In this document: piece by piece, positions 1-33,563 of the stretch
Layout of the letters: the number at the start of each line of letters is the position of its first letter
How positions within the stretch are numbered: the first letter of the stretch is position 1
IMG/VR virus record: IMGVR_UViG_2541047945_000006
DNA from: a virus
Lineage: Duplodnaviria; Heunggongvirae; Uroviricota; Caudoviricetes
Direction: 5' to 3' (one strand)
Length of the DNA: 33,563 bases
Made by a program: the position numbers and the translations under genes
The notes under the pieces: model-generated
What the model was told of the DNA's origin: nothing
The model's input: only the letters and a program-made list of their open reading frames with translations
Database searches by the model: none

Positions 1-1074
1 TCATTTGTCGATTTCAATTTTGTCCCATTCCCGTCCACGGCTGTCCCTATACCGCGCCGCCATTGAGTCTGATTTATGCCCGAGAAGACGTTGAGCAAAC
101 TTATCGCCAATCTGGTTCCGGTATAGCCTCGCTGACAGGCTACGCAGTTCATGGAATGTTGGCGGGTTTCCATCAAATGAGAGTCCAGATGCATTTCTCG
201 CCTTTGTAAAATACTTTGATACTGTTTTCGGGGAAAGCGGATCGTGATGCTTTGATGCGATTATAGTTTCACTGCTGCTGGCCTCCCTGCATTTCTGTAG
301 TGTATCAGCCAATGAGATATTGAGCGCGTCAATCGTTAGCGTTAGCGGAATGGCGAGTTTAGCCCCTGTTTTACTCTGTTCAATGTGAAGATGGTTGTCG
401 TTTATGTCTGACCATTTCATTCTGCACAAATCGCCGACTCTCTGCCCTGTAACGACGGCCAAATCCATCGCCAGCCTTAGCCAGATAGGGAGAGGTTCGG
501 CTGCATGGTAAATCTCGACATACTCATTAGCTGTCAGCCTTGAGCGCCTTACTTCTGACTTTGCTGTACGGGTTGCTGTTACCGGATTCGTTGCCACATG
601 CCCATCGGCTATTGCTTCACGAAAAACGTCAACAAGGGTTGACCTGATTAATTTTGCGGAAGCTGCTTTACCTTCTGCTACGTAGGTGTTTAGCATTGCT
701 GCCACTTCTTTCGTTGATATGTCAGTGAGCGGTTTGTCCGGCAATTTTCTTCGGATTGCCCTGATTTTGCTGGCGTAGTCGAGTAGAGTTTTCGGCCTGA
801 TCCCCCTTTCGGTGAGGATTCTTTCATATCGGTCAAGCCACACATGAAGAGTGATTGCGTCACCGCCTTTAATTCTGTCTATCAGTGATTTGCGTCCGCT
901 GTCTGAGAGTAACTCAATATTGGCCTGTATTGCTTCAGTAATTGCTATCCTCCTGTCTCTGCCTAATCCGAACTCTTTACCCGTCCTTGGGTCCCTGTAG
1001 CAGTAATATCCATTGTTTCTTATATAAAGGTTAGGGGGTAAATCCCGGCGCTCATGACTTCGCCTTCTTCCCAT
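1..1074 (-). CDS. int: Tyrosine site-specific integrase (lambda Int-like)
   Basis: 357-aa ORF, ATG at 1072-1074; closely matches lambda Int as I recall it (MGRRRSHERRDLPPNLYIRNNGYYCYRDP... HELRSLSARLY ... REWDKIEI). Stop codon is at window positions 1-3, so the att site lies outside the window. Confidence 0.93.
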   Translation of the reverse strand: MGRRRSHERRDLPPNLYIRNNGYYCYRDPRTGKEFGLGRDRRIAITEAIQANIELLSDSGRKSLIDRIKGGDAITLHVWLDRYERILTERGIRPKTLLDYASKIRAIRRKLPDKPLTDISTKEVAAMLNTYVAEGKAASAKLIRSTLVDVFREAIADGHVATNPVTATRTAKSEVRRSRLTANEYVEIYHAAEPLPIWLRLAMDLAVVTGQRVGDLCRMKWSDINDNHLHIEQSKTGAKLAIPLTLTIDALNISLADTLQKCREASSSETIIASKHHDPLSPKTVSKYFTKARNASGLSFDGNPPTFHELRSLSARLYRNQIGDKFAQRLLGHKSDSMAARYRDSRGREWDKIEIDK

Positions 1075-1270
1075 TTCTGATCCTCTTCAAAAGGCTACCT
1101 GTTACTGGTCGATTTAAGTCAACCTTTACCGCTGATTCGTGGAAAAGATACTCTCTTCCATCCTTAACCGGAGGAGGGAATATCCTGCACTCGCGTACCC
1201 ATCGACGAACTGTTTCAAGGCTTCTTGGGCGCCGCTGGCGTGCGTTCCACTCCTGAAGTGTTAAGTACAT
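1052..1270 (-). CDS. xis: Excisionase
   Basis: 72-aa ORF overlapping the int start; near-identical to lambda Xis from memory (MYLTLQEWNARQRRPRSLETVRRWVRECRIFPPPVKDGREYLFHESAVKVDLNRP...). Confidence 0.9.
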   Translation of the reverse strand: MYLTLQEWNARQRRPRSLETVRRWVRECRIFPPPVKDGREYLFHESAVKVDLNRPVTGSLLKRIRNGKKAKS

Positions 1271-1292
1271 CGCAAAGTCTCCGCAATTACAC

Positions 1293-1320
1293 GCAAGAAA
1301 AAGCCGCCATCAGGCGGCTT
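1293..1320 (-). terminator. Putative intrinsic terminator (GCCGCC-TGAT-GGCGGC hairpin followed by TTTTTCTT on the minus strand)
   Basis: Hairpin and U-run read directly on the minus strand; it overlaps the stop codon of the small ORF 1310-1477. Confidence 0.45.
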
Positions 1321-1477
1321 GGTGTTCTTTCAGTTCTTCAATTCGAATATTGGTTACGTCTGCATGTGCTATCTGCGCCCATATCATCCAGTGGTCATAG
1401 CAGTCGTTGATGTTCTCGGCTTCGATAACTCTGTTGAATGGTTCTCCATTCCATTCACCTGTGACTCGGAAGTGCAT
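1310..1477 (-). CDS. Hypothetical small protein (55 aa)
   Basis: Manual ORF (MHFRVTGEWNGEPFNRVIEAENINDCYDHWMIWAQIAHADVTNIRIEELKEHQAA), below the track length cutoff; ATG preceded by GGAG at about 8 nt. Confidence 0.4.
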   Translation of the reverse strand: MHFRVTGEWNGEPFNRVIEAENINDCYDHWMIWAQIAHADVTNIRIEELKEHQAA

Positions 1478-1487
1478 TTATCATCTC

Positions 1488-1515
1488 CATAAAACAAAAC
1501 TCGCCGTAGCGAGTT
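1488..1515 (-). terminator. Putative intrinsic terminator (AACTCGC-TACG-GCGAGTT hairpin plus U-rich tract on the minus strand)
   Basis: Inverted repeat 1498-1515 with A-rich plus-strand tract 1491-1497 (U-run on minus). Confidence 0.4.
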
Positions 1516-1635
1516 CAGATAAAAGAAATCCCCGCGAGTTCGAGGATTGTTATTGTCTTTGCTTCGTGCATTTGTCGCACTTTCAGCACCATCCAGATAG
1601 GCACATCCGTCCGCAATTAACACATATAGGCCACA

Positions 1636-1914
1636 TCATTTTTCCTCTTTTGGTTTATGAATCTGAATGGTCATGCCGCTTTGAGTGGTGACTACAACGA
1701 CAGAACCAGGCTGAAGACTGTTAAGATTGAATGCTTCGTAAAACGAATCCAAGGCCAGCGCTTTTTTATTCTTTCGGTTCCACCAACGCCATCCCTTGCT
1801 ACAGGCTACACTGACAATCCACTGCCCACTCCTGTAAGCCATATAAAACCAGATGAGCAAAACCTGAAGGAATGCTATCCAGTCAATAATCGTATATTTC
1901 GCGAAGGAGTCCAT
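1636..1914 (-). CDS. Hypothetical small hydrophobic protein
   Basis: ATG at 1912-1914 overlapping the stop of the upstream gene (TGATG) with AGGAGG 7 nt upstream; hydrophobic N-terminal half (IIDWIAFLQVLLIWFYMAY). Track ORF begins one codon earlier at a TTG. Confidence 0.55.
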   Translation of the reverse strand: MDSFAKYTIIDWIAFLQVLLIWFYMAYRSGQWIVSVACSKGWRWWNRKNKKALALDSFYEAFNLNSLQPGSVVVVTTQSGMTIQIHKPKEEK

Positions 1915-2819
1915 CAATTAACCTCCTGCGGCGGTTCCGGTAGCGGCATCCAGTGAGTTGCTTGCTCAATACCATTACCCGACTTAATCGTTGCATCTCC
2001 GCGCCGAAAAGTGCTTCCGGTATAGCGTGCGGAGCATATTAGCGGTTCAACCAGAGAGCTATCGAAATTCACCGAAATGAGCACGTTCTGATTCTTCTCA
2101 GGCATTCGCTCACTACAGCTTATCCAACTATCCGGAGTTACCGGATAGTTGCCCGATAGTGCATTCTGCTCCAGTGATGCTTTTACAAACCACGCTGCCT
2201 GAACTATAACGCCATGAATCCAGCGCAAATCAGCATCGCGATCTTTCTTTTTCATCTTTTCGCCACTTAAGGCCTTGCTTATGTGGCTGCGTACCAGGTC
2301 TTCATGTAATTCCTTCGTCTCCTCAATGGTGAAACCACCAGGCAGAAGAGCCGGAGTTACCGGAGAGCTGGTTGACGCTTCCGGGATTTCCCGAAAATTA
2401 TTGGTTGACGAATTCTTGCTTTCCCGAAAGTTTCCGGACTGAAGCATGGCGGTGCGGCAGGCGTTCCATATTTCGGCAGCAATATCGCGCTCGCTATCGG
2501 TTAATTTGTACGTGGAAACATAGCCAGAGAGCATTTCTACGTTTTCCGGAGTTGCTTCTTCCGGCACTACCGGCGCTGGCGGGGCGATGCGTCCAAGCAA
2601 CTTATTTACCTCTTTCGCCATCGCGTCATATTTATCTAAATGGCGATTAGCTTCTAAGCAGACTCGGCGCATCTGATCTGAGTTAACTCGTTTAACTGGA
2701 TCTGCTTCCAGCGATGCCAGCGCAATCCGTGCCAGTTCCATTTGTTCACCACGGGTAAGCCCGTTTTCAAGCGGATTTTTAATGAACAATTCAATACGTT
2801 CTTTGGTAATAGTGGTCAT
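1914..2819 (-). CDS. Phage protein with C-terminal DUF551-like region
   Basis: 301-aa ORF, AAGGAG SD 7 nt upstream; C-terminal W...SERMPE...HWMPLPEPP pattern recalls DUF551 proteins common in the accessory region of lambdoid prophages. Confidence 0.7.
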   Translation of the reverse strand: MTTITKERIELFIKNPLENGLTRGEQMELARIALASLEADPVKRVNSDQMRRVCLEANRHLDKYDAMAKEVNKLLGRIAPPAPVVPEEATPENVEMLSGYVSTYKLTDSERDIAAEIWNACRTAMLQSGNFRESKNSSTNNFREIPEASTSSPVTPALLPGGFTIEETKELHEDLVRSHISKALSGEKMKKKDRDADLRWIHGVIVQAAWFVKASLEQNALSGNYPVTPDSWISCSERMPEKNQNVLISVNFDSSLVEPLICSARYTGSTFRRGDATIKSGNGIEQATHWMPLPEPPQEVN

Positions 2820-2829
2820 GTGTTACTCC

Positions 2830-3093
2830 TTAACCCGCAGTGCTTTCAACTGATGAGGGGAACAAAATCTTTTCATCAAACCCTGCATTCATATCATGAA
2901 CAGCAACACACCAATCCATCGACGAACGATTATCAAGAGCCTCCATGATTTCATCCATGCGGCGTAGGTCATACAGGTAAATGCTTTTATCGCCAATGGT
3001 GTAAAAGCCAATTTTTTTCGGTGATGGACAGCGATCAAGAACGTCCTGTAATTCGCTCAACCATGCTTGTTCTTTTTTTGTCAAAGTTGCCAT
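2830..3093 (-). CDS. Hypothetical protein (87 aa)
   Basis: ATG at 3091-3093 with AAGGAG SD; tightly packed in the leftward operon. Confidence 0.55.
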   Translation of the reverse strand: MATLTKKEQAWLSELQDVLDRCPSPKKIGFYTIGDKSIYLYDLRRMDEIMEALDNRSSMDWCVAVHDMNAGFDEKILFPSSVESTAG

Positions 3094-3094
3094 A

Positions 3095-3619
3095 TCACTC
3101 TCCTTTGATGCGAATGCCAGTGGTACTCATTCTCCTGATTTCCCAGAGCACACGAGGAACACCACCGTTTCCGACCGGATCGCGTTTACTCCGCAGGGCG
3201 ACGCTTGATTCCGCCCAGCTTTTTCTTGGAGGAAGCTCTTTCACACGAACAAAACCAGCTGCGCGGAGAGATGCTCCTGATTCATCTGCCTGGGTGTACG
3301 TAATGCAACGTTGATAACCCATAGCCTTTGCTGCCCGCCAGACTTTACGTAAAAAATCGCAGATATAGCCCTTCATTTTTTCGTGCCAATCTCGATCATT
3401 CCCATTGCACCAACCATCAGGTGGAGTCCAGTTTTCTATCAGAGCAGCCATTTTCTTTGCTTTCGCCGGAGTAGCTGTTGCGGTATCGCAGTAATGACGA
3501 GTGTCAACCAACGTATCCATACCATCGATATCAAGTACGCAAAACCATGTGTGATTCGGCATTTCAACAGATGGTATTTGTTGCCCACGTCGACGTTTAT
3601 CAATAAGACATACACTCAC
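3095..3619 (-). CDS. Hypothetical phage protein; possibly Mom-like GNAT-fold DNA-modification protein
   Basis: 174-aa ORF with GTG start preceded by AAGGAGG; motif CITYTQADESGASLRAAGF resembles what I recall of Mom-family acyltransferase-like proteins. Family assignment is tentative. Confidence 0.6.
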   Translation of the reverse strand: MSVCLIDKRRRGQQIPSVEMPNHTWFCVLDIDGMDTLVDTRHYCDTATATPAKAKKMAALIENWTPPDGWCNGNDRDWHEKMKGYICDFLRKVWRAAKAMGYQRCITYTQADESGASLRAAGFVRVKELPPRKSWAESSVALRSKRDPVGNGGVPRVLWEIRRMSTTGIRIKGE

Positions 3620-3636
3620 TGCTTGCCTCCTTTACG

Positions 3637-3783
3637 CTACATCGCATTCAGATATTTGTTTTGATTCACTGATGGAAAAGAATTTCTCTTAAGCAACTCC
3701 TCTCTCGATGGCATTGGCTTTACGCGTTGGCTAATAATCATTTCTGCCGGAAGAATGCCGGGATTGTATGCAAGTCCTCTCAT
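3637..3783 (-). CDS. Hypothetical small protein (48 aa)
   Basis: Internal ATG of track ORF 3637-3933, preceded by GAGGA; lies 10 nt after the stop of the upstream ORF. Confidence 0.3.
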
Positions 3784-3793
3784 GGTAAATTCC

Positions 3794-4087
3794 TCAGTCA
3801 TTACTGATAGCGCCATAGCGTGAGCGGTAATTACGCAGGCGAGGGTCAATTTCAGGGAAGTGGGTATATGTGGCTTTGCGGAATGGTCGGATTGATGTCT
3901 GGTAAATTCGCTCGCGTTCTTCTTTCTCTGCAAGCCATATACAGTGGCGAAATTCCTTTTCCTCTTTCGTTTCCTGCGGTAGAGACATTATTCGATCGTA
4001 GTTTTTTCTGAATTTATCCAGCACCTCCGATACGGAATTGCCGGAACAGCGGCGTGGGTCATCCGCACCATACAGAGGCGCTGGCAT
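3794..4087 (-). CDS. Hypothetical protein (97 aa)
   Basis: ATG at 4085-4087 with AAGGA SD; fits the operon packing between ssb and downstream genes. Confidence 0.5.
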
Positions 4088-4110
4088 AATGGAATCCTTA
4101 TGTTGCTACT

Positions 4111-4494
4111 TTAGAAGGGAATTGAATCGTCGTATTCAGGATGATTTTGATGATTGCTACTTTGCTGCTGTTGGCTGTTTCCTGAAGTTGCAAATCCAAT
4201 CTTTGCATTCAGTAATTCAAGAGTGATTGATTGACCATTTTGCCCCTGATAAACATCAACCCTGATGTTTTCTCCGGTAATTTCCACAATGCCACCTTCA
4301 ACAAGAACACTACGGTAGTAATCCGCTTGCGCTCCCGGCTTGGCAAATACAACGGCGCTGTAGTTTGTCCATTCTTTCTTTTTTGTCTGGCGATCGTAAT
4401 ACTGAACGCCAGCACGGATGTTGAATCCGATATTTTCCCCGGCCTGAAACTCTCTTGCGGGCTTGTTTAGTCTTACAGTAATCGAATGTGCCAT
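4111..4494 (-). CDS. ssb: Single-stranded DNA-binding protein (phage SSB)
   Basis: OB-fold-like protein ending in the acidic SSB tail DDSIPF; start taken at the internal ATG (MAHSITVRLNK) that overlaps the erf stop (TAATG) rather than the track's upstream start at 4584. Confidence 0.82.
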   Translation of the reverse strand: MAHSITVRLNKPAREFQAGENIGFNIRAGVQYYDRQTKKKEWTNYSAVVFAKPGAQADYYRSVLVEGGIVEITGENIRVDVYQGQNGQSITLELLNAKIGFATSGNSQQQQSSNHQNHPEYDDSIPF

Positions 4495-5099
4495 TAAGCA
4501 GCCGCTCCTTCTAATTCGTCTCGTCTGATGTTGTAAACGTCCTGCGCTTTGTGCTGCTCCGGTGTGCCTTCGAGCATCTTCCACGCTTTGGCGAACGCCT
4601 GTTTAAGCTCTTCTACGGTGTTTTTCTGCATTGCTGCGTCAGTGAATGCCTTTAAAACCTGTTCAGGTGTAGGTGATGGCTTTGATTGCTTTGCTGCTGC
4701 GTTCTGCTGATGTTTATGCTCGTCTGTATCTGCATCTTTCGCATCATCTATGCCGAACAAACCATTGAGGCAATACTTGCGTGCATAAGAGCTTGTAGCT
4801 CCAGTAACTTGTGCAGAATCCATTCCTTTCTTGCTTTCTTCCTCTCGTGCAAGGGCGGTTGCCGTATGACTGTTTTCGCCATCGGTAATAGTTGCCGTGG
4901 CTTTCACGTAATACCGATCACCAATCAACACAACTTCATCGCTGATTGATAAAAACAGGCCATTCAGTAGCGGCTTAACGCCTTCAAGAATGTCTTCGCA
5001 GCTTCTGTATTTATATTTACCGAATGAGTTGTACTGATTCTTTGGCGCGTTCAGATTCTCCTGAATAGCTGCCAGTCTTGCGTAAAATTCTTTGCTCAT
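4494..5099 (-). CDS. erf: Single-strand annealing recombinase, Erf family
   Basis: Closely resembles P22 Erf as I recall it (MSKEFYARLA.IQE.LNAPKNQYNSFGKYKYRSCEDILEGVKPLL...). The track ORF starts at a TTG (5129); the first ATG is at 5097-5099. Confidence 0.8.
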   Translation of the reverse strand: MSKEFYARLAAIQENLNAPKNQYNSFGKYKYRSCEDILEGVKPLLNGLFLSISDEVVLIGDRYYVKATATITDGENSHTATALAREEESKKGMDSAQVTGATSSYARKYCLNGLFGIDDAKDADTDEHKHQQNAAAKQSKPSPTPEQVLKAFTDAAMQKNTVEELKQAFAKAWKMLEGTPEQHKAQDVYNIRRDELEGAAA

Positions 5100-5109
5100 A
5101 TGATTGTTC

Positions 5110-5280
5110 TCAGAATGGACATGGCCCAAGTAAATAACGCTGATTTAATACTTCAGTCTTTGCCGCATTTAAAAATACGCGAACACCTTCACGATCTCCC
5201 TTCTGGCGATACATTAACGCCTGCTGCGTGTACATGCGTCTCTGTAACTTGCTCTCCTTCACTGTGGTTGCAAGTGACAT
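5110..5280 (-). CDS. Hypothetical small protein (56 aa), kil/arf position
   Basis: ATG at 5278-5280 preceded by a strong AAGGAG SD; overlaps the alternative ORF 5189-5359 in another frame. Confidence 0.4.
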   Translation of the reverse strand: MSLATTVKESKLQRRMYTQQALMYRQKGDREGVRVFLNAAKTEVLNQRYLLGPCPF

Positions 5281-5359
5281 GAATATCTCCTTCATTACCG
5301 ATTAATTCTTTCATCTGACGAATGAATTCTTCGTCTGACCAGTTATCTGCAAAACTCAT
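5189..5359 (-). CDS. Hypothetical small protein (56 aa) translationally coupled to cIII
   Basis: ATG at 5357-5359 overlaps the cIII stop (ATGA); overlaps ORF 5110-5280 in a different frame, so one of the two may be spurious. Confidence 0.4.
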   Translation of the reverse strand: MSFADNWSDEEFIRQMKELIGNEGDIHVTCNHSEGEQVTETHVHAAGVNVSPEGRS

Positions 5360-5526
5360 GGACGGCCTTGTTGTTTCAAAATATCCCAAAGCTTTTCGAG
5401 CAAGCTTTTCATTCTTGGTTGTTTAAAGTCTGCTCCGGTTAAAATATTTTTTCGTGAATGCTGCACCGATAAAATCGGGTTGAAAGGGCGAACCGATGCC
5501 GCCCCTGCAATAGCGAACTGTTGCAT
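5356..5526 (-). CDS. cIII: CIII-like regulator (FtsH inhibitor that stabilises CII)
   Basis: 56-aa ORF (MQQFAIAGAASVRP...SLLEKLWDILKQQGRP) resembling lambda CIII (MQYAIAG...LIDILNQPG); AAGGAG SD 8 nt upstream. Confidence 0.7.
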   Translation of the reverse strand: MQQFAIAGAASVRPFNPILSVQHSRKNILTGADFKQPRMKSLLEKLWDILKQQGRP

Positions 5527-5590
5527 AGGATGCTCCTTCTGTTTGATTGCATAACGAAAACGCCTCAAGTGAAGCGTTATTGGTATGAAT

Positions 5591-5616
5591 ATAAAAAAGC
5601 CCTCACATCGGAGGGC
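5591..5616 (-). terminator. Putative intrinsic terminator in the pL operon (GCCCTC-CGATGT-GAGGGC plus UUUUUU)
   Basis: Hairpin 5599-5616 followed on the minus strand by a U-run; located 65 nt upstream of cIII. Confidence 0.5.
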
Positions 5617-5732
5617 AAAGAAGATTTCCAATAATCAGAACAAGTCGGCTCCTGTTTAGTTACGAGCGACATTGCTCCGTGTATTCACTCGTTGGAATGA
5701 ATACACAGTGCAGTGTTTATTCTGTTGTTTAT

Positions 5733-5761
5733 GCTAAAAATAAAGGCCGACTATGCGGCCT
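5733..5761 (-). terminator. Putative intrinsic terminator overlapping the stop of the 207-aa gene
   Basis: AGGCCG-CATAGT-CGGCCT hairpin followed by UUUAUUUUU on the minus strand. Confidence 0.45.
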
Positions 5762-6374
5762 CGGAAGGAAGTCCAATCATCTTATTCAAATCTTCTACCC
5801 GTAAAGCAGGAAGTGCTGTACTTGCTTTATCTGCTTCTTTTGGTAGCAATTCTTTGCTTTCAGGCCAAACTTCAATAAGTCGCTTAACTGTTGTGACTGA
5901 GTTCAAAGCAGCCCATACATTTGATTCGATATCCTTTTTCTTGGCTTCAAGTTTTTGTTGCAATGCGCAGATTTCATCAAACCTTTTTGTTATTTCGTGC
6001 TCTGCGTCAAACATGCATTTATCTTTGGTCGGAGTAGGGAGCAATATATCTTCGCCGTTGCCGTCTTTCCCATATGAATGCCATCCAACCCTTCTGCCAG
6101 ATACAGTCAGATAAATTGAAGTAGAACGAACATCGTATGAGTAAAATGAACATCCCAGTTTTTCAAGTTCTTCACTTATAGCTACTAACTTGGAATATAA
6201 ATGATCCACTTCCTCAGTTTTCTTTTTACCGCCAAACGCAATAACTCTGGCGTCAAGTGCAAGCTGGTTCTTTAACTTTGTTACTTCTTCAAGTTCAGTG
6301 AAAACCCCAGACTTAATTAAAGCGTTACGAGCGATTTCCTCTTTCATTCTCGTAGTTAAGCGGATTGATGACAT
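5751..6374 (-). CDS. Hypothetical protein (207 aa) in the pL operon between N/sieB and cIII
   Basis: ATG at 6372-6374 with GAGAGGAA SD; charged, coiled-coil-like N-terminus; no family recognised. Confidence 0.65.
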   Translation of the reverse strand: MSSIRLTTRMKEEIARNALIKSGVFTELEEVTKLKNQLALDARVIAFGGKKKTEEVDHLYSKLVAISEELEKLGCSFYSYDVRSTSIYLTVSGRRVGWHSYGKDGNGEDILLPTPTKDKCMFDAEHEITKRFDEICALQQKLEAKKKDIESNVWAALNSVTTVKRLIEVWPESKELLPKEADKASTALPALRVEDLNKMIGLPSEAA

Positions 6375-6385
6375 ATTAATTCCTC

Positions 6386-6589
6386 TCAAATAAGTGGTTT
6401 GCTGCCTAATTTCATTTTCTGGCGACCAACACAAGTCACCCCCATTTCACTGCGTGGCTTGCGGTAGTAAAGATTGTGCCTGTCTTTTAACCACATCAGG
6501 CTCGGTGGTTCTCGTGTACCCCTACAGCGAGAAATCGGATAAACTCTATTCACCCCTACAGAGAGCAAAAGAGAAACGCCGATGAACAA
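6386..6589 (-). other. ORF whose C-terminus resembles the lambda N C-terminus (possible N gene remnant)
   Basis: 67-aa track ORF ending ...YYRKPRSEMGVTCVGRQKMKLGSKPLI, which resembles the lambda N end (...WYSKPGERGITCSGRQKIKGKSIPLI) as I recall it; it lacks an arginine-rich motif. Confidence 0.4.
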
Positions 6590-7163
6590 CTCATGGTGGC
6601 AGGAACTAATGCATTTTTTCCTGCAAGGAATGACACTTAAACAGTTGATTCATATGCTAATCATCCTGATCATATTGATTATTGTTATGCCGGTAAGCGT
6701 AAAAGAATGGATAAACCTGCATAATCCAGAAATCCTTCCTCATTACTGGATGTATTACATCCTGTTGTTTTGCGTTAGCTATGTGCTTAACGGCGTTGTT
6801 AATTCCGCTTATCACGCTGTGACTGAAAGAATTGAGGTATTCGCTGCTCAGAAGCGCAAATCTAAAGAAGAGAAATACGTGCAAGATTTGTTTGATTCGT
6901 TAACTCTTGGAGAAAGAGCGTATTTGGCACTCGCTGTAGTCGCTAATAACCAGCTACAAACGGAAAAGGGAAGCCCTGAAGCAATCTCATTGCTCGAAAA
7001 AGGGCTTCTTATTCGGATACCTTCTGCTACTGGATATCCTGAAATCGACCGTTTTGTTATCCCAGAACGCTATAGAAATGAGTGCTACATTAGGTTTGCT
7101 GGGAAGAAAGACAGTCTTATGGATGAACTTATCGCTCAGGATAAGCACGGCAAAAACAAGTAA
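6582..7163 (+). CDS. sieB: Superinfection exclusion protein B
   Basis: 193-aa protein closely matching lambda/P22 SieB from memory (MNNSWWQELM.FFLQGMTLKQLIHMLIILI...); hydrophobic N-terminal region; convergent with N. Confidence 0.82.
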   Translation: MNNSWWQELMHFFLQGMTLKQLIHMLIILIILIIVMPVSVKEWINLHNPEILPHYWMYYILLFCVSYVLNGVVNSAYHAVTERIEVFAAQKRKSKEEKYVQDLFDSLTLGERAYLALAVVANNQLQTEKGSPEAISLLEKGLLIRIPSATGYPEIDRFVIPERYRNECYIRFAGKKDSLMDELIAQDKHGKNK

Positions 7164-7179
7164 TTAGCAAATTAATTTA

Positions 7180-7452
7180 TCATCTTGCTGTCAGTTGTTT
7201 TGATTTCCGATAGCCTGCCGCGTAAAGAGCTACATTTGGAAGACAAGTTGAGCCTTCATATTTTCTGGTCAACGTTGTCAGTGTTATTACTTCTGCTCTC
7301 ATTGCTGGTTTGCGCTTGCATTGCAAGACCACTCGTGAAGGGGTTGGCCTGTGTAGCTTGTCGGAGCTGATCGCCTCCTGACTTTGCAGATTTGCACGAC
7401 GAGCTCTACGGCGAGAAGCTGCGGTGCCTTTAAATTCTGTTTTTCTGGACAT
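7180..7452 (-). CDS. N: N-type transcription antiterminator with arginine-rich motif
   Basis: 90-aa ORF from ATG 7450-7452 (GGGAGGAA SD); N-terminal arginine-rich motif KGTAASRRRARRANLQ resembles phi21/P22 N; sits immediately downstream of a boxA/boxB nutL site. Confidence 0.7.
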   Translation of the reverse strand: MSRKTEFKGTAASRRRARRANLQSQEAISSDKLHRPTPSRVVLQCKRKPAMRAEVITLTTLTRKYEGSTCLPNVALYAAGYRKSKQLTAR

Positions 7453-7550
7453 AGATTCCTCCCGAATAAACTTTGGCGATGCAATCTCGAAGCCCCTCCT
7501 GAGACGGTTGCTTCGGCATTGCATCCCACAGCTTATGTGGTTGGGTGATC

Positions 7551-7596
7551 TGGCTTTTCAGCCACGTAGTCGAGTGTTCGACGTTGTTTAAAGAGC
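7551..7596 (-). promoter_or_regulatory. nutL: nutL-like site (boxA GCTCTTTAAACAA and boxB hairpin TGGC-TGAAAA-GCCA)
   Basis: Read on the minus strand between the pL candidate and N; boxA resembles the CGCTCTT(T)A consensus and boxB matches the nutR boxB loop at 10119-10132. Confidence 0.55.
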
Positions 7597-7642
7597 CTGC
7601 CAGTCTGTTCCGTTTGGCTTACAGCGTCCTGCTGATGAGTTA

Positions 7643-7690
7643 ACTTTATCGAAATGATAAATTAATGGCAATAGCAAAATGATAAATTGT
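7643..7690 (-). promoter_or_regulatory. OL operators and candidate pL (-35 TTGCCA, 17-bp spacer, -10 TAAAGT on minus)
   Basis: 17-bp palindrome TTTATCGAAATGATAAA at 7645-7661 and direct repeats AAATGATAAATT at 7652-7663 and 7677-7688; same GATAAA half-sites and -10 TAAAGT as in the OR region. Confidence 0.5.
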
Positions 7691-7865
7691 TTTAGTTTTC
7701 AAATATCCTGTTGATTATTATGGTTTTTTATTTGATTGCAGGAATTTATCAGAAGGAATAAAGAGACTTGAGGGGGATCAGAATTGCGCGTTTTAGTGAG
7801 TTGTATCTGTTTATTTTTCAACAAATACAATTGGTTATGGTGTTATTAGGTGTGGGGATCGTGAG

Positions 7866-7893
7866 GCAAAGAAAACCCGGCACTGAGGCCGGG
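7866..7893 (-). terminator. Intrinsic terminator after the cI-proximal cargo gene (CCCGGC-CTCAGT-GCCGGG plus UUUUCUUU)
   Basis: Perfect 6-bp GC stem followed by a U-run on the minus strand, 12 nt after the stop of ORF 7905-8951. Confidence 0.6.
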
Positions 7894-7904
7894 TTTGGAG
7901 TGCA

Positions 7905-8951
7905 TCACTCTGGTTCGCTGGGGAATATATTTATCAATTGTCCTGTTGAAATGTGTCCATTTTCTACAACCTCTAGGTATGAAATTTCAACAGTTGATTC
8001 TTTGGCTACAGCATTCAAAAACTCAAGAAGCTCATCAGTAGATGTTATGTCGGCTGAGGTTTTTATGGTGAAAGATTCACCATTTGAAACCCTTGTGACG
8101 TCAATATTTATGTCCTGATTTGTTTCTCCCGAGCGACGAACGCCCGTGACATAAAAGTTATCTCTTCTAGTTTCCTTTTTTCGATCAATTGATTGCCTTT
8201 GGTTTAAGGTATTCAACTGTTCTCTATTTACCACTCTCTGACCAATTGTTACCTTCTCAACTGACGAGTCTTGAGCAAGCTTTTTAAGCAACTTGCTTTT
8301 ACCATCCTCGCCGTGAGCCAGAACCTCTCTGCTAATGTTTGTTTGACCGCTAATCAACAACTTGAGCACATTGTCTTGTGCTTCGTTTACCGCTTTGGTG
8401 CTTTTTTCCACCAATTGCACCTGAGAATCTTGGTCATGTCGCTGTGTTTCGTAGTACTCATTGATCCACTTATAGCCTACCGTGCTGGCAGCTAAGACGA
8501 TAGCGGCGACGGCGCATAGTGCTTGCCTTCCTGTCATTTTGCCTATCGCTTGAGTTAACACTGTCACCACTCCGTTTACAATCGGATCTGAGTCACCATC
8601 CGCTTGGCTTGAGCCTTCGCTTATTCGGTAGACAATATCCAGCAAACCTTTCTCTGCATCTTTTAGCTTCTGCCGATTATGAGTGCTGTGACTGACTACC
8701 GTAAATGCTTTTTGTATTTCATGCGTAAGCTCTGCCATACCAAAAAGCATTGACGCAGTCAATGAAGAATTATATCTATTTGGATCGCCTTTTACATTAA
8801 TATTGATCTTTGGCCATCCACTGAAAACTACGCTAGGGAATGTGAAGTCGCTTGAGTCGATATCCTTCCTTCCGAGCATTTCTGTTACAAAAGATACAAA
8901 GTCGTCTTCTGACTTGATAACATATTGCGCAGGTTGATCAATCGCTGACAT
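7905..8951 (-). CDS. Uncharacterised 348-aa protein with one predicted transmembrane helix (rex-slot cargo)
   Basis: ATG at 8949-8951 with AAGGA SD, 76 nt downstream of the cI stop on the same strand; hydrophobic segment LCAVAAIVLAASTVGY mid-protein; no Walker A or other motif I recognise; unlike RexA/RexB. Confidence 0.8.
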   Translation of the reverse strand: MSAIDQPAQYVIKSEDDFVSFVTEMLGRKDIDSSDFTFPSVVFSGWPKININVKGDPNRYNSSLTASMLFGMAELTHEIQKAFTVVSHSTHNRQKLKDAEKGLLDIVYRISEGSSQADGDSDPIVNGVVTVLTQAIGKMTGRQALCAVAAIVLAASTVGYKWINEYYETQRHDQDSQVQLVEKSTKAVNEAQDNVLKLLISGQTNISREVLAHGEDGKSKLLKKLAQDSSVEKVTIGQRVVNREQLNTLNQRQSIDRKKETRRDNFYVTGVRRSGETNQDINIDVTRVSNGESFTIKTSADITSTDELLEFLNAVAKESTVEISYLEVVENGHISTGQLINIFPSEPE

Positions 8952-9027
8952 TCTTAATCCTTAACATCCATTCCTATCACCCAAACGTCTCTTCAGGCCA
9001 CTGGTTACCAGCTATGTGACGATGAAG

Positions 9028-9732
9028 TCACGAATTTTTCAGCCACTCCCTTGCCTCGATGTCATCCAGATGACGAGATTGCTTCAGAATACCAGCCACA
9101 TACTCCACCTTTGCTACTTGATGATAAGGCAACGTTATTGGCCTATGGTCCTGGTTGATGCTTGTAAACTGGTATTCTCCGTCTCTGTCATAGCCAAGAA
9201 CTTTGATCATGTTGTGTCCTTCAACGGTTCTGACAAACACCTCATCACCCGGGAATACTTTGGTGTTAGGCTCAATGAGTACATATTCTCCTGATTTTAT
9301 TCTAGGCCACATGCTGTCTCCTTTCACACGAAGACCAAAGGCATCTGGATCATCGCTATAAATCTTGAGCCACCCATCGCGCTCTTCGGTCATCTCGATG
9401 GCACCATCAACACCAAGAATTGCCTCACCAACCACGCGCACTAACCCTTTTCTTACCTGACCGACAAAAGTTAAAGAATCTGAGCATGATGCAATTGGTG
9501 TTACATCATGTACCAAATCAAGCCACCCATTAGGTAACCCAAGTGCGGCTTCGAATTTTCTTGCTAGTTTATCCCCTATGTTTCGAGTGCTTTTTTCACC
9601 GGAGACTTGCGTGAGTTGAGAAGGGCTAACTCCAAGCTTATCGGCAAAGCTTGCATTAGTGTTACCCGCGATTTTTTTATGCTCATCTAGCAAAAACGCC
9701 AGATTCGATTTGCGAATATCTTTGTTTTCCAT
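9028..9732 (-). CDS. cI: CI-type prophage repressor (HTH plus LexA-like S24 autopeptidase domain)
   Basis: 234-aa ORF; N-terminal HTH region and C-terminal S24 domain with the GDSMWP motif and a lysine further downstream; divergent from cro across an operator region. Confidence 0.9.
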   Translation of the reverse strand: MENKDIRKSNLAFLLDEHKKIAGNTNASFADKLGVSPSQLTQVSGEKSTRNIGDKLARKFEAALGLPNGWLDLVHDVTPIASCSDSLTFVGQVRKGLVRVVGEAILGVDGAIEMTEERDGWLKIYSDDPDAFGLRVKGDSMWPRIKSGEYVLIEPNTKVFPGDEVFVRTVEGHNMIKVLGYDRDGEYQFTSINQDHRPITLPYHQVAKVEYVAGILKQSRHLDDIEAREWLKNS

Positions 9733-9759
9733 CCCACGATTCTCCCTCTATTTAGCAAA

Positions 9760-9820
9760 TGGATAAATACGCATTTTGATAAATCTCCATTGCAGTTTAT
9801 TTATCAAAATGGTAAAGTTG
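9760..9820. promoter_or_regulatory. OR operator region with candidate pR (-35 TTGCAG 9790-9795, -10 TAAAGT 9813-9818)
   Basis: Inverted 12-mers ATTTTGATAAAT (9773-9784) and ATTTATCAAAAT (9799-9810), plus further GATAAAT copies; pRM for cI is presumably here on the minus strand. Confidence 0.55.
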
Positions 9821-9845
9821 CTCTGTGTGATAAACGGAGGCACTA

Positions 9846-10079
9846 ATGAGTAATGAACTACTACGCTGGCGAAAAGAGGCTTCTAGTGAGGAATGGAAGC
9901 GACTCGCCGCATTAGCGAATACTTCAGTTGGCTATCTTGATCAGATTGCATATGGGTTTCGAAGAGCTTCCCCAGATAAAGCGAATGCAATCGAAGAAGC
10001 CACTCGTAATTTCACGGGTTATAAACCTGTGAAAAAGGAAAATCTGGTGTTCGTATCGCGTAGAGCATCAGCAGCATAA
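9846..10079 (+). CDS. cro: Cro-like repressor
   Basis: 77-aa ORF divergent from cI, GGAGG SD; small HTH-type protein in the canonical position. Confidence 0.8.
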   Translation: MSNELLRWRKEASSEEWKRLAALANTSVGYLDQIAYGFRRASPDKANAIEEATRNFTGYKPVKKENLVFVSRRASAA

Positions 10080-10086
10080 GTAACCC

Positions 10087-10132
10087 CGCTCTTTGTAACA
10101 ACGGACATTCGTCCTACGTCGCTGAAAAGCGA
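10087..10132 (+). promoter_or_regulatory. nutR: nutR-like site (boxA CGCTCTTTGTAACAA, boxB TCGC-TGAAAA-GCGA)
   Basis: boxA-like sequence followed about 17 nt later by a boxB-like hairpin, just downstream of cro. Confidence 0.55.
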
Positions 10133-10217
10133 ATCCCAGAATATCTGACCAACTAAGGCCATATGCGTTTCCACGCATACCTTTCAACTAACTATTCACT
10201 ATTGGAAATATTAAGAA

Positions 10218-10514
10218 ATGACACAAGCAAGTTACAGCAAGCCAACACAGCGAGAAATTGATCGCGCTGAAACTGATTTACTCATCAACCTGTCAACGCT
10301 TACCAAGCGCGGTCTGGCAAAGATGATTGGCTGTCATGAATCGAAGATAAGCAGAACGGACTGGAGATTTATTGCTTCGGTCTTGTGTGCTTTCGGAATG
10401 GCATCAGACATCAGTCCGATTAGCAGGGCTTTTAAGTATGCGCTTGATGAAATCACAAAGAAAAAATCCCCGGTGGCCGCCGGGGACTCTAAGCAAATTG
10501 ATATGCAATTCTGA
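10218..10514 (+). CDS. cII: CII-like transcriptional activator
   Basis: 98-aa ORF resembling lambda CII in outline (HTH region ...SKISR..., C-terminal ...QIDMQF versus lambda ...QIQMEF). Confidence 0.78.
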   Translation: MTQASYSKPTQREIDRAETDLLINLSTLTKRGLAKMIGCHESKISRTDWRFIASVLCAFGMASDISPISRAFKYALDEITKKKSPVAAGDSKQIDMQF

Positions 10515-10546
10515 GGGAATTACTGGATCAATCCACAGGAGTCATT

Positions 10547-10708
10547 ATGACAAAACGTCGTAAGAAATACCAGGAAAAAGAAGAGATTCGACACCCTGAT
10601 TCACCTGAGGGATTAGTGGTAGCCGCAGCAAATAACAGGGCGTTCGCAGAGCGCCTTGTTGGTGTTTACAGACTAGCCAAAGCAGGAGTGAAACATGGGC
10701 GTCGTTAA
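10547..10708 (+). CDS. Hypothetical small basic protein (53 aa)
   Basis: Manual ORF (MTKRRKKYQEKEEIRHPDSPEG...) with AGGAG SD 7 nt upstream; its end overlaps the start of the O-like gene. Confidence 0.35.
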   Translation: MTKRRKKYQEKEEIRHPDSPEGLVVAAANNRAFAERLVGVYRLAKAGVKHGRR

Positions 10709-11516
10709 GTTAGCTGATTACAGGCCTCAACTGGAGGTCGTGGAGCATCGCGTGGCAGATACCGAAGATGGTTTCATGCGCGTTGCTAACGAGATTACCG
10801 ACAATCTGCTGATGGCTGATTTAACCGTCCGGCAGTTGAAGGTGATGCTCGCTATCATGCGCAAGACATACGGATTCAATAAGCCGATGGATCGACTCAC
10901 AAACACGCAGATAGCAGCCATGACAGGTATTCATCACACTCATGTTTGCGCTGCCAAGCGCCAGCTTATCGAGCGTAAATTCCTCATTGCTGATGGCGTG
11001 AAAATCGGAGTGAACAAGGTGGTTTCTCAGTGGATTAGCCAGGACAGCTTAACATTAGCTAAAACAGCTAATAAAACATTAGCCGAGTCGGCTAATGGGT
11101 ATAAGCCAAGTCAGCTAAACACAAAAGACAATATACAAAAGACAATAAATACAAATACCCCCTTACCCCCTAACGGGGGAGGCGATGGGCAGGTTAAACC
11201 TGAACGTCGCAAGGCAGAACGAATCGACTACGAATCCTTCCTGAACGCCTACAACACCGAAGTCGGTGACAGACTTCCACATGCTGTTGCGGTCAACGAG
11301 AAACGCAAACGCCGCCTGAAGAAAATCATCCCGCAACTGAAAACGCCAAACGTGGACGGTTTCAGAGCGTATGTCAGGGCGTTTGTGCATCAGGCCAAGC
11401 CGTTTTACTTCGGAGACAACGACACGGGATGGACGGCAGATTTTGATTACCTGCTGAGGGAAGATTCGTTAACGGGAGTACGGGAAGGGAAGTTTGCAGA
11501 CAGGGGGATTGCATGA
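10695..11516 (+). CDS. Replication initiator, lambda O-like N-terminal domain (P22 gene 18-like)
   Basis: N-terminus aligns with lambda O from memory (ADL..RQ.KV.LAI.RKTYG.NKPMDR.T..Q); contains iteron-like repeats and an AT-rich tract internally; AGGAG SD. Confidence 0.85.
11044..11156. repeat. Putative replication origin: palindromic 17-bp iterons plus AT-rich tract inside the O-like gene
   Basis: TTAGCTAAAACAGCTAA (11055-11071) and TTAGCCGAGTCGGCTAA (11079-11095), further AGCTAA copies, then an A/T-rich tract with ACAAAAGACAATA repeated (about 11117-11155). Confidence 0.5.
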
Positions 11517-12889
11517 AACAGGATATCGAAGCGAGCGTTATCGGTGGCCTGCTGATTGGTGGATTAACTCCAACCGCCAGCGACGTTCTGGCAACGCTGG
11601 AGCCGGAAGCGTTTTCAATTCCGCTCTACCGGAAAGCCTTCGAGGTTATCCGCAAGCAGGCGCGAAACAGAAACCTAATCGACGCGCTGATGGTTGCCGA
11701 GGCGTGCGGAGAGGAGCATTTCACGTCAATCCTGATGACCAGCAAGAACTGCCCGAGTGCCGCAAACCTGAAGGGATATGCCGGAATGGTCGCGGATAAC
11801 TATCACCGCCGTCTGGTGCTGGAAATCATGGATGAAATGCGTGAACCAATTCAGAGCGGAACCATCGACGCATCGAGTCAGGCGATGGATGAACTTGTAA
11901 AGCGTCTCTCAGCCATCAGAAAGCCCCGTGACGAGGTTAAACCGGTACGGTTAGGGGAAATCATCACCGACTACACTGACACGCTTGACAGGCGTCTGAG
12001 GAACGGAGAAGAGTCAGATACCCTGAAGACCGGAATCGAAGAACTTGATGCCATCACCGGAGGGATGAACGCGGAAGACCTGGTGATAATCGCTGCTCGT
12101 CCTGGTATGGGGAAAACCGAACTGGCGCTGAAGATTGCCGAAGGCGTTGCAAGCCGCGTTATTCCTGGTTCTGACGTCCGGCGCGGGGTATTGATTTTCT
12201 CAATGGAAATGAGCGCATTGCAGATTGCAGAGCGAAGCATTGCCAACGCCGGGAGGATGTCGGTTAGCGTACTGCGAAATCCTGCATCGATGGATGACGA
12301 AGGCTGGGCGCGTGTTGCTAACGGCATGAGTCAGCTTGCAGATTTGGATGTATGGGTAGTCGATGCCTCGCGGTTATCGGTAGAAGAAATTCGCTCAATC
12401 GCAGAGCGGCACAAACAGGAAAATCCAAACCTCTCACTCATCATGGCGGATTATCTTGGCCTGATTGAGAAGCCGAAAGCAGATCGCAACGACCTCGCAA
12501 TTGCTCACATCTCCGGAAGCCTGAAGGCGATGGCGAAAGACCTGAAAACGCCTGTTATCTCCCTAAGTCAGCTTTCGCGCGATGTTGAGAAGCGACCAAA
12601 CAAACGCCCGACAAACGCAGATTTGCGTGATTCAGGAAGCATTGAACAGGACGCAGACTCAATCATCATGCTCTATCGGGAAGCTGTATATGACGAGAAC
12701 AGTAGCGCCGCGCCATTTGCTGAAATCATCGTGACGAAAAACCGTTTTGGCTCGCTTGGTACGGTTTACCAGCGGTTCTGTAACGGACACTTTGTTGCAT
12801 GTGACCAGGATGAAGCCAGACAGATTTGCACAGCATCAAATGCACCTGCTGCGCGTGGCAGACGATATGCACAAGGGGCTGACGTATGA
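11513..12889 (+). CDS. DnaB-family replicative helicase (P22 gene 12-like)
   Basis: 458-aa ORF with DnaB N-terminal domain and RecA-like core, Walker [13 protein letters not shown]; start overlaps the O-like stop (ATGA). Confidence 0.9.
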
Positions 12890-12915
12890 CCATCTACATC
12901 ACTGAGCTAATAACA

Positions 12916-12946
12916 GGGGCTATTTACACAGTAGCCCTTTTTTATT
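12916..12946 (+). terminator. Intrinsic terminator after the replication genes (GGGGCTA...TAGCCCC plus TTTTTTT)
   Basis: Hairpin 12916-12937 followed by a T-run 12938-12944. Confidence 0.6.
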
Positions 12947-12970
12947 GGATTAAGAACGAGGGGGATCCTG

Positions 12971-13183
12971 ATGGACACCGTTAACGGAATGTGTTCAGAC
13001 GCACCGCGTGCCAAAAAATGTAAGTGCGGAAAATCACCGACAATATTCGACATGGAGAACGGGTGCCAAATCTACTGCGCTAACCACGCTGTTGTGGCGG
13101 CCGCGAATTATCGCAGTGCGGTAACGGAGTGGAATAACCTGAAATCTGTTAGAGAGGGAAGTCATGAAAAAACTAACCTTTGA
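12971..13183 (+). CDS. Hypothetical Cys-rich small protein
   Basis: 70-aa ORF with GGGGG SD; CxC...CxxxC spacing suggests a possible zinc-binding protein. Confidence 0.5.
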   Translation: MDTVNGMCSDAPRAKKCKCGKSPTIFDMENGCQIYCANHAVVAAANYRSAVTEWNNLKSVREGSHEKTNL

Positions 13184-13604
13184 AATTCGATCCCCAGCAC
13201 ATCAGCAAAACGCTATTCACGCAGTACAGCAAATCCTTCCAGACCCAACCAAACCAATCGTAGTAACCATTCAGGAACGCAACCGCAGCTTAGACCAAAA
13301 TCGGAAGCTTTGGGCTTGCCTTGGTGACGTTTCGCGTCAGGTTGAATGGCATGGTCGATGGCTGGATGCAGAAAGCTGGAAGTGCGTTTTTACAGCAGCA
13401 TTAAAGCAGCAGGACGTTGTTCCTAACCTTGCCGGGAATGGCTTTGTGGTAATAGGCCAGTCAACCAGCAGGATGCGTGTAAGCGAATTTGCGGAGCTAT
13501 TAGAGCTTATACAGGCATTTGGTACAGAGCATGGCGTTAAGTGGTCAGACGAAGCGCGACTGGCTCTGGAGTGGAAAGCGCGATGGGGAGATCGGGCTGC
13601 ATGA
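13164..13604 (+). CDS. ninB: NinB (Orf-family recombination mediator)
   Basis: 146-aa protein essentially matching lambda NinB as I recall it (MKKLTFEIRSPAHQQNAIHAVQQILPDPTKPIVVTIQERNRSLDQNRKLWACLGD...). Confidence 0.9.
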   Translation: MKKLTFEIRSPAHQQNAIHAVQQILPDPTKPIVVTIQERNRSLDQNRKLWACLGDVSRQVEWHGRWLDAESWKCVFTAALKQQDVVPNLAGNGFVVIGQSTSRMRVSEFAELLELIQAFGTEHGVKWSDEARLALEWKARWGDRAA

Positions 13605-14128
13605 CTATCAAATCAAATACGCCAGCACACGACAAGGACTGCTGGCAAACGCCGCTTTGGCTTTTTGATGCACTGGATATTGAGTTTGGATTCTGGCTGG
13701 ATTCGGCAGCGAGCGACAAAAACGCTCTGTGCGCTCACTGGCTAACTGAGGCTGATGACGCGCTAAATTCTGAGTGGATAAGCCACGGTGCAATCTGGAA
13801 TAACCCACCGTACAGCAATATCAGGCCGTGGGTGGAAAAAGCCGCTGAGCAGTGCATACAACAGCGACAGACGGTAGTTATGCTTGTGCCAGGGGATATG
13901 TCTGTCGGATGGTTCAGCAAGGCTCTGGAGAGTGTCGACGAAGTTCGCATTATCACTGATGGACGGATTAATTTTATCGAACCATCGACAGGGCTGGAGA
14001 AGAAGGGAAACAGTAAAGGCTCAATGCTGCTGATTTGGCGACCGTTCATCAGTCCTCGACGGATGTTTACTACCGTATCCAAAGCGGCATTGATGGCGAT
14101 CGGGCAGGGCGTCAGGAGGGCGGCATGA
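13601..14128 (+). CDS. DNA N6-adenine methyltransferase (phage Dam-like)
   Basis: NPPY catalytic motif (IWNNPPYSN); internal ATG at 13601 overlaps the ninB stop (ATGA), preferred over the track's upstream start. Confidence 0.82.
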
Positions 14129-14307
14129 GGCGACAGCGACGAAGTATCACCGACATAATCTGCGAAAACTGCAAATACCTTCCAACGAAACGCTCCAGAA
14201 ATAAACGCAAGCCAATCCCAAAAGAATCTGACGTAAAAACCTTCAATTACACGGCTCACCTGTGGGATATCCGGTGGCTTAGAGAACGTGCGAGGAAAAC
14301 AAGGTGA
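14125..14307 (+). CDS. ninE: NinE
   Basis: 60-aa ORF ([23 protein letters not shown]...) matching lambda NinE from memory; start overlaps the methyltransferase stop. Confidence 0.8.
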
Positions 14308-14474
14308 TTGACCCAAATCGAAGTTACGAACAAGAAAGCGTCGAGCGGGCTTTAACGTGCGCTAATTGCGGTCAGAAGCTGCATGTGCTGGAAGTTCACG
14401 TGTGCTCCGATTGCTGCGCAGAACTGATGAGCGATCCGAATAGCTCAATGTACGAGGAAGAAGACGATGAGTGA
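14304..14474 (+). CDS. ninF: NinF
   Basis: Manual 56-aa ORF with GTG start ([56 protein letters not shown]) matching lambda NinF from memory. Confidence 0.7.
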
Positions 14475-14736
14475 TTTCTCTGAGCTTATTTCCTTCAAAA
14501 AAGACAGAGAAGAAATGCGGACTGAATCTGTCTATTACGTTCAACACCGGAATAAACGCTCTGTGCTTGATCAGGAGCTGGTTATTACCGGAGACCTGGC
14601 ATTCAGAACATATAAGGCCAGCATGGAAATGAAGGATTTCCCTAAATGTGGTTCTGAAAGAGAAGCCGCGTTAAAGCTGGCAGAGTGGATGCAGAGAATG
14701 GCTGCTGCAATTGAGAATTACTGGAGCGAACCATAA
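14467..14736 (+). CDS. Hypothetical protein (89 aa) between ninF and ninG
   Basis: ORF with ATG overlapping the ninF stop; no family recognised. Confidence 0.55.
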
Positions 14737-15347
14737 TGGCTAAACCAGCGCGAAGACGATGTAAAAACGATGAATGCCGGGAATGGTTTCACCCTGCATT
14801 CGCTAATCAGTGGTGGTGCTCTCCAGAGTGTGGAACAAAGATAGCACTCGAACGACGAAGCAAAGAACGCGAAAAAGCGGAAAAAGCAGCAGAGAAGAAA
14901 CGACGACGAGAGGAACAGAAACAGAAAGATAAACTGAAGATTCGAAAACTCGCCTTAAAGCCCCGCAGTTACTGGATTAAACAAGCCCAGCAAGCCGTAA
15001 ACGCCTTCATCAGAGAAAGAGACCGCGACTTACCATGTATCTCGTGCGGAACGCTCACGTCTGCTCAGTGGGATGCCGGACATTACCGGACAACTGCTGC
15101 GGCACCTCAACTCCGATTTGATGAACGCAATATTCACAAGCAATGCGTGGTGTGCAACCAGCACAAAAGCGGAAATCTCGTTCCGTATCGCGTCGAACTG
15201 ATTAACCGCATCGGGCAGGAAGCAGTAGACGAAATCGAATCAAACCATAGCCGCCATCGCTGGACTGTCGAAGAGTGCAAGGCGATCAAGGCAGAGTACC
15301 AACAGAAACTCAAAGACCTGCGAAATAGCAGAAGTGAGGCCGCATGA
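14736..15347 (+). CDS. ninG: NinG/Rap-like Holliday-junction resolvase
   Basis: 203-aa Cys-rich protein matching lambda NinG in size and sequence character. Confidence 0.85.
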
Positions 15348-15550
15348 CGTTCTCAGTAAAAACCATTCCAGACATGCTCGTTGAAGCATACGGAAACCAG
15401 ACAGAAGTAGCACGCAGACTGAAATGTAGTCGCGGTACGGTCAGAAAATACGTTGATGATAAAGACGGGAAAATGCACGCCATCGTCAACGACGTTCTCA
15501 TGGTTCATCGCGGATGGAGTGAAAGAGATGCGCTATTACGAAAAAATTGA
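15344..15550 (+). CDS. ninH: NinH
   Basis: 68-aa ORF ([39 protein letters not shown]...) matching lambda NinH from memory. Confidence 0.82.
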
Positions 15551-16193
15551 TGGCAGCAAATACCGAAATATTTGGGTAGTTGGCGATCTGCACGGATGCT
15601 ACACGAACCTGATGAAAAAACTGGAGACGATAGGATTCGACACCAAAAAAGACCTGCTTATCTCGGTTGGCGATTTGGTTGATCGCGGTACAGAGAACGT
15701 CGAATGCCTGGAATTAATCACATTCCCCTGGTTCAGAGCTGTACGTGGAAACCATGAGCAAATGATGATTGATGGCTTATCAGAGCGTGGAAACGTCAAT
15801 CACTGGCTGTTTAATGGCGGTGGCTGGTTCTTTAATCTCGATTACGACAAAGAAATTCTGGCTAAAGCTCTTGCCCATAAAGCAGATGAACTTCCGTTAA
15901 TCATTGAACTGGTGAGTAAAGGTAAAAAATATGTCATCTGCCACGCCGATTATCCTTGTGACGAATACGAATTTGGAAAGCCAGTTGATTATCAGCAGGT
16001 AATCTGGAACCGCGAACGAATCAGCAACTCACAAGACGGGGTCGTGAAAGAAATCAAAGGCGCGGACACGTTCATCTTTGGTCATACGCCAGCAGTGAAA
16101 CCACTCAAATTTGCCAACCAGATGTATATCGATACTGGGGCAGTGTTCTGCGGAAATCTCACATTGATTCAGGTACAGGGAGAAGGCGCATGA
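15528..16193 (+). CDS. Ser/Thr protein phosphatase (lambda NinI-like)
   Basis: Calcineurin-like metallophosphatase motifs (GDLHG, GDLVDRG, GNHE); start taken at internal ATG 15528 (MRYYEKIDG) to give the 221-aa lambda-like protein. Confidence 0.85.
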
Positions 16194-16813
16194 GACTCGA
16201 AAGCGTAGCTAAATTTCATTCGCCAAAAAGCCCGATGATGAGTGACTCACCACGGGCCACGGCTTCTGACTCTCTTTCCGGTACTGATGTGATGGCTGCT
16301 ATGGGGATGGCGCAATCACAAGCCGGATTCGGAATGGCTGCATTCTGTGGTAAGCACGAACTCAGCCAGAACGACAAACAAAAGGCTATCAACTATCTGA
16401 TGCAATTTGCACACAAGGTATCGGGGAAATACCGTGGTGTGGCAAAGCTTGAAGGAAATACTAAGGCAAAGGTACTGCAAGTGCTCGCAACATTCGCTTA
16501 TGCGGATTATTGCCGTAGTGCCGCGACGCCGGGCGCAAGATGCAGAGATTGCCACGGTACAGGCCGTGCGGTTGATATAGCCAAAACGGAGCAGTGGGGG
16601 AGAGTTGTTGAGAAAGAGTGCGGAAGATGCAAAGGTGTCGGCTATTCAAGAATGCCAGCAAGCGCCGCATATCGCGCTGTAACGATGCTAATCCCAAACC
16701 TTACTCAACCCACCTGGTCACGCACTGTTAAGCCACTGTATGACGCTCTGGTGGCGCAATGCCACAAGGAAGAGTCAATCGCAGACAACATTTTGAATTC
16801 AGTTACACGTTAA
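16190..16813 (+). CDS. Q: Late-gene antiterminator Q
   Basis: 207-aa ORF matching lambda Q from memory, including the zinc-binding cysteines (CRDCHGTG...CGRCKG). Confidence 0.9.
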
Positions 16814-16855
16814 CAGCATGATTGCCACGGATGGCAACATATTAACGGCATGATA

Positions 16856-16884
16856 TTGACTTTTTGAATAAAGTTGGGTAAATT
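16856..16884 (+). promoter_or_regulatory. Late promoter pR' (-35 TTGACT, 17-bp spacer, -10 TAAATT) with associated qut region
   Basis: Near-consensus sigma70 elements directly downstream of Q; the sequence closely resembles the lambda pR' region as I recall it. Confidence 0.7.
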
Positions 16885-16891
16885 TGACCCA

Positions 16892-17086
16892 ACGATGGGT
16901 TAATTCGCTCGTTGTGGTAGTGAGATAAAAAGAGGCGGCGCTTACTACCGATTCCGCCTAGTTGGTCACTTCGACGTATCGTCTGGAACTCCAACCATCG
17001 CAGGCTGAGAGGTCTGTAAAATGCAATCCCGAAACAATTCGCAGGTAATAGTTAGAGCCTGCACAACGGTTTCGGGATTTTTTATT
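16892..17086 (+). ncRNA. 6S-RNA-like pR' leader transcript ending at tR' (hairpin 17025-17077 plus T-run)
   Basis: Predicted start about 16892; terminator stem ATCCCGAAAC...GTTTCGGGAT followed by TTTTTTATTT; resembles the lambda 6S RNA / tR' sequence from memory. Confidence 0.6.
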
Positions 17087-17087
17087 T

Positions 17088-17162
17088 GGGTCAGTCGTAT
17101 AAAGGTCATTACGGAAGGCTGTTAACCTTCTTATCGTGGTTCGAGTCCACGCTGTCCCGCCA
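17088..17162 (+). tRNA. tRNA-like gene, predicted anticodon GUU (Asn)
   Basis: Manual cloverleaf: acceptor GGGTCAG/CTGTCCC (one mismatch), U8, D-loop with GG, perfect 5-bp anticodon stem with loop CTGTTAA, T-arm CGTGG-TTCGAGT-CCACG, encoded GCCA 3' end. Confidence 0.5.
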
Positions 17163-17167
17163 AACAT

Positions 17168-17243
17168 GCTGGTTTAGCTCCAATGGTAGAGCGGTCGCCT
17201 TGTAAGCGAATGGGTAGCGGTTCAAGTCCGTTAACCAGCACCA
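17168..17243 (+). tRNA. tRNA-like gene, predicted anticodon UGU (Thr)
   Basis: Manual cloverleaf: perfect acceptor GCTGGTT/AACCAGC, D-arm GCTC/GAGC, anticodon loop CTTGTAA, T-loop TTCAAGT, encoded ACCA 3' end. Confidence 0.6.
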
Positions 17244-17361
17244 TAACTGAGCCGTAGCCACTGGCTATCCTGAATTCATCAGTGATAGTTACGCTGCGGC
17301 CTTCTTTTTTCCCCTTCCCAATATAAGAACTACGCAATCCGTTACTGGCGGAGGCGTTGCT

Positions 17362-17607
17362 ATGAAATCAATGGACAAAATCTCAACTGGCATTGCCTAC
17401 GGAACATCTGCTGGTAGTGCGGGATACTGGTTTTTGCAGTGGTTGGATCAGGTCAGTCCGTCACAGTGGGCTGCGATTGGAGTGCTTGGAAGCCTTGTGT
17501 TGGGTTTTCTCACTTATCTGACAAATCTGTATTTCAAAATCAGAGAAGACAGACGAAAGGCTGCGAGTGAACCGCCCCGGGTTTCCTGGAGAGTATTTTA
17601 TCTGTGA
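17362..17607 (+). CDS. S: Phage-21-type pinholin S21 with IS-altered C-terminus
   Basis: Dual-start MKSMDKI and SAR-type TM region match S21 from memory; the last codons (ARGE-stop in intact S21) are replaced by a read-through into the IS end ([13 protein letters not shown]). Confidence 0.8.
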
Positions 17608-17609
17608 AC

Positions 17610-18500
17610 TCAGGCTGCCAGATCATCGTTTCCGATGGAAGCATAATAAGCTTTTTCTGCTTCTGCCGGAGGAGTATGGCCCAGCCTTTCCAGCAATCGT
17701 CGATTGTTATACCAGTCCACCCACGTGAGTGTGGCCAGTTCCACTTCTGCACGGTTTTTCCAGCTCTTACGGTGTATTACCTCCGCTTTGTAAAGACCAT
17801 TGATGCTCTCCGCCATCGCGTTGTCATACGAGTCGCCTGTACTTCCTGTTGATGCCAGTAATCCGGCTTCCTTAAGCCGCTGTGTGTAGGCCAGCGATAC
17901 ATACTGAGAACCTTTATCACTGTGATGGACCGTGCCGGACGGTCGACGGGCCCATAACGCCTGCTCCAGTGCATCCAGCACGAATGTCGTCTCCATGGAC
18001 GATGAGACCCGCCACCCCACAATGTATCCGGCAAACACATCAATGATGAACGCCACATAGACGAAGCCCTGCCATGTGCTGACGTAAGTAAAATCAGCCA
18101 CCCACAGCTGGTCAGGTCGTTCTGCCACGAACTGACGGTTTACGCGGTCGCCTGCGGCAACGGCTTTCCGGCTGATGGTCGTACGGACCTTTTTACCCCG
18201 GAGAACACCGGCAAGTCCCATAACCGCCATGAGACGTGCCACAGTGCATCTGGCCACTCTGATACCTTCCCGTAACAACTGACGCCAGACTTTACGCACA
18301 CCGTATACCTTGTGATTTTCATCGTATACGCGCTGTATCTCTTTCTTCAGCCAGTCATCGCGCTGCGCACGGGCACTGCGTTTATCCGGATGATGTCGCT
18401 GTTGCTGACAGTGGTAATACGTTGACGGGGCAATATGCAGTTCGCTGCATAGCGGTCCGACCCCGTACTGCTCACGCAGCTTATCCAGCAGTGGCATCAT
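17610..18500 (-). CDS. IS3-family transposase OrfB (DDE integrase-like catalytic domain)
   Basis: 296-aa ORF of typical IS3-family OrfB character; overlaps orfA as expected for -1 frameshift fusion. Confidence 0.85.
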
Positions 18501-18823
18501 TTTTTCCAGAGGCGGTCGAACTCCGCCTTCGCAAAATAAGCGGAAGCCTGGCGAAGGATATCGTTACTGCGGCGCAGTTCACGATTTTCACGCTCCAGCT
18601 CTTTCAGACGCTGACGTTCAGCGGTGGTGAGCCCTCCATCACCGCCCCCGGTATCCCGCTCATGCTGGCGAACCCAGACACGCAGAGTCTCCGGCGTACA
18701 GCCAATCTTTGGAGCAATGGAACAAATTGTCGCCCATTGTGAGTCATATTCGCCCTGACTTTCCAGAACCATACGGACTGCCCGTTGACGGACTTCAGGG
18801 GAAAAACGAGTATTTTTAGTCAT
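18497..18823 (-). CDS. IS3-family transposase OrfA (HTH plus leucine zipper)
   Basis: 108-aa ORF ([57 protein letters not shown]...) that I recall as IS629/IS1203-type OrfA. Confidence 0.85.
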
Positions 18824-18889
18824 CCTGTTTACCTCTTTCTCAGGAAGTTTAGTCTCCAGGATTCCCGGGGCGGTTCAGAGAGGTGAATA

Positions 18890-19387
18890 ATGCCTCCATC
18901 ATTACGAAAAGCCGTTGCTGCTGCTATTGGTGGCGGGGCTATTGCCATAGCATCTGTGTTAATCACTGGCCCAAGTGGTAACGATGGTCTGGAAGGTGTG
19001 AGACATAATCCTTACAAAGACATAGTTGGTGTATGGACTGTATGTTACGGGCATACAGGAAAAGACATCATTCCCGGTAAAACGTATACCGAAGCAGAAT
19101 GCAAAGCCCTCCTGAATAAAGACCTTGCCACGGTCGCCAGACAAATTAACCCGTACATCAAAGTCGATATACCGGAAACAACGCGCGGCGCTCTTTACTC
19201 GTTCGTTTACAACGTGGGTGCAGGCAATTTCAGAACATCGACGCTTCTTCGCAAAATCAACCAGGGTGATATCAAAGGTGCGTGTGACCAGCTACGTCGC
19301 TGGACATACGCTGGCGGTAAGCAATGGAAAGGGCTGATGACCCGTCGTGATATTGAGCGTGAAGTCTGTTTGTGGGGGCAGCAATGA
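18890..19387 (+). CDS. R: SAR endolysin (phage 21 R21-like lysozyme)
   Basis: N-terminal Gly/Ala-rich signal-anchor-release domain ([18 protein letters not shown]) followed by a lysozyme domain; begins 10 nt after the IS end. Confidence 0.85.
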
Positions 19388-19821
19388 GCAGGTTAACCGC
19401 GATTATCTCCGCTCTGATTATCAGCATCATCGTCTGCCTGTCATGGGCTGTTAATCATTACCGTGATAACGCCATCGCCTACAAAGAGCAGCGCGATAAG
19501 GCCGCATCCACAATCGCTGACATGCAGAAGCGTCAACGTGATGTAGCAGAACTTGACGCCAGATACACAAAGGAGCTTGCTGATGCTAACGCGACTATCG
19601 AAAGTCTCCGTGCTGATGTTTCTGCTGGTCGTAAGCGCCTGCAAGTCGCCGCCACCTGTGCAAAGTCAACGACCGGAGCCAGCAGCATGGGCGATGGAGA
19701 AAGCCCAAGACTTACAGCAGATGCTGAACTCAATTATTACCGTCTACGAAGTGGAATCGACAGGATAACCGCGCAGGTTAACTACCTGCAGGAGTACATC
19801 AGGACGCAATGCCTTCGATGA
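19384..19821 (+). CDS. Rz: Rz i-spanin
   Basis: Start at internal ATG ([31 protein letters not shown]...) overlapping the R stop; resembles lambda Rz from memory. Confidence 0.8.
19583..19768 (+). CDS. Rz1: Rz1 o-spanin (lipoprotein) embedded in Rz in the +1 frame
   Basis: 61-aa ORF with lipobox LVVSAC and a proline-rich mature region, nested inside Rz. Confidence 0.65.
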
Positions 19822-19995
19822 TAGCGATAATTTTACTCATCATCCTTCACATCTGGCTCTGTAGACAGGGTGGTGATCACTTCTGGAGTAAATCCAGATT
19901 AAACATCTCATTGCTGATGCTTGATATTGAGCATCTGGCGCGCAGTAAGGGGCTGCGTTGAGATAAGAGCCAGTTCATTACAAATACCAGGATTT

Positions 19996-20023
19996 AGCCT
20001 CGCATTCGCGGGGCTTTTTTATA
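19996..20023 (+). terminator. Putative intrinsic terminator after the lysis cassette
   Basis: AGCCTCGC-ATTC-GCGGGGCT hairpin (one G-T pair) followed by TTTTTTAT. Confidence 0.5.
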
Positions 20024-20164
20024 TCTGAATTTCACAGCGCATCTCACGCGCATATTAACGAGAGCCTTTCAGTAAGCGAGCCTGAGAAATGCCGTTATAG
20101 GTGGCGACCTCTCTCGGGCGGCTTTTCTGTGAGACAGGCTCACTTTCTAAAAGGTAAAGACGCT

Positions 20165-20662
20165 ATGAAAGCAATCACGCTTTTTAATACACCGATTCGT
20201 GTTGATGAATCAGGAATGATCTGCCTCACTGATATGTGGAAAGCCAGTGGTAAAAGTGAATCTGAATCTCCGTACCACTACCTGCGAAACAAGCAGACCA
20301 AAGAGTTCTTAGCCGAGCTGGAGAAAAACCACGAATCTGTGGTTTTTACTGAGCGCGGTGTACACGGTGGAACATATGGCGGGAAGTTTGTTGCTTATGA
20401 TTATGCAGCATGGCTAAACCCCGGGTTCAAGTACGCGGCCTATAAAGTCCTCGATGACTACTTCACCGGAGAACTTCAGCATCGCAACAGCTTAAGTGCG
20501 CAGCTCAACATGAAATGTCATGAGTTTGACCAGAAGAAAGACATGGCGAGCTTCTGCGGACAAGGGCTGGCGGCATGGCGCTATACGAAGCCAGTGTTGG
20601 TCGCTGAGATTAACTCCCTGGCTAACCAGCTGCAGATTACGATCCCCGGGCTTCCGGGATGA
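20165..20662 (+). CDS. KilA-N domain protein (moron between lysis and packaging genes)
   Basis: Start at internal ATG (MKAITLFN...); KilA-N/APSES-like features (...GTYGGKFVAYDYAAWLNPGFKYAAYKVL...). Confidence 0.6.
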   Translation: MKAITLFNTPIRVDESGMICLTDMWKASGKSESESPYHYLRNKQTKEFLAELEKNHESVVFTERGVHGGTYGGKFVAYDYAAWLNPGFKYAAYKVLDDYFTGELQHRNSLSAQLNMKCHEFDQKKDMASFCGQGLAAWRYTKPVLVAEINSLANQLQITIPGLPG

Positions 20663-20916
20663 GTGATCGTGTCATTGAATGCGCCTCCAGAGCGGGGCGC
20701 GACTTCTCAGAGTTCATGAAAGGCGAGAAGGGCATGATGGAAGCATTGGCCTCGGTGGATGAGTTTGGCGAGCAGCTGCGCCTCAACGGCTGTGTCAATC
20801 ATCACTTTGTTAGCTACATGATGCGGAACTCGATCATGCAGGCATTCATGGACATGGCAAAAGCCGAGAGGAAAGAAGAGCGCCGGCGTAAGCGAGCGGA
20901 AGCAAAAGCGAAGTAG
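20659..20916 (+). CDS. Hypothetical protein (85 aa) with Arg/Lys-rich C-terminus
   Basis: Translationally coupled to the KilA-N gene (ATGA overlap). Confidence 0.5.
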   Translation: MSDRVIECASRAGRDFSEFMKGEKGMMEALASVDEFGEQLRLNGCVNHHFVSYMMRNSIMQAFMDMAKAERKEERRRKRAEAKAK

Positions 20917-21196
20917 CCATTACAAAGCCCATTTACGGGTGGGCTTGATAATGAAACCGGAATTTATTCTGGGCCACCAGTTAACGGCAGTACCACGAAA
21001 CAACCCAAGCCAGTAAGCGGGGAAATAACACTGGCAGCCACTGAAAGATGAACCTCCAGCCTTATGGCAAAAAAGATTCTTTGTGGTGGCGGACTGATGG
21101 AAAGACATCGGTTATTGCAGAGGCCATTCAATGAGCGGTCTCGACAATGAGTAAAAGCACAATATGTGAGGCAGAAACGAATTGGTTATATTGAGT

Positions 21197-21340
21197 TTAG
21201 GATGGATTTGAGCCCATAGGGAGTGGGAACGTAACCCAGCCCCCGAGGTAGAAGAGAGCGACATCGACCATGGTGAGTTCTTCGGTATTCGAGGTTAAGC
21301 GTTTTACCGTATTCATGAATTTTTCTGAATATTTCCTCAT
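21197..21340 (-). CDS. Hypothetical small protein (47 aa) inside the IR-bracketed segment
   Basis: ATG at 21338-21340 preceded by AGGGGG SD; the C-terminal codons are encoded by the left inverted repeat; taken from the tail of track ORF 21197-21889. Confidence 0.3.
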   Translation of the reverse strand: MRKYSEKFMNTVKRLTSNTEELTMVDVALFYLGGWVTFPLPMGSNPS

Positions 21341-21475
21341 GGCAACCCCCTTGCTTTTGGCTATATCGCTAACAACTTTTACTGCTTTTGGTATCAGTGG
21401 ATAAAACAAAAGTCCTACTGCTGTAATGTTTTTCACCACTTGAACGATATCGCTTCCGGCACTCCCTATGGGCTC
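21210..21475. repeat. Pair of perfect 16-bp inverted repeats (GAGCCCATAGGGAGTG / CACTCCCTATGGGCTC) bracketing a 266-bp segment
   Basis: Exact reverse complements at 21210-21225 and 21460-21475, in the non-coding region upstream of the small terminase gene. Confidence 0.7.
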
Positions 21476-21512
21476 GTAGGGAGATAGTTTAACTAAATAA
21501 AGAGAATAAGCA

Positions 21513-22040
21513 ATGGCACTCACCGACAAACAAGAAATGTTCTGTCGCGAGTACCTCATCGATTTAAACGCCACGCAAGCGGCTATTCGGGCGGGGTACA
21601 GCGCAAAGACAGCTAACCGTACCGCATCCGAAAACCTGTCAAAACATGACATCAAGTTAAGAATCGCCGAACTGAAAGCGCAACGCAATGATCTTGTTGG
21701 TATTAACGCAGAATATGTACTTAATCGCCTTATTGAAATCGACCAGATGGATGTGCTCGACATTCTCCTGCAAAACGGCGAGTTAAAGCCAATTAAAGAC
21801 TGGCCTAAGGTATGGCGCACAACGCTATCAGGAATGGATGTCGTGGAGATGGTATCCGCAGATAGCGCCGCACTTCTGAAGAAAATCAAATGGCCTGATA
21901 AGGTTAAAAACCTCGAACTTCTTGGTAAGCATGTTTCTGTTCAGGCGTTTAAAGAACAAGCTTCTCACGAATTAACAGGCAAAGACGGCGGCGCAATTCA
22001 GATTGAAACATCACCGATGAGCACTCTATTTGGAAAATGA
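21513..22040 (+). CDS. Terminase small subunit
   Basis: 175-aa ORF immediately upstream of and overlapping the large terminase (ATGA); N-terminal HTH-like region (MALTDKQEMFCREYLIDLNATQAAIRAGYS). Confidence 0.85.
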   Translation: MALTDKQEMFCREYLIDLNATQAAIRAGYSAKTANRTASENLSKHDIKLRIAELKAQRNDLVGINAEYVLNRLIEIDQMDVLDILLQNGELKPIKDWPKVWRTTLSGMDVVEMVSADSAALLKKIKWPDKVKNLELLGKHVSVQAFKEQASHELTGKDGGAIQIETSPMSTLFGK

Positions 22041-23452
22041 CCTCGATTAATCCTATCTTTGAACCGTTCATTGAGGCGCATCGCTACAAAGTCGCCAAAG
22101 GCGGTCGAGGTAGCGGTAAATCATGGGCAATTGCGAGGCTGCTTGTTGAAGCGGCGCGCCGACAGCCTGTGCGTATTCTCTGCGCTCGTGAACTGCAAAA
22201 CAGTATCAGCGATTCGGTAATCCGGTTGCTTGAAGACACCATCGAGCGGGAAGGGTATTCGGCTGAGTTTGAAATTCAGCGTTCCATGATTCGTCATCTC
22301 GGAACGAATGCTGAATTCATGTTCTACGGCATCAAAAACAACCCGACGAAGATTAAATCGCTCGAAGGCATTGATATCTGCTGGGTGGAAGAAGCGGAAG
22401 CGGTAACGAAGGAATCATGGGATATCCTGATACCAACCATCCGTAAGCCGTTCTCTGAAATATGGGTGAGCTTTAACCCGAAGAACATACTCGACGATAC
22501 CTATCAGCGATTCGTTGTAAATCCTCCCGATGATATTTGCCTGCTGACGGTGAACTACACCGACAACCCGCACTTTCCTGAGGTTCTCCGTCTGGAGATG
22601 GAAGAGTGTAAACGCAGAAATCCGACACTGTATCGTCACATCTGGCTTGGTGAGCCAGTAAGCGCAAGTGATATGGCAATCATCAAACGTGAATGGCTTG
22701 AAGCAGCAACCGATGCGCACAAGAAACTCGGATGGAAAGCGAAAGGCGCTGTTGTCTCTGCGCATGACCCATCAGATACAGGGCCAGATGCTAAAGGTTA
22801 TGCATCGCGTCACGGTTCGGTGGTTAAGCGCATTGCCGAAGGTCTGCTGATGGACATCAACGAGGGTGCTGACTGGGCTACTTCGCTGGCGATTGAAGAC
22901 GGCGCTGACCATTACCTGTGGGATGGTGATGGTGTTGGTGCCGGGCTACGCAGACAGACAACGGAAGCGTTCTCCGGCAAGAAAATCACCGCCACGATGT
23001 TCAAGGGCAGCGAATCGCCATTCGATGAAGATGCACCGTATCAGGCCGGAGCATGGGCTGATGAAGTCGTACAGGGCGACAACGTTCGCACTATTGGCGA
23101 TGTGTTCCGCAATAAGCGAGCGCAATTCTATTACGCGCTGGCTGACAGGCTGTATCTGACATATCGGGCGGTTGTCCACGGTGAGTATGCAGACCCCGAC
23201 GACATGCTGAGTTTCGACAAAGAAGCGATAGGCGAGAAGATGCTGGAGAAGCTGTTTGCAGAACTGACGCAGATTCAGCGCAAATTCAATAATAACGGGA
23301 AGCTGGAGCTTATGACTAAGGTCGAAATGAAGCAGAAGCTCGGTATTCCATCTCCTAACCTGGCTGATGCGTTGATGATGTGTATGCATTGCCCGGAGTC
23401 GGCTGCGCAACCCGACTATTCCAGTTACTCAATTCCTTGTGGTGTAGGTTGA
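22037..23452 (+). CDS. Terminase large subunit (headful type, Sf6/PBSX family)
   Basis: Walker A KGGRGSGKS near the N-terminus and C-terminal nuclease region; from memory closely resembles the Sf6-type large terminase. Confidence 0.92.
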   Translation: MTSINPIFEPFIEAHRYKVAKGGRGSGKSWAIARLLVEAARRQPVRILCARELQNSISDSVIRLLEDTIEREGYSAEFEIQRSMIRHLGTNAEFMFYGIKNNPTKIKSLEGIDICWVEEAEAVTKESWDILIPTIRKPFSEIWVSFNPKNILDDTYQRFVVNPPDDICLLTVNYTDNPHFPEVLRLEMEECKRRNPTLYRHIWLGEPVSASDMAIIKREWLEAATDAHKKLGWKAKGAVVSAHDPSDTGPDAKGYASRHGSVVKRIAEGLLMDINEGADWATSLAIEDGADHYLWDGDGVGAGLRRQTTEAFSGKKITATMFKGSESPFDEDAPYQAGAWADEVVQGDNVRTIGDVFRNKRAQFYYALADRLYLTYRAVVHGEYADPDDMLSFDKEAIGEKMLEKLFAELTQIQRKFNNNGKLELMTKVEMKQKLGIPSPNLADALMMCMHCPESAAQPDYSSYSIPCGVG

Positions 23453-23453
23453 T

Positions 23454-25652
23454 ATGGCAGAAAAAAAGATGACTGACTGGCATCGCAAGGTGCTGTGCAA
23501 CTTTGATAATGCCTGGTCAGCAACGCAGGATATGCGTGAGCAGATTATAGAAGCTCAACGCTTCGTCAGGGTGTCCGGCGCACAGTGGGAAGGCAGCACA
23601 AACGCTGGTTACTCATTTGATGAAGGCAGGTTTGAGCATTATCCGCGCTTTGAACTGAATAAGATTGCCCGTGAATGTGATCGCATCATTGGCGAGTATC
23701 GACAGAATCGCATCAGCGTTAAATTCAGACCGAAGGACGATAAGGCATCGGAAGCGTTAGCCGAAAAGATGAACGGCAAATTCCGCGCTGATTATCAGGA
23801 AACATCCGGTGGCGAAGCGTGTGATAACGCATTTGATGATGCTGTAACGGGCGGATTCGGTTGTTTCCGCATGTGTGCCGATTACGAAGATGAAATGGAT
23901 CCGAGTAACGAGCAGCGACGCATCAGCCTTCTTCCTGTTTACGACCCAGCGACATGCGTCTTCTTCGATCAGGACAGCAAGCAATATGACCGCTCTGATG
24001 CTATGTGGGCTATGGAAATGTTCTCCATGACGCCTAAAGCGTTCGAGGCTGAATACCCTGATTCCATCGCGGCAAGCCTTTCTCGTGATGACACTGGCAC
24101 TCAATATGACTGGTCAACTCCTGATGCTATCTATGTTGGTCGCTACTACGAAGTTCGCATAGAGAAGGTGAAGCTCACAGCATGGCGTAACCCTGTTAGC
24201 GGAGAAACGGCAATCTATGATGAAGATCAAATCAAAGATATTGTCGACGAGCTGACCGATGGCGCATTCGAACTGATTGGCGAGCGGACAGTGAAGAAAC
24301 GCCGCGTTTATTGCGGTCTTCTGTCTGGCGCTGAATGGCTGGAAGAACCGAAGCGTATTCCGGGTGAACATATTCCTCTCATCCCGGTATATGGGCGTCG
24401 CTCATTTGTTGATAATCAGGAGCGAATCGAAGGCCACGCTGCAAAAGCGATGGATGCACAGCGTCTTGAGAACCTGATGGTTTCCATGATTGCAGATAAC
24501 GCCACTCAGGCTGGCGGCGATGGCATTCCTGTAGTTGATGTTGACATGATTCCTGGTCCTCTTGCCACTCATTGGGCGGAGCGCAACAAAAAGCGCCCGG
24601 CGTTCCTGCCGATGGTCAGTCTGAAAAACAAAAACGGAGATATTACTGCGCAGGCTCAGGTCAGCAGTTATACGCCTCCGACACAAATGCCGCCAGCTCT
24701 TGCCGGGCTATTGCAGTACACCGGAACGGCTATTCAGCAAATTACAGGTGCGTCGCAGCTTGAGAACATGCCGAGCAACGTCGCCACCGATACCGTTGAT
24801 AGCATCTTTAACAGGATGGACACGCAGTCCTATATCTACATGGACAACATGGCTAAATCCATGCGCCGCGCTGGCGTTGTGTGGCTTTCTATGGCGCGTG
24901 AGGTCTATGGCAGCGATACGCCAATGCGCATCGTTAATGAGGACGGCAGCGATGACGTGGCGCTGATGACTGGTGAAGTGATTGACCGTCAGACAGGGCA
25001 GGTTATCGCGCTTAACGACCTTTCGCAGGGTAACTATGAAGTGACTGTCGATGTTGGTCAGTCGTTCGCTACTCGCCGTGATGCAACGGTTAAGTCGTTA
25101 CTTTCCATGCTGGCACTTATCCCGCCAGGAACGCCGAAGCATGACCTTGTATCGTCGATGATTCTCGACAATATGGACGGCGAAGGGATGGACGACCTGA
25201 AAGAATACAACCGCAATCAGTTGCTTCTGTCTGGCGTTATCAAGCCGAGAACGCCTGAAGAACAGCAGATGGTTGAACAGGCGAAACAACAACAGGCCAG
25301 TCAGCCAGATCCGGCTATGGTTGCAGCGCAAGGTCAGCTTCTTGCTGGTCAGGCTGAATTGCAGAAAGCGCAGAACGAACAGGCAGCCATTCAGGTTAAA
25401 GCATTCCAGGCACAGACTGATGCTCAGGTTGCAGCGGCAAACGTTGTGAAAATCCTCGCATCTGCCGATAGCCAGCAGAAATCTGATATCCGCGAGGCTC
25501 TGAAACTGCTCGGACAGTTCCAGCAACAGCAAGGAGACAATGCCCGTGCTGATGCAGAGCTTGTCCTGAAAAGTCAGGCACAGGGACATGCGCAGCGCAT
25601 GGACATCAGCAGCATCCTGCAAAAATCAACTCAGCAACAACCACAGCAGTAA
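23454..25652 (+). CDS. Portal protein (P22 gp1-like)
   Basis: 732-aa ORF; the Gln-rich C-terminal barrel region (PEEQQ...AQGQLLAGQAELQKAQNEQ...RMDISSILQ) resembles P22 portal from memory. Confidence 0.9.
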   Translation: MAEKKMTDWHRKVLCNFDNAWSATQDMREQIIEAQRFVRVSGAQWEGSTNAGYSFDEGRFEHYPRFELNKIARECDRIIGEYRQNRISVKFRPKDDKASEALAEKMNGKFRADYQETSGGEACDNAFDDAVTGGFGCFRMCADYEDEMDPSNEQRRISLLPVYDPATCVFFDQDSKQYDRSDAMWAMEMFSMTPKAFEAEYPDSIAASLSRDDTGTQYDWSTPDAIYVGRYYEVRIEKVKLTAWRNPVSGETAIYDEDQIKDIVDELTDGAFELIGERTVKKRRVYCGLLSGAEWLEEPKRIPGEHIPLIPVYGRRSFVDNQERIEGHAAKAMDAQRLENLMVSMIADNATQAGGDGIPVVDVDMIPGPLATHWAERNKKRPAFLPMVSLKNKNGDITAQAQVSSYTPPTQMPPALAGLLQYTGTAIQQITGASQLENMPSNVATDTVDSIFNRMDTQSYIYMDNMAKSMRRAGVVWLSMAREVYGSDTPMRIVNEDGSDDVALMTGEVIDRQTGQVIALNDLSQGNYEVTVDVGQSFATRRDATVKSLLSMLALIPPGTPKHDLVSSMILDNMDGEGMDDLKEYNRNQLLLSGVIKPRTPEEQQMVEQAKQQQASQPDPAMVAAQGQLLAGQAELQKAQNEQAAIQVKAFQAQTDAQVAAANVVKILASADSQQKSDIREALKLLGQFQQQQGDNARADAELVLKSQAQGHAQRMDISSILQKSTQQQPQQ

Positions 25653-25742
25653 TTAACCCATAACGTGCAATGGCTGTCTTTATGAGGCCTGGCACCCTAT
25701 TGCCTTCCGATGGGCTGAACATCGAGTAAACAGGGGTAACAA

Positions 25743-26636
25743 ATGGACCAGATGGCAGAAAACACACCAGAAGTTGAAATCGAAACCGACGCGTCAGAGC
25801 AGATTCCTGATGATGTCGAACTGGCTGAAGAAGTCGAAACAGAAGATGGCAGTGAGTCCTCCGGCAATGATGCAGAGGAAGCTACTGAAACTGATGACGA
25901 CGAATCAGAACAGGAATTCTACTTTGGTGACGAAAAGCTGGATTCGCCAACCAGTGAAGATAGCGCAGAGCATGGACTGGTAAAACACCTGCGCAAGACG
26001 ATTAAAGAGAAAGACCGCGAGCTGAAAGAGCTGATGCGTCAGTCTCAGAAACCCGTCGAGCAGCAGCCGGTAATCACTCAACCACCGCGAATGCCAAAAC
26101 TGGATGATGAGGACATCGGTTTCGATGAAGAAATCTATCAGCAACGCATGGCTAAGTGGGCAGAGGATAACGGCAAGTACCAGGAGCAAATACGAGAGCG
26201 GAAACGAGAGGAAGAGGCGCGTACCGCAACGCTTCAGCAGAAAGCAGCCAATTACATGCATAGAGTAAAAGCACTGAAAGTGGCTGGCTACCAAGATGCA
26301 GAGCAGGCTGTACGCGAAGATGTTCCTGTTCACATTCAGGACATGATCCTTCTTGAGTCAGAGAAGCCGGAAATCGTTGTTCTGGCACTCGGCCGCAACG
26401 CTGAACTGCGCAAGCAACTGGCAGAAGCTACCAACCCCGTAGCAATTGGTCGTCTGCTGGAACGTATCGAATCTAAGGCCAGAATCATGCCAAAAGCAAA
26501 AACCACGGCAGCCACAACCCCGACAGTTAAGGGGAGCAACGGCGCAGTAATCAATAACCTCGACAAACTGAAAGCCAAGGCGCTGGAAACTGGTGACTGG
26601 ACGCCGTATTTCGCCGCTAAAAAGGCAAAAAAATAA
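25743..26636 (+). CDS. Scaffolding protein
   Basis: 297-aa highly acidic, helical protein located between portal and coat genes. Confidence 0.78.
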   Translation: MDQMAENTPEVEIETDASEQIPDDVELAEEVETEDGSESSGNDAEEATETDDDESEQEFYFGDEKLDSPTSEDSAEHGLVKHLRKTIKEKDRELKELMRQSQKPVEQQPVITQPPRMPKLDDEDIGFDEEIYQQRMAKWAEDNGKYQEQIRERKREEEARTATLQQKAANYMHRVKALKVAGYQDAEQAVREDVPVHIQDMILLESEKPEIVVLALGRNAELRKQLAEATNPVAIGRLLERIESKARIMPKAKTTAATTPTVKGSNGAVINNLDKLKAKALETGDWTPYFAAKKAKK

Positions 26637-26654
26637 CCTATCGGAGCATTAAGC

Positions 26655-27908
26655 ATGGCTAACCAATTAGCAAAAGACCTTGAAATCATGTTCGAAAACT
26701 ACGTTGAAGGCTTTGAGGCCGCCTGCGTAGTTTCCCGTAACGCTAAAAAATTCCGTCCCGGTGATACAGCAATGCAGCGAGCAGGTGATGTTCTGTATCG
26801 TCCGCAGCATTACCACATGAACATTGAGGAAGGCCTCGACCTCAGCAGCAAAACGCCAACAGCACTGGTTCAGCGCCTTGTTCCTTCTGTGTTCAAGGAG
26901 CCGAAAAACATTCTGTACACTCTGGATGCGCGTGAAATGCGTGACCCGGAACATAAAACTGAAGCTGGTCGCGCCGCAGGTATGCGCCTTGCTGCACAGA
27001 TTGACTCTGACCTGATTTCCATGGTCACGCAGCGTGCTACTAACGTGATCACAATGGCTGACTCAACCACTGGTTCACAGGGCCGTGATTTGTGGAACTG
27101 TGCGGCAGGCATTGATGCCACCATGACGGCGATTGGTGTACCACAGGGTATCAACCGCCGCTCTTTCTGGAACCCCTTCAACTACAAAGACCTTGCTGGC
27201 GAGCTTGGTCACCGTGCCTATGCTCAGGGCGCAACCCTGACAGCATACGAAAAAGCGCAGATCCCTCCTGTTGCGTCCTTCGATAGCTACAAGACCGATA
27301 TTTCTGGTCGTGTTCCGAAGGGTACAGCAACTTCCCTGACGCTGGCGGCTGAACCTGCGCACAAGGTTGAAGCGAAAGATGCCAACGATATGCCAGTGGA
27401 TAACCGACAGGGGACTATTACGGTATCTGCATCTGGGTTGCAGGTTGGCGATGCGTTCACCATTGCTGGCGTGAATTCTGTACACCAGATCACCAAAGAC
27501 ACCACCGGGCAGCCGCAGGTATTCCGCGTTCTGGCAGTAAGCGGAACGACAGTAACTATCTCCCCGAAAATTCTGCCGCCTGACAACGCAGATGTCGCCA
27601 GCCGTCCATATGCAAACGTTGATGCTAACGCGGCAAATGGTGCAGCAATTACCATTCTCAACAAAAATGCCGCACCGGCTAACCTGTTCTGGGCTGATGG
27701 TTCTGTTGAACTGATGTACGGCAAACTGGCGTTCCCGACTGGTCAGGGTCCACAGGTAATGACAGCAACCACCGAGCAGGGCGCTACGCTGATCATGTCT
27801 TACGCCTTCGACCATATCAAAGGCGTAACCACTGCGCGTTTCACCACTCTGTACGGTTGCTCTGTACTGGTTCCTGAATATACGGGCATCGTTATTGCCG
27901 GGCAGTAA
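26655..27908 (+). CDS. Major capsid (coat) protein
   Basis: 417-aa ORF in the canonical position with strong SD; followed by a strong terminator/attenuator. Confidence 0.85.
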   Translation: MANQLAKDLEIMFENYVEGFEAACVVSRNAKKFRPGDTAMQRAGDVLYRPQHYHMNIEEGLDLSSKTPTALVQRLVPSVFKEPKNILYTLDAREMRDPEHKTEAGRAAGMRLAAQIDSDLISMVTQRATNVITMADSTTGSQGRDLWNCAAGIDATMTAIGVPQGINRRSFWNPFNYKDLAGELGHRAYAQGATLTAYEKAQIPPVASFDSYKTDISGRVPKGTATSLTLAAEPAHKVEAKDANDMPVDNRQGTITVSASGLQVGDAFTIAGVNSVHQITKDTTGQPQVFRVLAVSGTTVTISPKILPPDNADVASRPYANVDANAANGAAITILNKNAAPANLFWADGSVELMYGKLAFPTGQGPQVMTATTEQGATLIMSYAFDHIKGVTTARFTTLYGCSVLVPEYTGIVIAGQ

Positions 27909-27913
27909 TTTTA

Positions 27914-27938
27914 GTGGGGCTTCGGCCCCATTTTTATT
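27914..27938 (+). terminator. Intrinsic terminator/attenuator after the coat gene (GTGGGGC-TTCG-GCCCCA plus TTTTTATT)
   Basis: GC-rich hairpin with a TTCG loop and a T-run directly after the coat stop. Confidence 0.65.
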
Positions 27939-27949
27939 GGGAGAAGACA

Positions 27950-28138
27950 ATGGCACGAACAATGCTCTATAAGCCTGGCAACATGATCACCTGTGGTCAG
28001 TTTGCTGTCGATTACATCATTGTTGATGACGAAGAAGTTAAATCTCACCTGAAAAAAGGCTGGGTAAAAACCCCTGAAGAAACCGCAACGAAGCAAAAAG
28101 TGGCTAAGGCGGAAGAAGATGGCGAAAACGAAGGGTGA
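27950..28138 (+). CDS. Hypothetical small protein (62 aa)
   Basis: Internal ATG of track ORF 27914-28138, preceded by GGGAG; downstream of the coat terminator. Confidence 0.45.
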   Translation: MARTMLYKPGNMITCGQFAVDYIIVDDEEVKSHLKKGWVKTPEETATKQKVAKAEEDGENEG

Positions 28139-28580
28139 TCTCGTTCTTAAGGCTTTACGAAAAGCCGGGCTGTATTCCAATGCCACGTTGATAGATGCTG
28201 ACCCTCAGGCAATTGAAGATGCCATTAATGACCTCGAAGACATGATGGCAGCATGGCAGGAGAAAGGTATCGAGCTTGGGTATCAGTTTGCTGATACAGA
28301 AAACGGCATCATGCCGTTACCTGACGATGATTCAGGTATCCCTGCATGGGCAAATGATGGCGTCGCTTTGAAACTCGCTGTGCAAGTGTGCATGGATAAC
28401 GTCATTCAGCCGTCAGACGCTCTCCTTACCGCTGCTGACAGTGCATATCAAACAATCTGTATCGCTTTAACCAAAATACCACCACTTGAGCGGCGAAATG
28501 ACATGCCTCGCGGTAGTGGTAACAAAAGCGCGTTTACGTGGAATCGGTTTTACATCGAGAAAGATGATTCGAGTACGTGA
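28119..28580 (+). CDS. Head completion / tail adaptor protein (P22 gp4-like)
   Basis: 153-aa ORF; N-terminus (KTKGDLV..ALRK.G...ATL.D..PQ...DA..DLE.MMA.W) resembles P22 gp4 from memory. Confidence 0.78.
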   Translation: MAKTKGDLVLKALRKAGLYSNATLIDADPQAIEDAINDLEDMMAAWQEKGIELGYQFADTENGIMPLPDDDSGIPAWANDGVALKLAVQVCMDNVIQPSDALLTAADSAYQTICIALTKIPPLERRNDMPRGSGNKSAFTWNRFYIEKDDSST

Positions 28581-28589
28581 GGTGAATAA

Positions 28590-30008
28590 ATGCCAATTCA
28601 GCAACTTCCGCTTATGAAAGGTGTCGGCAAAGACTTTCGAAACGCCGACTATATCGACTATCTGCCAGTGAATATGTTGGCTACACCCAAAGAAATCCTC
28701 AACAGCAGCGGATATCTTCGCTCATTCCCGGGCATTGCCAAACGCTCTGATGTAAACGGCGTATCGCGCGGCGTCGAGTACAACATGGCGCAGAATGCTG
28801 TTTATCGTGTGTGTGGCGGCAAGCTCTACAAAGGCGAAAGCGAAGTCGGTGATGTCGCCGGAAGTGGTCGTGTATCAATGGCGCATGGTCGGACATCACA
28901 GGCGGTAGGCGTTAATGGTCGACTGGTCGAGTATCGCTATGATGGCACGGTTAAAACAGTCTCAAACTGGCCTACAGACAGCGGATTCACTCAGTATGAG
29001 TTAGGTTCAGTCCGCGATATTACGCGCTTACGTGGGCGTTATGCGTGGTCAAAAGACGGAACTGATTCATGGTTTATCACTGACCTTGAAGACGAATCAC
29101 ATCCTGACCGTTACAGCGCACAATATCGTGCCGAGTCTCAGCCTGACGGCATCATCGGCATCGGAACATGGCGAGACTTCATCGTCTGCTTTGGTTCATC
29201 GACGATTGAATATTTCTCCCTGACGGGGGCAACCACCGTTGGTGCCGCTTTGTATGTCGCACAGCCATCGCTGATGGTGCAGAAAGGCATTGCCGGAACT
29301 TACTGCAAAACGCCGTTTGCTGATTCGTATGCGTTTATCAGCAATCCGGCAACGGGTGCGCCGTCTGTATACATCATCGGATCAGGTCAGGTATCACCAA
29401 TCGCCAGCGCGAGCATTGAGAAAATCCTCCGCTCCTACACTGCTGATGAACTGGCTGATGGCGTGATGGAATCGTTGCGGTTTGATGCTCATGAATTGCT
29501 GATTATCCACCTTCCGCGCCATGTTCTTGTTTACGACGCATCTTCAAGCGCCAATGGTCCGCAATGGTGTGTACTGAAAACAGGCTTGTATGACGATGTG
29601 TACCGCGCTATCGACTTCATTTACGAAGGAAATCAGATAACGTGCGGCGATAAGCTGGAATCGGTGACCGGGAAATTGCAGTTCGATATCAGCAGCCAGT
29701 ACGACAAGCAGCAGGAACACCTGCTGTTTACTCCGTTGTTCAAAGCGGATAACGCCAGAGTGTTTGACTTTGAGGTTGAATCGTCAACTGGCGTTGCGCA
29801 GTACGCCGACCGCCTTTTTCTCTCTGCAACCACTGACGGCATCAATTACGGGCGTGAGCAGATGATTGAGCAGAATGAACCGTTCGTTTACGACAAACGC
29901 GTTTTGTGGAAGCGCGTCGGGCGAATAAGGAAAAATGTCGGCTTCAAATTGCGCGTTATCACTAAGTCACCTGTCACTCTGTCAGGCTGCCAGATAAGGA
30001 TCGAGTAA
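28590..30008 (+). CDS. Tail accessory factor (P22 gp10-like)
   Basis: 472-aa ORF closely matching P22 gp10 from memory ([46 protein letters not shown]...). Confidence 0.85.
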
Positions 30009-30961
30009 TGGCTGATTCGAATCTCAATGAGCCGGTAATCATTCAGGCTACACGACTCGACACATCAGTCCTTCCACGCAATATCTTCTCGCAGTCATAT
30101 CTGCTGTACGTTATCGCACAGGGTGCTGATGTTGGTAACGTGGCTAACAAGGCCAACGAAGCAGGGAAGGGGGCTTATGATGCACAGGTGAAGAATGATG
30201 AGCAGGATGTCACCCTTGCAGACCATGAATCAAGAATTGCTGCTGCTGAAGCAATTCTCGTCAATCATGAACATAGAATCGCAGCAGCGGAAAGCACTCT
30301 TGCAGATCATGAAACAAGGATTACGGCTGCCGAAACAGAGCTGGCTGATCACGAGACGCGAATTGCTGCCAATGAATCTGAGTTAGCAAACCATGATGCG
30401 CGAATAACTCAGAATACAACCGATATCAACGCACTTGATACCAGGCTCACAGCGGCAGAGGGAAGTATTTCGACGCTACAAAGCACAGTTGGTGATCACT
30501 CAACAAGAATATCTGCGCTTGAGTATGCCACCACGCGCAAGAAATCAGAGGTTGTTTACTCAGGAGTATCGGTAACCATTCCAACAGCGCCGACCAACCT
30601 TGTTAGCCTGCTGAAAACGCTCACGCCGTCATCCGGGACGTTGGCACCATTCTTCGATACTGATAACAACAAGATGGTTGTTTTCAACGAGAACAAAACC
30701 CTGTTCTTCAAGCTGTCGATTGTCGGGACGTGGCCCAGCGGAACCGCAAACAGGTCAATGCAGCTAACCTTTTCCGGATCTGTTCCTGACACACTGGTAA
30801 GCAGTCGCAACTCGGCGACAACAACCGATAACATCCTGTTAGCTACGTTCTTCAGCGTGGATAAAGACGGCTTTCTTGCCACAAATGGCAGCACGTTAAC
30901 CATTCAGTCAAATGGTGCGGCGTTTACTGCCACAACCATCAAGATAATCGCGGAGCAGTGA
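30008..30961 (+). CDS. Tail needle (P22 gp26 / Sf6 gp9-like) with C-terminal knob domain
   Basis: N-terminus matches gp26 ([34 protein letters not shown]); a central coiled coil of five 14-aa repeats ([11 protein letters not shown]..); about 140-aa Ser/Thr-rich C-terminal domain. Confidence 0.8.
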
Positions 30962-31416
30962 TGATTCAGTTCAAACCAACGCGAAACATCGACCTGATAG
31001 AAGCCGTAGGAAATCACCCTGACATTATCGCCGGGAGCAACAACGGTGATGGATACGACTACAAACCTGATTGCCGTTACTTTGAGGTGAATGTGCACGG
31101 GCAGTTCGGCGGCATTGTTTACTATCAGGAGATTCAGCCGCTGACATTCGATTGCCACGCCATGTACCTGCCAGAGGTTCGCGGATTCAGCAAGGAAATC
31201 GGTCTGGCGTTCTGGCGATACATTCTGACTAACACCACCGTTCAGTGCGTCACATCGTTCGCTGCGCGCAAATTCCGCCACGGTCAGATGTACTGCGCAA
31301 TGATTGGCCTTAAGCGTGTAGGAACCATCAAGAAATACTTCAAAGGCGTGGATGACGTGACGTTTTACAGCGCAACACGCGAAGAACTAATCGACTTCCT
31401 GAATCACGGGAGATAG
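30958..31416 (+). CDS. Head assembly protein, gp14-like (assigned by position)
   Basis: 152-aa ORF between the needle and gp7-like genes, translationally coupled; assignment rests on synteny with P22. Confidence 0.55.
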
Positions 31417-31418
31417 CC

Positions 31419-32111
31419 ATGTTATATGCATTTAAGCTGGGCAGAAAACTGCGCGGCGAGGAACCTTATTGCCCTGAAAAAGGCGGGAAAGGTGGCAGCT
31501 CTGATAAAAGCGCAAAGTATGCAGCAAAAGCTCAGAAGTATGCAGCAGACCTGCAAAATCAGCAGTTCAACACCATCATGAACAACCTGAAGCCGTTTAC
31601 TCCTCTGGCTGATAAGTATGTCGGCAGCCTCGAGAACTTATCGTCTCTGGAAGGGCAAGGTCAGGCACTTAACCAGTATTACAACTCTCAGCAGTACAAA
31701 GATCTTGCTGGTCAGGCTCGCTATCAGAGTCTGGCGGCAGCGGAAGCAACAGGTGGATTGGGTTCCACTGCAACCGGTAATCAGTTAGCAACAATCGCAC
31801 CAACGCTTGGTCAGCAGTGGCTGTCTGGTCAGATGAACAACTACCAGAATCTGGCAAACGTTGGGCTTGGTGCTCTGCAAGGTCAGGCAAACGCAGGGCA
31901 GACATATGCCAACAACATGAGTCAGATTTCGCAGCAAAGTGCGGCTCTTGCAGCGGCAAATGCCAACAGACCATCAGCAATGCAATCTGCTATTGGCGGA
32001 GGTGCGTCTGGTGCTATTGCTGGGGCCGGACTTGCGAAATTAATTGGTTCATCAACTCCGTGGGGGGCTGCGATCGGCGGCGGTCTTGGTCTGCTTGGCT
32101 CGTTGTTTTAA
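31419..32111 (+). CDS. DNA ejection protein (P22 gp7-like)
   Basis: 230-aa ORF closely matching P22 gp7 from memory (MLYAF.LGRKLRGEEP.YPEKGGKGGSSDKSAKYAA.AQKYAADLQNQQFNTIMNNLKPFTPLADKYVG...). Confidence 0.82.
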   Translation: MLYAFKLGRKLRGEEPYCPEKGGKGGSSDKSAKYAAKAQKYAADLQNQQFNTIMNNLKPFTPLADKYVGSLENLSSLEGQGQALNQYYNSQQYKDLAGQARYQSLAAAEATGGLGSTATGNQLATIAPTLGQQWLSGQMNNYQNLANVGLGALQGQANAGQTYANNMSQISQQSAALAAANANRPSAMQSAIGGGASGAIAGAGLAKLIGSSTPWGAAIGGGLGLLGSLF

Positions 32112-32121
32112 GGGGTAATCA

Positions 32122-33329
32122 ATGGCTACGTGGCAACAGGGTATTAATTCTGGTGGTTTTCTGGCTGGCATTGGTGCGCAAAACGAGAATGCGCCAAAGG
32201 CAAGCGACATTAACGCAACGCTTGGTCTGATCCGCGAAAACAATGAACTGGCTCGCTCAGGTGCAAATAACGTTGGTCTGACCGCGTTACGTGGTCTGGC
32301 TGGAGTTGCTGATATTTACAATCAGGAACAGCAACAGAAAGCGATTAGTGCGTTCAATAAGGTTCACGCTGATGCATGGGCTTCTGGTGATCCATCGGGA
32401 CTATTTAAGTTTGCCAAGGAAAATCCAGCGTTTGTTGCACAGGCACAACAGGCGTTTTCCGGTCTTAATGAGCAGCAACGTAACGATATGGGCGATTTAG
32501 CCATGAGGGCTAACGTCGCTCTTTCTCAGGGACCGGAAGCCTACAGTAAATTCATTACTGACAACAAGGACAGGTTAAATCGCGTTGGTGCTAATGCTGA
32601 CTGGATGATTCAGACAGGTATCCAGAATCCAGAGCAGCTATCACACATGCTGACTACTATGACGCTAGGGGCTGTTGGTCCGGATAAAATGCTGGATTAT
32701 CAGGATAAGATGGTTGGTCGCCAACTTGAGAAAGGGCGATTGGATGAAAGCATCCGTCAGGCTGACATGGAGAACGCGAGAGGATGGGCAAATATCCAAA
32801 ACGCTCAACTAGACAGGGCTCAGCGGGCACAAATGCATAATGATAACGTAGCCCTGAAGTTGCAGGAATTAGGGATGAAACAACAGGAAAGCGGAAAGAT
32901 TGACCCAAAACTTGTTCGAGATCTGAATAGTGATATTAATGGGTTCTCAAAGAATTATTCTGCAATGCGCAGTGCTTCTGACAACCTACAAGCCCTTGGG
33001 AAGCGCAACACTCCAGCCGCGCAGTTGGGAATGATTTTCAACTATATGAAATCGCTGGATCCGCAATCTGTGGTACGCGAAGGTGAGCAAGTGCAGGTAA
33101 AACGCACTGATGGAATATTCGGCACACTTGGTAACTATGTTAGCCAATTATCTAACGGCAAGATGCTGAATAATGAGCAAGTCCAAGACTTAATCAACAC
33201 CTCAAAACTGATGGCAAATACTGAAGGCGAAAAGTTTAACCAGCAAATGGATGATTATCTTTCAACTTATGGAGATTCTCTCCCCAGCGGACTAACTAAG
33301 CAATTGCAATCCAGAAAAGCCAAGCTGTA
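32122..33329 (+). pseudogene. DNA ejection protein gene (P22 gp20-like) truncated by IS insertion
   Basis: gp20-like ORF in the syntenic position; the reading frame runs into the IS end at 33330, giving the same foreign tail [12 protein letters not shown] seen on the holin; P22 gp20 is about 470 aa versus about 403 native residues here. Confidence 0.75.
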
Positions 33330-33563
33330 TGAACCGCCCCGGGTTTCCTGGAGAGTATTTTATCTGTGAACTCAGGCTGCCAGATCATCGTTTCCGATGG
33401 AAGCATAATAAGCTTTTTCTGCTTCTGCCGGAGGAGTATGGCCCAGCCTTTCCAGCAATCGTCGATTGTTATACCAGTCCACCCACGTGAGTGTGGCCAG
33501 TTCCACTTCTGCACGGTTTTTCCAGCTCTTACGGTGTATTACCTCCGCTTTGTAAAGACCATT
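33330..33563 (-). mobile_element. Second IS629-like copy, same orientation as the first, cut by the window edge
   Basis: Sequence 33330-33563 matches 17568-17801 along its whole length by eye, starting with the same terminal repeat TGAACCGCCCCGGGTTTCCTGGAGA. Confidence 0.85.
33372..33563 (-). CDS. IS3-family transposase OrfB, 3' portion only (partial at window edge)
   Basis: Placed by offset identity with orfB of the first IS copy (17610-18500). Confidence 0.7.
   Translation of the reverse strand, partial: NGLYKAEVIHRKSWKNRAEVELATLTWVDWYNNRRLLERLGHTPPAEAEKAYYASIGNDDLAA

What the first reader, a model, noticed from the sequence alone, without database searches (positions are those of the whole stretch)
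1636..3619. Accessory cluster between xis and the recombination genes: small membrane protein, DUF551 protein, 87-aa protein, possible Mom-like protein
Four tightly coupled minus-strand genes with strong SDs occupy the variable ea/b-region equivalent. The 174-aa protein (3095-3619) starts at GTG with an AAGGAGG SD and carries CITYTQADESGASLRAAGF, which I associate with Mom-like acyltransferase-fold proteins that modify DNA to evade restriction. If correct, the phage carries two DNA-modification functions (this and the nin-region adenine methyltransferase).
Basis: partly seen in the sequence, partly recalled or inferred. Interest (0 to 1): 0.45.

Follow-up and report, generated by a model that had tools for sequence, protein, structure and literature searches.

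The report
Truncated Mom-like remnant fused to DUF7739
The supposed second DNA-modification gene of this E. coli prophage is a recombination-made hybrid that keeps only the back half of a Mom-like enzyme fold, so it is very unlikely to modify DNA, and the rest of the cluster is ordinary phage accessory genes of unknown function.

Summary
They are a DUF4752 small membrane protein, a 301-aa protein with a C-terminal DUF551 domain, an 87-aa phrog_1714 protein and a 174-aa GTG-start ORF. The motif CITYTQADESGASLRAAGF does belong to the XF1762 family (NCBIfam NF045478, phrog_1384 'Mom-like'). A model of a full-length member is a GNAT fold whose best solved match is Mu Mom (8bv8).

The 174-aa ORF is a chimera, however. 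Codons 1-92 are 99% identical to a stand-alone 99-aa DUF7739 protein (CUS-3, Sf6 gp22). Codons 93-174 are the last 82 residues of a 163-165-aa XF1762 protein. The joint lies at window 3344/3343 and shows no microhomology.

The ORF lacks strands β1-β4 and half of helix α3. It also lacks every invariant N-terminal family motif, including the likely counterparts of Mom's essential R111 and S124. It has no Pfam Mom or GNAT hit.

The exact fusion occurs only in a small group of E. coli prophages integrated next to torS. It is absent from 5,426 complete E. coli genomes and 50,697 phage records. A second, Mom-type DNA-modification function is therefore not supported. The nin-region Dam methyltransferase is confirmed. 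Interest is low.

The parts
3095..3619 (-). 174-aa chimeric ORF (GTG start, AAGGAGG Shine-Dalgarno site): DUF7739 fused in frame to the C-terminal half of an XF1762/Mom-like protein
   Evidence: The identical protein is in public E. coli assemblies under the name 'XF1762 family protein'.
3344..3619 (-). Codons 1-92, derived from a stand-alone 99-aa DUF7739 gene. The last 7 codons of that gene (CNGFRVM, including the conserved CNGF motif) have been lost.
   Evidence: 91/92 residues identical to CUS-3 ECRS218_0058. 99% DNA identity over window 3344-3636. PF24881 E 6e-21 and phrog_1239 E 2e-49. Family alignment A7.
3095..3343 (-). Codons 93-174 plus stop: the C-terminal 82 residues (end of α3, β5, α4, β6, the β6-β7 loop, β7) of an XF1762-family GNAT. 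The N-terminal ~83 residues of that fold are absent.
   Evidence: 98% DNA identity to Kapi1_007 (window 3091-3342) and 95% to the UTI89 P2-like prophage (window 2790-3343). BLASTP to Kapi1_007 residues 67-163. NCBIfam NF045478 matched only at profile positions 80-130. Secondary-structure map of the full-length parent.
3343..3344 (-). Recombination joint: ...TTACGTAAA | GTCTGGCGGG...
   Evidence: Three-way DNA alignments and BLAST end-points. No shared homology at the crossover. The reading frame is preserved.
2830..3093 (-). 87-aa protein of unknown function (phrog_1714; ST64T Orf-87 family). It arrived in the same DNA block as the XF1762 remnant.
   Evidence: phrog_1714 E 1e-50. 79 phage records carry a homologue. 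The gene directly follows a full-length XF1762 gene in PhiR44_2 (100% identical) and in UTI89.
1914..2819 (-). 301-aa mosaic ea-region protein (in the position of P22 EaA) with a C-terminal DUF551 domain
   Evidence: PF04448 E 4e-22 on residues 231-298, plus patchy hits to many PHROGs. Positional match to phage Gally 'EaA'. PMC10834534 describes DUF551 as a portable C-terminal domain in Ea22 variants.
1636..1917 (-). DUF4752 small protein (92-93 aa) with one predicted N-terminal transmembrane helix
   Evidence: PF15944 E 3e-36 and phrog_667. The Kapi1_004 homologue is annotated with a transmembrane helix at residues 9-27.
3637..3783 (-). Flanking 48-aa DUF2737 gene (true ATG start at 3783), immediately upstream of the chimera in every copy seen
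   Evidence: PF10930 E 4e-28. Gene calls in sibling loci.
13541..14128 (+). nin-region DNA N6-adenine methyltransferase (context only): the one supported DNA-modification gene in the window
   Evidence: PF05869 Dam, E 1e-64.

Best explanation
The region is the non-essential 'ea' accessory segment of the early-left operon of a P22-like/lambdoid E. coli prophage that integrates next to torS.

The 174-aa ORF is the product of an illegitimate, in-frame recombination. That event joined codon 92 of a 99-codon DUF7739 gene, of the type in CUS-3 and Sf6 gp22, to codon 84 of a 165-codon XF1762-family (Mom-related GNAT) gene. The event also brought in the 87-aa gene that follows XF1762 in P2-like phages.

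The hybrid keeps the DUF7739 promoter context, Shine-Dalgarno site and start codon, so it is probably expressed from pL. It lacks β1-β4 and the first half of α3 of the GNAT fold. It therefore lacks the β4/β5 donor-binding cleft and the residues equivalent to Mom R111 and S124. It cannot act as a Mom-type acyl or aminoacyl transferase.

Most likely it behaves as a DUF7739 protein of unknown function with an inert or poorly folded 82-residue tail, tolerated because the region is dispensable.

Shown: the chimeric structure, the position of the joint, which part of the fold is missing, and the distribution of the fusion.

Inferred: loss of catalytic activity, expression, and retention of any DUF7739 function.

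The other three genes are ordinary mosaic ea-region genes of unknown function.
For: Chimeric structure:
- Domain split: PF24881/phrog_1239 cover residues 1-95. NF045478 and phrog_1384 cover only residues 80-147, matching the C-terminal profile portion.
- BLASTP: residues 1-92 are 99% identical to the CUS-3 99-aa protein. In the alignment of residues 71-174 to Kapi1_007 residues 67-163 (81% overall), residues 94-174 are identical but for one residue to Kapi1_007 83-163.
- DNA end-points fall at 3344|3343 with no microhomology.

The full-length family:
- It is 135-165 aa. Its invariant motifs HRHNKPP, AGRPVAR, DDGxTLExxRTCT and NANSxLYGA all lie upstream of the joint.
- A model of the full-length parent (pLDDT 83) has GNAT topology, and the joint falls inside α3. 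Its best PDB match is Mom 8bv8, followed by ordinary GNATs.
- hhalign pairs family H21/R22 with Mom H58/Y59, and R67 with Mom R111 (parent-model P0019 numbering; H19/R20 and R65 in the call-29/30 alignment). Counting back without gaps from the shared 'ADE' motif puts S78 opposite Mom S124.
- Mom R111 and S124 are essential, and even a 20-residue N-terminal truncation reduces Mom activity (PMC13219725).

The N-terminal half is not a substitute:
- DUF7739 is not homologous to the missing GNAT half (hhalign probability 1%).
- Its model has only two short strands.

Distribution:
- Only one 90%-identity cluster among 5.8 billion has the full architecture.
- No copy in 50,697 phage records or 5,426 complete E. 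coli genomes covers 80% or more of the gene.
Against: - The fusion is in frame and joins helix to helix. The model shows a continuous helix over residues 76-100.
- The identical protein persists in about 48 collection blocks. Those copies sit in prophages whose upstream modules (Erf/Abc2 versus RecT/Gp157) and downstream modules differ. It is therefore at least tolerated and may be useful.
- The retained tail includes the family's conserved ADE motif (probable Mom D149 counterpart). It also includes the conserved β6-β7 loop, at the position of Mom's essential DNA-binding insertion.
- The low confidence of the tail in the fusion model is uninformative, because the alignment for that half was shallow.
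- No experiment was possible.
Confidence: 0.82

Rival explanations
1. One reading: the 174-aa ORF is a functional Mom-like acyltransferase-fold enzyme that modifies phage DNA to evade restriction, giving the phage a second DNA-modification function besides Dam.
For: The tail matches phrog_1384 'Mom-like DNA modification protein' (E 3e-11). It scores 67 bits against NCBIfam XF1762, above the 50-bit cut-off. The parent family's closest solved fold is Mom. The ADE motif is retained.
Against: - Only 82 of about 165 residues of the fold are present. β1-β4 and the β4-α3 loop are absent.
- The counterparts of Mom's essential R111 and S124 are missing.
- Pfam gives no Mom or GNAT hit for the ORF.
- Even the full-length XF1762 protein tested here (Kapi1_007) is below the Pfam Mom gathering score (23.7 against 27.1 bits). 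The family is 135-165 aa against Mom's 241 aa and has only a ~26-residue β6-β7 loop where Mom has its essential insertion (residues ~175-209).
- No function has been shown for any XF1762 member (no papers found).
Confidence: 0.03
2. The hybrid is a dead gene. The fusion destroyed both parents, and the product misfolds or is degraded. The DUF7739 part lost its conserved C-terminal CNGF motif, and the GNAT part lost half its fold. The ORF survives only because the ea region is dispensable and the event is recent.
For: - The invariant C93-N94-G95-F96 of DUF7739 is replaced.
- The tail is low-confidence in the model, and the model has no significant fold match.
- Copies are nearly identical, with only R10L, D39E and R163I variants seen. 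That suggests a recent origin rather than long conservation.
- The fusion is rare compared with its parents, whose clusters hold 432 and 890 member sequences.
Against: - No frameshifts or stop codons have accumulated.
- The ORF is carried unchanged through several mosaic backgrounds.
- 92 of 99 DUF7739 residues are retained, including all other invariant positions.
Confidence: 0.12
3. The hybrid has a new, non-catalytic function. The retained half-GNAT includes the conserved β6-β7 loop, at the site of Mom's DNA-binding insertion, and the edge strands that often mediate GNAT dimerisation. It might tether DUF7739 to nucleic acid, or bind and poison full-length XF1762 enzymes of competing P2-like phages.
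For: - The junction is in frame and helix-continuous.
- The fusion-87aa pair persists across different prophage backgrounds.
- Full-length XF1762 genes reside in P2-like prophages of the same host species.
- Mom functions as a dimer, and its insertion is needed for activity.
Against: This is purely inferential. There is no evidence that the tail folds on its own. The fusion is rare and shows no sign of diversifying or purifying selection. Half-GNAT fragments normally expose a hydrophobic core.
Confidence: 0.03

Closest known systems
XF1762 family protein (NCBIfam NF045478; phrog_1384), e.g. E. coli UTI89 P2-like prophage protein (165 aa), phage Kapi1 gp007 (163 aa), Pectobacterium phage ZF40 gp36
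   Same: Residues 93-174 of the window ORF are about 98% identical to the last 82 residues of these proteins. The same 87-aa gene follows in UTI89 and PhiR44_2.
   Different: The window ORF lacks the first ~83 residues (β1-β4, half of α3, and all invariant N-terminal motifs). It has an unrelated 92-residue DUF7739 sequence in their place. It scores 67 bits against 204-206 bits for full-length members.
Bacteriophage Mu Mom (PDB 8bv8; Pfam PF25680), the Gly-tRNA-dependent adenine N6 hypermodifying GNAT
   Same: The parent family shares phrog_1384 with Mom, and Mom is its best structural match. The 'ADE' motif after β5 is shared (Mom D149).
   Different: - About 11% identity, even for the full-length parent.
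- No Pfam Mom hit for the window ORF.
- The counterparts of R111, S124 and H58/Y59 are absent.
- There is no long HTH-like insertion.
- No com-like regulator was noted beside the gene; this was not examined systematically.
Stand-alone DUF7739 proteins (PF24881): CUS-3 ECRS218_0058, Sf6 gp22, HK75
   Same: Residues 1-92 are 93-99% identical. The upstream neighbour (DUF2737) and the Shine-Dalgarno site are the same.
   Different: The last 7 residues, with the invariant CNGF motif, are replaced by an 82-residue foreign tail. No function is known for the family (no papers found).
Mosaic ea/b-region genes of lambdoid phages (P22 ea genes, lambda Ea22 variants with portable C-terminal domains such as DUF551)
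   Same: Same genomic position between xis and the recombination genes. Same module-swapping behaviour: sibling prophages carry different DUF551 genes and different recombination modules around the same core.
   Different: In this case one module boundary falls inside two coding sequences, cutting a domain in half, rather than at a gene or domain border.

Membership tests
Mom protein family (Mu Mom, Pfam PF25680) | Score above the Pfam gathering threshold for the Mom model | tested here: not met
   No Mom hit at E<=1 for the 174-aa ORF. Full-length Kapi1_007 reaches only 23.7 bits against a cut-off of 27.1.
Mom protein family (Mu Mom, Pfam PF25680) | Complete GNAT core (β1-β7 with α1-α4) forming the β4/β5 donor cleft | tested here: not met
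   The Mom-related part starts in mid-α3 of the parent model, so β1-β4 are absent. The N-terminal DUF7739 half is not homologous to the missing part.
Mom protein family (Mu Mom, Pfam PF25680) | Essential catalytic residues R111 and S124, plus H58/Y59 (PMC13219725) | tested here: not met
   hhalign and motif counting place their counterparts (H21/R22, R67, S78 of P0019) upstream of the joint at V84. That segment is missing from the window ORF. The alignment itself is weak (E 0.007-0.017).
Mom protein family (Mu Mom, Pfam PF25680) | HTH-like insertion between β6 and β7 (Mom residues ~175-209), essential for activity | tested here: inconclusive
   The XF1762 family has a shorter (~26-residue), conserved but low-confidence loop at this position. 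The window ORF retains it. Equivalence to Mom's insertion is not established.
Mom protein family (Mu Mom, Pfam PF25680) | Produces N6-carbamoylmethyl-adenine in DNA using Gly-tRNA(Gly) | not testable with these tools
   This needs LC-MS of nucleosides or restriction assays.
XF1762 family (NCBIfam NF045478, equivalog) | Score above the curated cut-off (50 bits) | tested here: met
   67.2 bits. This is why NCBI names the identical protein 'XF1762 family protein'.
XF1762 family (NCBIfam NF045478, equivalog) | Full-length match to the profile, including the invariant N-terminal motifs HRHNKPP / AGRPVAR / DDGxTLExxRTCT / NANSxLYGA | tested here: not met
   Only profile positions 80-130 of 143 are matched. 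Full-length members match positions 2-130 with 204-206 bits.
DUF7739 (Pfam PF24881) | Score above the gathering threshold over nearly the whole profile | tested here: met
   75.3 bits against a cut-off of 27, profile positions 2-96 of 98. 99% identical to the CUS-3 protein over 92 residues.
DUF7739 (Pfam PF24881) | Conserved C-terminal CNGF motif and a stand-alone size of ~99 aa | tested here: not met
   The CNGFRVM end is replaced by the XF1762 tail, giving a total of 174 aa.
DUF551 (PF04448), DUF4752 (PF15944), phrog_1714: the other three genes | Significant full-domain profile match | tested here: met
   DUF551 scores 79 bits on residues 231-298. DUF4752 scores 124 bits on residues 9-92. 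phrog_1714 scores 171 bits on residues 1-87.

The most novel reading that the evidence does not exclude
The in-frame hybrid is not debris but a new function. Under this reading a catalytically dead half-GNAT, which retains the conserved β6-β7 loop at the site of Mom's DNA-binding insertion and the edge strands, is fused to DUF7739. It would serve as a nucleic-acid-binding module, or as a dominant-negative decoy against the full-length XF1762 enzymes of competing P2-like phages.
Probability: 0.04. Interest if true: 0.5.

Novelty: already known. Interest (0 to 1): 0.14.

Why it matters
The main value is as a correction. The window carries one supported DNA-modification gene (Dam), not two.

The case also shows an annotation pitfall. 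The identical protein is named 'XF1762 family protein' in NCBI records because a half-domain still clears the 50-bit cut-off. A motif-based or score-based reading would therefore wrongly credit this prophage with a Mom-like anti-restriction function.

It is also a clean, datable example of illegitimate recombination inside coding sequences in the lambdoid ea region. The event links a P22-like phage with a gene block otherwise seen in P2-like phages.

The full-length XF1762 family is a widespread, Mom-related GNAT with no known substrate, often followed by the 87-aa gene. It remains the more interesting target, but it is not present intact in this window.

Tried and rejected
1. Does DUF7739 substitute for the missing GNAT half? 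MAFFT had placed the XF1762 N-termini over DUF7739 residues 48-75. Profile-profile comparison gives probability 1%, and the DUF7739 model has only two short strands. Rejected.

2. Did the fusion arise by simple deletion between adjacent DUF7739 and XF1762 genes? No phage record or complete E. coli genome has the two gene parts close enough to be joined into one match covering 80% or more of the query. The XF1762-87aa block is instead found in P2-like phages. Recombination between different phages is more likely.

3. Alignments giving the fusion a deep alignment for both halves, using trimmed XF1762 fragments (A5 and A6), came out misaligned and were not used. The fusion was folded with DUF7739 sequences only (A8). 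The low confidence of its tail is therefore not evidence of disorder.

4. A Foldseek search of the fusion model against PDB found nothing with E<0.28.

5. Sequence searches of PDB with Kapi1_007, the XF1762 profile and the DUF7739 profile found no significant hits.

6. PADLOC found no defence-system match for any of the four proteins or for the full-length parent.

7. Literature searches for XF1762 and DUF7739 returned no papers.

8. A global hhalign of the XF1762 profile against Mom beyond Mom residue ~122 was unreliable. The C-terminal residue mapping (D149 to the ADE motif) therefore rests on motif inspection only.
Full report
**Observation**

The four minus-strand ORFs are present exactly as described: 3095-3619 (174 aa, GTG start), 2830-3093 (87 aa), 1914-2819 (301 aa) and 1636-1917 (93 aa from TTG, or 92 aa from the ATG at 1914). 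Each is preceded by AAGGAG(G) or AGGAGG 6-7 nt before the start codon. The genes are separated by 1 nt and 10 nt, and the last pair overlaps.

Profile searches show that they are real genes:
- The 93-aa protein is DUF4752 (PF15944, E 3e-36).
- The 301-aa protein has DUF551 (PF04448, E 4e-22) at residues 231-298.
- The 87-aa protein is phrog_1714 (E 1e-50).

A Kapi1 homologue of the DUF4752 protein is annotated with a transmembrane helix. The neighbours are:
- xis (1052-1270)
- a 55-aa phrog_676 gene (1310-1477)
- DUF2737 (3637-3783)
- abc2 (3794-4087)
- erf (4494-5129)

The window as a whole resembles P22-like (Lederbergvirus) phages such as CUS-3 and Kapi1, with an HK97-like integrase. Sibling contigs show the prophage sitting beside torS.

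**What the 174-aa ORF is**

The profile hits split the protein in two.
- Residues 1-95 match DUF7739 (PF24881, 75 bits) and phrog_1239. These are families of stand-alone proteins of about 96-99 aa.
- Residues 80-147 match only the C-terminal part of NCBIfam XF1762 (profile positions 80-130 of 143, 67 bits). They also match only part of phrog_1384 'Mom-like DNA modification protein' (profile positions 96-159 of 245).

Pairwise comparisons confirm the split.
- Residues 1-92 are 91/92 identical to the 99-aa CUS-3 protein ECRS218_0058.
- Residues 93-174 match the C-terminal end of the 163-aa Kapi1_007 and the 165-aa UTI89 protein P0019 almost perfectly.

Kapi1_007 is in turn 76% identical over its whole length to ZF40 gp36, which is annotated as Mom-like.

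At the DNA level the window follows the CUS-3 gene (99% identity, 3344-3636). At base 3343 it switches to the XF1762 gene: 98% identity to Kapi1 over 3091-3342, and 95% to the UTI89 prophage over 2790-3343. The three-way alignment at the joint reads ...TTACGTAAA|GTCTGGCGGG... and shows no microhomology. This was an illegitimate recombination that happened to preserve the reading frame.

The right-hand block also contains the 87-aa gene. In the P2-like phage PhiR44_2 and in the UTI89 P2-like prophage, a full-length XF1762 gene is directly followed by this same 87-aa gene (100% and about 95% identity).

**What is missing**

An alignment of 32 full-length XF1762 proteins (135-165 aa) shows that the invariant motifs all lie in the first ~80 residues. 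These motifs are HRHNKPP, GVAxAGRPVAR, DDGxTLExxRTCT and NANSxLYGA.

An AlphaFold2 model of P0019 (pLDDT 83) has the canonical GNAT order:
- β1 (residues 4-8)
- α1 (10-20)
- β2 (30-37)
- β3 (43-50)
- β4 (62-70)
- α3 (76-90)
- β5 (95-101)
- α4 (107-112)
- β6 (115-120)
- β7 (147-153)

Its best PDB match is the Mu Mom crystal structure 8bv8 (E 4.6e-8), followed closely by many ordinary acetyltransferases. P0019 and Mu Mom both fall in phrog_1384.

The window ORF, however, begins its XF1762 part at V84 of P0019, in the middle of α3. It retains only the end of α3, β5, α4, β6, the β6-β7 loop and β7.

The 2026 structure-function study of Mom (PMC13219725) reports the following:
- R111, S124 and R151 are essential.
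- Alanine substitution of D149 greatly reduces activity.
- H58, Y59, W48, Y159 and W181 are important.
- A 20-residue N-terminal truncation already reduces activity.

hhalign pairs the family's invariant H/R of HRHN with Mom H58/Y59, and the R of NRTCT with Mom R111 (E 0.007). Counting back without gaps from the shared 'ADE' motif (Mom A148-D149-E150, P0019 A102-D103-E104) puts the invariant S of NANS opposite Mom S124 (this step is my inference). All of these positions lie upstream of the joint and are absent from the window ORF.

The N-terminal DUF7739 half does not substitute for the missing part. Profile-profile comparison with XF1762 gives probability 1%. In the fusion model the DUF7739 half contributes two short strands and three helices.

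The fusion model has no significant PDB fold match, whereas the full-length parent had 385 matches at E<=0.001. The tail was modelled with a shallow alignment, so this comparison carries little weight.

**Distribution**

Among 5.8 billion 90%-identity clusters, only one (P0001, 12 member sequences) covers the whole ORF. Every other hit covers either the first 53% or the last 40-60%. None of the 50,697 phage records and none of the 5,426 complete E. coli genomes has a match covering 80% or more of the gene.

The exact 174-aa protein is nevertheless indexed in 48 blocks of the assembly collection. It always lies between DUF2737 and the 87-aa gene, in prophages next to torS. Around that core, the recombination modules differ (Erf/Abc2 as in the window, or RecT/Gp157). 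The downstream genes differ too: the 301-aa DUF551 gene, or 379 + 198 aa genes, or 252 + 86 + 94 aa genes. Known variants differ by single residues (R10L, D39E, R163I).

NCBI names the protein 'XF1762 family protein'. The half-domain still scores 67 bits against a 50-bit cut-off, whereas full-length members score 204-206 bits.

**Interpretation**

The best explanation (confidence about 0.8) is that the ORF is a recombination-made hybrid, probably expressed from the DUF7739 start. Its GNAT part is structurally and catalytically incomplete, so it does not provide a Mom-type DNA modification. It most likely acts, if it acts at all, as a DUF7739 protein with an inert tail.

The three alternatives considered are these:
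- A fully dead gene (about 0.12).
- A new non-catalytic function, such as a decoy or a nucleic-acid binder (about 0.03-0.04).

Several points keep the first two alternatives alive. The joint is in frame and helix-continuous. The fusion persists unchanged across several mosaic backgrounds. The retained ADE motif and the conserved β6-β7 loop lie where Mom has D149 and its DNA-binding insertion.

**The other three genes**

- The 301-aa protein is a patchwork that matches 13 PHROGs in pieces. It sits in the position of P22 EaA. Its DUF551 C-terminal domain has been described as a portable module in Ea22 variants (PMC10834534).
- The 87-aa protein is widespread in phages of Salmonella, Escherichia, Klebsiella and Serratia, including ST64T Orf-87. 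It is not restricted to XF1762 neighbours.
- DUF4752 is a common small membrane protein at this position.

None of the three has a PADLOC hit or a known function.

**Verdict**

The window carries one supported DNA-modification gene, the nin-region Dam methyltransferase.

The feature is an ordinary mosaic ea-region cluster containing a chimeric gene that is already in the databases. Interest is low. Its value lies in correcting an annotation-style over-call, and in pointing to the intact XF1762 family as an uncharacterised Mom relative.

Noticed in passing
window 5751-6434 (-): A 227-aa protein matching Pfam Nmad5 (nucleotide modification associated domain 5, PF18757, E 2e-71). It lies between the erf recombination module and sieB (6582-7163, +). 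It is present in several sibling prophages and replaced by cIII/kil in others.
   Followed up: partly
L007 3001-3763 (E. coli UTI89 P2-like prophage); L011 2508-3264 (phage PhiR44_2): A full-length XF1762 gene directly followed by the same 87-aa gene. The pair sits in the variable cargo region between the replication gene gpA and the portal gene of P2-like phages, next to ParM/StbA-like and ClpX-zinc-finger genes. It may be a mobile two-gene module shared between P2-like and P22-like phages.
   Followed up: partly
window 3095-3619; public proteins EQZ40688.1 and others (P0121, P0122): NCBI names the chimeric protein 'XF1762 family protein' because the half-domain scores 67 bits against a 50-bit equivalog cut-off. 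This is an annotation over-call for a truncated domain.
   Followed up: yes
proteins P0065, P0004, P0013, P0002: Other DUF7739-containing chimeras or extended forms exist. One is P0065 (120 aa), with a different tail that also ends in ...TGIRIKGE. Another is P0004 (241 aa), with an Ead/Ea22-like N-terminal extension. The recurring '...GIRIKGE*' gene end carries the AAGGAG Shine-Dalgarno site of the next gene and looks like a reused module boundary.
   Followed up: no
L014 5801-7533; L017 5801-7103 (sibling prophages): In sibling prophages the position of the window's 301-aa DUF551 gene is filled differently. One has a 379-aa gene plus a 198-aa DUF551 gene. Another has a 252-aa DUF551 gene plus 86-aa and 94-aa genes. 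The fusion-87aa pair and the integrase stay the same.
   Followed up: no
window 7905-8951 (-): A 348-aa ORF with no Pfam hit at E<=0.001, located between sieB and the immunity region. Sibling loci have either this gene or a CbiA/AAA_31 ATPase at the same place.
   Followed up: no
window 13541-14128 (+): The nin-region Dam methyltransferase ORF is listed from a GTG that overlaps ninB. The Pfam profile starts at residue 24, so the true start is probably further downstream.
   Followed up: no

Follow-up and report, generated by a model that had tools for sequence, protein, structure and literature searches.

Terminator motifs upstream of cIII in a lambdoid prophage: a very probable copy of the λ tL2/PreS cassette

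The stretch of DNA analysed here (the window, 33,563 nt, IMG/VR record IMGVR_UViG_2541047945_000006) represents the early region of an E. coli phage or prophage of the lambdoid type. We conclude that its minus strand at 5549-5762 very probably constitutes a lambdoid prophage copy of the λ tL2/PreS cassette, lying in the pL operon and working by the mechanism proposed below. A first-pass annotation of this DNA had reported two intrinsic terminators, at 5591-5616 and 5733-5761, within the leftward early operon and upstream of cIII. Both hairpin-plus-U-run sites were found on the minus strand with coordinates right to within 1 nt, and gene order and the position of nutL agree with the location proposed for them. 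The count of two did not hold, as a third motif (5578..5551) had been missed. The description of the sites as operon terminators stands insofar as both are intrinsic-terminator motifs; it is incomplete in that the one at 5591-5616 also ends a small RNA (sRNA) gene, PreS, by homology to λ. The roughly 140 nt between the two sites are no mere spacer but make up a functional RNA module (PreS).

The early left operon and its terminator motifs

The following genes and sites define the setting of the motifs.

7643..7671, minus strand: pL-like promoter (TTGCCA, 17 nt, TAAAGT), at a position that fits the annotated pL of HK542
7551..7596, minus strand: nutL, with boxA GCTCTTTAAACAA at 7596..7584 and boxB TGGCTGAAAAGCCA at 7564..7551
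7180..7452, minus strand: antiterminator N, 90 aa (PF25694 N_peptide, E 3.4e-32, full length covered)
6582-7163, strand opposite to the pL operon: SieB gene (PF14163)
5751..6374, minus strand: 207-aa gene of the Nmad5 family (PF18757, E 1.5e-71)
5356..5526, minus strand: cIII-like gene, 56 aa, whose HK542 homolog is annotated CIII
beyond cIII, in minus-strand order: two small ORFs, erf (PF04404) and an SSB-like gene
10087..10132, plus strand: nutR, downstream of cro, with boxA CGCTCTTTGTAACAA, a small hairpin and boxB TCGCTGAAAAGCGA at 10119-10132

An N protein is encoded in the window and both early transcripts carry a boxA and a boxB, the elements of an N/nut system. In nutL, a small hairpin (7582..7569) is followed by UACG and then by boxB, UGGCU-GAAA-AGCCA. 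The boxB of nutR, UCGCU-GAAA-AGCGA, differs from it in the stem, where C-G replaces G-C in a compensatory exchange, the GAAA loop being common to both; this loop is a true tetraloop at both nut sites, in contrast to the pentaloop found in λ. The extra hairpin between boxA and boxB reads GUCGA-ACAC-UCGAC in nutL and GGAC-AUUC-GUCC in nutR. The earlier suggestion that cIII, erf and ssb would be reached by N-dependent read-through, as in λ, is a reasonable one by homology. The cIII-like gene is preceded by a GGAG Shine-Dalgarno sequence 7 nt upstream and gave no Pfam match; a 225-nt gap separates it from the Nmad5 gene. The three motifs identified by a consensus scan lie in and around this gap.

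5733..5762, minus strand: T1, with its stem at 5762..5743, GAGGCCGCATAGTCGGCCTT, and its U-run at 5742..5734, TATTTTTAG
5591..5616, minus strand: T2, with its stem at 5616..5599, GCCCTCCGATGTGAGGGC, followed by TTTTTT at 5598..5593
5549..5578, minus strand: T3, with its stem at 5578..5559, AACGCTTCACTTGAGGCGTT, followed by TTCGTTAT

The stem of T1 has 7 bp, 5 of them G-C, and is followed by UUUAUUUUU; its folding energy of -11.0 kcal/mol (z -2.8) was equalled by 2 of 200 dinucleotide shuffles. T2 combines a G+C-rich stem of 6 bp with U6 and folds at -11.1 kcal/mol (z -3.4), a value equalled by none of 200 dinucleotide shuffles. T3 has an 8-bp stem, the tail UUUUCGUUAU and a folding energy of -9.9 kcal/mol (z -3.0 against dinucleotide shuffles). 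The cIII ATG (5526) is downstream of all three motifs, 25 nt from T3. T1 reaches into the 3' end of the 207-aa gene: it takes in the last codons, and the TAG stop of that gene (5753..5751) falls within the loop of the hairpin. The 12 kb scanned contained 24 terminator-like motifs, against 11.5 +/- 3.2 in shuffled sequence. For three motifs on one strand within 214 nt, the expected number is about 0.1 (Poisson P ~1.5e-4, by our own arithmetic), and all three motifs are conserved across phages. Clustering above expectation together with this conservation confirms the hairpin-terminator motifs as real. The same consensus scan detected no further terminator motif on the minus strand between N and T1; T1, T2 and T3 are therefore the first intrinsic stops after N, and T1 is probably the first intrinsic terminator that a polymerase would encounter beyond this gene.

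Three other features of the window deserve mention. A 348-aa ORF on the minus strand (7905-8951) occupies the place of rex, with pL on one side and the cI-like repressor on the other, and has no Pfam match. Two adjacent tRNA genes on the plus strand at 17088-17240 (Rfam tRNA, 55 and 61 bits) recall the late-region tRNA clusters of Stx-type lambdoid phages. Finally, the minus strand at 18426-18542 matches the Rfam ALIL pseudoknot over its full length (120 bits); this is the frameshift element of IS3-family transposases and therefore points to an insertion sequence within the phage DNA.

Homology to the λ tL2 sites and to PreS

A BLAST search with positions 5526-5775 matched 372 phage records, λ included, mostly at 95-99% identity. 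The closest sequenced relatives are the HK542 and PhiR12 phages, which are about 98% identical here and share the gene order. Relative to λ, the segment 5550-5754 is about 96% identical to the ral-ea10 and ea10-cIII intergenic segments taken together. T2 aligns with λ 33950..33925 and has a stem identical to that of λ; T3 aligns with λ 33512..33483, with an identical stem and one loop change. The λ terminators tL2a and tL2b are said to have been placed at ~33,930 and ~33,494, respectively, by Luk and Szybalski in 1983 and in the sequence appendix of Lambda II, positions that agree with those of T2 and T3. From its sequence, T2 is identified as λ tL2a; T3 is what we take to be λ tL2b. For both motifs we find homology, a hairpin followed directly by a U-run, and a position in the pL operon. 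This position is that of the λ tL2 cluster, between the N-proximal accessory genes and cIII and under N/nut control.

Annotations in other phage records agree with these assignments. In the Sf6 record (AF547987), the T2 homolog is labelled "terminator; homology to phage lambda; tL2A" and lies within "bsq4; boundary sequence", the equivalent conserved block between variable gene modules. Equivalents of both T1 and T2 are annotated as rho-independent terminators in mEp234, and the T2 equivalent is annotated as a terminator in HK97, 434 and ES18. Of 5,426 complete E. coli genomes, 2,236 (~41%) carry the block as well, in up to six copies.

The differences from λ are few. In λ, ea10 is inserted between the equivalents of T2 and T3, whereas here 20 nt separate the two motifs, an arrangement also found in HK97 and HK542. 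The U-tract of T2 directly abuts the stem, where λ tL2a has a GA spacer, so that the form in the window is the more canonical terminator. T1 is a good 7-bp hairpin here, whereas its λ counterpart at the end of ral is bulged and weak (-4.3 kcal/mol).

In λ, tL2a has historically been regarded as one termination site of the early left operon (10.1101/2024.10.31.621285). Recently, RIL-seq of λ-infected E. coli led to the description of an Hfq-dependent sRNA, LPR1, renamed PreS, which is made between ral and ea10 and whose 3' end is tL2a (Silverman et al., bioRxiv 10.1101/2024.10.31.621285). According to the same preprint, PreS is expressed in the lytic cycle only and appears on northern blots as RNAs of ~88 and ~68 nt; it opens the dnaN ribosome-binding site, thereby increasing translation, and represses alaS, both effects being documented with compensatory mutants. 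When the seed or the whole PreS gene is deleted, less λ DNA is replicated and fewer phages are produced spontaneously, effects that depend on Hfq (10.1101/2024.10.31.621285). The 5' end of λ PreS derives from cloning primers and northern sizes: the preprint's cloning and T7 primers (P810, P1103, P1107) place +1 at GAGCAAUGUCGCUCG. The seed is likewise defined by primers, those for an 18-nt deletion and for the mutants M1 (CUG to GAC) and M2 (GAA to CUU). Projected onto the window, these definitions give two features.

5593..5677, minus strand: PreS homolog, 85 nt, with the 5' end GAGCAAUGUCGCUCG, aligning to λ PreS at 34011..33924
5616..5642, minus strand: PreS seed, UGUUCUGAUUAUUGGAAAUCUUCUUUG, identical to that of λ, the M1 CUG and M2 GAA included

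The PreS of the window differs from the 88-nt RNA of λ by two substitutions in the terminator loop and by deletion of the 2-nt GA before the U-tract, 84 of 88 positions being alike; the 5' end, body, seed and terminator stem are shared. The gene upstream is Nmad5 here and ral in λ, and ea10 lies downstream in λ only. By analogy with λ, T2 is thus read as both the terminator and the Hfq-binding tail of the PreS sRNA gene, and it supplies the terminator hairpin (6-bp stem) and U6 tail expected of the PreS Hfq-binding module.

The predicted target, the host's replication-clamp gene dnaN, is also retained. Full-length RNAduplex comparison of PreS with the dnaN leader was uninformative, shuffled sRNAs reaching -56 kcal/mol, and a seed-restricted duplex was computed instead. 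In silico, the seed pairs with the dnaA-dnaN junction of E. coli K-12 at -48..-11 with an energy of -31.9 kcal/mol, as for λ PreS, and the predicted duplex includes two stretches, 12 and 11 nt long, that pair perfectly. Read as its reverse complement, the seed resembles the last dnaA codons (CAAAGAAGATTT..TAATCAGAACA), likewise in perfect blocks of 12 and 11 nt; to judge from this resemblance, PreS looks as if it had arisen from an antisense copy of the dnaA-dnaN junction. Annotation resources are silent on this sRNA: PreS is absent from Rfam 15 and from RefSeq annotation, and a search of 5300-6000 against Rfam at gathering and permissive thresholds returned no family at threshold (best E-values >=0.6). 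Because Rfam has no family for PreS, no independent model confirms the homolog.

DicF, from the Qin prophage, offers a parallel. It is an Hfq sRNA embedded in an operon, defined by its 3' end and processed from a longer transcript, and it represses ftsZ. Like PreS, it comes from a prophage operon and ends at a rho-independent 3' end, and the 5' end of PreS would probably also be generated by processing. The two RNAs have no sequence relationship, and they differ in effect, PreS activating dnaN and DicF repressing ftsZ.

Conserved structure and variation of the cassette

A second structured element lies directly 5' of PreS.

5674..5711, minus strand: 14-bp hairpin with two outer G-C pairs, overlapping PreS +1..+4

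This hairpin folds at -22.6 kcal/mol (z -6.9), and its outer G-C pairs take in PreS +3 and +4. At least five unrelated stem sequences occupy the same position with the same shape among related phages (loci L006, L007, L060 and L109 among them). In a covariance-model alignment of 54 sites, both partners have changed in 9 of the 16 pairs, and pairing holds in 97% of cells; the alignment was fitted to the model, and the 54 sites represent some 4-5 lineages rather than as many independent events. Pair counts were taken from this alignment, as MAFFT set the variant 5' hairpins one column out of register. For the structure as a whole, 96.4% of cells are paired, against 31-50% in slid controls, with two-sided changes at 15 pairs.

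A promoter of PreS's own was sought by consensus scan of the minus strand at 5680-5760, which gave no promoter-like site, and the sequence just upstream of PreS +1, where a -10 element would lie, shows no conservation from one variant to the next. We therefore infer that PreS is cut from the pL transcript at the base of the hairpin, which makes the 5711..5674 structure a candidate processing signal or 5'-end determinant. The PreS preprint contains no discussion of a 5' hairpin, of RNase III or RNase E, or of a P22-type variant (10.1101/2024.10.31.621285).

The spacer between T1 and the hairpin (5713-5732, minus strand) consists of CA-rich, A-R-N-like triplets (AAC AAC AGA AUA AAC), to which the distal face of Hfq could bind; bsq4-type contexts conserve this spacer, and HK97-type contexts have another sequence in its place. 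The idea that the CA-rich stretch after T1 is an AgvB-like anti-GcvB mimic was dropped, since sRNAs of that type are assigned to the PR' moron region, outside the pL operon (Tree et al. 2014). The Pas sRNA preprint makes no mention of the PreS/tL2 locus.

PreS itself is highly conserved. More than 120 IMG/VR contigs contain an invariant core, GAGCAATNTCGCTCGTAACNAAAC. Among 139 sites, which reduce to 51 distinct PreS bodies, nt 1-62 are almost invariant, and variation gathers at two places, the T2 loop and the 0-2 nt that separate stem and U-tract. While the stem is fixed, this spacer, whose site falls at 5593-5602 on the minus strand of the window, is absent or reads C, A, GA, AA, AG or GU in different copies; such variation may tune termination against read-through. 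Some of the contigs holding the core are ~48.4-48.5 kb long (L015, L020, L031) or short (L012-L014, L019, L027, L028), are mostly of low coverage, and belong to assemblies of Shewanella, Pseudomonas, Pseudoxanthomonas, Bradyrhizobium, Arthrobacter and Kitasatospora. These occurrences in unrelated taxa almost certainly represent contamination with λ control DNA.

A diverged form of the sRNA, 103 nt long and about 71% identical, is present in P22-like phages of Salmonella.

ES18 (L006), 1259-1399, minus strand: Salmonella PreS variant
g341c (L007), 1265-1405, minus strand: Salmonella PreS variant
SEN22 (L008), 1265-1407, minus strand: Salmonella PreS variant

The variant falls below the 92% identity cut-off of the survey in the preprint (10.1101/2024.10.31.621285). 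It keeps the seed core GUUCUGGUUAA, the seed-target match having been checked against E. coli dnaN only. Hairpin 2 is preserved through a double change from A-U to G-C, and the terminator stem is replaced outright, by GCCGCUC/GGGCGGC followed by a U-run. Mixed pairings of 5' hairpin type and PreS body type also occur (L045, L063, L085, L089, L113), such as an E. coli-type hairpin with a Salmonella-type body, and therefore indicate recombination inside the cassette, at a GAGCAAT junction.

The flanking motifs vary more. T3 was found in 90 of 109 related contexts, adjoining T2 in 38 and lying 400-600 nt away in 47, and eight loci have a compensatory C-G to U-A version of it. About 44 of 138 related contexts contain a good T1 hairpin followed by UUUAUUUUU; none of the HK97-type phages does. 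T1 thus appears to be optional; it is the least conserved of the three motifs and the least secure as a functional terminator, and may be weak or incidental.

Alternative readings and proposed mechanism

The simplest alternative is that T1 and T2 are plain attenuators, making cIII, erf and ssb conditional on N, with a functionless sequence between them. Much of what was described above is compatible with it: both motifs are canonical hairpin-plus-U structures on the transcribed strand, N, nutL and nutR are present, and tL2a has long counted among the sites at which early left transcription ends. However, the 51 distinct copies hardly differ in the 60 nt that precede T2, while the terminator loop is free to change, a pattern unlike that of a spacer. 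Moreover, λ PreS accumulates, binds Hfq and, as compensatory mutations show, regulates dnaN and alaS, and the seed in the window is identical to its seed. We consider this alternative improbable.

Still less probable is that the block has been kept only as a recombination "boundary sequence" linking exchangeable modules, the hairpins being incidental. The Sf6 label suggests such a role, and the flanks do vary, with ral, Nmad5, a Nun-like gene or orf20 preceding the block and ea10, gene 33 or cIII following it; the independent assortment of 5' hairpin and PreS body types points the same way. Yet the boundary-sequence concept is one of DNA recombination, whereas the evidence here and in λ is of a functional RNA cassette. 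Stems are maintained through compensatory changes and by wholly different sequences put in their place, which argues that RNA structure, not DNA identity, is selected, and the function of PreS in λ is experimental. A linker role can coexist with an RNA function, but leaves the covariation unexplained.

That the region encodes a small protein is hardly credible: an ATG-initiated ORF of 31 aa (5672..5577) does span PreS, and a "hypothetical protein orf19" is annotated over the equivalent sequence in VT2-Sakai, but ATA replaces the ATG in the Salmonella variant as well as in some copies of the E. coli type, the insertions in the Salmonella variant total 17 nt, which is not a multiple of three, a GGAG lies just 2-3 nt from the ATG, the ORF crosses the terminator hairpin, and the variation has no codon-like pattern. 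The VT2-Sakai orf19 (L010 1708-1863), which covers PreS, is probably a spurious gene call.

Under the reading that we favor, a copy of the λ tL2/PreS cassette, the elements would follow one another in the direction of transcription as T1 (optional, at the end of the upstream gene), the 5' hairpin, the 85-nt PreS ending at T2, T3, and cIII. Upon loss of the repressor, pL transcripts would cross nutL and N would be made. Polymerases lacking N modification would stop at T1, T2 or T3, while N-modified polymerases would continue to cIII, erf and ssb. Transcripts ended at T2 would be cut back to the base of the upstream hairpin, or close to it, to yield PreS, which would bind Hfq via its hairpin and U-tail. 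The single-stranded seed could then pair with the dnaA-dnaN junction of the host, opening the dnaN ribosome-binding site and favoring phage DNA replication; PreS would also repress alaS. Motifs, λ homology, seed identity, dnaN complementarity and the presence of N, nutL and nutR were computed in this study; that tL2a terminates transcription and that PreS binds Hfq, activates dnaN and is expressed in the lytic cycle only is carried over from experiments with λ. For the phage in the window, N dependence, a processing role of the hairpin and the action of T1 as a real terminator are what we infer. An N-modified polymerase should ignore T2 as well, and one might speculate that T2-ended PreS comes from unmodified early transcripts or from incomplete antitermination.

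The tL2a/tL2b terminator pair and the PreS sRNA gene are already known biology. Three observations may be new, namely the structure-conserved hairpin at the PreS 5' end, the diverged 103-nt Salmonella variant and the optional T1. It is tempting to go further and to view the cassette as an N-gated sRNA generator with biogenesis signals that have yet to be described, including hairpin-directed processing and tuning by T1 and the spacer, in a family reaching as far as the Salmonella form. We advance this view tentatively and would not put its chances as high as even. If the cassette were such a generator, the 5' hairpin would release PreS from the pL transcript, for example through RNase III or RNase E, and the optional T1 and the variable spacer would set the amount of PreS relative to cIII and the recombination genes.

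The main outcome is a correction of annotation: the "two terminators" are known λ tL2 sites, one of which marks an unannotated sRNA gene, PreS. Recognition of PreS explains why an intergenic block is ~96% identical across lambdoid phages that are otherwise mosaic. Handles on how a terminator-ended sRNA is produced within an antiterminated operon are provided by the conserved hairpin 5' of PreS, by the variation in T1 and in the spacer, and by the Salmonella form.

What the first reader, a model, noticed from the sequence alone, without database searches (positions are those of the whole stretch)
5751..6374. Unassigned 207-aa protein in the pL operon where lambdoid phages keep host-modulating genes
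This gene sits between the N/sieB region and cIII, the position of ral and ea10 in lambda and of gene 17/ral in P22 (restriction alleviation, exclusion bypass). It has a good SD and a terminator at its end. The protein has a charged, helical N-terminal half and no motif I can place. It is a candidate anti-defence or host-takeover function.
Basis: inference. Interest (0 to 1): 0.5.

Follow-up and report, generated by a model that had tools for sequence, protein, structure and literature searches.

The report
Known Nmad5-family immediate-early phage gene
The ORF is a real, intact prophage gene, but it is not unassigned: it is a typical member of the large, already catalogued phage 'Nmad5' family, whose function nobody has tested, so it is a fair candidate for experiments rather than a new discovery.

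Summary
The ORF at 5751-6374 (minus strand, 207 aa) is real. It has a GAGAGGAA Shine-Dalgarno site and two tandem terminators after its stop. It lies in the pL operon between N/sieB and cIII of a P22-like lambdoid prophage.

It is not unassigned. It matches Pfam PF18757 (Nmad5) over its full length (E=1.5e-71) and PHROG 1965. It is 96-99% identical to genes of mEp235, HK542 and Stx1 phages (94% to Kapi1), and RefSeq already calls it 'Nmad5 family putative nucleotide modification protein'.

About a quarter of complete E. coli genomes carry sequence matching it, but most matches are partial; in the Stx2a phage examined the gene is split by an IS element.

Two AlphaFold models give the same elongated helical fold with a small beta-sheet. 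No solved structure resembles it, and no catalytic-looking residues are conserved. Conservation is concentrated in a C-terminal block (T..L...WPE..EL.P ... LN...GLP).

The only experimental data concern a Dhillonvirus homologue. It is dispensable and toxic to clone, and a K-to-E change in that block (equivalent to R165 here) lets the phage escape Tmn immunity.

My best reading is a non-enzymatic, immediate-early adaptor linked to phage DNA metabolism. An anti-defence role is possible but unproven.

The parts
5751..6374 (-). Nmad5-family CDS, 207 aa
   Evidence: ORF. PF18757 residues 4-203 match profile positions 1-206 of 206, E=1.5e-71. PHROG 1965 E=3.7e-83. 97.6% identical to the mEp235 protein. 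AF2 model pLDDT 87.5.
6380..6387 (-). Shine-Dalgarno site GAGAGGAA, five bases before the ATG; it overlaps the stop codon of the N remnant
   Evidence: Read directly from the sequence. Identical in E. coli TUM1880, where a full N gene ends 11 nt before the ATG.
5766..5891 (-). Codons 162-203: the conserved C-terminal block (T.KRL...WPE..EL.P ... LP...LN...GLP). It includes R165, the residue equivalent to the Tmn-escape site K216 of phage SM_A8.
   Evidence: Conservation over 159 representatives below 60% identity. Alignments. K216 mapping.
5743..5762 (-). Intrinsic terminator-like hairpin with a U-run, overlapping the stop codon
   Evidence: Pattern scan. RNAfold gives -13 kcal/mol.
5599..5616 (-). 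Second terminator-like hairpin (GCCCUCC...GAGGGC followed by UUUUUU), inside the conserved module
   Evidence: The block from about 5550 to 6480 is shared by 73-80 of 80 prophage loci.
6386..6466 (-). Remnant (last 27 codons) of a lambda-type N gene. It marks the left edge of the mosaic module.
   Evidence: 25 of 27 residues identical to the C-terminus of the full N of E. coli TUM1880. In 31 of 80 loci a full N ORF abuts Nmad5 with an 11-nt gap.
7180..7455 (-). The window's own N antiterminator, a different allele and the first gene of the pL transcript
   Evidence: PF25694 N_peptide E=2.3e-32 and phrog_271.
7643..7671 (-). pL-like promoter (TTGCCA-17-TAAAGT) overlapping two 17-nt operator-like repeats. 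BoxA-like and boxB-like nutL elements follow at about 7596-7551.
   Evidence: Promoter scan. Repeats 7647-7663 and 7672-7688. Sequence. The nutL assignment is inference.

Best explanation
The gene encodes a non-catalytic early accessory protein. Its shape is an elongated helical bundle with a small beta-sheet at one end. It probably acts through its invariant C-terminal block (T-x3-L-x3-WPE-x2-EL-x-P ... LP-x6-LN-x3-GLP) by binding a conserved partner connected with replicating phage DNA, meaning the replisome, nucleotide supply, or DNA-modification machinery. In this prophage it is transcribed from pL together with N, before the first terminators, so it would be made immediately on infection or induction without needing antitermination. 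It is a dispensable fitness factor, not an enzyme. Its conserved block is also the surface where a charge reversal changes the outcome of Tmn immunity in a homologue. Shown: family membership, fold topology, conservation pattern, operon anatomy, mosaic behaviour, and dispensability of the gene in a relative. Inferred: N-independent timing, protein-protein binding, and the nature of the partner.
Against: No partner has been identified and no multimer modelling was possible. In Dhillonviruses and three metagenomic phages the gene lies among head and packaging genes, not replication genes. ThyA-like and ThyX neighbours have unrelated folds, so no single enzyme partner explains all contexts. Lambdoid phages and Dhillonviruses are not known to hypermodify their DNA. 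The absence of terminators between N and the gene rests on simple pattern scans. The Tmn result comes from a 24-26% identical homologue and has no worked-out mechanism.
Confidence: 0.4

Rival explanations
1. It is a dedicated anti-defence protein. Made immediately after infection, it would neutralise or evade a host immune system such as restriction, abortive infection or a Tmn-type sensor by binding it directly.
For: It sits in the N-to-cIII accessory slot and is co-transcribed with N. It behaves as a self-contained mosaic module. It is dispensable. A missense change in the conserved block of the homologue overcomes Tmn, and that homologue is toxic to clone. Its non-enzymatic fold would suit a binder.
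Against: Wild-type Dhillonvirus Nmad5 does not protect against Tmn, and deleting it changes nothing. Only a gain-of-function allele helps. The motif is invariant across phages of enterobacteria, Pseudomonas, Vibrio and cyanobacteria, which is unusual for binders of fast-evolving defence proteins. It is almost absent from plasmids. It is not a DNA mimic (pI 6.4). In one E. coli prophage a Ral gene is annotated beside it. In virulent phages it lies inside replication cassettes.
Confidence: 0.22
2. It is a genuine nucleotide- or DNA-base-modifying enzyme, as the family name and the Dhillonvirus paper assume.
For: The family was named from its neighbourhood with base-modification genes. The Pam3 cassette shows aGPT-Pplase, kinase and thymidylate-synthase-like genes beside it, as reported for M6-like SN1; Bella shows only the thymidylate-synthase and polymerase neighbours. 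An MT-A70 methylase lies two genes away in one prophage. This window carries a phage Dam and a protein with a weak Mom-like match.
Against: No enzyme-like fold and no structural neighbour were found. No conserved catalytic residues were found. No weak Pfam relatives appear beyond coiled-coil noise. Most contexts examined, including this one, have no adjacent modification genes. The Dam gene is 7 kb away in the pR operon, and the NRG 857C relative shows no Dam in the part of its nin region examined.
Confidence: 0.07
3. It is a host-takeover factor aimed at a conserved host machine unrelated to DNA metabolism, such as RNA polymerase or cell division, analogous to Kil further down the same operon.
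For: Early expression, toxicity of the homologue on cloning, and an invariant peptide that suggests a universally conserved host target.
Against: It has no similarity to known RNAP- or FtsZ-binding phage proteins. The recurrent placement beside polymerase, nuclease, SSB and thymidylate synthase genes points to DNA metabolism instead.
Confidence: 0.12

Closest known systems
Nmad5-family proteins of lambdoid coliphages and E. coli prophages (mEp235, HK542/HK244, Kapi1_018, Stx1 phages; RefSeq WP_000095077 'Nmad5 family putative nucleotide modification protein')
   Same: 94-99% amino-acid identity (94% to Kapi1, 96-99% to the others), the same length, the same slot directly downstream of N, and the same downstream terminators.
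   Different: Essentially nothing. Only the flanking mosaic differs: here sieB and another N allele are inserted, leaving a 27-codon N remnant.
Dhillonvirus Nmad5 (phage SM_A8 CDS7 and SM_S22 CDS6; Yamashita et al. 2025, PMC11846954)
   Same: A full-length PF18757 match (E=7e-56 for the Bas85 orthologue) with the same C-terminal WPE...LN..GIP block. The escape site K216 aligns with R165 here.
   Different: Only 24-26% identity. It has an insertion of about 45 residues in the beta region. It lies on the opposite strand in a two-gene island between the scaffold and Mu_F/portal genes of a virulent siphovirus. Its phenotypes (toxic, deletable, K-to-E gives Tmn escape) are untested for the lambdoid protein.
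Nmad5 of DNA-hypermodifying phages (Pseudomonas M6/SN1-like phages, cyanophage Pam3_51)
   Same: The same family and size.
   Different: In Pam3, and in SN1 as reported, it is embedded in an aGPT-Pplase / kinase / thymidylate-synthase-like cassette upstream of the DNA polymerase; in the related phage Bella only the thymidylate-synthase and polymerase neighbours are annotated. The window has none of these genes next to it.
Lambda Ral (restriction alleviation), the occupant of the equivalent slot in lambda and P22
   Same: A small, early, non-enzymatic accessory protein of the pL operon. From established knowledge, it modulates DNA modification by a host enzyme.
   Different: No sequence or family relationship. 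In one E. coli prophage a Ral gene and Nmad5 are annotated side by side (hit H88). No restriction phenotype is known for Nmad5.
T2 RIIB, the direct trigger of Tmn (PMC13001434)
   Same: An early, dispensable phage accessory protein linked to the replisome. Single-residue changes in it decide the outcome of Tmn immunity.
   Different: An unrelated sequence. RIIB loss-of-function gives escape, whereas Nmad5 deletion does not.

Membership tests
Nmad5 (Pfam PF18757 / PHROG 1965) | Full-length match to the family HMM above the curated cut-off | tested here: met
   241.1 bits against a cut-off of 27; residues 4-203 match profile positions 1-206 of 206. PHROG 1965 E=3.7e-83.
Nmad5 (Pfam PF18757 / PHROG 1965) | Conserved C-terminal signature T-x3-L-x3-WPE-x2-EL-x-P ... 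LP ... LN-x3-GLP, plus R5/L6, A18, R43, GG48-49 and G93 | tested here: met
   All these residues are present in the window protein and 80-100% conserved in 159 representatives below 60% identity.
Nmad5 (Pfam PF18757 / PHROG 1965) | Stand-alone single-domain protein of about 190-215 aa with the family fold | tested here: met
   207 aa. The 150 top-scoring representatives are almost all 190-220 aa. A 28%-identical member gives the same AF2 topology. BFVD structural hits are other Nmad5 proteins.
Nmad5 (Pfam PF18757 / PHROG 1965) | Neighbourhood of nucleotide or base-modification genes (the basis of the family name; Iyer et al. 2013, recalled from memory because the paper could not be read) | tested here: not met
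   The adjacent genes are N, sieB, cIII, Erf, SSB and Abc2. The only candidates are a Dam gene at 13541-14128 in the other operon and a weak Mom-like match at 3095-3619. This is a contextual feature, not one that defines sequence membership.
Nmad5 (Pfam PF18757 / PHROG 1965) | Biochemical role in nucleotide modification | not testable with these tools
The fold and conservation pattern argue against catalysis.
Ral / anti-restriction proteins of the pL slot | Sequence membership in the Ral family | tested here: not met
   No Ral or other anti-restriction Pfam hit at E<1. In one prophage a Ral gene is annotated next to Nmad5.
DNA-mimic anti-restriction proteins (Ocr/ArdA type) | Strongly acidic surface that mimics DNA | tested here: not met
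   pI 6.4 and net charge -1; the family median pI is 7.6.
Known anti-phage defence components (PADLOC) | Match to a defence-system HMM | tested here: not met
   No PADLOC hit.
Tmn-escape determinant (Dhillonvirus Nmad5 K216/K296) | A basic residue at the homologous position of the conserved block | tested here: met
   SM_A8 K216 aligns with window R165 in T-V-K-R-L. The phenotype itself cannot be tested here.

The most novel reading that the evidence does not exclude
Nmad5 is a pan-phage, non-enzymatic hub protein. Its invariant C-terminal peptide docks onto a universally conserved bacterial factor at the membrane or replisome interface, organising or shielding early phage DNA synthesis. It would thereby set whether sensors such as Tmn fire. 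The lambdoid copy, made together with N before antitermination, would then be a third immediate-early function of lambda-like phages.
Probability: 0.15. Interest if true: 0.7.

Novelty: already known. Interest (0 to 1): 0.3.

Why it matters
Nmad5 is one of the larger phage protein families with no tested function: 2,325 clusters at 50% identity, spread across lambdoid, N4-like, M6-like and Dhillonvirus phages and a cyanophage. The lambdoid copy sits in the best-understood operon in phage biology, and sequence matching it occurs in about a quarter of complete E. coli genomes. If it really is made with N before antitermination, lambda-like phages have an immediate-early function that has been overlooked. 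It would be easy to study by deletion, R165E substitution, pull-down, and plating on defence-system panels in mEp235 or HK542. The analysis also cautions against calling the protein a 'DNA modification enzyme', as the Tmn paper and the RefSeq product name imply.

Tried and rejected
- **Sequence searches against solved structures.** The single sequence and the 52-sequence profile both found nothing significant.
- **Other family libraries.** NCBIfam and PADLOC gave no hits.
- **Permissive Pfam scan of 52 members for recurrent weak relatives.** Only coiled-coil families such as P4Ha_N and NET2A_C appeared, so this was rejected.
- **Search for a conserved adjacent partner gene.** The ~260-440 aa neighbours from the diverse loci compared are unrelated to each other, apart from head-module proteins in one phage lineage.
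- **DNA-mimic idea.** Rejected on charge.
- **Plasmid leading-region or anti-defence-island idea.** Rejected, with only 6 phage-like plasmid records.
- **Two defence-trigger papers using the Dhillonvirus SECphi18.** The Ksap1/Avs2 and portal/RAZR triggers are different proteins, so these were not relevant.
- **Literature.** Iyer et al. 2013 is not held in the library. Searches on mEp235, HK542 and PF18757 gave no functional data.
- **Genome-collection scan.** It returned only 12 loci because the peptide pattern was narrow. The first IMG/VR scan returned only near-identical E. coli copies.

Full report
**Observation.** The window carries a 207-codon ORF on the minus strand, from ATG 6374 to the stop at 5751. 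The mechanical ORF extends to a TTG at 6434, but homologues start at MSSIRLT, so the ATG is the real start. A GAGAGGAA Shine-Dalgarno site lies at 6380-6387. A hairpin with a U-run overlaps the stop (5762-5743, -13 kcal/mol), and a second terminator follows at 5616-5599.

- an S24 cI-type repressor at 9028-9732(-)
- a 348-aa unknown protein in the rex slot
- a pL-like promoter at 7643-7671 with operator repeats
- N at 7180-7455(-)
- SieB at 6582-7163(+)
- the ORF itself
- cIII at about 5356-5526(-), then an Arf-like small protein, Erf, SSB, Abc2 and integrase

The structural half of the window resembles the P22-like phages CUS-3 and Kapi1.

**What the gene is.** The protein matches Pfam PF18757 (Nmad5, 'nucleotide modification associated domain 5') from end to end, at 241 bits against a cut-off of 27 and E=1.5e-71. 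It also matches PHROG 1965, annotated as unknown function, at E=3.7e-83. It is 96-98% identical to proteins of mEp235, HK542, HK244 and Stx1 phages, 94% to Kapi1, and up to 99% to IMG/VR prophage copies. Kapi1 and RefSeq/PGAP already label it Nmad5. So 'unassigned, no motif' is not correct. The family, however, has no experimentally defined function.

**Family size and distribution.** A profile search of 1.84 billion representative proteins finds 2,325 clusters at E<=1e-3. The 150 top-scoring ones are nearly all stand-alone proteins of 190-220 aa. Homologues occur in lambdoid phages, Dhillonviruses (about 146 records with near-full-length matches), N4-like phages of Shigella, Salmonella and Klebsiella, ~72-kb Vibrio phages, Pseudomonas phages of ~56-62 kb (including Bella, which has M6-like gene order), Bordetella phages and the cyanophage Pam3. 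The family is almost absent from plasmids: 6 of 72,556 records, all phage-sized.

**Population behaviour in E. coli.** Of 5,426 complete E. coli genomes, 1,417 have a match, but only 201 cover at least 80% of the query. In the Stx2a phage examined the gene is split near codon 33 by an IS3-family element, and the other listed Stx2a phages share the same truncated match. That IS is 95.7% identical to one elsewhere in this window. Among 80 IMG/VR prophage copies 78 are intact, with pN/pS 0.32. The gene is therefore under purifying selection but is dispensable.

The conserved DNA block runs from about 5550 to 6480, covering the gene and both terminators, while N, sieB, cIII and the recombinase modules around it vary. 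The left edge of the block lies inside N. Window 6386-6466 is the last 27 codons of a lambda-type N gene. In E. coli TUM1880 the full N ends 11 nt before the Nmad5 ATG. In 31 of the 80 loci a full N ORF abuts the gene in this way. I found no terminator between N and Nmad5. I therefore infer that Nmad5 is transcribed with N before the first terminators, which would make it immediate-early and independent of antitermination.

**Structure and conservation.** AlphaFold2 on a 52-sequence alignment gives pLDDT 87.5 and pTM 0.74. The model has helices at 8-22, 24-47 and 50-72, a small sheet at 86-121, a long helix at 127-158, short helices at 163-187, and a low-confidence tail. A 28%-identical relative gives the same topology at pLDDT 89.5, with the C-terminal LN..GLP helix placed at moderate confidence.

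Across 159 representatives below 60% identity, the conserved positions are R5, L6, I14, A18, K21, G23, R43, G48, G49, G93, V153, T162, L166, W170, P171, E172, E175, L176, P178, L188, P189, L196, N197, G201, L202 and P203. These are mostly structural residues, concentrated in the last 45 positions, and they do not form a catalytic constellation. The protein is neither acidic like a DNA mimic nor strongly basic. Permissive Pfam scans of 52 members show only coiled-coil noise. I conclude that the protein is most likely a binder or adaptor, not an enzyme.

**Genomic contexts.**
- In lambdoid phages the gene follows N and precedes either Erf or RecT modules.
- In N4-like phage B2 the order is PolA, DUF6378, ThyX, Nmad5, PD-(D/E)XK nuclease, primase, AAA protein, SSB.
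- In Pam3 and Pseudomonas phage Bella it sits next to a thymidylate-synthase-like gene upstream of PolA; Pam3 also has aGPT-Pplase1 directly upstream (SN1 note).
- In a Salmonella prophage the order is DUF2800 nuclease, Enc34 SSB, PerC, Nmad5, then PolA.
- In one metagenomic phage it is the first gene of the early operon, opposite a Cro/YdaS-like gene, followed by an SNF2 helicase, a DUF3799 nuclease and AAA_24.
- In another it lies two genes from an MT-A70 methylase.
- In Dhillonviruses and three metagenomic phages it lies among terminase, portal and Mu_F genes, in Dhillonviruses on the opposite strand.
- No adjacent gene is conserved across these contexts.

**Experimental literature.** Only four papers in the library mention Nmad5. 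Yamashita et al. 2025 (PMC11846954) found that Dhillonvirus escape mutants against the Tmn defence carry K216E (SM_A8) or K296E (SM_S22) in nmad5. Reverting the mutation restores sensitivity. Deleting nmad5 does not give escape. The gene could not be cloned, apparently because it is toxic. I fetched SM_A8 and confirmed that K216 is the second K of T-D-K-K-L, which aligns with R165 of T-V-K-R-L in the window protein, at the start of the conserved block. A 2026 preprint (PMC13001434) shows that Tmn is directly triggered by T2 RIIB, which its authors describe as an early replisome- and membrane-associated protein. Calling Nmad5 a 'DNA modification enzyme' in that literature rests on the family name only.

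**Interpretation.** The explanation I consider most likely (confidence about 0.4) is a non-catalytic, immediate-early adaptor. It would use its invariant C-terminal block to bind a conserved partner connected with replicating phage DNA, in replication, nucleotide supply or modification. The block is also the surface where a charge change alters Tmn immunity.

The rivals are:
- a dedicated anti-defence protein (0.22). The slot, the timing, dispensability and the Tmn link favour it. The wild-type and deletion phenotypes, the pan-host invariance of the motif, its absence from plasmids and its placement in replication cassettes count against it.
- a host-takeover factor aimed at another conserved machine (0.12).
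- a true modification enzyme (0.07). The fold and the conservation pattern disfavour it.

A decaying pseudogene is excluded by the intactness of the copies and by purifying selection.

**Verdict.** The 'unassigned' label is wrong. The functional guess is plausible but unproven. The gene is an already catalogued member of a known family of unknown function, so interest is modest (0.3). Its main value is as a tractable entry point to a very large uncharacterised phage family, and as a possible third immediate-early function of lambda-like phages.

Noticed in passing
window 6386-6466 (-): Remnant of the last 27 codons of a lambda-type N gene, fused to the Nmad5 module. The window's functional N (7180-7455) is a different allele, and sieB lies between them, so this is a mosaic recombination scar inside N.
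   Followed up: yes
window 7905-8951 (-): A 348-aa protein in the rexAB slot between cI and pL, with its own terminator at about 7861-7908. It has no Pfam, PADLOC or PDB hit and matches only PHROG 6191 (unknown function). It is 98.9% identical to a protein of phage phi458 and about 25% identical to 'T2SS GspM containing' proteins in the same slot of PhiR12 phages. It is a candidate prophage-encoded exclusion or defence gene.
   Followed up: partly
window ~17565-18879 (-): An IS3-family insertion sequence (orfA 108 aa, orfB 296 aa, ALIL frameshift pseudoknot RF01497 at 18426-18542), downstream of Q and the tRNAs. It is 95.7% identical to the IS that interrupts the Nmad5 gene in Stx2a phages.
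   Followed up: partly
L107 (Stx2a phage LC616032.1) 1238-3025: In the Stx2a-converting phage examined the Nmad5 gene is split near codon 33 by the IS3-family element, and the other listed Stx2a phages share the same truncated match. This probably explains many of the E. coli genome matches that are only partial (1,417 genomes match, 201 cover at least 80%).
   Followed up: partly
window 17088-17162 and 17168-17243 (+): tRNA-Asn(GTT) and tRNA-Thr(TGT) genes immediately downstream of the Q antiterminator (16190-16813).
   Followed up: no
window 3095-3619 (-): A 174-aa protein in the pL operon with an N-terminal DUF7739 and a weak C-terminal match to PHROG 1384, 'Mom-like DNA modification protein' (E=3e-11). 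Only 9 of 80 related loci share this stretch, so it is not linked to Nmad5.
   Followed up: partly
window 13541-14128 (+): A phage Dam-type N6-adenine methyltransferase (PF05869, E=1e-64) in the nin region. The NRG 857C relative that carries Nmad5 shows no Dam in the part of its nin region examined, so the two genes do not strictly co-occur.
   Followed up: partly
window 7551-7596 (-): A boxA-like GCTCTTTAA (7596-7588) and a boxB-like hairpin TGGC-TGAAAA-GCCA (7564-7551) between pL and N. These are a probable nutL, with an alternative hairpin GTCGA-ACAC-TCGAC at 7582-7569.
   Followed up: no
L102, L103, L106 (metagenomic phages) and Dhillonvirus loci L087, L109: In four otherwise different phage groups Nmad5 lies beside divergently transcribed Mu_F/portal genes in the head module, not in the early region. 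This recurrent placement is unexplained.
   Followed up: partly

Follow-up and report, generated by a model that had tools for sequence, protein, structure and literature searches.

Remnant of a phi21/Stx-type N gene at a probable old recombination scar beside the sieB/esc/sas module of a lambdoid phage

The window, by which we mean the whole 33 563-nucleotide stretch of viral DNA analysed, follows in its segment 6386–7452 the standard lambdoid early-left order of pL, nutL and N, and then a sieB/esc/sas module on the opposite strand. A promoter scan located a pL-like promoter (TTGCCA-17-TAAAGT; 7671–7643, minus strand), downstream of which, on the same strand as N, is the conserved pL leader CATCAGCAGGACGC. 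The nutL region (7551–7596, minus strand), read from the RNA, consists of boxA GCUCUUUAAACAA at 7596–7584 and two candidate boxB hairpins at 7582–7569 and 7564–7551, the second with a GAAA loop. Both the boxA (as GCTCTTTAA, about 7596–7584) and the hairpins align with the nutL sites of lambda, P22 and phi21. The N antiterminator gene (7180–7452, minus strand) is intact, encodes 90 aa and matches the Pfam N_peptide family (PF25694, E 3.4e-32) over profile positions 5–100 of 100. The protein is 99% identical to ev207 N, and at the DNA level the gene is 95.5% identical to the ev207 group. Its arginine-rich motif, GTAASRRRARRANL, aligns with those of both phi21 and P22, the phi21 motif (GTAKSRYKARRAEL) being the closest, while the C-terminal tail is of the P22 type, ‘TAR’. 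With this motif, N similarity along its full length and a position as the first gene of the pL operon behind nutL, 7180–7452 has the sequence hallmarks expected of a functional N. The original prediction of an intact N gene with a phi21/P22-type motif behind nutL is thus confirmed by the Pfam match, by the motif alignment and by the leader with its pL, boxA and hairpins. The last 21 codons and stop of this gene (CLPNVALYAAGYRKSKQLTAR; 7180–7246, minus strand) travel with sieB in many phages, and matches to HK140, VT1-Sakai, P22, the Escherichia coli prophage FDAARGOS_1288 and others all stop at 7243–7246, inside N.

Next to N, and convergent with it, is the superinfection-exclusion gene sieB (6582–7163, plus strand; 193 aa; Pfam SieB E 3.8e-24), whose product is 83% identical to P22 SieB. 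By homology to the P22 annotation, an in-frame internal start at Met25 of sieB begins esc (6654–7163, plus strand); the P22 esc start lies 72 nt past that of sieB, and residue 25 is methionine in both SieB proteins. The sieB promoter, PsieB (6515–6545, plus strand), was located by homology with its counterpart annotated in P22 (29690–29720 of the P22 record), to which it has 0 mismatches, and the P22 sieB RNA start (29727) maps to about 6552 of the window via a gap-free alignment. On the minus strand, a homologue of the sas antisense RNA (6461–6586) shares 123 of 127 positions with sas of P22, the sequence of which is given in table 2 of a 2026 RNA-seq paper (PMC13397905). This homologue spans the start codon, Shine-Dalgarno sequence and 5′ UTR of sieB and then runs antisense to PsieB, its final 11 nt falling within the N relic described below. 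The P22 sieB/esc/sas module was described by Ranade & Poteete in 1993, as summarized in PMC12197685, according to which base-pairing of P22 sas at the site where sieB translation begins shifts translation from SieB to the in-frame Esc. The module of the window resembles that of P22 in all of these features, as well as in its position, convergent with N in the early-left operon. With a SieB that contains an internal Esc start and a sas that covers the sieB start region, it would probably work in the same way: by analogy with P22, SieB would be made from PsieB in the prophage, and during lytic growth sas would pair with the Shine-Dalgarno sequence and start codon of sieB, so that only Esc is translated.

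Other approaches to sas were negative. An Rfam scan of 5500–8500 at E ≤ 1 returned no sas family and only three sub-threshold chance matches, and a consensus scan for promoters and terminators, which recovered pL, did not find PsieB, or any promoter or terminator for sas. The minus-strand RNA from 6640 to 6440 folded no more stably than its shuffles (z = +0.64), and folding an alignment of eight sas-region homologues yielded zero compensatory pairs. Given these null fold tests, sas has no structural support beyond the conservation of its sequence.

To the left of sieB, the minus strand carries a 67-aa open reading frame (ORF; 6386–6589), which the original prediction had taken as a second N-related segment with a C-terminus close to that of lambda N. 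The likeness was recovered: pairwise BLASTP of the ORF, which ends in GVTCVGRQKMKLGSKPLI, against lambda N matched 16 of its 27 C-terminal residues (E 1e-7). A much closer match was found elsewhere. The segment 6386–6471 (minus strand; 86 bp), made up of a TGA stop and the last 27 codons (YYRKPRSEMGVTCVGRQKMKLGSKPLI) and referred to here as the N relic, matches intact Stx2a-phage N genes at 86/86 nt of their 3′ end, and all 27 residues are those of the Stx2a-phage N; DNA identity to these phages is 100% over the 142 nt of 6330–6471 (E 2e-66). In the Stx2a phage LC616039, the matching stretch closes an intact N gene, the 113-aa product of which ends in NRIYYRKPRSEMGVTCVGRQKMKLGSKPLI. This N immediately precedes the same Nmad5 gene as in the window, which is interrupted there by an insertion sequence. 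The relic is also 96.6% identical in DNA (87 bases compared) to N of phi21, which lambda imm21/DE3 carries; in DE3, this N21 comes directly after orf28 and there is no sieB. The tail is thus a genuine N remnant, as predicted, but one of the phi21/933W type (a ‘PLI’ tail) and not of the lambda type, and only the last 27 codons of the ORF derive from N. Like the intact N genes of phi21 and the Stx2a phages, the relic is immediately followed by the next early-left gene; unlike them, it lacks the arginine-rich motif, the central region, the start codon and the nut site. Its downstream neighbour is an Nmad5-family gene (5751–6377, minus strand; Pfam Nmad5 E 1.6e-71), the Shine-Dalgarno sequence of which abuts the stop codon of the relic. 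This gene occupies the slot held by ral/orf28 in lambda, between linkers (5600–5754 and 6385) that are conserved in the window, lambda, DE3 and ev207.

Homology to intact N genes ends abruptly between 6471 and 6472, after GCGGTAGTAAA, and is followed by GATTGTGCC, the region upstream of sieB. Homology to sieB-bearing phages begins at 6454, so that the two homologies overlap by 18 bp (6454–6471). Such a sharp switch argues for a recombination scar, as do the near-identity of the relic to the end of an intact gene and the loss of the rest of that gene, and on these sequence grounds the relic is a 3′ remnant of a different N allele which, we infer, has no function. The proposal that two N segments around sieB betray a recombination event therefore stands as far as the scar is concerned, although the 67-aa ORF does not amount to a separate N-related gene.

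The junction of GTAGTAAA with GATTGTGCC is not peculiar to the window. It is identical in lambda, lambda imm434, P22, ST104, ev207, HK140 and many Salmonella P22-like phages, and it is present in every sieB-bearing phage examined that matches from position 6454 of the window; in NRG857C and OkiPb01694 it is accompanied by the same Nmad5 neighbour. In lambda it lies in the orf28–sieB intergenic region (34358–34481), where the PsieB block is 94% identical to the window over 6454–6561. The relic itself is shorter in these phages. Between the orf28/ral start and PsieB, lambda, P22 and ev207 read CCATAT(A/C)TCA(C/T)CT(T/C)AAATA-GTGGATTGCGGTAGTAAAGATTGTGCC. The prophage FDAARGOS_1288, by comparison, has the order ral, orf28, full 86-bp relic, PsieB, sieB, N, and when lambda, P22 and ev207 were each aligned with it, a single 61-bp gap appeared between GTGGTTTGC and GTGGCTTGC. 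The gap ends in imperfect direct repeats, GTGGnTTGC, but the deleted form is not the clean product of a repeat-mediated event, having one base fewer and a C/T-to-A change. FDAARGOS_1288 is identical to or collinear with the phi21 N gene of DE3 up to GTAGTAAA and diverges beyond it. These alignments make this prophage an exact intermediate between the ‘orf28 <- N21’ arrangement and that of lambda. Lambda and P22 thus each carry a fossil of about 30 nt of a phi21-type N tail, in P22 to the left of sas, whereas the window keeps the 86-bp relic. Lambda differs further in that its own N has a PLI-type tail, and P22 in that its left neighbour is ral instead of Nmad5.

The long form of the relic is rare. 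It was found in 58 of 5426 complete E. coli genomes and in one of 239 matching phage records, the other 238 lacking it, and the gene to its left is one of three: ral/orf28, Nmad5 or a 156-aa hypothetical gene. In some phages the relic is absent and PsieB has another left joint, at about 6477 in Lambda_4B5 and HK446 and at about 6500 in ABTNLsp11242. More distant sieB loci were sought with a SieB search of genome contigs, which gave three loci, too few for a phylogeny. In those from Yersinia and Phytobacter (SieB identity 52–54%), the relic was not detected and a TAR-type N tail adjoins sieB. Variably eroded or missing as it is among relatives, the relic appears to be dispensable.

The reading that we prefer, with a probability of roughly 85%, is that the locus holds an old, shared scar at which the remnant of a phi21/Stx-type N gene became fused to the sas/PsieB region, and that it represents neither a gene nor the immunity exchange point of this phage. 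Under this reading, a block of PsieB/sas, sieB and a convergent TAR-tail N would have existed beforehand, as it does in Yersinia. Illegitimate recombination would then have fused the block with the early-left operon of a phage whose N had a PLI tail. The crossover, 86 bp before the stop of this old N, would have exchanged its 5′ part and all that lay to the right, leaving the old tail stranded. The junction would since have been inherited and shuffled among lambdoid phages by homologous exchange via the conserved segments that flank it. Most phages, including lambda and P22, would later have lost 61 bp of the relic between the imperfect repeats, and the window would be one of the undeleted forms. 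An opposite polarity can be imagined for this last step, since the long form could also be regenerated if a phage whose PLI-tail N is intact recombined, in the 18-bp overlap, with one that has the short vestige. We lean, with less assurance, towards a single ancestral capture of sieB/sas/N(TAR) by a phi21-type phage as the source of the sieB loci in lambda and P22 alike, with rare E. coli prophages keeping the undeleted intermediate.

A resemblance to N by chance can practically be dismissed in view of the 86/86 nt match to intact N genes (E 2e-66 over the longer stretch of 142 nt) and of the synteny of the relic, which is directly followed by the genes that come after N in phages with an intact copy. 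We consider it very improbable that the 67-aa ORF, or a shorter one of 36 aa that begins at Met32, encodes a genuine product with an RNA-polymerase-binding N tail, but several observations speak for it. The C-terminal tail region of lambda N contacts RNA polymerase, and the ORF ends in just such a tail. It also lies in the pL operon, with its stop codon 8 nt before the Nmad5 start; its frame is open in both the window and FDAARGOS_1288; and a few automatic annotations call similar ORFs (P0001–P0005), for example as ‘MAG TPA: Transcription termination/antitermination protein’. We regard these ‘antitermination protein’ calls as artefacts of the N tail. Against a real gene, the first start codon is TTG and has no Shine-Dalgarno sequence, and two-thirds of the ORF is taken up by sas RNA and PsieB: codons 2–43 correspond to the sas antisense region with the sieB promoter and leader, which, given the 123/127 sas match, makes them a known non-coding RNA gene over a promoter. 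These codons bear no similarity to N beyond chance, and the notion of a separate N-related gene fails on this point. No match to the ORF was returned by Pfam or PADLOC, and residues 1–40 scored no better against 101 tail-trimmed N proteins than shuffled sequences did (best local score 26, shuffle mean 26.4; 106 of 200 shuffles as good). Neither an arginine-rich motif nor an N central region is recognizable in the ORF by Pfam or by this shuffle comparison. BLASTP and MAFFT had stretched the N match past 6471, to about 47 residues (RC..YY), but we rejected this extension since the shuffle test on residues 1–40 gave no signal, which confines the relic to 6386–6471, that is, 27 codons and the stop. 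The frame is moreover poorly kept among relatives. An in-frame stop shortens its upstream part in NRG857C and O26 11368, in lambda, P22 and ev207 the 61-bp deletion disconnects it from the N tail by a frameshift, and the relic is deleted in most phages. None of 30 genomes among the matches listed has a RefSeq feature under the long-relic match, and no CDS spans the long relic in the three regions examined. We therefore judge the ORF to be an accidental open frame composed of the sas/PsieB-antisense region and the N relic. There is only a slim chance that the stranded tail is not inert and that a peptide of 36–67 aa bearing the last 27 PLI-type N residues is made from the pL transcript. Such a peptide, if made, might serve as a decoy that counters the N of phi21- or Stx-type phages during co-infection, or its translation could keep Nmad5 downstream translationally coupled.

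Two other histories start from the scar itself. The original prediction placed the exchange point of the immunity cassette at this junction, which would imply that a recent immunity/N swap in this phage left the old N tail behind at 6471. At first sight the locus does look like a junction of two lineages, with 6330–6471 identical to the Stx2a phages and the right side about 95% identical to the ev207 group. The shared junction already largely refutes this explanation, which we consider distinctly unlikely: the same joint recurs across the different immunities of lambda, imm434, P22, HK140 and ev207, and NRG857C and OkiPb01694 have it next to the same Nmad5 gene. Pairwise BLAST of 5600–7800 against nine reference loci placed the mosaic joints at about 5754, 6385, 6454–6471, 6561, 7246 and 7588–7643. 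HK140, VT1-Sakai, P22 and FDAARGOS_1288 share 6454–7246, which is sieB with the last 21 codons of N, whereas ev207 shares sieB, N and nutL (6454–7643, 95.5% identity) but differs in its repressor region. It follows from the ev207 match that the joints nearest to the immunity region are those at about 7246, inside N, and at 7588–7643, in the boxA–pL block, and not 6471. The other history is a simple moron insertion, in which a sieB cassette with its own TAR tail entered a PLI-tail N, swapping the tail and displacing the old one. This would account for the N-tail sequence at both borders of the phage-shared unit 6454–7246, and the same N-terminal parts do occur with both tail types, TAR and PLI (P22 gp24 versus P0006; Stx1a_10051 N versus P0011). 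Phage L lacks sieB, and its gp24 is 96% identical to that of P22 over the N-terminal 75 residues, with unrelated tails (PMC8022706). The point at which the tails swap in the TAR/PLI pairs, however, lies 8–9 codons upstream of the start of the relic, so that a clean insertion does not fit and becomes less likely. In Yersinia and Phytobacter, sieB stands next to a TAR-tail N with no PLI relic detected, which suggests that a sieB–N(TAR) block existed beforehand, and lambda has a PLI-tail N by sieB in addition to its vestige. We therefore hold a simple insertion to be unlikely, though not negligibly so.

The locus is, then, a normal P22-type sieB/esc/sas module beside a normal N, and the relic an ordinary mosaic-joint fragment. 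Gene remnants at mosaic junctions are a general and known phenomenon in lambdoid phages, and this one resembles them in being a truncated gene end with a sharp breakpoint that varies among relatives. No description of this particular N relic was found in a full-text literature search, which did not cover every likely source. The relic offers no new mechanism, and its value lies mainly in annotation hygiene and in the natural history of phages. For annotation, the 67-aa ORF should not be called as a gene; the region is better described as sas RNA, PsieB and an N pseudogene fragment. The mapped joints at 6385, 6454–6471, 6561, 7246 and 7588–7643 are exchange points for N, sieB and their neighbours. 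The relic provides a datable landmark, of modest interest for the evolution of lambda and P22. The SieB of lambda and that of the window, taken in this lambda–P22 comparison to represent the P22 type on account of its 83% identity to P22 SieB, have an identity of only 23%. That the two phages nevertheless share the promoter block and the fossil argues for entry of this block into the E. coli/Salmonella lambdoid pool through a single junction, followed by later exchange of the genes that lie behind it.

Sequence comparison revealed a near-invariant core, TTCTCGTGTACCCCTACAGCGAGAAATCGGATAAAC...CACCCCTACAG, at window positions 6505-6562, in the region of the sieB promoter PsieB (6515-6545, plus strand) and the antisense RNA homologue sas (6461-6586, minus strand). 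The same core is found at L014 (approx. 930-1000) and L015 (approx. 380-450) and in HK446 and E. coli O26:H11 11368; even Yersinia and Phytobacter keep it, despite SieB identity of only 52-54%. Within the core lie two CCCCTACAG repeats spaced by approximately 38 nt and an inverted repeat, TTCTCG/CGAGAA. Approximately 91 of the 127 nt of sas lie ahead of the point where the sieB transcript begins; the conservation of the core can therefore not be explained by base pairing with the mRNA. An alignment fold of eight homologues detected no covariation in it.

The gene that follows this region seems to be exchangeable. A 108-bp block comprising the vestige of an N gene and PsieB is common to lambda (L004 474-581 versus window 6454-6561, 94% identity), whereas the SieB proteins of lambda and the window (gene at 6582-7163) are only 23% identical; the joint is at the RNA start (approx. 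6561). In E. coli O26:H11 11368 (L009 2694-3188), HK446 (L012 1602-2096) and Stx1a_10051 (L002), the PsieB block drives an unrelated 164-aa gene that replaces sieB, accompanied in the O26 strain and Stx1a_10051 by the long form of the N relic. This gene had no match in a Pfam search and only a sub-threshold match, to Cas10, in PADLOC. The slot behind N seems to host alternative lysogen-expressed genes.

An Nmad5-family gene (5751-6377, minus strand) lies exactly in the position of lambda's ral and orf28, and the segments flanking it (linkers at 5600-5754 and 6385) share 97% identity with lambda, DE3 and ev207. An insertion sequence that has two ORFs, 108 and 296 aa long, interrupts this gene in the Stx2a phage Stx2_131033 (L001 1183-2396). 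Alignment of the N proteins, including those of the window (7180-7452) and Stx1a_10051 (L002 3584-3856), separated two tail classes, ending in PLI and TAR, which pair freely with differing arginine-rich N-terminal parts. The N of Stx1a_10051 and O26 joins a TAR tail to a phi21-like middle. The arginine-rich motif of the window N is phi21-like, but its nutL region contains two candidate boxB hairpins (7551-7582, minus strand), GUCGA-ACAC-UCGAC and UGGCU-GAAA-AGCCA, the latter with a lambda-like GNRA loop.

Between the LexA-like repressor (Peptidase_S24, 9028-9732) and pL, the slot held by rexAB in lambda is occupied in the window by a 348-aa ORF (7905-8951, minus strand) without a match in Pfam or PADLOC, followed on the minus strand by a GC-rich hairpin and T-run (approx. 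7895-7865). This ORF possibly represents an as yet uncharacterised gene expressed by the prophage.

Two database records look like mis-binning or contamination: in the contig JAJXBQ010000254.1, which binning assigned to a Segatella copri MAG, there is a sieB-N region of enterobacterial lambdoid type (SieB identity 91%), and the record MW057783.1, which bears the name Campylobacter phage CJLB-4, shows 98.5% identity to the block upstream of lambda sieB, at lambda-like coordinates.

Follow-up and report, generated by a model that had tools for sequence, protein, structure and literature searches.

In lambda, the interval between cI and the tImm terminator is occupied by rexA and rexB, an exclusion operon expressed in the lysogen. 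The stretch of DNA analyzed here (the window; 33,563 nucleotides, IMG/VR virus record IMGVR_UViG_2541047945_000006) carries in the equivalent interval a single gene for a protein of 348 amino acids, which a first-pass annotation had put forward as an undescribed superinfection-exclusion or abortive-infection determinant that could form a two-gene defense island with the nearby sieB. What kind of protein occupies this slot, and does it work alone or together with sieB? Overall, the window represents a mosaic lambdoid prophage with late genes of a P22-like (CUS-3/Kapi1-like) type.

The reading frame runs from ATG to TGA at 7905..8951 on the minus strand and starts 76 nt past the stop codon of cI on the same strand. 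An AAGGA Shine-Dalgarno sequence was found at 8962-8958, 6 nt before the ATG, and the sequence agrees with the first-pass annotation on all of these points. The features of the locus are as follows.

5751-6434, minus strand: Nmad5-family gene, beyond sieB
6582-7163, plus strand: sieB (PF14163, E = 3.8e-24)
7180-7524, minus strand: N (PF25694, E = 2.4e-32)
7643..7688, minus strand: OL-like direct repeats (7647-7663 and 7672-7688), overlapping a pL-like promoter (7671-7643)
7867..7896, minus strand: intrinsic terminator, AAACCCGGC-ctcagt-GCCGGGTTT-TCTTTG, from sequence and flank alignment
7897..8970, minus strand: exchangeable cargo segment (the ORF and its own ribosome-binding site), delimited by breaks in flank homology
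7905..8951, minus strand: coding sequence of the 348-aa protein, from the ORF, purifying selection and a phrog_6191 match
8952..9027, minus strand: spacer of 76 nt between cI and the gene, from a sequence scan
8958..8962, minus strand: Shine-Dalgarno sequence AAGGA, within the swapped segment
9028..9732, minus strand: cI repressor, HTH and S24 peptidase (Peptidase_S24, E = 3.8e-16; PHROG 'transcriptional repressor')

The gene is under strong purifying selection, with dN/dS values of 0.04-0.05 in each domain against an 87%-identical copy. Because a dN/dS of about 0.05 is accompanied by homologs in the hundreds, the 348-aa gene is real and not a chance ORF. A promoter and terminator scan of the coding strand of the spacer (8952..9027) detected no promoter-like site and no terminator, so that co-transcription with cI is expected, and cI is presumed to be the upstream gene of the transcript that carries the 348-aa gene. 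An Rfam scan of positions 5000-11000 gave no match; an sRNA, svsR, has been reported at a cI 3' end (PMC12803456).

Directly 3' of the stop codon lies a G+C-rich hairpin with a T-tract. On the minus strand, CCCGGC (7893-7888), the loop CTCAGT and GCCGGG (7881-7876) are followed by TTTTCTTTG to position 7867, and the stem can be extended by AAA/TTT to 7896. A strict terminator scan of the window left this hairpin off its list because its T-run is interrupted. The OL/pL-like elements at 7643-7688 mark the far boundary of the immunity-region slot, and the gene sits between cI and the terminator preceding OL/pL, a rexAB-equivalent position as the first-pass annotation had claimed. The terminator that it described before OL/pL is also present, but it belongs to the conserved flank of all cargos found in this slot and not to the 348-aa gene in particular.

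A survey of the cI-to-N interval in related prophages, which the first-pass annotation had suggested, revealed a cargo-exchange site with conflict-type genes. In alignments with two prophages that match on both the cI side and the N/pL side (L005 and L006), flank homology ends at 7893/7896 and restarts at 8971/8976, and the segment 7897-8970 is the sole stretch that differs from prophages with the same cI/pL flanks and another cargo. As the left-hand junction of the slot, the terminator is conserved and is common to prophages with different cargo, including mEp332, while the AAGGA sequence lies inside the swapped segment, which indicates that the ribosome-binding site travels with the cargo. 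In other E. coli genomes, these flanks surround an SDH-family/S49 Clp-fold protease, a HigB toxin paired with an HTH antitoxin, a DUF3024 protein, a CCDC90-family protein, or two or three small hypothetical proteins. The same flanks also enclose a pair consisting of a hypothetical and a DUF1828 protein that matches the PADLOC candidate PDC-M24 A/B. The slot of HK544 holds two other hypotheticals and that of CUS-3 is empty.

The gene itself has moved between immunity regions. The segment 7868-9004, comprising the gene and the terminator, follows a different cI of 215 aa in prophage phi458 with 99% nucleotide identity, and the window protein is 98.9% identical to phi458 Orf11. The same gene stands behind that 215-aa cI in 18 of 5426 complete E. 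coli genomes, where its product is annotated as the hypothetical protein WP_001272876.1 and differs from the window protein by four substitutions. The pairing of the gene with the cI of the window was absent from the 5426 complete E. coli genomes and present, with an identical protein, in IMG/VR contigs. The 348-aa gene is therefore a horizontally exchanged single-gene cargo.

The only family assignment obtained was phrog_6191, a full-length match (E = 5.8e-36; residues 7-342 aligned to positions 5-331 of the 338-position profile) to a PHROG labeled as a phage protein of unknown function. An exhaustive profile search retrieved 916 representative clusters at E <= 1e-3, 541 of them at E <= 1e-10, nearly all of 320-360 aa, whereas a word-indexed search found only about 58 relatives, all labeled hypothetical. 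Single-protein searches of viral contigs with two distant relatives (P0081 and P0070) gave no match. Named members of the family come from Enterobacterales, Pasteurella, Vibrio, Pseudoalteromonas and Chromobacterium.

The genomic positions of these relatives are diverse. Divergent homologs with 20-25% identity and the same length and architecture lie directly after cI in PhiR12_1-5, mEp332 and a Yersinia prophage, and the family members in viral contigs follow at least five distinct cI alleles. Others lie at prophage ends, convergent with int (in Serratia and in the viral contigs L045-L048), or adjoin DinI and tail-fiber genes at the other prophage end (Enterobacter, Xenorhabdus and Yersinia), and a Chromobacterium relative is inserted between the Mu gp45 and gp46 baseplate genes. 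In non-phage islands, a Pseudoalteromonas relative adjoins AbiEi/AbiEii, and a Vibrio relative adjoins an integrase and an NB-ARC/TPR STAND-like protein. One further relative on such an island directly follows an MmeI-type restriction-modification gene, and the element that carries it has a DUF927 primase; the neighborhood evidence for a role in defense comes from a handful of such loci.

Across these contexts, no conserved partner gene was found. Because no neighbor, sieB included, is conserved, the gene appears to work alone, and its link to sieB is positional only. The two-gene defense island with sieB envisaged in the first-pass annotation does not fit a gene that follows at least five cI alleles, occurs at prophage ends and has unrelated neighbors.

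The domain architecture of the protein was examined by sequence comparison and structure modeling, and gave the following segments, in order from the N-terminus.

8523..8951, minus strand: N-terminal alpha/beta domain, aa 1-143, conserved, predicted cytoplasmic, without known fold
8466..8522, minus strand: hydrophobic segment, aa 144-162 (ALCAVAAIVLAASTVGY, then KW), predicted transmembrane (TM) anchor, N-in/C-out
8184..8465, minus strand: helical coiled-coil-like stalk followed by a small beta hairpin, aa 163-256, predicted periplasmic, from a low-confidence model
7923..8183, minus strand: C-terminal OB fold (b1-b2-b3-alpha-b4-b5), aa 257-343, acidic (pI 4.7), from a structure model

The N-terminal domain carries the motifs FxGWP (43-47), G55, Y60-x-SS-x-T65, L96, G113-S114 and M139, among which W46, P47, G55, G113 and S114 are invariant. 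The only hydrophobic segment of the protein, ALCAVAAIVLAASTVGY at aa 144-160, has a Kyte-Doolittle mean of 1.72 over 19 residues and a Hessa dG of +0.7 over 17 residues, compared with +5 to +9.6 for soluble proteins of the same window and -2.9 for SieB. The segment is rich in Ala and Gly, and in this member its hydrophobicity is marginal, whereas that of the mEp332 homolog is strongly hydrophobic (dG -3.0), and its position is conserved across 136 distant relatives (median residue 132). The flanks of the segment carry net charges of +2 on the N side and -2 on the C side, and the sequence of the 348-aa protein has no N-terminal signal sequence. Together, the lack of a signal sequence and this charge asymmetry make a bitopic inner-membrane topology with the N-terminus inside and the C-terminus outside the likeliest prediction for the close family; in the wider family the flank charges are ambiguous, with 68 members in which the N flank is the more positive one and 52 in which the C flank is.

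The C-terminal domain was confidently modeled, while the rest of the full-length model was poor (pLDDT 65). It qualifies as an OB fold by the order of its five-stranded barrel and by structural similarity to solved OB folds, and as a predicted periplasmic domain it resembles metal- or sugar-binding OB proteins such as SilF, AB5 B subunits and YgiW, although the OB fold is generic and fits many functions. The first-pass annotation had noted one hydrophobic helix, which these results support, and a polar C-terminal region, which turned out to consist of helices and an OB fold. Distant relatives share pairwise identities of 30% in the N-terminal domain and 17-20% in the C-terminal half, and the family HMM reaches the C-terminus in 73 of 136 distant relatives; by these sequence comparisons the C-terminal half (stalk and OB fold) evolves faster than the N-terminal domain. 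Pfam, structure and motif searches recognized no effector chemistry in either domain.

The 348-aa protein matched no Pfam, NCBIfam or PADLOC model. PADLOC-DB v2.0.0 returned no family at E <= 1 for this protein and none at E <= 0.01 for six relatives, and a Pfam scan of 124 family members revealed no common family. RexA and RexB were absent from the Pfam matches at E <= 1, and the locus has a single gene with a single hydrophobic segment. The SieB model PF14163 did not match the protein, while it did match the neighboring product of 6582-7163 (plus). As PADLOC and NCBIfam likewise gave no such match, the view of the first-pass annotation that the protein resembles neither RexA/RexB nor SieB holds; nor did the Pfam, NCBIfam and PADLOC searches connect it with a characterized non-defense family.

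Several candidate motifs and weak matches were rejected. A Walker-A-like string, AHGEDGKS, occurs at aa 212-219, but it lies in a helical region, is not conserved (of 23 close relatives, 10 have K218 and 3 have S/T219, and the wider family has lost both) and is accompanied by no NTPase family match, so a P-loop NTPase was discarded. The earlier statement that there is no Walker A motif was hence right in substance, because the string is unconserved. An Rx4H string at aa 208-213 is also unconserved, and with no HEPN family match a HEPN assignment was dismissed. Matches to the FtsH ternary system X3-analog (E = 0.11), Phage_Gp84 (E = 0.18), the NCBIfam primosomal N' model (16.9 bits against a cut-off of 813) and phrog_12989 (E = 0.007) were regarded as noise. 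Profile matches in the PDB to MotB, PBP5, PgdA and Tom20 cover the TM anchor and linker only; they are compositional support for the TM segment and not homology.

The type II secretion protein GspM required closer comparison, as the PhiR12 and mEp332 homologs bear the GenBank label 'T2SS GspM containing protein'. Like GspM, the 348-aa protein would be a bitopic inner-membrane protein whose C-terminal domain follows a helical stalk and lies in the periplasm. The periplasmic domain of GspM has a ferredoxin-like fold, whereas the modeled C-terminal domain here is an OB barrel. The match to PF04612 (T2SSM) reached 13.7 bits against a cut-off of 27.8 bits (E = 0.075), and the same Pfam model did not match the PhiR12 and mEp332 proteins themselves. 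Owing to the sub-threshold score and the wrong fold, the GenBank label is unsupported, and GspM was rejected.

Brenes and Laub are said to have screened E. coli prophage defense genes in 2025 (Cell Host Microbe). Phage phi458 and the 18 complete E. coli genomes have the 348-aa gene annotated as hypothetical, and our literature search found no functional study of it or of its phage homologs in mEp332, PhiR12 and phi458. Table S10 of the DefensePredictor study places WP_001272876.1 in the category 'Predicted novel defense gene'; its log-odds average 6.86 (range 5.17-8.95), and the HHblits and Foldseek columns for known defense homologs are empty for this entry (DeWeirdt, Mahoney & Laub, Science 2026, PMC13092281). 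The gene falls in one of the 1,041 'predicted novel defense' clusters that the authors reported for E. coli (PMC13092281), and the 94 units tested in that work do not include it. By our own count, their Table S6 lists 27 tested units whose score lies within 2 log-odds of 6.86, and 14 of these were protective against at least one phage, so that about half of the predictions at this score failed in the authors' panel. Since DefensePredictor uses genomic context, its prediction is not fully independent of the neighborhood evidence given above. The description of the gene as an undescribed defense candidate thus needs a correction: it is a reasonable anti-phage candidate, but phi458, phrog_6191 and Table S10 of DefensePredictor already contain it. 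The family has been seen computationally, and the kind of system, a lysogen-expressed exclusion gene in the rex slot, is well known.

Considering the cargo of the slot, the AbiE, STAND and MmeI-type neighbors and the machine-learning prediction, it is reasonable to treat the gene as an anti-phage candidate. More specifically, we propose that it encodes a stand-alone, lysogen-expressed anti-phage protein acting at the envelope, a proposal that we hold to be about evenly balanced on this sequence evidence. The gene would be a self-contained accessory cassette ('moron'), horizontally exchanged between cI and the pre-pL terminator and transcribed with cI in the lysogen (pRM/pRE), as rexAB is in lambda. 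Its product would be a bitopic inner-membrane protein that keeps the conserved 140-aa domain in the cytoplasm, crosses the membrane with one TM helix and holds the acidic OB-fold domain in the periplasm on its helical stalk. The fast-evolving periplasmic stalk and OB fold may recognize something exposed during infection, for which a phage ejection or tape-measure protein, or an inner-membrane channel used by the phage, are candidates. Recognition would then either block genome entry directly or send a signal to the conserved cytoplasmic domain. Within this envelope reading, a direct entry block seems somewhat more likely than outside-in signaling. A one-polypeptide outside-in envelope sensor, in which the periplasmic stalk and OB fold detect the injection apparatus and the signal crosses the TM helix to a cytoplasmic effector or signaling domain of new fold, would be the most elaborate form of the proposal, and we consider it rather improbable.

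The proposed system shares features with several known ones. With lambda rexAB it has in common the slot, the strand of cI, the terminator before OL/pL, the presumed co-transcription with the repressor and a membrane component. RexB is polytopic, whereas here one gene encodes a protein with one TM segment, a large predicted periplasmic OB domain and no Rex Pfam match. A nearer counterpart in position is DS-34 of DefensePredictor, which consists of cI and WP_000377448.1, an AbiZ-like/DUF6161 TM protein of E. coli (PMC13092281). This TM protein was cloned together with cI and scored as protective, and the raw plating rows include Bas3 and Bas19 (PMC13092281). In both cases a hypothetical membrane protein is encoded directly downstream of a prophage cI in E. 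coli; the two proteins, however, are not homologous (BLASTP E = 2.2; hhalign probability 0.1%), and that of DS-34 begins with a coiled coil, ends in a multi-TM region and lacks an OB fold. By analogy of arrangement, DS-34 provides a direct precedent for a system of the proposed kind.

Other parallels concern the proposed site of action. P22 SieA, HK97 gp15, T4 Imm and lactococcal Sie2009 are, like the putative membrane protein described here, phage- or prophage-encoded, single-gene and membrane-anchored, and their action at the envelope or at genome entry (for P22 SieA, PMC10883804) is likened here by description to the one that we propose. None of the Pfam, PHROG and PADLOC library matches of the 348-aa protein was annotated as an entry-blocking exclusion protein. 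It also differs from these blockers by the addition of a conserved 140-aa domain that is predicted to lie on the opposite side of the membrane; to our knowledge, simple entry blockers are not known to need such a domain. SNIPE, a constitutively membrane-localized nuclease that cuts phage DNA during injection and contacts tape-measure proteins or ManYZ (PMC13190303), exploits the geometry of genome entry, which is the same kind of logic as that proposed for the 348-aa protein. SNIPE is a nuclease, whereas the 348-aa protein has no detectable nuclease domain or motif.

Among the alternatives, the one that best withstands the evidence is an abortive-infection effector that would sense infection and, through its TM helix, alone or oligomerized, would collapse the membrane so that the lysogen dies before phage release; even so, we judge it unlikely. 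The outcome would be RexB-like or AbiZ-like and would be brought about by one unrelated protein. Many single-gene Abi effectors are membrane proteins, and a single gene with a TM segment, in a slot shared with rexAB and with the AbiZ-like TM protein of DS-34, would suit this explanation. It would also be consistent with the toxin-antitoxin and Abi neighbors in the slot and in islands, and with the conservation of the N-terminal domain and the TM segment as a module, as would suit a conserved effector with a variable sensor attached. The protein, however, has one marginally hydrophobic helix and no amphipathic or multi-TM features of a pore former, and its large structured periplasmic part would be superfluous for a simple depolarizing toxin.

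Lambda bor and lom are models for lysogenic-conversion factors. A non-defense envelope factor of this type, acting in stress tolerance, adhesion or biofilm formation, serum resistance or envelope homeostasis, would agree with the positions of the family (tail fibers, att sites and cI), which are also typical of virulence and fitness morons, and with the likeness of the predicted periplasmic OB fold to metal- and sugar-binding OB proteins. In addition, phi458, which carries the gene, has been reported to affect biofilm formation and virulence of APEC, with no gene assigned to this effect (PMC9701743). Nevertheless, the slot-mates and island neighbors are conflict genes and not virulence genes, and the machine-learning prediction favors defense. 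The gene is also rare in complete E. coli genomes (18 of 5426), which speaks against a broad role in fitness. On balance, lysogenic conversion is an improbable explanation.

A role in the prophage's own life cycle, in induction, the lysis-lysogeny switch or lysis timing, appears very improbable. The presumed co-transcription with cI speaks for it, as does the reported role of RexA/RexB in the lysogenic-to-lytic transition (Thomason et al., 2021, as cited in PMC12315714), but relatives occur far from any repressor, at prophage ends, in Mu tail genes and in non-phage islands, and the same cI works with many other cargos or, in CUS-3, with none. Finally, we give scarcely any credence to a soluble cytoplasmic nucleic-acid binder, in which the helix would be buried or serve as an oligomerization core, with the OB fold as the binding site for ssDNA or RNA of the invading phage.

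Returning to the anti-phage protein at the envelope, its importance would depend on whether lysogens are protected. If they are, the gene would add a large family to the known defense repertoire, with hundreds of clusters in Gamma- and Betaproteobacteria and no recognizable enzymatic domain. A periplasmic recognition module is a rare arrangement and would help to explain how the genome entry of phages is detected or blocked. Should the sensor form of the proposal be true, the approximately 900 clusters would represent transmembrane anti-phage receptors of a class that is widespread in Proteobacteria and has gone unrecognized. In lambdoid prophages, the interval from cI to the terminator is a cargo-exchange site with precise junctions, at which each cargo comes with a ribosome-binding site of its own and all cargos use one terminator; this makes it a practical place to mine for lysogen-expressed conflict genes.

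The segment between cI and the terminator shared with related prophages is occupied by different genes in prophages that retain the cI and pL flanks of the window. In one such prophage, L005 from E. coli strain 2824, the position of the 348-aa protein gene is taken by a pair of genes:

L005 2471-3777 (slot equivalent to window 7897-8970), a 180-aa hypothetical protein and a 258-aa DUF1828 protein

Because this pair matches PDC-M24, a candidate system in PADLOC (E=3.8e-4 for component A and E=5.4e-7 for component B), the cI-to-pL slot is also a carrier of this candidate system. Further E. coli genomes (H73-H77, H62/H63/H71, H72/H78/H85, and H82/H84) share the flanks of the window's cI-to-pL region and have, in between, a HigB toxin together with an HTH protein, a serine protease of the SDH/S49 Clp-fold type, a protein with DUF3024, or a member of the CCDC90 family; an IS3 transposase is additionally present in one copy.

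Two further relatives of the 348-aa protein were noted:

L059 5001-6044, same strand as gp45/gp46, family member in a Mu-like prophage of Chromobacterium sp. S0633
L035 3060-4105, 89%-identical copy on IMG/VR contig 2713897197_000016

The former is inserted between the Mu baseplate genes gp45 and gp46 and is a moron within the tail-gene module. The latter loses its reading frame in the C-terminal third, with six stops on straight translation, and is either a pseudogene or the result of a sequencing error. Six closely related NCBI entries (P0005, P0006, P0044, P0045, P0047, and P0049) are 279-281 aa long and begin at an internal Met matching residue 68-72; since the conserved FxGWP...YxSSxT stretch of the N domain is missing from them, their start codons were probably mis-called.

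Between the terminator and OL, the interval of approximately 180 nt (window 7690-7866) gave no Rfam match and contains as its only ORF a 43-aa TTG ORF (7699-7830, minus strand); in related prophages, a frameshifted hypothetical pseudogene is annotated immediately before N. Within the 3' end of the 348-aa protein gene (7905-8951, minus strand), the 11-nt ATTTATCAATT (7929-7939) is 91% complementary to both OL-like repeats (7652-7662 and 7677-7687). This resemblance is probably due to chance, and a stray operator half-site could be the other explanation.

The late region of the prophage contains an insertion sequence, flanked by NinG/phosphatase genes and by terminase and portal genes:

17610-18823, minus strand, IS3-family insertion sequence
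18497-18823, minus strand, orfA (HTH_Tnp_1)
17610-18500, minus strand, orfB (rve integrase core)

It is possible that the prophage is defective or has a disrupted gene at this site.

Just beyond sieB, the pL operon encodes a protein with nucleotide-modification-associated domain 5:

5751-6434, minus strand, Nmad5 protein (PF18757, E=2.1e-71)

L005 and L006, a second prophage with the same flanks and other cargo, have this gene at the same place. An untested 'nucleotide modification associated domain' was highlighted by DefensePredictor among predicted defence domains.

Follow-up and report, generated by a model that had tools for sequence, protein, structure and literature searches.

The window, by which we mean the whole 33,563-nucleotide stretch analyzed here, contains two tRNA genes at the head of its late operon: a 75-nt tRNA-Asn(GUU) at positions 17088-17162 (+ strand) and a 76-nt tRNA-Thr(UGU) at 17168-17243 (+ strand), separated by the 5-nt spacer AACAT (17163-17167, + strand; read from the sequence). 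Over the 33.5 kb, ARAGORN calls these two tRNA genes and no others. Rfam matches each of them over the full RF00005 model, with 55.3 bits (E-value 1.8e-9) for tRNA-Asn and 61.2 bits (E-value 4.3e-11) for tRNA-Thr, both above the gathering score of 29 bits. The coordinates and anticodons are those of the initial annotation, which had folded Asn-GUU and Thr-UGU tRNA-like genes by hand at 17088-17243 and had pointed to tRNA prediction programs as the check.

Both tRNAs possess U8, the D-loop GG, U33 and a purine at position 37, as seen in the sequence and in the cmscan alignment. Their T-loops, UUCGAGU and UUCAAGU in the pair, both fit the UUCRANY consensus, and the CCA 3′ end is encoded in both genes; U8, the D-loop GG, the T-loop (given as TTCRANT) and the encoded CCA had been listed for the two genes before and are all readable in each. 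The tRNA-Asn features a U4.U69 mismatch in the acceptor stem and a U13.U22 mismatch that reduces the D-stem to 3 bp, two irregularities already recognized in the first gene. Its anticodon stem, GAAGG/CCUUC, retains the full 5 bp and its discriminator base is G73. The tRNA-Thr anticodon stem, GUCGC/GCGAA, is devoid of the CNG motif and is left with 4 bp by a G27.A43 mismatch at its top. This mismatch was absent from the initial annotation. Single-sequence minimum free energy folding of the two tRNAs is weakly better than that of shuffled sequences (z of -1.7 and -1.5) and fails to recover the cloverleaf of tRNA-Thr; such poor folding is usual for single tRNA sequences and was not counted against either gene. 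The E. coli ThrRS identity set is G1-C72, C2-G71, G35 and U36, all of which are present in the window tRNA-Thr along with A73. A review assigns ThrRS identity to acceptor-stem pairs and the anticodon, and defines the E. coli tRNA-Asn identity set as the GUU anticodon plus G73 (PMC9976931); G34, U35, U36 and G73 are all found in the window tRNA-Asn.

The two genes are embedded in a late control region of lambda type. Downstream of NinG and a NinI-type phosphatase lies a 207-residue lambda-type antiterminator Q (16190-16813, + strand; Pfam PF03589 Antiterm, E-value 1.5e-57); our alignment took in Q at its 3′ end, which is near-identical to lambda. A promoter scan identified the PR′ late promoter (TTGACT-17 nt-TAAATT; 16856-16884, + strand), in a region that aligns as near-identical to that of lambda. 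It is the sole plus-strand sigma-70-like site in the scanned interval 16000-18000, with none other upstream of the tRNAs. Folding and alignment to lambda locate the tR′ intrinsic terminator of the 6S-like leader at 17025-17087 (+ strand), as a hairpin followed by UUUUUUAUUU. The fold of 17015-17090 has an energy of -26 kcal/mol (z of -4.4), the hairpin and U-run end at about 17083, and the window aligns with the lambda tR′ as far as the U-run; tRNA-Asn begins 4 nt past the U6 run.

On the other side of the tRNAs, folding and alignment delineate a conserved right flank (17251-17310, + strand) that comprises a long hairpin (17251-17300; -27.7 kcal/mol, z of -5.7) followed by CUUCUUUUUU. This flank is common to phage 21, Sf6 and lambda, the lambda U-run being weaker, and was found at 96 of 126 related loci. 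The hairpin and U-run look like a terminator, in which case the tRNAs would be bracketed by tR′ and a putative second terminator. A literature search for tandem terminators in the lambda late leader returned no report; they were reportedly described in 1983. The lysis cassette follows with an S21-type pinholin as its first gene (17362-17607, + strand; Pfam PF04971, E-value 1.3e-35), an R21-type endolysin (18890-19387, + strand; Pfam Phage_lysozyme) and Rz (19372-19821, + strand; Pfam Phage_lysis). With tR′ ending at about 17083 and phage-21-type lysis genes downstream, the tRNAs do lie between tR′ and the lysis cassette, as had been proposed.

The lysis cassette is interrupted by a 1310-bp IS629/IS1203-like element of the IS3 family (17568-18877, - strand), delineated by its repeats, identity, domains and junctions. 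It is flanked by a 3-bp GAG target duplication, ends in 41-nt terminal inverted repeats, encodes transposase domains, is 99.6-99.9% identical to IS3-family elements and contains an ALIL frameshift pseudoknot (Rfam, 120 bits); matching E. coli records annotate an IS3-like IS1203-family transposase at this place. The insertion hits the 3′ end of the holin gene, replacing the last three codons by read-through into the element, and in silico excision restores exactly the S21 protein of phage 21. Without the element, the lysis region is 96.5% identical to phage 21 over 1.1 kb. The element separates holin from endolysin and resides outside the tRNA cassette but within the same late transcript. Because this transcript is interrupted downstream of the tRNAs, the prophage may be lysis-defective while its tRNA genes are intact.

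The remainder of the window corresponds to a P22-like prophage, with an integrase, abc2, erf, ssb, a sieB-related gene and an N-like gene, as well as a cI region, a replication module and a nin region. The abc2 gene (3794-4087, - strand; PHROG 656 'abc2 anti-RecBCD', E-value 2.6e-55) belongs to the early left operon. The virion genes are P22-like, with 94-96% identity to CUS-3, phiv205-1, Kapi1 and Sf101.

Aligning the window with lambda shows that a segment of about 158 bp containing the tRNAs stands in for an unrelated lambda segment of similar length, the flanks being shared. About 60 bp downstream of it are common to the window, lambda, phage 21 and Sf6, after which the holin modules diverge. 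The statement that lambda has no tRNAs in this slot agrees with our searches of the equivalent lambda segment, in which ARAGORN found 0 genes and Rfam nothing at E<=1. The idea that the lambda filler is a decayed tRNA pair was rejected on this complete lack of tRNA signal at E<=1.

The same gene pair is annotated at the same place in phage 21 (OL657228), Sf6 (AF547987), SfI, mEp506, Kapi1, BTP1, SPN9CC and others; the Sf6 record notes its tRNAs as 'similar to phage 21', and the cassette is discussed in the SfI (PMC3636060) and phage L (PMC8022706) papers. It is carried by 369 of 5426 complete E. coli genomes, and RefSeq annotates both genes. The window pair is the phage 21/Sf6 tRNA-Asn/tRNA-Thr late-leader cassette, which is already known. 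The earlier description of acquired cargo in the late transcript was thus right in that the tRNA cargo is real, whereas its treatment as novel did not stand for a cassette annotated long ago. The tRNA-Asn of the window is base-for-base the same as those of phage 21, Sf6, mEp506, an E2348/69 prophage and ST160, and the tRNA-Thr, with G26, represents the second commonest allele. Identity to the host genes amounts to 61.5% between tRNA-Asn and asnT and to 69% between tRNA-Thr and thrU. Because both genes are far from their host counterparts, both tRNAs are, judged by sequence divergence, members of a phage lineage rather than recent host captures. Recent capture of a host tRNA-Asn gene, examined as a candidate in its own right, was rejected at this level of identity to asnT.

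To place the cassette among its relatives, we searched IMG/VR, GTDB genomes and GenBank phages and gathered 132 loci at which the Asn gene is present. The array consists of Asn followed by Thr(UGU) at 102 of them; the others comprise Asn alone, Asn-Gly(UCC) and a Klebsiella-type Asn-Phe-Thr-Arg(UCU). ARAGORN found no tRNA-Lys in the window, and none of the 132 related arrays includes one. The spacer reads AATAT at 52 and AACAT at 45 of the related loci. A U-run occurs no more than 16 nt upstream of tRNA-Asn at 116 of the 132 loci, mostly as part of a phage-21-type tR′; a lambda-type tR′ precedes the cassette, as in the window, at a minority of about 16 loci. No complete E. coli genome carries the interval 16100-20000 contiguously, the best match covering 78% of it in three pieces.

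The allele set obtained from these loci comprises 19 distinct Asn and 21 distinct Thr sequences. Among the Asn alleles, six base pairs (20 cells) are changed on both sides, for example 5:68 (C-G to A-U), 6:67 (A-U to G-C) and 7:66 (G-C to A-U), as well as 28:42 (A-U to C-G or U-A) and 29:41 (A-U to U-A) in the anticodon stem. Thirteen cells in five pairs are likewise changed on both sides among the Thr alleles. The observed covariation score was reached by 0 of 500 shuffles for Asn and Thr alike, and slid registers yielded 0-2 pairs; the Asn T-arm and the Asn pairs 30:40 and 31:39 had been fixed by the search pattern. Anticodon loops, T-loops and CCA are invariant over the 19 Asn and 21 Thr alleles. 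The mismatches are conserved as well: 17 of the 19 Asn alleles have U4.U69 and all 19 have U13.U22, and G27.A43 is present in all 21 Thr alleles. The suggestion that the first gene may be degenerate is not supported by these data, as its mismatches are conserved, six other pairs covary and the gene is base-identical in the five relatives named above. Taken together, the allele comparison shows that both genes are bona fide tRNAs under purifying selection.

The same comparison bears on the view that the two genes are decaying relics, or linkers for recombination at the boundary where Q and lysis modules are exchanged. The two stem mismatches of tRNA-Asn would fit such a view, as would the near-identity of the cassette across phages with dissimilar Q and holin modules on either side. 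Decay does occur: the second gene of the ST160/phage L lineage, its anticodon loop collapsed to 4 nt, is not called by ARAGORN and is truly degenerate. Against both views, six Asn and five Thr pairs of the cassette alleles have undergone compensatory double substitutions, the unusual mismatches have persisted, and the anticodon loops, T-loops and CCA are unchanged. Furthermore, a phage tRNA-Thr(UGU) restores ACA decoding in vivo (PMC12445682). We therefore consider decay or a linker role extremely improbable for the window pair.

The simplest reading of how the tRNAs are expressed is that they are transcribed from PR′ once the antiterminator Q allows the polymerase to pass tR′ into the tRNAs and late genes, and are then processed; because they lie downstream of tR′, they are expected to be made late. 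As CCA is encoded, host RNase P and 3′ trimming would excise the tRNAs from the late transcript, and host AsnRS and ThrRS would charge them, given that the known identity elements are present. For phage L, the route of tRNA expression was stated as not known (PMC8022706).

A function for the tRNA-Thr is suggested by recent work on the P2 Old protein. That study (Govande et al., NAR 2025, PMC12445682) describes Old as a Toprim nuclease and the effector of classical P2-lambda interference, which is triggered by RecBCD inhibition and kills by cutting host tRNA-Thr(UGU) in the anticodon stem, after C28 and C40 of paired CNG motifs (positions 28-30 and 40-42). The same study reports that phage tRNA-Thr(UGU) genes rescue Old-damaged cells, and that the phage 21 tRNA, tRNA-Thr21, protects cells and is largely resistant to cleavage by virtue of a shortened anticodon stem and the changes C28U/G42A; the rescue, by a plasmid-borne copy, was partial and the colonies stayed small (PMC12445682). 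The window tRNA-Thr reads UCG/CGA at the CNG sites instead of CUG/CAG, has the 4-bp stem and is identical to tRNA-Thr21 in these features, while its UGU anticodon is that of the primary target of Old. By analogy with tRNA-Thr21, the best-supported reading of the window tRNA-Thr is that of a nuclease-resistant stand-in for host tRNA-Thr(UGU), which would keep ACA codons readable. The phage would inhibit RecBCD, P2 Old would respond by cutting host tRNA-Thr(UGU), and the phage tRNA-Thr would replace it. The presence of Abc2 in the prophage is relevant here because RecBCD inhibition is the known trigger of Old.

The timing of these events poses a problem, as Old fires early, via a RecBCD inhibitor of the early operon, and the window tRNAs are late-encoded; ACA codons also occur three times in Q itself and four times in the N-like gene. 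One conceivable route around it is leaky read-through of tR′ from a constitutive PR′ into a cassette closed by the putative second terminator, perhaps as a short transcript of the tRNAs alone. The tRNAs would in this case appear ahead of Q and the lysis genes and would not depend on them, so that, if true, an antidote encoded late could still meet a nuclease triggered early.

The role of the tRNA-Asn is more tentative. Host tRNA-Asn is cleaved by P2 Old (PMC12445682) and by the AriB nuclease of PARIS (PMC12409363), in both cases more slowly than the main target. AriB prefers tRNA-Lys(UUU), then Thr(UGU), then Asn(GUU), and cuts at UAAU39C|N (PMC12409363). Host asnT has a paired CNG (CGG/CCG), A37 and U39. 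The window tRNA-Asn, which is the common E. coli/Salmonella allele, has AAG/CUU where asnT has CGG/CCG, with both CNGs and U39 gone. The tRNA-Asn would serve either as a resistant replacement for host tRNA-Asn(GUU), or simply as a supplier for the many AAC codons of the late genes, or as both. The changes fit a second resistant replacement, but the case for it is weak because the anticodon stem keeps its 5 bp, Klebsiella-clade Asn alleles (GCAGG/CCUGC) retain the paired CNG, the P1 tRNA-Asn keeps UAAUCA, and C39 in the Asn allele set is partly forced by the search pattern. A general loss of CNG from the Asn gene was rejected on account of these Klebsiella-clade sequences.

Neither window tRNA has U39, position 39 being G in Thr and C in Asn, unlike host thrU and asnT, which contain UAAUC; the protective Thr and Asn variants of T5 are likewise without U39. 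These features could indicate an anti-PARIS module that arose as a substitute for the targets of AriB, but we find this improbable. Absence of U39 is not rare among tRNAs, so that the coincidence is weak evidence, and the P1 tRNA-Asn retains the AriB motif. More importantly, tRNA-Lys is present in 0 of 132 arrays, whereas the T5 tRNA-Lys is required to escape B185 PARIS, and T4 depends on a supplied tRNA-Lys despite encoding a tRNA-Thr(UGU) (PMC12409363). PARIS evasion was accordingly downgraded as the main reading, all arrays being without tRNA-Lys.

The codon-usage comparison that had been called for offers a further explanation for the pair, namely pure supply for ACA and AAC/AAU codons during the late burst, with no anti-nuclease role. 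Relative to a host reference of 48 sampled K-12 genes, ACA is 2.9-fold enriched in the late genes (14.9 versus 4.9 per 1000) and AAC 1.5-fold (30.3 versus 19.6 per 1000), total Asn amounting to 49 versus 34 per 1000. Of the 20 Asn codons in the coat gene, 17 are AAC and 3 are AAT. In the K-12 stretches examined, thrU is the only tRNA-Thr(UGU) gene annotated, and E. coli is not known to have another one elsewhere. Asn supply is unlikely to be limiting, because E. coli has several tRNA-Asn genes. Moreover, more enriched codons of the late genes, AGA and AGG (5.8-fold), AAG (2.8-fold) and TCA (2.8-fold), have no phage tRNA. The same argument for codon supply was made for SfI, in which ACA accounts for 17.3% versus 7.1% (PMC3636060); the Asn signal was overlooked there, the codon considered being CAA, which encodes Gln. 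It was also made for phage L, whose coat gene has AAC at 24 of 25 Asn codons (PMC8022706). Decoding by itself does not account for the invariance of the destabilizing G27.A43 of tRNA-Thr over 21 alleles, and this mismatch is one of two experimentally defined determinants of Old resistance (PMC12445682). Codon supply as the sole function is thus a reading that we take seriously but hold to be somewhat unlikely. Codon supply and nuclease evasion are compatible with one another.

In summary, we think it quite likely that the window carries two functional tRNAs that form a known cassette and are expressed via PR′ and Q, with the tRNA-Thr acting as an Old-resistant stand-in and the tRNA-Asn doing the same, supplying codons, or both. 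A bolder version of this reading, a dedicated two-tRNA countermeasure to OLD-family Toprim tRNA nucleases, P2 Old and PARIS AriB among them, with a resistant tRNA-Asn, a two-terminator bracket and leaky early read-through of tR′, appears rather unlikely to us as a whole. The only new angle is a modest one, suggested by the sequence: the putative role of the tRNA-Asn and the terminator-like bracket.

Several phage systems share features with the window cassette. T5 escapes PARIS with variant copies of tRNA-Lys, tRNA-Thr and tRNA-Asn (PMC11464382, PMC12409363), and the principle is shared, as phage copies keep the anticodons of the host targets while the anticodon-stem sequence is altered. Positions 36-41 of tRNA-Thr read UAAGCA in T5 and UAAGCG in the window, although the tRNAs are only about 61-63% identical overall. 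The full T5 set includes the essential tRNA-Lys, which the cassette never has, and T5 is a virulent phage with several annotated promoters dedicated to its tRNA genes in the region.

P1 and P7 also carry a tRNA-Asn followed in tandem by an adjacent tRNA-Thr, with the same anticodons. The Thr genes are 80.5% identical to that of the window and the Asn genes 58%, in a different genomic context. In P1, unlike in the window, Thr has retained the paired CNG together with all 5 bp of the stem, and Asn has retained UAAUCA, so that the changes in the predicted resistance motifs are not shared with P1. The Stx-converting lambdoid phages harbor the ileZ-argN-argO tRNAs downstream of Q, in the leader that precedes the late genes. 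These are classically explained by rare-codon supply. Their anticodons differ, corresponding to rare Ile and Arg codons, and their sequences are unrelated to the window pair. The ileX gene was cited as an example of a late-leader tRNA in the SfI paper (PMC3636060).

Sf6 and P22-like phages (SfI, Kapi1, BTP1, CUS-3-like) possess the same two genes in the same late-leader slot. In Sf6, the antiterminator that accompanies the cassette is Q21-like and the holin is a lambda-type S, whereas the window couples the cassette to a lambda-type Q and S21. In the prophage of EPEC E2348/69, the tRNAs match those of the window at 100%, but Q is different and the prophage has an HNH gene and a lambda-type holin. 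Phage 21 (CPT_21_64, CPT_21_65) shares the gene order, the 5-nt spacer (only its length was compared) and the position of the pair directly after tR′, with 100% identity for tRNA-Asn and 75 of 76 positions (98.7%) for tRNA-Thr, the anticodon arm being identical and position 26 being A in phage 21 and G in the window. The likeness extends downstream to the hairpin, the S21 holin, R21 and Rz, except for the holin 3′ end, where the window, unlike phage 21, has the insertion element. Upstream, phage 21 has Q21 and its own terminator, in contrast to the lambda-type Q, PR′ and tR′ of the window. What the window contributes is therefore its context: a phage 21 cassette behind a lambda-type Q/tR′, within a P22-like prophage that carries an anti-RecBCD gene.

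Directly 3' of the tRNA-Thr gene lies a conserved hairpin followed by CUUCUUUUUU (17251-17310), with a predicted folding energy of -27.7 kcal/mol (z -5.7), which was found in 96 of the 126 related loci and is common to phage 21, Sf6 and lambda, the U-run being weaker in lambda. This hairpin and U-run look like a terminator, and the putative terminator may bracket the two tRNAs into a short transcription unit. The correct codons for tRNA-Asn(GUU) are AAC and AAU, CAA being a Gln codon. AAC and AAU are enriched in the late genes of the window, unlike the null result of the SfI genome paper, which tested the bias for tRNA-Asn(GUU) on 'CAA' and concluded that there was none (PMC3636060).

The slot after Q holds differing arrays, all built around the same tRNA-Asn, which is their constant member, partly through an ascertainment effect because our locus collection was anchored on tRNA-Asn. 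Klebsiella phages carry an Asn-Phe(GAA)-Thr(UGU)-Arg(UCU) array (for example 2501-2820 of Klebsiella phage ST16-OXA48phi5.2, L007), and an Asn-Gly(UCC) array is present in eight viral contigs and in E. albertii (locus L017, 5473-5706). The Asn-Thr cassette of the window recurs in identical form on short contigs of two gut metagenome-assembled genomes with non-enterobacterial GTDB labels (L014 and L018, labelled Segatella copri and Collinsella sp.), and we interpret these most likely as mis-binned enterobacterial phage contigs.

The gene 3' of tRNA-Asn in the ST160/ST64T/L lineage (2081-2149 in Salmonella phage ST160, L008) scores 42 bits as a tRNA, has an anticodon loop collapsed to 4 nt and received no ARAGORN call. 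In the phage L paper this gene is assigned as tRNA-Leu(UAA) (PMC8022706); our interpretation is that it probably descends from the Thr gene, either as a pseudogene or as an aberrant tRNA. A chimeric tRNA-Thr allele in an IMG/VR contig (L127, 1359-1512) combines a 5' acceptor strand and D-arm of the phage type with an anticodon arm, T-arm and 3' acceptor strand identical to those of host thrU, and is followed 3 nt downstream by a tRNA-Gly(UCC). The mosaic sequence suggests that phage and host tRNA genes have recombined or, alternatively, that the allele belongs to a separate cassette lineage.

Within the lysis region, a 1310-bp IS629/IS1203-like element of the IS3 family (17568-18877) is inserted into the final codons of the S21 holin gene, replacing the original C-terminus of the protein (...KAARGE*) with a different one and setting the holin apart from the endolysin. 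The element has terminal inverted repeats of 41 nt, is flanked by a 3-bp target duplication (GAG), and contains two ORFs on the minus strand (17610-18500 and 18497-18823) and an ALIL pseudoknot (18426-18542). Since removal of the element together with one GAG copy regains the exact phage 21 S21, the sequence indicates a recent insertion, which may have left the prophage lysis-defective.

The prophage also encodes Erf, SSB and the anti-RecBCD protein Abc2 (3794-4087, minus strand; PHROG 656, E 2.6e-55), a member of the function class that triggers P2 Old. For the plus-strand product of 6582-7163, the best match is PHROG 1301 (E 1.6e-122), described as 'superinfection exclusion; inhibits SieB', and its second, weak match is SieB itself.

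Phage P1 carries an adjoining tRNA-Asn and tRNA-Thr(UGU) in the same order as the window (L009, 2925-3078). Identity to the window genes reaches 80.5% for tRNA-Thr but only 58% for tRNA-Asn; the P1 tRNA-Thr retains the Old cleavage motif CNG, and the P1 tRNA-Asn retains the AriB cleavage motif UAAUCA.

What the first reader, a model, noticed from the sequence alone, without database searches (positions are those of the whole stretch)
17362..18889. IS629-like element inserted two codons before the pinholin stop, creating an extended holin tail
Removing the 1310-bp IS and one copy of the GAG target duplication restores ...KAARGE-stop, the S21 C-terminus as I recall it. With the IS present, the holin reads into the IS end and gains a 13-residue tail ([13 protein letters not shown]), 81 aa in total. 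The cytoplasmic C-terminus of holins tunes lysis timing, so this prophage may have altered or lost lysis control. The endolysin start is now 10 nt from the IS end and separated from the holin by 1.3 kb.
Basis: seen in the sequence. Interest (0 to 1): 0.55.

Follow-up and report, generated by a model that had tools for sequence, protein, structure and literature searches.

The report
IS629 insertion in prophage pinholin gene
A common E. coli jumping gene (IS629) has landed in the last codons of a prophage's lysis-timing gene, swapping its final 3 residues for 13 IS-encoded ones; this is real but ordinary prophage decay, and a second IS629 copy in the same prophage probably does more damage.

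Summary
A 1310-bp IS629 (17568-18877, 2 mismatches to a curated IS629, 3-bp GAG duplication) sits inside codon 69 of a phage-21 S21 pinholin/antiholin gene. In-silico excision restores a 71-aa protein identical to phage 21 S, and an S/R junction identical to phage 21 over 36 compared bases. The chimeric 81-aa protein is already public (WP_021572768.1, E. coli UMEA 3609-1) but was found on only 2 contigs. No complete E. coli genome (5,426) and no other collection scanned carries this junction.

The functional reading is only partly supported. Published S21 truncation and fusion data show that the region beyond K56 is largely dispensable for pore formation. The endolysin's ribosome-binding site survives, helped by the target duplication, and its predicted accessibility is unchanged. 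The partner endolysin is of the signal-anchor-release (SAR) type. A modest timing shift is possible; loss of lysis is unlikely.

It truncates a P22 gp20-type ejection-protein gene and gives it the same IS-encoded tail. One independent IS629-type insertion lies 3 nt away in a different holin allele (strain 2002-3211), but wider scans gave no sign of a hot spot.

Verdict: real, well delimited, low interest.

The parts
16190..16813 (+). Late-gene antiterminator Q (207 aa)
   Evidence: Pfam PF03589 Antiterm, E=1.5e-57. Its resemblance to lambda Q rests on my recollection of the lambda Q sequence.
16856..16884 (+). Late promoter candidate (pR'-like): TTGACT-17 nt-TAAATT
   Evidence: Consensus scan, 9/12. 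It lies between Q and the lysis genes. Identity of these hexamers with lambda pR' is from my own knowledge. Function is inferred.
17028..17083 (+). Terminator-like hairpin (cccgaaac...gtttcggg) followed by a T-run; tR'-like position
   Evidence: Read directly from the sequence. Not called by the scan because the loop is long. Inferred.
17088..17162 (+). tRNA-Asn (GTT)
   Evidence: ARAGORN and Rfam RF00005. Same arrangement as in phage 21.
17168..17243 (+). tRNA-Thr (TGT)
   Evidence: ARAGORN and Rfam RF00005. Same arrangement as in phage 21.
17362..17607 (+). Chimeric S21 antiholin/pinholin gene (81 aa from ATG 17362; 78 aa from the second start, ATG 17371). Residues 1-68 are native; the last 13 ([13 protein letters not shown]) come from the junction and the IS629 end.
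   Evidence: Pfam PF04971 'Bacteriophage P21 holin S', E=1.3e-35. Public as WP_021572768.1.
17565..17567 (.). Left copy of the 3-bp target-site duplication (GAG)
17568..18877 (-). IS629 (IS3 family), 1310 bp, transposase genes antisense to the late operon
   Evidence: 1308/1310 identical, without indels, to the curated IS629 of LC567828.1. 99.6-99.9% identical to many IS629 copies in Stx phages.
17568..17608 (.). IS629 terminal inverted repeat at the orfB-distal end (supplies the holin's new tail and stop codon)
17610..18500 (-). IS629 orfB (296 aa; integrase-core rve domain)
   Evidence: Pfam rve/HTH_21/rve_3. NCBIfam transpos_IS3, E=4.4e-94.
18426..18542 (-). ALIL pseudoknot spanning the orfA/orfB overlap (in RefSeq-annotated IS3 copies this feature lies inside a transposase CDS flagged 'programmed frameshift')
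   Evidence: Rfam RF01497, 120.2 bits against a gathering score of 50. Annotation context.
18497..18823 (-). IS629 orfA (108 aa; HTH_Tnp_1)
18837..18877 (.). IS629 terminal inverted repeat at the orfA-proximal end, next to the endolysin gene
18878..18880 (.). Right copy of the target-site duplication (GAG). Its last G is the first base of the endolysin ribosome-binding site GAGGT (18880-18884).
   Evidence: RBS position taken from the phage 21 annotation and the junction comparison.
18881..18890 (+). Displaced 3' remnant of S21 (A GGT GAA TAA), no longer translated as part of the holin
18890..19387 (+). R21-type SAR endolysin (165 aa), intact
   Evidence: Pfam PF00959. PDB 3hde/4zpu, E about 1e-105 over residues 1-165. 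155/165 residues identical to phage 21 R. Gly/Ala-rich N-terminal segment and E35/D44/T50 read from the sequence.
19384..19821 (+). Rz i-spanin (145 aa from ATG 19384)
   Evidence: Pfam PF03245. Gene call in the public contig.
19583..19768 (+). Rz1 o-spanin candidate embedded in Rz (+1 frame), with a lipobox LVVSAC followed by a proline-rich stretch
   Evidence: ORF 19553..19768 and its translation. Assignment inferred from the lipobox and the embedded position.
32122..33369 (+). P22 gp20-type ejection (injection) protein gene truncated by the second IS629. 403 native residues plus the same IS-encoded tail [12 protein letters not shown]. Restored length 449 aa.
   Evidence: PF16928 Inj_translocase. 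phrog_917, E=3e-140. Restoration.
33330..33563 (-). Second IS629 copy, same orientation, running off the window. Simple insertion with a GTA duplication.
   Evidence: 100% identical to 17568-17801. Right junction and duplication seen in the public scaffold.

Best explanation
This is a simple, strain-specific transposition. An intact IS629 (IS3 family) inserted into the 3' end of the S21-type pinholin/antiholin gene of a mosaic lambdoid prophage of E. coli UMEA 3609-1. The prophage has an HK97/HK544-like early region, a Q antiterminator, a phage-21 lysis cassette and a P22/CUS-3-like head module.

Shown:
- The IS duplicated GAG and split codon 69. Translation of S now runs 39 nt into the IS end, replacing RGE with [13 protein letters not shown].
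- S and R, which overlap as TAATG in phage 21, are now 1282 nt apart.
- The R ribosome-binding site GAGGT is regenerated by the duplicated G.
- R, Rz and Rz1 are intact.

Inferred:
- On induction, Q-modified RNA polymerase from the late promoter reads through the IS (antisense to the transposase), so R, Rz/Rz1 and the morphogenesis genes are still expressed.
- The chimeric pinholin still forms pinholes, because both transmembrane domains, the dual-start motif and the membrane-proximal K59 (K56 in S68 numbering) are untouched. At most the triggering time shifts.
- The prophage's ability to make infectious progeny is compromised mainly by the second IS629, in the gp20-type ejection-protein gene, and by the 2.6 kb of added DNA in a headful-packaging genome.

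Overall this is ordinary IS-mediated prophage erosion.
For: - Exact anatomy and excision.
- IS identity and boundaries: (1308/1310, no indels). Transposase domains. ALIL pseudoknot.
- The restored protein is the exact sequence named HOLIN_BPP21, seen on at least 1000 contigs.
- The restored 436 nt align in one piece to phage 21 at 97.9%. The junction is identical over 36 compared bases, and the RBS is annotated in phage 21.
- Rarity: the exact protein is on 2 contigs. No intact junction in 5,426 complete E. coli genomes. None in the genome, viral or metagenome collections.
- Function: S21-68 C-terminal truncations down to K56 do not impair pore formation, and fusions at residue 56 work. The C-terminus is cytoplasmic and mobile.
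- RBS accessibility is similar in both alleles. No promoter-like site on the + strand inside the IS, and only a weak 5-bp terminator-like hairpin there.
- R matches the solved R21 structure at E=2e-105.
- Second IS629 and the gp20 truncation.
- IS629 in O157:H7 sits mostly in prophages (62%), makes 3-4 bp duplications and shows no sequence-specific target (PMC3271280).
Against: - No experiment on this allele exists. The truncation data concern shortening, not this particular extension.
- The new tail adds one net positive charge (+3 to +4) and several aromatic or hydrophobic residues, and lengthens the cytoplasmic tail from 13 to 23 residues. Any of these could change timing or stability.
- Loss of the S/R overlap could lower R translation if the two are coupled.
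- Read-through of 1.28 kb of untranslated antisense IS RNA is assumed from the known properties of Q antitermination, not shown.
- The interior of the IS is a run of Ns in the public scaffold, so the complete IS seen in the window cannot be cross-checked against that record.
Confidence: 0.85

Rival explanations
1. One reading: the chimeric C-terminus, or the separation of S from R, substantially alters or abolishes lysis control of this prophage.
For: - The tail changes from 13 to 23 cytoplasmic residues, and net charge goes from +3 to +4 with added W/F/Y/L/V.
- In lambda S the charged C-terminus tunes timing (my own knowledge: Blasi et al. 1999).
- The S stop no longer overlaps the R start.
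- Long cytoplasmic tails can make membrane proteins FtsH substrates (my own knowledge, untested here).
Against: - S21-68 tolerates removal of everything beyond K56 and fusion of whole protein domains there. S21-68-GFP fusions were used in the pinholin work summarised in PMC9636201.
- The R RBS is intact and equally accessible in silico.
- SAR endolysins cause lysis without a holin, only less sharply timed (established knowledge; R identity).
Confidence: 0.2
2. The 3' end of class II holin genes is a preferred IS629 target, or such insertions are selected because they blunt prophage killing, so the event is recurrent rather than random.
For: - An independent IS629-type element, in the same orientation and frame, lies 3 nt downstream of the orthologous position in a diverged holin allele in E. 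coli 2002-3211. That gives a 79-aa protein with the same [12 protein letters not shown] tail.
- The O145:H28 lineage has an IS629-type element abutting a truncated essD holin.
Against: - Only 1 other case in 5,426 complete genomes.
- A degenerate pattern covering both alleles found nothing in viral, metagenome or species-representative genome collections, although it does find the window's own junction.
- Published analysis found no sequence-specific IS629 target, and 62% of copies lie in prophages anyway.
- The 2002-3211 site is not a clean duplication-flanked insertion.
- The O145 site is different (96 nt away, with a deletion).
Confidence: 0.08
3. Assembly artefact: the IS was placed between S and R by scaffolding or repeat collapse, and the real genome has an intact S21-R21 junction.
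For: The public scaffold KE702425.1 has 1130 Ns inside this IS and 1030 Ns inside the second one. IS629 is multicopy, so its interior cannot be assigned from short reads.
Against: - Both junctions are read contiguously from unique DNA into the IS ends in the public scaffold, 100% identical to the window.
- The two flanks carry a matching 3-bp duplication and restore phage 21 sequence exactly. A mis-join would not produce this.
Confidence: 0.02

Closest known systems
IS629 (IS3 family) insertions in lambdoid and Stx prophages of E. coli O157:H7 and other STEC
   Same: The same element (99.6-99.9% identity, 1310 bp, 3-bp duplication, orfA/orfB with a frameshift pseudoknot) and the same habit of landing in prophage genes. 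IS629 position within a prophage is known to change phage phenotype (PMC10810198).
   Different: The host is a non-O157 clinical isolate (UMEA 3609-1). The carrier is a P22/CUS-3-like prophage without stx. The hit is in the last codons of the pinholin gene, a site not found in any complete E. coli genome searched.
Phage 21 lysis cassette (S21-71 antiholin / S21-68 pinholin, R21 SAR endolysin, Rz/Rz1)
   Same: tRNA-Asn, tRNA-Thr, S, R and the start of Rz are collinear with phage 21 at 96.5% identity. After excision, S is 100% identical and R is 155/165 identical. The dual start MKSM and the R RBS are conserved.
   Different: S carries a 13-residue IS-derived C-terminus in place of RGE. S and R are 1282 nt apart instead of overlapping. 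Q differs from phage 21's: a 207-aa ORF here against a 489-nt antiterminator CDS in phage 21. The distal Rz/Rz1 sequence also differs from phage 21.
Holin allele of E. coli 2002-3211 (WP_439649399.1, 79 aa) with an IS629-type element at its 3' end
   Same: Same IS family, orientation and reading frame, so the same [12 protein letters not shown] tail. The insertion is 3 nt from the orthologous position.
   Different: A different holin allele (434/YYZ-2008-like, about 85% nucleotide identity) next to a SASA-family carbohydrate esterase gene. The right side carries an extra partial IS end and no clean duplication. The downstream gene is not R21.
Engineered C-terminal variants of S21-68 (truncations to residue 56, Lsm-ring fusions)
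   Same: They alter the same cytoplasmic tail and show that it is largely dispensable for pore assembly.
   Different: Those are laboratory constructs assayed by Ca2+ flux. The variant here is a natural extension of specific sequence and has never been assayed.

Membership tests
IS629 (IS3 family) | Length of about 1310 bp, with ends matching a curated IS629 | tested here: met
   17568-17877... aligned end to end: 17568-18877 aligns base by base to the mobile_element 'IS3 family IS629' of LC567828.1, 1308/1310, no indels.
IS629 (IS3 family) | Imperfect terminal inverted repeats beginning TGAAC... | tested here: met
   14/14, then 23 of the first 25. 41-nt arms, 78% complementary.
IS629 (IS3 family) | 3-4 bp target-site duplication | tested here: met
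   GAG/GAG for copy 1 and GTA/GTA for copy 2. The 3-4 bp size is reported in PMC3271280.
IS629 (IS3 family) | Two overlapping ORFs (orfA with an HTH domain, orfB with a DDE/rve domain) and a frameshift signal | tested here: met
   orfA 108 aa with HTH_Tnp_1; orfB 296 aa with rve; NCBIfam transpos_IS3. The ORFs overlap at 18497-18500. ALIL pseudoknot RF01497, 120 bits.
IS629 (IS3 family) | Transposition activity of this copy | not testable with these tools
   All sequence features are intact, but activity needs an experiment.
S21 pinholin / class II holin (PF04971) | Sequence membership | tested here: met
   PF04971, E=1.3e-35, residues 5-67 covering profile positions 1-63 of 64. Residues 1-68 are identical to phage 21 S.
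S21 pinholin / class II holin (PF04971) | Dual-start motif giving antiholin (Met1) and holin (Met4) | tested here: met
   MKSMDK... with ATGs at 17362 and 17371. Annotated as S21-71 and S21-68 in phage 21.
S21 pinholin / class II holin (PF04971) | Native short charged cytoplasmic C-terminus (...KAARGE) | tested here: not met
   The last three residues are replaced and ten are added. The protein is therefore a C-terminal variant, not wild-type S21.
S21 pinholin / class II holin (PF04971) | Forms pinholes and triggers at a defined time | not testable with these tools
   Inferred to be retained from the truncation and fusion data. Not measured for this allele.
SAR endolysin (R21 type) | Phage lysozyme (PF00959) catalytic domain with an N-terminal weakly hydrophobic signal-anchor-release segment | tested here: met
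   PF00959, E=5.9e-48. PDB 3hde, full length, E=2.3e-105. 155/165 identical to the phage 21 protein annotated 'SAR endolysin glycosyl hydrolase'. The N-terminus [18 protein letters not shown] is read.
Two-component spanin (Rz/Rz1) | i-spanin with the Rz domain, plus an embedded lipoprotein ORF | tested here: met
   PF03245, E=8.7e-37. The embedded +1-frame ORF has the lipobox LVVSAC and a Pro-rich stretch.
P22-like (Lederbergvirus-type) prophage | P22-type portal, coat, gp4/gp10/gp26, ejection proteins and tailspike head-binding domain | tested here: met
   Pfam families P22_portal, P22_CoatProtein, P22_Tail-4, Phage_stabilise, P22_gp7, Inj_translocase and Head_binding in the public contig. 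94-96% nucleotide identity to CUS-3, phiv205-1 and Kapi1.

The most novel reading that the evidence does not exclude
The most novel reading not excluded has two parts. First, the IS-encoded tail ([12 protein letters not shown], now on both the pinholin and the ejection protein) makes a natural pinholin allele with a clearly shifted lysis clock, through the extra positive charge, membrane-interacting aromatic residues, or a 23-residue cytoplasmic tail that exposes it to FtsH. Second, IS629 insertion into the last codons of class II holin genes recurs (two independent events 3 nt apart in diverged alleles) because it is favoured as a way of taming prophage killing without losing the lysis genes.
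Probability: 0.07. Interest if true: 0.4.

Novelty: new member of a known kind. Interest (0 to 1): 0.15.

Why it matters
The finding matters little beyond this strain. It is a clean, fully reconstructible example of IS-mediated prophage erosion, in which the target-site duplication happens to preserve the downstream gene's ribosome-binding site. It also offers a ready-made natural C-terminal variant of the best-studied pinholin, which could be compared with wild-type S21 in a simple lysis-timing assay. For annotation, the 81-aa 'class II holin family protein' (WP_021572768.1) and the 415-aa ejection protein are IS-fusion artefacts rather than genuine protein variants. The prophage should be scored as probably defective because of two IS629 hits.

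Tried and rejected
1. I searched for the same junctions in 5,426 complete E. coli genomes with junction-spanning 120-mers. No identical junction was found. The only left-junction hit (H51) is a different allele and a separate event. The right-junction hits (O145:H28) are two-piece matches at a different site.

2. An exact 32-mer junction scan of species-representative genomes found 0 hits. A degenerate 'holin tail + IS629 end' pattern in viral, metagenome and genome collections also found 0 hits each, with a positive control in the window. I therefore dropped the hot-spot idea as a main explanation.

3. I tested whether the GC-rich IS end sequesters the endolysin RBS. Unpaired probabilities in four window sizes showed no consistent difference from the restored allele, so this was rejected. 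A long-range pairing of the two IS ends in a read-through transcript is thermodynamically possible (-56 kcal/mol duplex), but the arms are 1.2 kb apart and the pairing ends before the RBS. I did not pursue it.

4. I looked for an outward promoter in the IS that could drive R constitutively. There is no sigma-70-like site on the + strand inside the IS, so this was rejected.

5. I tried to read the primary pinholin papers (PMC3670314, PMC2776468, PMC7171912) for C-terminal tag and fusion data. They are not held, so I used a preprint and two reviews instead.

6. I tried to find the prophage att repeat to size the prophage exactly. No shared repeat was found within the DNA fetched, so only a lower bound is given.

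7. I considered a protein-database search for other IS-tailed holins. I did not run it, because chimeras are hidden inside 90% clusters whose representatives are wild-type length.

Full report
**Observation**

The region reads as the first-stage reader described. An 81-aa ORF (17362-17607, +) ends ...[16 protein letters not shown]. A 1310-bp element occupies 17568-18877. Its ends are inverted repeats (14/14, then 23 of the first 25 bases; 41-nt arms overall), and it is flanked by a GAG direct repeat at 17565-17567 and 18878-18880. On the minus strand it carries two overlapping ORFs of 108 and 296 aa.

Deleting the element plus one GAG yields a 71-aa ORF ending ...KAARGE*. Its TAA stop overlaps the ATG of the next gene as TAATG.

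- The insertion lies inside codon 69 (AG|A), so three residues (RGE) are replaced.
- The endolysin ATG (18890) is 12 nt from the last IS base, not 10.
- The new holin stop is 1282 nt upstream of that ATG.

**Identity of the element**

The element is IS629.
- It aligns end to end, without indels and with 2 mismatches in 1310, to a mobile_element curated as 'IS3 family IS629' in LC567828.1. That copy also has a 3-bp duplication.
- It is 99.6-99.9% identical to many IS629 copies in Stx phages.
- orfA has HTH_Tnp_1. orfB has HTH_21 and rve domains and matches NCBIfam transpos_IS3.
- Rfam finds the ALIL pseudoknot across the orfA/orfB overlap at 120 bits, against a gathering score of 50. In RefSeq-annotated IS3 copies the same feature lies inside a transposase CDS flagged 'programmed frameshift'.

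The copy therefore looks complete and potentially active.

**Identity of the interrupted gene**

The restored 71-aa sequence is an exact match to the collection entry named HOLIN_BPP21, and it occurs on at least 1000 contigs. The restored 436-nt S/R segment aligns in one piece to Escherichia phage 21 (OL657228.1) at 97.9% identity. There it is annotated as antiholin S21-71, pinholin S21-68 and SAR endolysin. The S/R junction is identical to phage 21's over the 36 bases compared.

The homology with phage 21 (96.5%) runs from just before tRNA-Asn, through tRNA-Thr, S and R, into Rz (tRNAs).

The downstream genes are intact:
- The endolysin is 155/165 identical to R21 and matches the solved R21 structure 3hde at E=2e-105 over its full length.
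- Rz (PF03245) and an embedded lipoprotein ORF (the Rz1 candidate) follow.

**Context**

The carrier is a mosaic lambdoid prophage.
- The left part of the window has an integrase and an HK97/HK544-like early region.
- Next comes a 207-aa Q antiterminator with a TTGACT-17-TAAATT late-promoter candidate.
- Then the phage-21 lysis cassette.
- Last is a P22/CUS-3-like packaging, head and ejection module.

The window's flanks are 100% identical to scaffold KE702425.1 of E. coli UMEA 3609-1 (GCA_000461415.1). That scaffold has runs of N inside both IS copies.

**Rarity**

The exact 81-aa protein (WP_021572768.1, auto-named 'class II holin family protein' or 'phage lysis protein') is on record on only 2 contigs. 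Neither junction is present intact in 5,426 complete E. coli genomes. The junction is also absent from species-representative genomes, IMG/VR viral contigs and JGI metagenome contigs. The degenerate pattern used for the last three scans does find the window's own junction.

A second IS629 begins at 33330, in the same orientation, and runs off the window. It interrupts ORF 32122-33369, a P22 gp20-type ejection/injection protein (PF16928; phrog_917, E=3e-140). By coincidence the frame is the same, so this protein also ends [12 protein letters not shown].

In the public scaffold the right junction shows a GTA duplication. Excision restores a 449-aa protein, so 46 native residues are lost. Both copies keep their own duplications, so the two have not recombined with each other.

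The prophage spans at least about 43 kb including 2.6 kb of IS. P22 packages roughly 43.4 kb per head (my own knowledge), so little terminal redundancy would remain. This is an inference.

**Likely consequences**

Shown:
- Both transmembrane segments, the dual-start motif and the membrane-proximal lysine (K59, which is K56 in S68 numbering) are unchanged.
- The R ribosome-binding site GAGGT (18880-18884) is intact. Its first G is supplied by the right copy of the duplication.
- Predicted accessibility of the RBS and start codon does not differ consistently between the two alleles.
- No promoter-like site lies on the + strand in the IS, and only a weak 5-bp hairpin with a T-run is found there.

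From the literature:
- The C-terminus is cytoplasmic and mobile (PMC7278021).
- S21-68-GFP fusions were used to study pinholes (PMC9636201).

Inferred:
- Q-modified polymerase reads through the IS.
- The chimeric pinholin still works.
- Any effect is a modest change in triggering time. The tail grows from 13 to 23 residues, net charge rises from +3 to +4, and hydrophobic residues are added.
- Because R is a SAR endolysin, even a dead holin would give delayed, gradual lysis rather than none (established knowledge).

My rough estimate is 60% no or minor timing change, 30% a measurable shift and 10% a non-functional or unstable holin. The gp20 truncation and the added DNA are more likely than the holin change to make the prophage defective for producing infectious phage.

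**Recurrence**

One complete genome, E. coli 2002-3211, has an IS629-type element in the same orientation and frame, 3 nt downstream of the orthologous position. It sits in a diverged holin allele of the 434/YYZ-2008 type and gives a 79-aa protein with the same tail. Its right side carries an extra partial IS end and no clean duplication, so it is an independent and more complex event.

The O145:H28 lineage has an IS next to a truncated essD, at a different site.

The wider scans were negative. Published work found that IS629 has no sequence-specific target and that 62% of copies lie in prophages (PMC3271280). I therefore treat the coincidence as weak evidence only.

**Comparison with known systems, and verdict**

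This is IS629 doing what IS629 is known to do in E. coli prophages, at a site not previously catalogued, in the best-studied pinholin gene. A full-text search for papers mentioning both IS629 and holin found one, and it is unrelated.

The finding is a new instance of a known kind. Interest is low (0.15). Its practical value is as an annotation caveat and as a natural S21 C-terminal variant that would be easy to assay.

Noticed in passing
window 33330-33563 (and L006 11209-12556): A second IS629 copy, in the same orientation as the first, inserted with a GTA duplication into a P22 gp20-type ejection-protein gene (32122-33369). The truncated protein gets the same IS-encoded tail [12 protein letters not shown], and excision restores 449 aa. 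The two direct IS copies bracket 14.4 kb (R, Rz/Rz1, KilA-N gene, terminase through gp7) and could mediate its deletion.
   Followed up: yes
whole prophage (window 1-33563 plus L006 to about window-equivalent 42960): The prophage spans at least about 43 kb including 2.6 kb of IS629. For a P22-like headful packager (about 43.4 kb per head in P22, my own knowledge) this leaves little or no terminal redundancy, an additional reason to expect defective progeny. No att repeat was found in the DNA fetched, so the size is a lower bound.
   Followed up: partly
L002 2357-3970 (E. coli 2002-3211, NZ_CP101305.1): An independent IS629-type insertion 3 nt from the orthologous position in a different class II holin allele, next to a SASA-family carbohydrate esterase gene. 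It gives a 79-aa holin with the same tail. The right side has an extra partial IS end (L002 about 3868-3969) and no clean duplication.
   Followed up: partly
L001 1543-2919 (E. coli O145 RM11626-C1 and about 20 related genomes): An IS629-type element abuts an N-terminally truncated essD holin and a truncated integrase next to tRNA-Arg, in a prophage remnant whose neighbouring genes are annotated rrrD, rzpD, iss and ylcI. This is another IS-holin association, at a different site.
   Followed up: partly
window about 17078 and about 19496: Mosaic joints: homology to phage 21 (96.5%) starts just before tRNA-Asn and ends inside Rz. Upstream, the 207-aa Q with a TTGACT/TAAATT promoter candidate differs from phage 21's shorter antiterminator, and the embedded Rz1 candidate differs from phage 21 Rz1.
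   Followed up: partly
L003 6302-7431; L006 11447-12476: The public scaffold of UMEA 3609-1 has runs of N (1130 and 1030) inside both IS629 copies, whereas the window has a complete first copy. The window therefore comes from a different or gap-filled record of the same or a sister strain (two records carry both chimeric proteins).
   Followed up: no
window 20129-20662: A KilA-N / ORF11CD3 domain gene (Rha/antirepressor-like by PHROG) lies between the spanin genes and the small terminase gene. Its function here is unknown.
   Followed up: no
window 17560-17600 and 18845-18895: In a read-through late transcript, the two IS629 ends could pair as a strong long-range RNA duplex (predicted -56 kcal/mol) ending a few nucleotides before the endolysin RBS. 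Whether this forms across 1.2 kb is unknown.
   Followed up: partly

Follow-up and report, generated by a model that had tools for sequence, protein, structure and literature searches.

A putative cis-regulatory leader RNA heads the hkbK/hkbL accessory gene pair in the post-lysis slot of a P22-like Escherichia coli prophage

The stretch of DNA analysed here, 33,563 nucleotides in full and called the window throughout, is a P22-like E. coli prophage that carries a pair of accessory genes in the variable slot between its lysis and packaging genes. The first, a homologue of hkbK, runs from an ATG at 20165 to 20662 on the plus strand and encodes 165 amino acids; the second, a homologue of hkbL, also begins with ATG, occupies 20659-20916 on the same strand and encodes 85 amino acids, with its start codon lying on the hkbK stop in a 4-nt overlap (ATGA). 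Both frames are thus present where a preliminary description had placed a gene pair at 20165-20916. Upstream lie the genes for lysozyme (18890-19387) and Rz (19372-19821), followed by a 50-aa ORF (19809-19961; PHROG 11822); downstream lie the small (21513-22040; PHROG 51) and large (22037-23452) terminase subunits. The pair has the orientation of the late operon, and its GC content (0.508, about 0.51) lies close to that of the window (0.482, about 0.48) and within the range of the lysis genes (0.49-0.52). Directly after hkbL, on the plus strand, a stable stem-loop occupies 20918-20953 (fold energy -24.5 kcal/mol, z = -3.6); it has no T-run, and no canonical terminator was found behind hkbL. 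An IS3-family element is inserted in the late operon at 17568-18877, upstream of the pair, an insertion that may have shut off expression of the entire region in the prophage at hand.

Judged by sequence, the pair is made up of the already catalogued hkbK and hkbL accessory genes of lambda-like phages, real but ordinary, which RefSeq genomes label "KilA-N domain-containing protein" and "hypothetical protein"; the names hkbK and hkbL had zero occurrences in the literature searched. The domain search that the preliminary description had called for bears out its KilA-N assignment: residues 7-101 of HkbK match Pfam KilA-N (PF04383; E 6.6e-16, 58.5 bits, gathering cut-off 23.8) and residues 109-161 match ORF11CD3 (PF10549; E 2.4e-13, 50.5 bits, cut-off 25), a C-terminal module of the Bro network. 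HkbK is assigned to PHROG 129, annotated "transcriptional regulator", while the Rha-like PHROG 518 is matched by its C-terminal part only, and the Pfam search found no Phage_pRha winged-helix domain (PF09669). We describe the hkbK product as a predicted DNA-binding member of the domain-shuffled Bro/KilA-N/Rha network.

HkbL matches PHROG 875, of unknown function, over its full length (E 3.2e-54), and neither protein has a sequence match in the PDB. An AlphaFold model with a mean pLDDT of 92 places helices at residues 3-20, 26-42 and 48-84, so that HkbL is predicted to consist of three helices, the C-terminal one basic. As had been noticed from the translation alone, the C-terminus is indeed basic (net charge +5.8 and pI 11 over the last 19 residues); residues 1-66 are acidic, with a pI of 5.2. 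Foldseek comparison of HkbL with the PDB returned generic helical bundles only (E at least 1.8). The family is narrow, with 21 representatives among 1.84 billion, and epsilon34 gp68 is a fusion of the HkbL domain with T5orf172/MUG113. Zinc binding was considered, with C8, C45, H48 and H49 invariant in HkbL, and is weakened because the epsilon34 gp68 homologue has no counterpart of C8, H48 or H49.

These are not chance ORFs: of 5426 complete E. coli genomes 2659 carry related DNA, as do 228 phage records. The terminase genes beside the pair are of P22 type, HK97 type (HNH and TerS), lambda Nu1/A type and Stx-phage type, and in Klebsiella and Raoultella the pair lies inside the tail gene cluster. 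This distribution contradicts one reading of the locus, namely that the two are packaging-associated accessory genes working with terminase. They do stand immediately upstream of the small terminase gene in the window, albeit with about 600 nt and a minus-strand ORF between, but a pair found beside four terminase systems and in tail modules does not behave as a conserved packaging-associated set, and we regard a role with terminase as highly improbable. The earlier view that the pair stands outside the canonical lysis and packaging sets, at a typical cargo location, is thereby upheld: this is a known variable slot.

The partnership of the two genes is close in one direction only. At every one of the 93 readable loci a KilA-N gene precedes HkbL, yet HkbL is not an obligate partner, since many KilA-N genes stand in the slot, behind the same leader, without a small partner; moreover, behind HkbK homologues of 55% identity, sequence-unrelated small ORFs take up the same coupled position. 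These observations bear on the possibility that HkbK is a KilA-like growth inhibitor which the translationally coupled HkbL tempers or directs. P1 KilA, which is lethal when expressed, is about 30% identical to HkbK residues 11-127, and the ATGA overlap, the invariant gene order and the unrelated small ORFs in the coupled position would all suit such an arrangement. Against it stand the KilA-N genes that do without a small partner and the failure of either gene to match a toxin-antitoxin family in PADLOC or Pfam, and we consider a toxin with its modulator quite unlikely.

What precedes the genes proved more informative than the genes themselves. In order, the cassette comprises a terminator, a small GC hairpin, a 92-nt hairpin, hkbK, hkbL and the 3' stem-loop. 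Its 5' boundary, located by a terminator scan, is an intrinsic terminator on the plus strand at 19996-20020, with an 8-bp stem (19996-20015; 6 G-C pairs) and a loop of ATTC, followed by TTTTTTATATC. A terminator had been predicted after Rz; it is there, although it follows the 50-aa ORF rather than Rz directly. All leader types examined, those of tail modules (L005 and L092) among them, have a GC-rich hairpin with a T-run at the corresponding position, and 107 of 111 IMG/VR copies carry a T-run at a distance of 120-210 nt before the ATG. Next comes a small GC hairpin or inverted repeat, GCGC-N7-GCGC (helix P1; 20037-20051, plus strand). Each of the 37 distinct upstream segments has an inverted repeat here that is perfect over 4 bp or more, compared with 37% of shuffles, and its sequence varies: TGTGC/GCACA and GCGCT/AGCGC are among the variants, and TGCGT/ACGCA, CGCTT/AAGCG and TTGCA/TGCAA were added by eye. 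Helix P1 may work at the RNA level, as a hairpin, or at the DNA level, as an operator. No match to the IHF consensus WATCAANNNNTTR, with up to 1 mismatch, was found in 19960-20200.

The preliminary description had called the genes morons and looked to 19996-20165 for a promoter of their own. No sigma-70 consensus promoter was found on the plus strand of that interval, as judged by a consensus scan, a method that leaves room for a promoter away from consensus; instead, about 150 nt of it form a conserved RNA structure, a leader in which the ribosome-binding site is base-paired. By eye, a weak promoter-like TTCACA-16-TATTAA at 20032-20059 spans helix P1, but it is not conserved in other leader types, nor are promoter-like hexamers in general, and an own sigma-70 promoter in the interval was provisionally set aside. 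In the strict sense of Hendrix, a moron has its own promoter and terminator, prophage expression and foreign base composition. The pair qualifies as moron-like in lying outside the lysis and packaging sets and in a variable slot, and departs from the type in having neither an own terminator nor a GC anomaly; as to a promoter, the scan detected none of consensus type.

A classical moron, transcribed from its own promoter in the repressed prophage and benefiting the lysogen, for instance through BstA-like abortive infection or exclusion via the KilA-N domain, nevertheless deserves weighing. The slot hosts lysogen-expressed genes, such as bor, in both lambda and DLP12, and the weak promoter-like TTCACA-16-TATTAA would fit a transcript of the pair's own. 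A KilA-N-like domain also occurs in BstA, a prophage defence protein that Owen and colleagues reportedly found in 2021 to be expressed in the lysogen. In PADLOC, HkbK matches the candidate PDC-S22 (E 6.8e-9), although only at the level of a domain, and defence-system membership of the pair was dropped on that ground. Set against these points are a cassette that opens with a terminator and a hairpin closing the Shine-Dalgarno sequence, genes co-oriented with the late operon and of unremarkable GC content, and, for the BstA comparison, an HkbK far shorter than that two-domain protein. On balance a classical moron appears unlikely.

The major element of the leader is a long imperfect hairpin of 92 nt (helix P2; 20064-20155, plus strand) with 31 consensus pairs in the RNAalifold analysis of an A-type alignment; a covariance model, R1, matches 20054-20165 with 115.5 bits, its only copy in the window. 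Its bottom helix includes the hkbK Shine-Dalgarno sequence, AAAGGU at 20150-20155 on the plus strand, which pairs with 20064-20069. With 12 diverse leaders in a plain MAFFT alignment, RNAalifold likewise recovered the two main helices, with compensatory changes in 7 of 13 pairs. A further alignment placed 20 distinct rows on the covariance model; it is fitted to the structure and its rows are related by descent, both of which inflate pair counts. Both-side changes are seen there in 25 of the 31 P2 pairs, and the paired share of cells is 97.0%, compared with 78.4% in shuffles, none of 500 of which reached that value, and 40-55% in slid controls, which have 4-7 pairs with both-side changes. The bottom helix covaries too: all six of its pairs show changes on both sides and 94.7% of cells are paired, with CCUUU/AAAGG in the window answered by CCUAC/GUAGG in leaders L093 and L101. 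G.U combinations occupy 52 cells and A.C combinations 1, which argues for a sense-strand RNA rather than a DNA repeat. In the window the AGG of the Shine-Dalgarno sequence has an unpaired probability of 0.004 and an opening cost of 6.5 kcal/mol, and none of 100 shuffles of the upstream leader sequence left it as closed. Closure is weak in the HK97, RAH1 and L019 types, where the unpaired probability is 0.32-0.46, no better than in shuffles. With a conserved, covarying helix that takes in the hkbK Shine-Dalgarno sequence, the leader is a putative cis-regulatory element.

Two other uses of the same nucleotides were rejected. A start at GTG 20129, which would give a 177-aa product as annotated for phi80 rha, was set aside because 1-nt indels between that GTG and the ATG distinguish leaders from one another (L096, for example) and because the stretch covaries as RNA. 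An inner hairpin with a U-tract at 20091-20128 could resemble an attenuator or terminator, but the U-tract is absent from the HK97 and L089 types and is paired with AGAA in the consensus. An Rfam 15 search over 19300-21700 returned no family, only three chance-level matches (E 0.2-1) far below gathering scores, and the window held no complement to the leader arms, and hence no candidate trans-acting RNA, besides the two arms themselves.

Copies of the leader precede strikingly different genes. Its architecture is kept in front of three unrelated KilA-N gene classes and in the tail-module copies, and the cargo behind it includes Rha with or without ORF11CD3, KilA-N with P63C, P22_AR_N with ORF11CD3, an HkbL-like domain with T5orf172, and HNH with AP2. 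The 115 IMG/VR copies divide into 66 with Rha types, 24 with KilA-N types, 17 with T5orf172 types and 8 others; an Rz-like gene lies just upstream in 71 of 91 leader copies. None was found in the E. coli K-12 cryptic prophages DLP12 and Qin, which may be why this strongly covarying RNA structure, missing from Rfam as well, escaped K-12-based RNA catalogues.

Could the upstream region be non-regulatory, a terminator and recombination "linker" kept by module exchange, with the pair as constitutive late cargo? Mosaic junctions do fall exactly at the leader edges, with a megablast match to Stx phages beginning at 20160 and extending to 20953, so that the 3' stem-loop is the 3' end of the common block, and a match to phi80 running up to the ATG; near-identical leaders are also frequent between phages. 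Yet divergent leader types keep their pairing through changes on both sides, the G.U excess is the signature of a sense-strand RNA, and the Shine-Dalgarno sequence is itself part of the pairing. A passive linker is, in our estimation, very unlikely.

The cargo also bears on whether HkbK, together with HkbL, might be a late antirepressor that binds CI-type repressors, whether from its own phage or from co-resident prophages, and inactivates them. Both P22 Ant and Gifsy AnrP, which are antirepressors, belong to the Bro network, a P22_AR_N and ORF11CD3 protein stands behind a copy of the same leader, the Klebsiella homologue is annotated "antirepressor", and the PHROG search gave weak anti-repressor matches (E 3e-4 to 6e-4). 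However, such annotations are transferred by similarity, and the search for an Ant domain came out negative: Pfam, at E up to 1, detected no ANT, P22_AR_N or P22_AR_C in either protein. Of the genes known from the slot, only rha has been studied genetically, and the effect recorded for Rha is on DNA synthesis rather than on repression. A putative regulatory or anti-repressor-like role for the pair is plausible in general terms; inactivation of CI-type repressors in particular we hold to be unlikely as well.

The reading we favour, and consider somewhat probable, is that the pair in the post-lysis slot consists of Q-dependent, leader-throttled, dispensable and dose-sensitive late regulators that are functionally Rha-like. 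The cassette would have no promoter of its own and would depend entirely on read-through of the terminator by Q-modified RNA polymerase during late lytic growth. Translation of hkbK would stay low through sequestration of its Shine-Dalgarno sequence until the stem opens, perhaps through RNase III cleavage or with the help of a trans-acting RNA, and hkbL would be made by termination-reinitiation, coupled to hkbK. Since the leader is constant while the cargo changes, the gene for any trans factor probably resides in the host or the core phage. On this scheme the leader probably keeps hkbK and hkbL nearly silent until late in infection, whereupon HkbK and HkbL would act on DNA in a manner analogous to Rha. 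Their proposed dispensability and dose sensitivity follow from what is recorded for relatives. The GenBank note on phi80 rha reads "DNA synthesis inhibition in IHF- hosts"; Henthorn and Friedman are said to have described rha in 1995 as inhibitory in IHF mutants and dispensable, and P1 KilA, as mentioned, kills when expressed. A Salmonella prophage transcriptome paper contained nothing specific to the post-lysis slot.

A broader proposition, which we put forward tentatively as possible rather than probable, is that the leader cassette represents an undescribed and widespread cis-regulatory RNA, a cargo-independent double lock that yields only to antiterminated polymerase and to hairpin opening by a host or core-phage factor. 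Such a lock would permit safe carriage and swapping of toxic Bro-network and homing-endonuclease genes, and may also be what lies behind the rha/IHF phenotype of phi80 and P22, an old and unexplained observation. It is foreseeable that a leader acting as a lock would also offer a testable handle on the silencing of toxic late accessory genes and on the roles of Rha-type proteins. More broadly, the lambdoid post-lysis slot emerges as a site for regulated cassettes, not a random cargo site, in which very different DNA-binding and nuclease genes are plugged behind one conserved leader, and the HkbL fold, by its fusion to T5orf172, joins the Bro domain-shuffling network as a further module.

Several known systems help to place the cassette. 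The nearest is coliphage HK620 (NC_002730), whose hkbK and hkbL (HK620p38 and HK620p39) share 98.6% nucleotide identity with the window over the leader and both genes. HK620 is also P22-like, and has the pair in the same place, after Rz and before the packaging genes; it differs downstream, where it has hkbM, hkbN and another small terminase, and homology stops at window position 21149. P1 KilA, the founder of KilA-N, resembles HkbK in that domain but differs in its C-terminal part and in genomic context, P1 kilA residing in the lytic replicon. Among leaders that close a Shine-Dalgarno sequence, those of rpoS, lambda N and adhE are opened by sRNAs or RNase III; P2 bears no sequence relation to them, and resembles them in being a long imperfect hairpin that pairs the 5' leader with the ribosome-binding site.

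BstA joins a KilA-N-like N-terminal domain to a distinct C-terminal domain in a prophage-encoded defence protein of 307 aa (PMC8585504). HkbK, with 165 aa and a C-terminal ORF11CD3, has the wrong length and C-terminal domain for that family, and is encoded in a late operon behind a terminator and a closed ribosome-binding site. Closer in regulatory logic is the Gifsy-1 isrK-orf45-anrP locus, in which an antirepressor-like gene is read through a terminator on an mRNA that leader structure renders translationally inactive (Hershko-Shalev and colleagues, 2016; PMC4825925). Both concern a Bro-network gene, and terminator read-through and a leader structure limiting translation are what we propose here. 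Directly upstream of the Gifsy-1 locus is a Q-like gene, and the locus itself comprises a promoter of its own, an upstream ORF and a trans-activating sRNA isoform (PMC4825925); the parts of the isrK locus were not found here, and isrK had no match in the Rfam search of 19300-21700.

The most instructive comparison is with Rha. The N-terminal domain of phi80 and P22 Rha is Phage_pRha where HkbK has KilA-N, phi80 rha is not followed by an hkbL-like gene, nor was one found after any rha-type cargo, and the IHF-related phenotype belongs to Rha only. At the same time, phi80 rha occupies the same post-lysis slot behind a leader that is 100% identical over the 128 nt up to the ATG, and many Rha proteins in the slot end, as HkbK does, in ORF11CD3. 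As far as these comparisons reach, what links HkbK to Rha is the slot, the leader and the C-terminal domain; the two are not members of one family.

The window represents a P22-like (Lederbergvirus-type) E. coli prophage; over the stretch tested, E. coli MMC-J-0105 matches it at 100%. From lysis to packaging, its plus strand carries a class II holin (17362-17607), lysozyme (18890-19387), Rz (19372-19821), a 50-aa hydrophobic ORF (19809-19961; PHROG 11822), a terminator detected by terminator scan (19996-20015), ORF1 (20165-20662; 165 aa) and ORF2 (20659-20916; 85 aa), which overlap in an ATGA, and the small (21513-22040) and large (22037-23452) terminase subunits, followed by the portal. The preliminary description had placed both ORFs exactly here; its terminator after Rz is real, but the direct upstream neighbor is the 50-aa ORF and not Rz. 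That ORF is the counterpart of epsilon34 gp67, carries a hypothetical annotation in RefSeq, and the gp67 record mentions similarity to Sf6 gene 65.

Several other features flank the pair. Within the late operon, upstream of hkbK and hkbL, the class II holin gene has an IS3-family insertion sequence (17568-18877) at its 3' end; the element is bounded by 41-nt imperfect inverted repeats (17568-17608 and 18837-18877), encodes two minus-strand ORFs (18497-18823 and 17610-18500), and is missing here from the MMC-J-0105 prophage, which is identical in other respects. A second IS3-family copy begins at 33330 and continues past the window end (33330-33563 visible). In the near-identical prophage L002, the Q and holin genes are separated by genes for tRNA-Asn and tRNA-Thr (18452-18607). 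The 600-nt spacer downstream of ORF2, where homology to HK620 is lost past 21149, holds a minus-strand ORF (21197-21523; 108 aa; PHROG 36259) that is annotated in a RefSeq relative and shares 11 nt with the beginning of the small terminase gene.

The gene pair itself is ordinary, and already catalogued: 19950-21149 is 98.6% identical to phage HK620, whose gene names are hkbK (ORF1) and hkbL (ORF2). Some 49% of complete E. coli genomes (2659 of 5426) contain related DNA, as do 228 phage records. The domain content of HkbK is clear, with the KilA-N call confirmed by a Pfam match (E 6.6e-16, residues 7-101) and a second domain, ORF11CD3, following it (E 2.4e-13, residues 109-161), both passing Pfam's own thresholds. 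HkbL belongs to PHROG 875, of unknown function, and does have the basic C-terminus ascribed to it, its last 19 residues bearing a net charge of +5.8 while residues 1-66 are acidic. The post-lysis position is kept in HK620 (P22-like genes 3 and 2), Stx2 phage 1717, PhiR49_1 (lambda Nu1/A), and HK97 and mEp235 (HNH + TerS), whereas the tail gene cluster houses the pair in Klebsiella phage RAH1 and in a contig from Raoultella. Because it persists beside different packaging systems and in tail clusters, the pair is, as had been proposed, a separate module and no packaging accessory. A packaging role, which proximity to terminase might evoke here, is contradicted by this distribution and extremely improbable.

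In its strict sense, the designation of the pair as a moron fits neither in terminator nor in composition. Upstream of hkbK, a consensus scan finds no promoter and the only hexamers resembling one are weak and lack conservation; the cassette probably has no promoter of its own. It is unlikely that the pair, for all its cargo-like position, is a classical moron expressed in the lysogen or has a defense function like that of BstA; neither HkbK nor HkbL belongs to the Rha, Ant or BstA family. A late antirepressor faces the same result for Ant and seems rather improbable.

What sets the cassette apart is the RNA ahead of hkbK. Over the 150 nt from terminator to ATG, the architecture is constant in every locus with a KilA-N gene and hkbL, and is kept in the tail-module copies and ahead of all three KilA-N classes: terminator, small GC inverted repeat (20037-20051), then a long hairpin with imperfect pairing (20064-20155). 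This anatomy of the cassette is seen directly in the sequences. In the bottom helix of the hairpin, the Shine-Dalgarno sequence AAAGGU (20150-20155) is paired to GCCUUU (20064-20069). When the window sequence is folded, the Shine-Dalgarno AGG has an unpaired probability of 0.004 and forced opening costs 6.5 kcal/mol, while none of 100 upstream-leader shuffles is equally closed. Folding gives similar closure in the L093, L092, Stx1717 and L014 leader types, and only partial closure in those of HK97, RAH1 and L019.

Comparative analysis points the same way. When 12 diverse leaders are aligned with plain MAFFT, RNAalifold recovers both main helices, with compensatory changes in 7 of 13 pairs, and ten leaders of one class (A-type) yield a 31-pair consensus. 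The covariance model built from the ten-leader alignment finds one copy in the window (20054-20165; 115.5 bits) and aligns the other leader types as well. Across 20 distinct rows, in an alignment fitted to the model and of sequences related by descent, 97.0% of cells are paired versus 78.4% in shuffles (0 of 500 reach it) and 25 of 31 pairs change on both sides; sliding the partners by 1-3 columns leaves 40-55% of cells paired and 4-7 pairs of this sort. The sequences show that the Shine-Dalgarno sequence takes part in the pairing, and a leader devoid of function is highly unlikely. G.U cells outnumber A.C cells by 52 to 1, which argues for a sense-strand RNA and not a DNA palindrome. Rfam families gave no match in the leader region, and neither of the E. 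coli K-12 cryptic prophages DLP12 and Qin holds a leader copy. The leader probably represents a cis-regulatory RNA family that is new, though its general kind is known. Its unpaired apical stretch of about 9 nt (20110-20118) reads UCUCUCGGG in the window; leaders of the HK97 and L089 types have CGCUCUUGG there, which resembles the boxA motif CGCUCUUA bound by NusB/S10, a likeness that could be chance.

The leader is also independent of its cargo. That of the window is 100% identical over 128 nt, up to the ATG, to the phi80 rha leader, and copies precede Rha-type genes in Klebsiella, Hafnia, Pantoea and Stx2a phages, epsilon34 gp68, a Providencia KilA-N + P63C gene, a P22_AR_N + ORF11CD3 gene, HNH endonuclease genes and a second phi80 gene. 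A pattern scan of IMG/VR returned at least 115 usable copies, serving at least 66 Rha types, at least 24 KilA-N types, at least 17 HkbL-like + T5orf172 types and at least 8 others. Among the matches listed, a T-run occupies the terminator position in 107 of 111 copies with enough upstream sequence, and an Rz-like gene lies just upstream in 71 of 91 with at least 900 nt. Mosaic junctions coincide with leader edges; the Stx-phage match to the window runs from 20160 to 20953, ending past a stable 3' stem-loop. The second phi80 leader (L095 4112-4207) is diverged (44.6 bits) and precedes PHI80_66, an N15 gp59-like gene near cos. HNH genes lie behind leader copies at L091 2570-3229, at L075 19-638 and in phage Dewey (H167); at the L091 locus, the gene is inserted after a full leader, and beyond it a remnant of the leader 3' arm still precedes the KilA-N gene, an arrangement suggestive of homing into the leader.

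HkbL forms a narrow family: clustering at 90% identity gives 138 clusters, none from outside Enterobacteriaceae and close relatives, and only 21 representatives were found among 1.84 billion proteins. Its AlphaFold model (pLDDT 92) has three helices, the last long and basic; searches for structural and PDB relatives gave none that were informative. Wherever the upstream gene is readable (93 of 93 loci), a KilA-N gene precedes hkbL, drawn from three unrelated classes: KilA-N + ORF11CD3; the KilA-N + P63C of HK97 and mEp235, only about 21% identical to HkbK; and a KilA-N + P63C of 251-260 aa. HkbL of the window and of mEp235 are nevertheless 96% identical. Such constancy might befit a toxin and its modulator, but the converse fails, many KilA-N genes of the slot lacking hkbL, and that reading is distinctly unlikely. 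In two IMG/VR loci (L130, L205), HkbK homologues of 55% identity are followed by short ORFs of 57-59 aa that bear no relation to HkbL and overlap by 4 nt, as hkbL does, which suggests a variable small-partner position after hkbK-type genes. The N-terminus of epsilon34 gp68 (L099 1934-2419, immediately 3' of a leader copy) is an HkbL-like domain fused to T5orf172/MUG113 (hhalign probability 94%; Pfam), and at least 17 IMG/VR loci encode such HkbL-like + T5orf172/MUG113 (GIY-YIG-like) proteins directly behind the leader. By this fusion, HkbL is the free-standing form of one more module in the Bro network with its shuffled domains, reportedly described by Iyer et al. in 2002. The network is also named in PMC10111431.

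How might such a cassette work? As the genes lie in a Q-dependent late operon, the terminator should pass antiterminated polymerase only. The long hairpin should then keep hkbK translation low, and hkbL expression would follow by coupling. Since the same leader precedes very different cargo, its opener should be encoded by the host or core phage genome. The obvious candidates are RNase III and an sRNA acting through Hfq; a search of the window for complements to the leader arms matched only the two arms themselves. A double lock would make sense for dose-sensitive cargo: P1 KilA is lethal to the host, homing endonucleases cleave DNA, and the phi80 record on Rha reads "DNA synthesis inhibition in IHF- hosts". 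HkbK shares its slot, leader and C-terminal domain with Rha, and on that analogy we take it to be, as a prediction, a dispensable late DNA-binding regulator.

The working system closest to the leader is the isrK-orf45-anrP locus of Gifsy-1, whose isrK Rfam family has no match in the hkbK/hkbL region searched. There, a Bro-type gene is transcribed by terminator read-through on a translationally inactive mRNA, much as is proposed here. The Gifsy-1 locus differs in genomic location, in having its own promoter and in its upstream ORF (PMC4825925).
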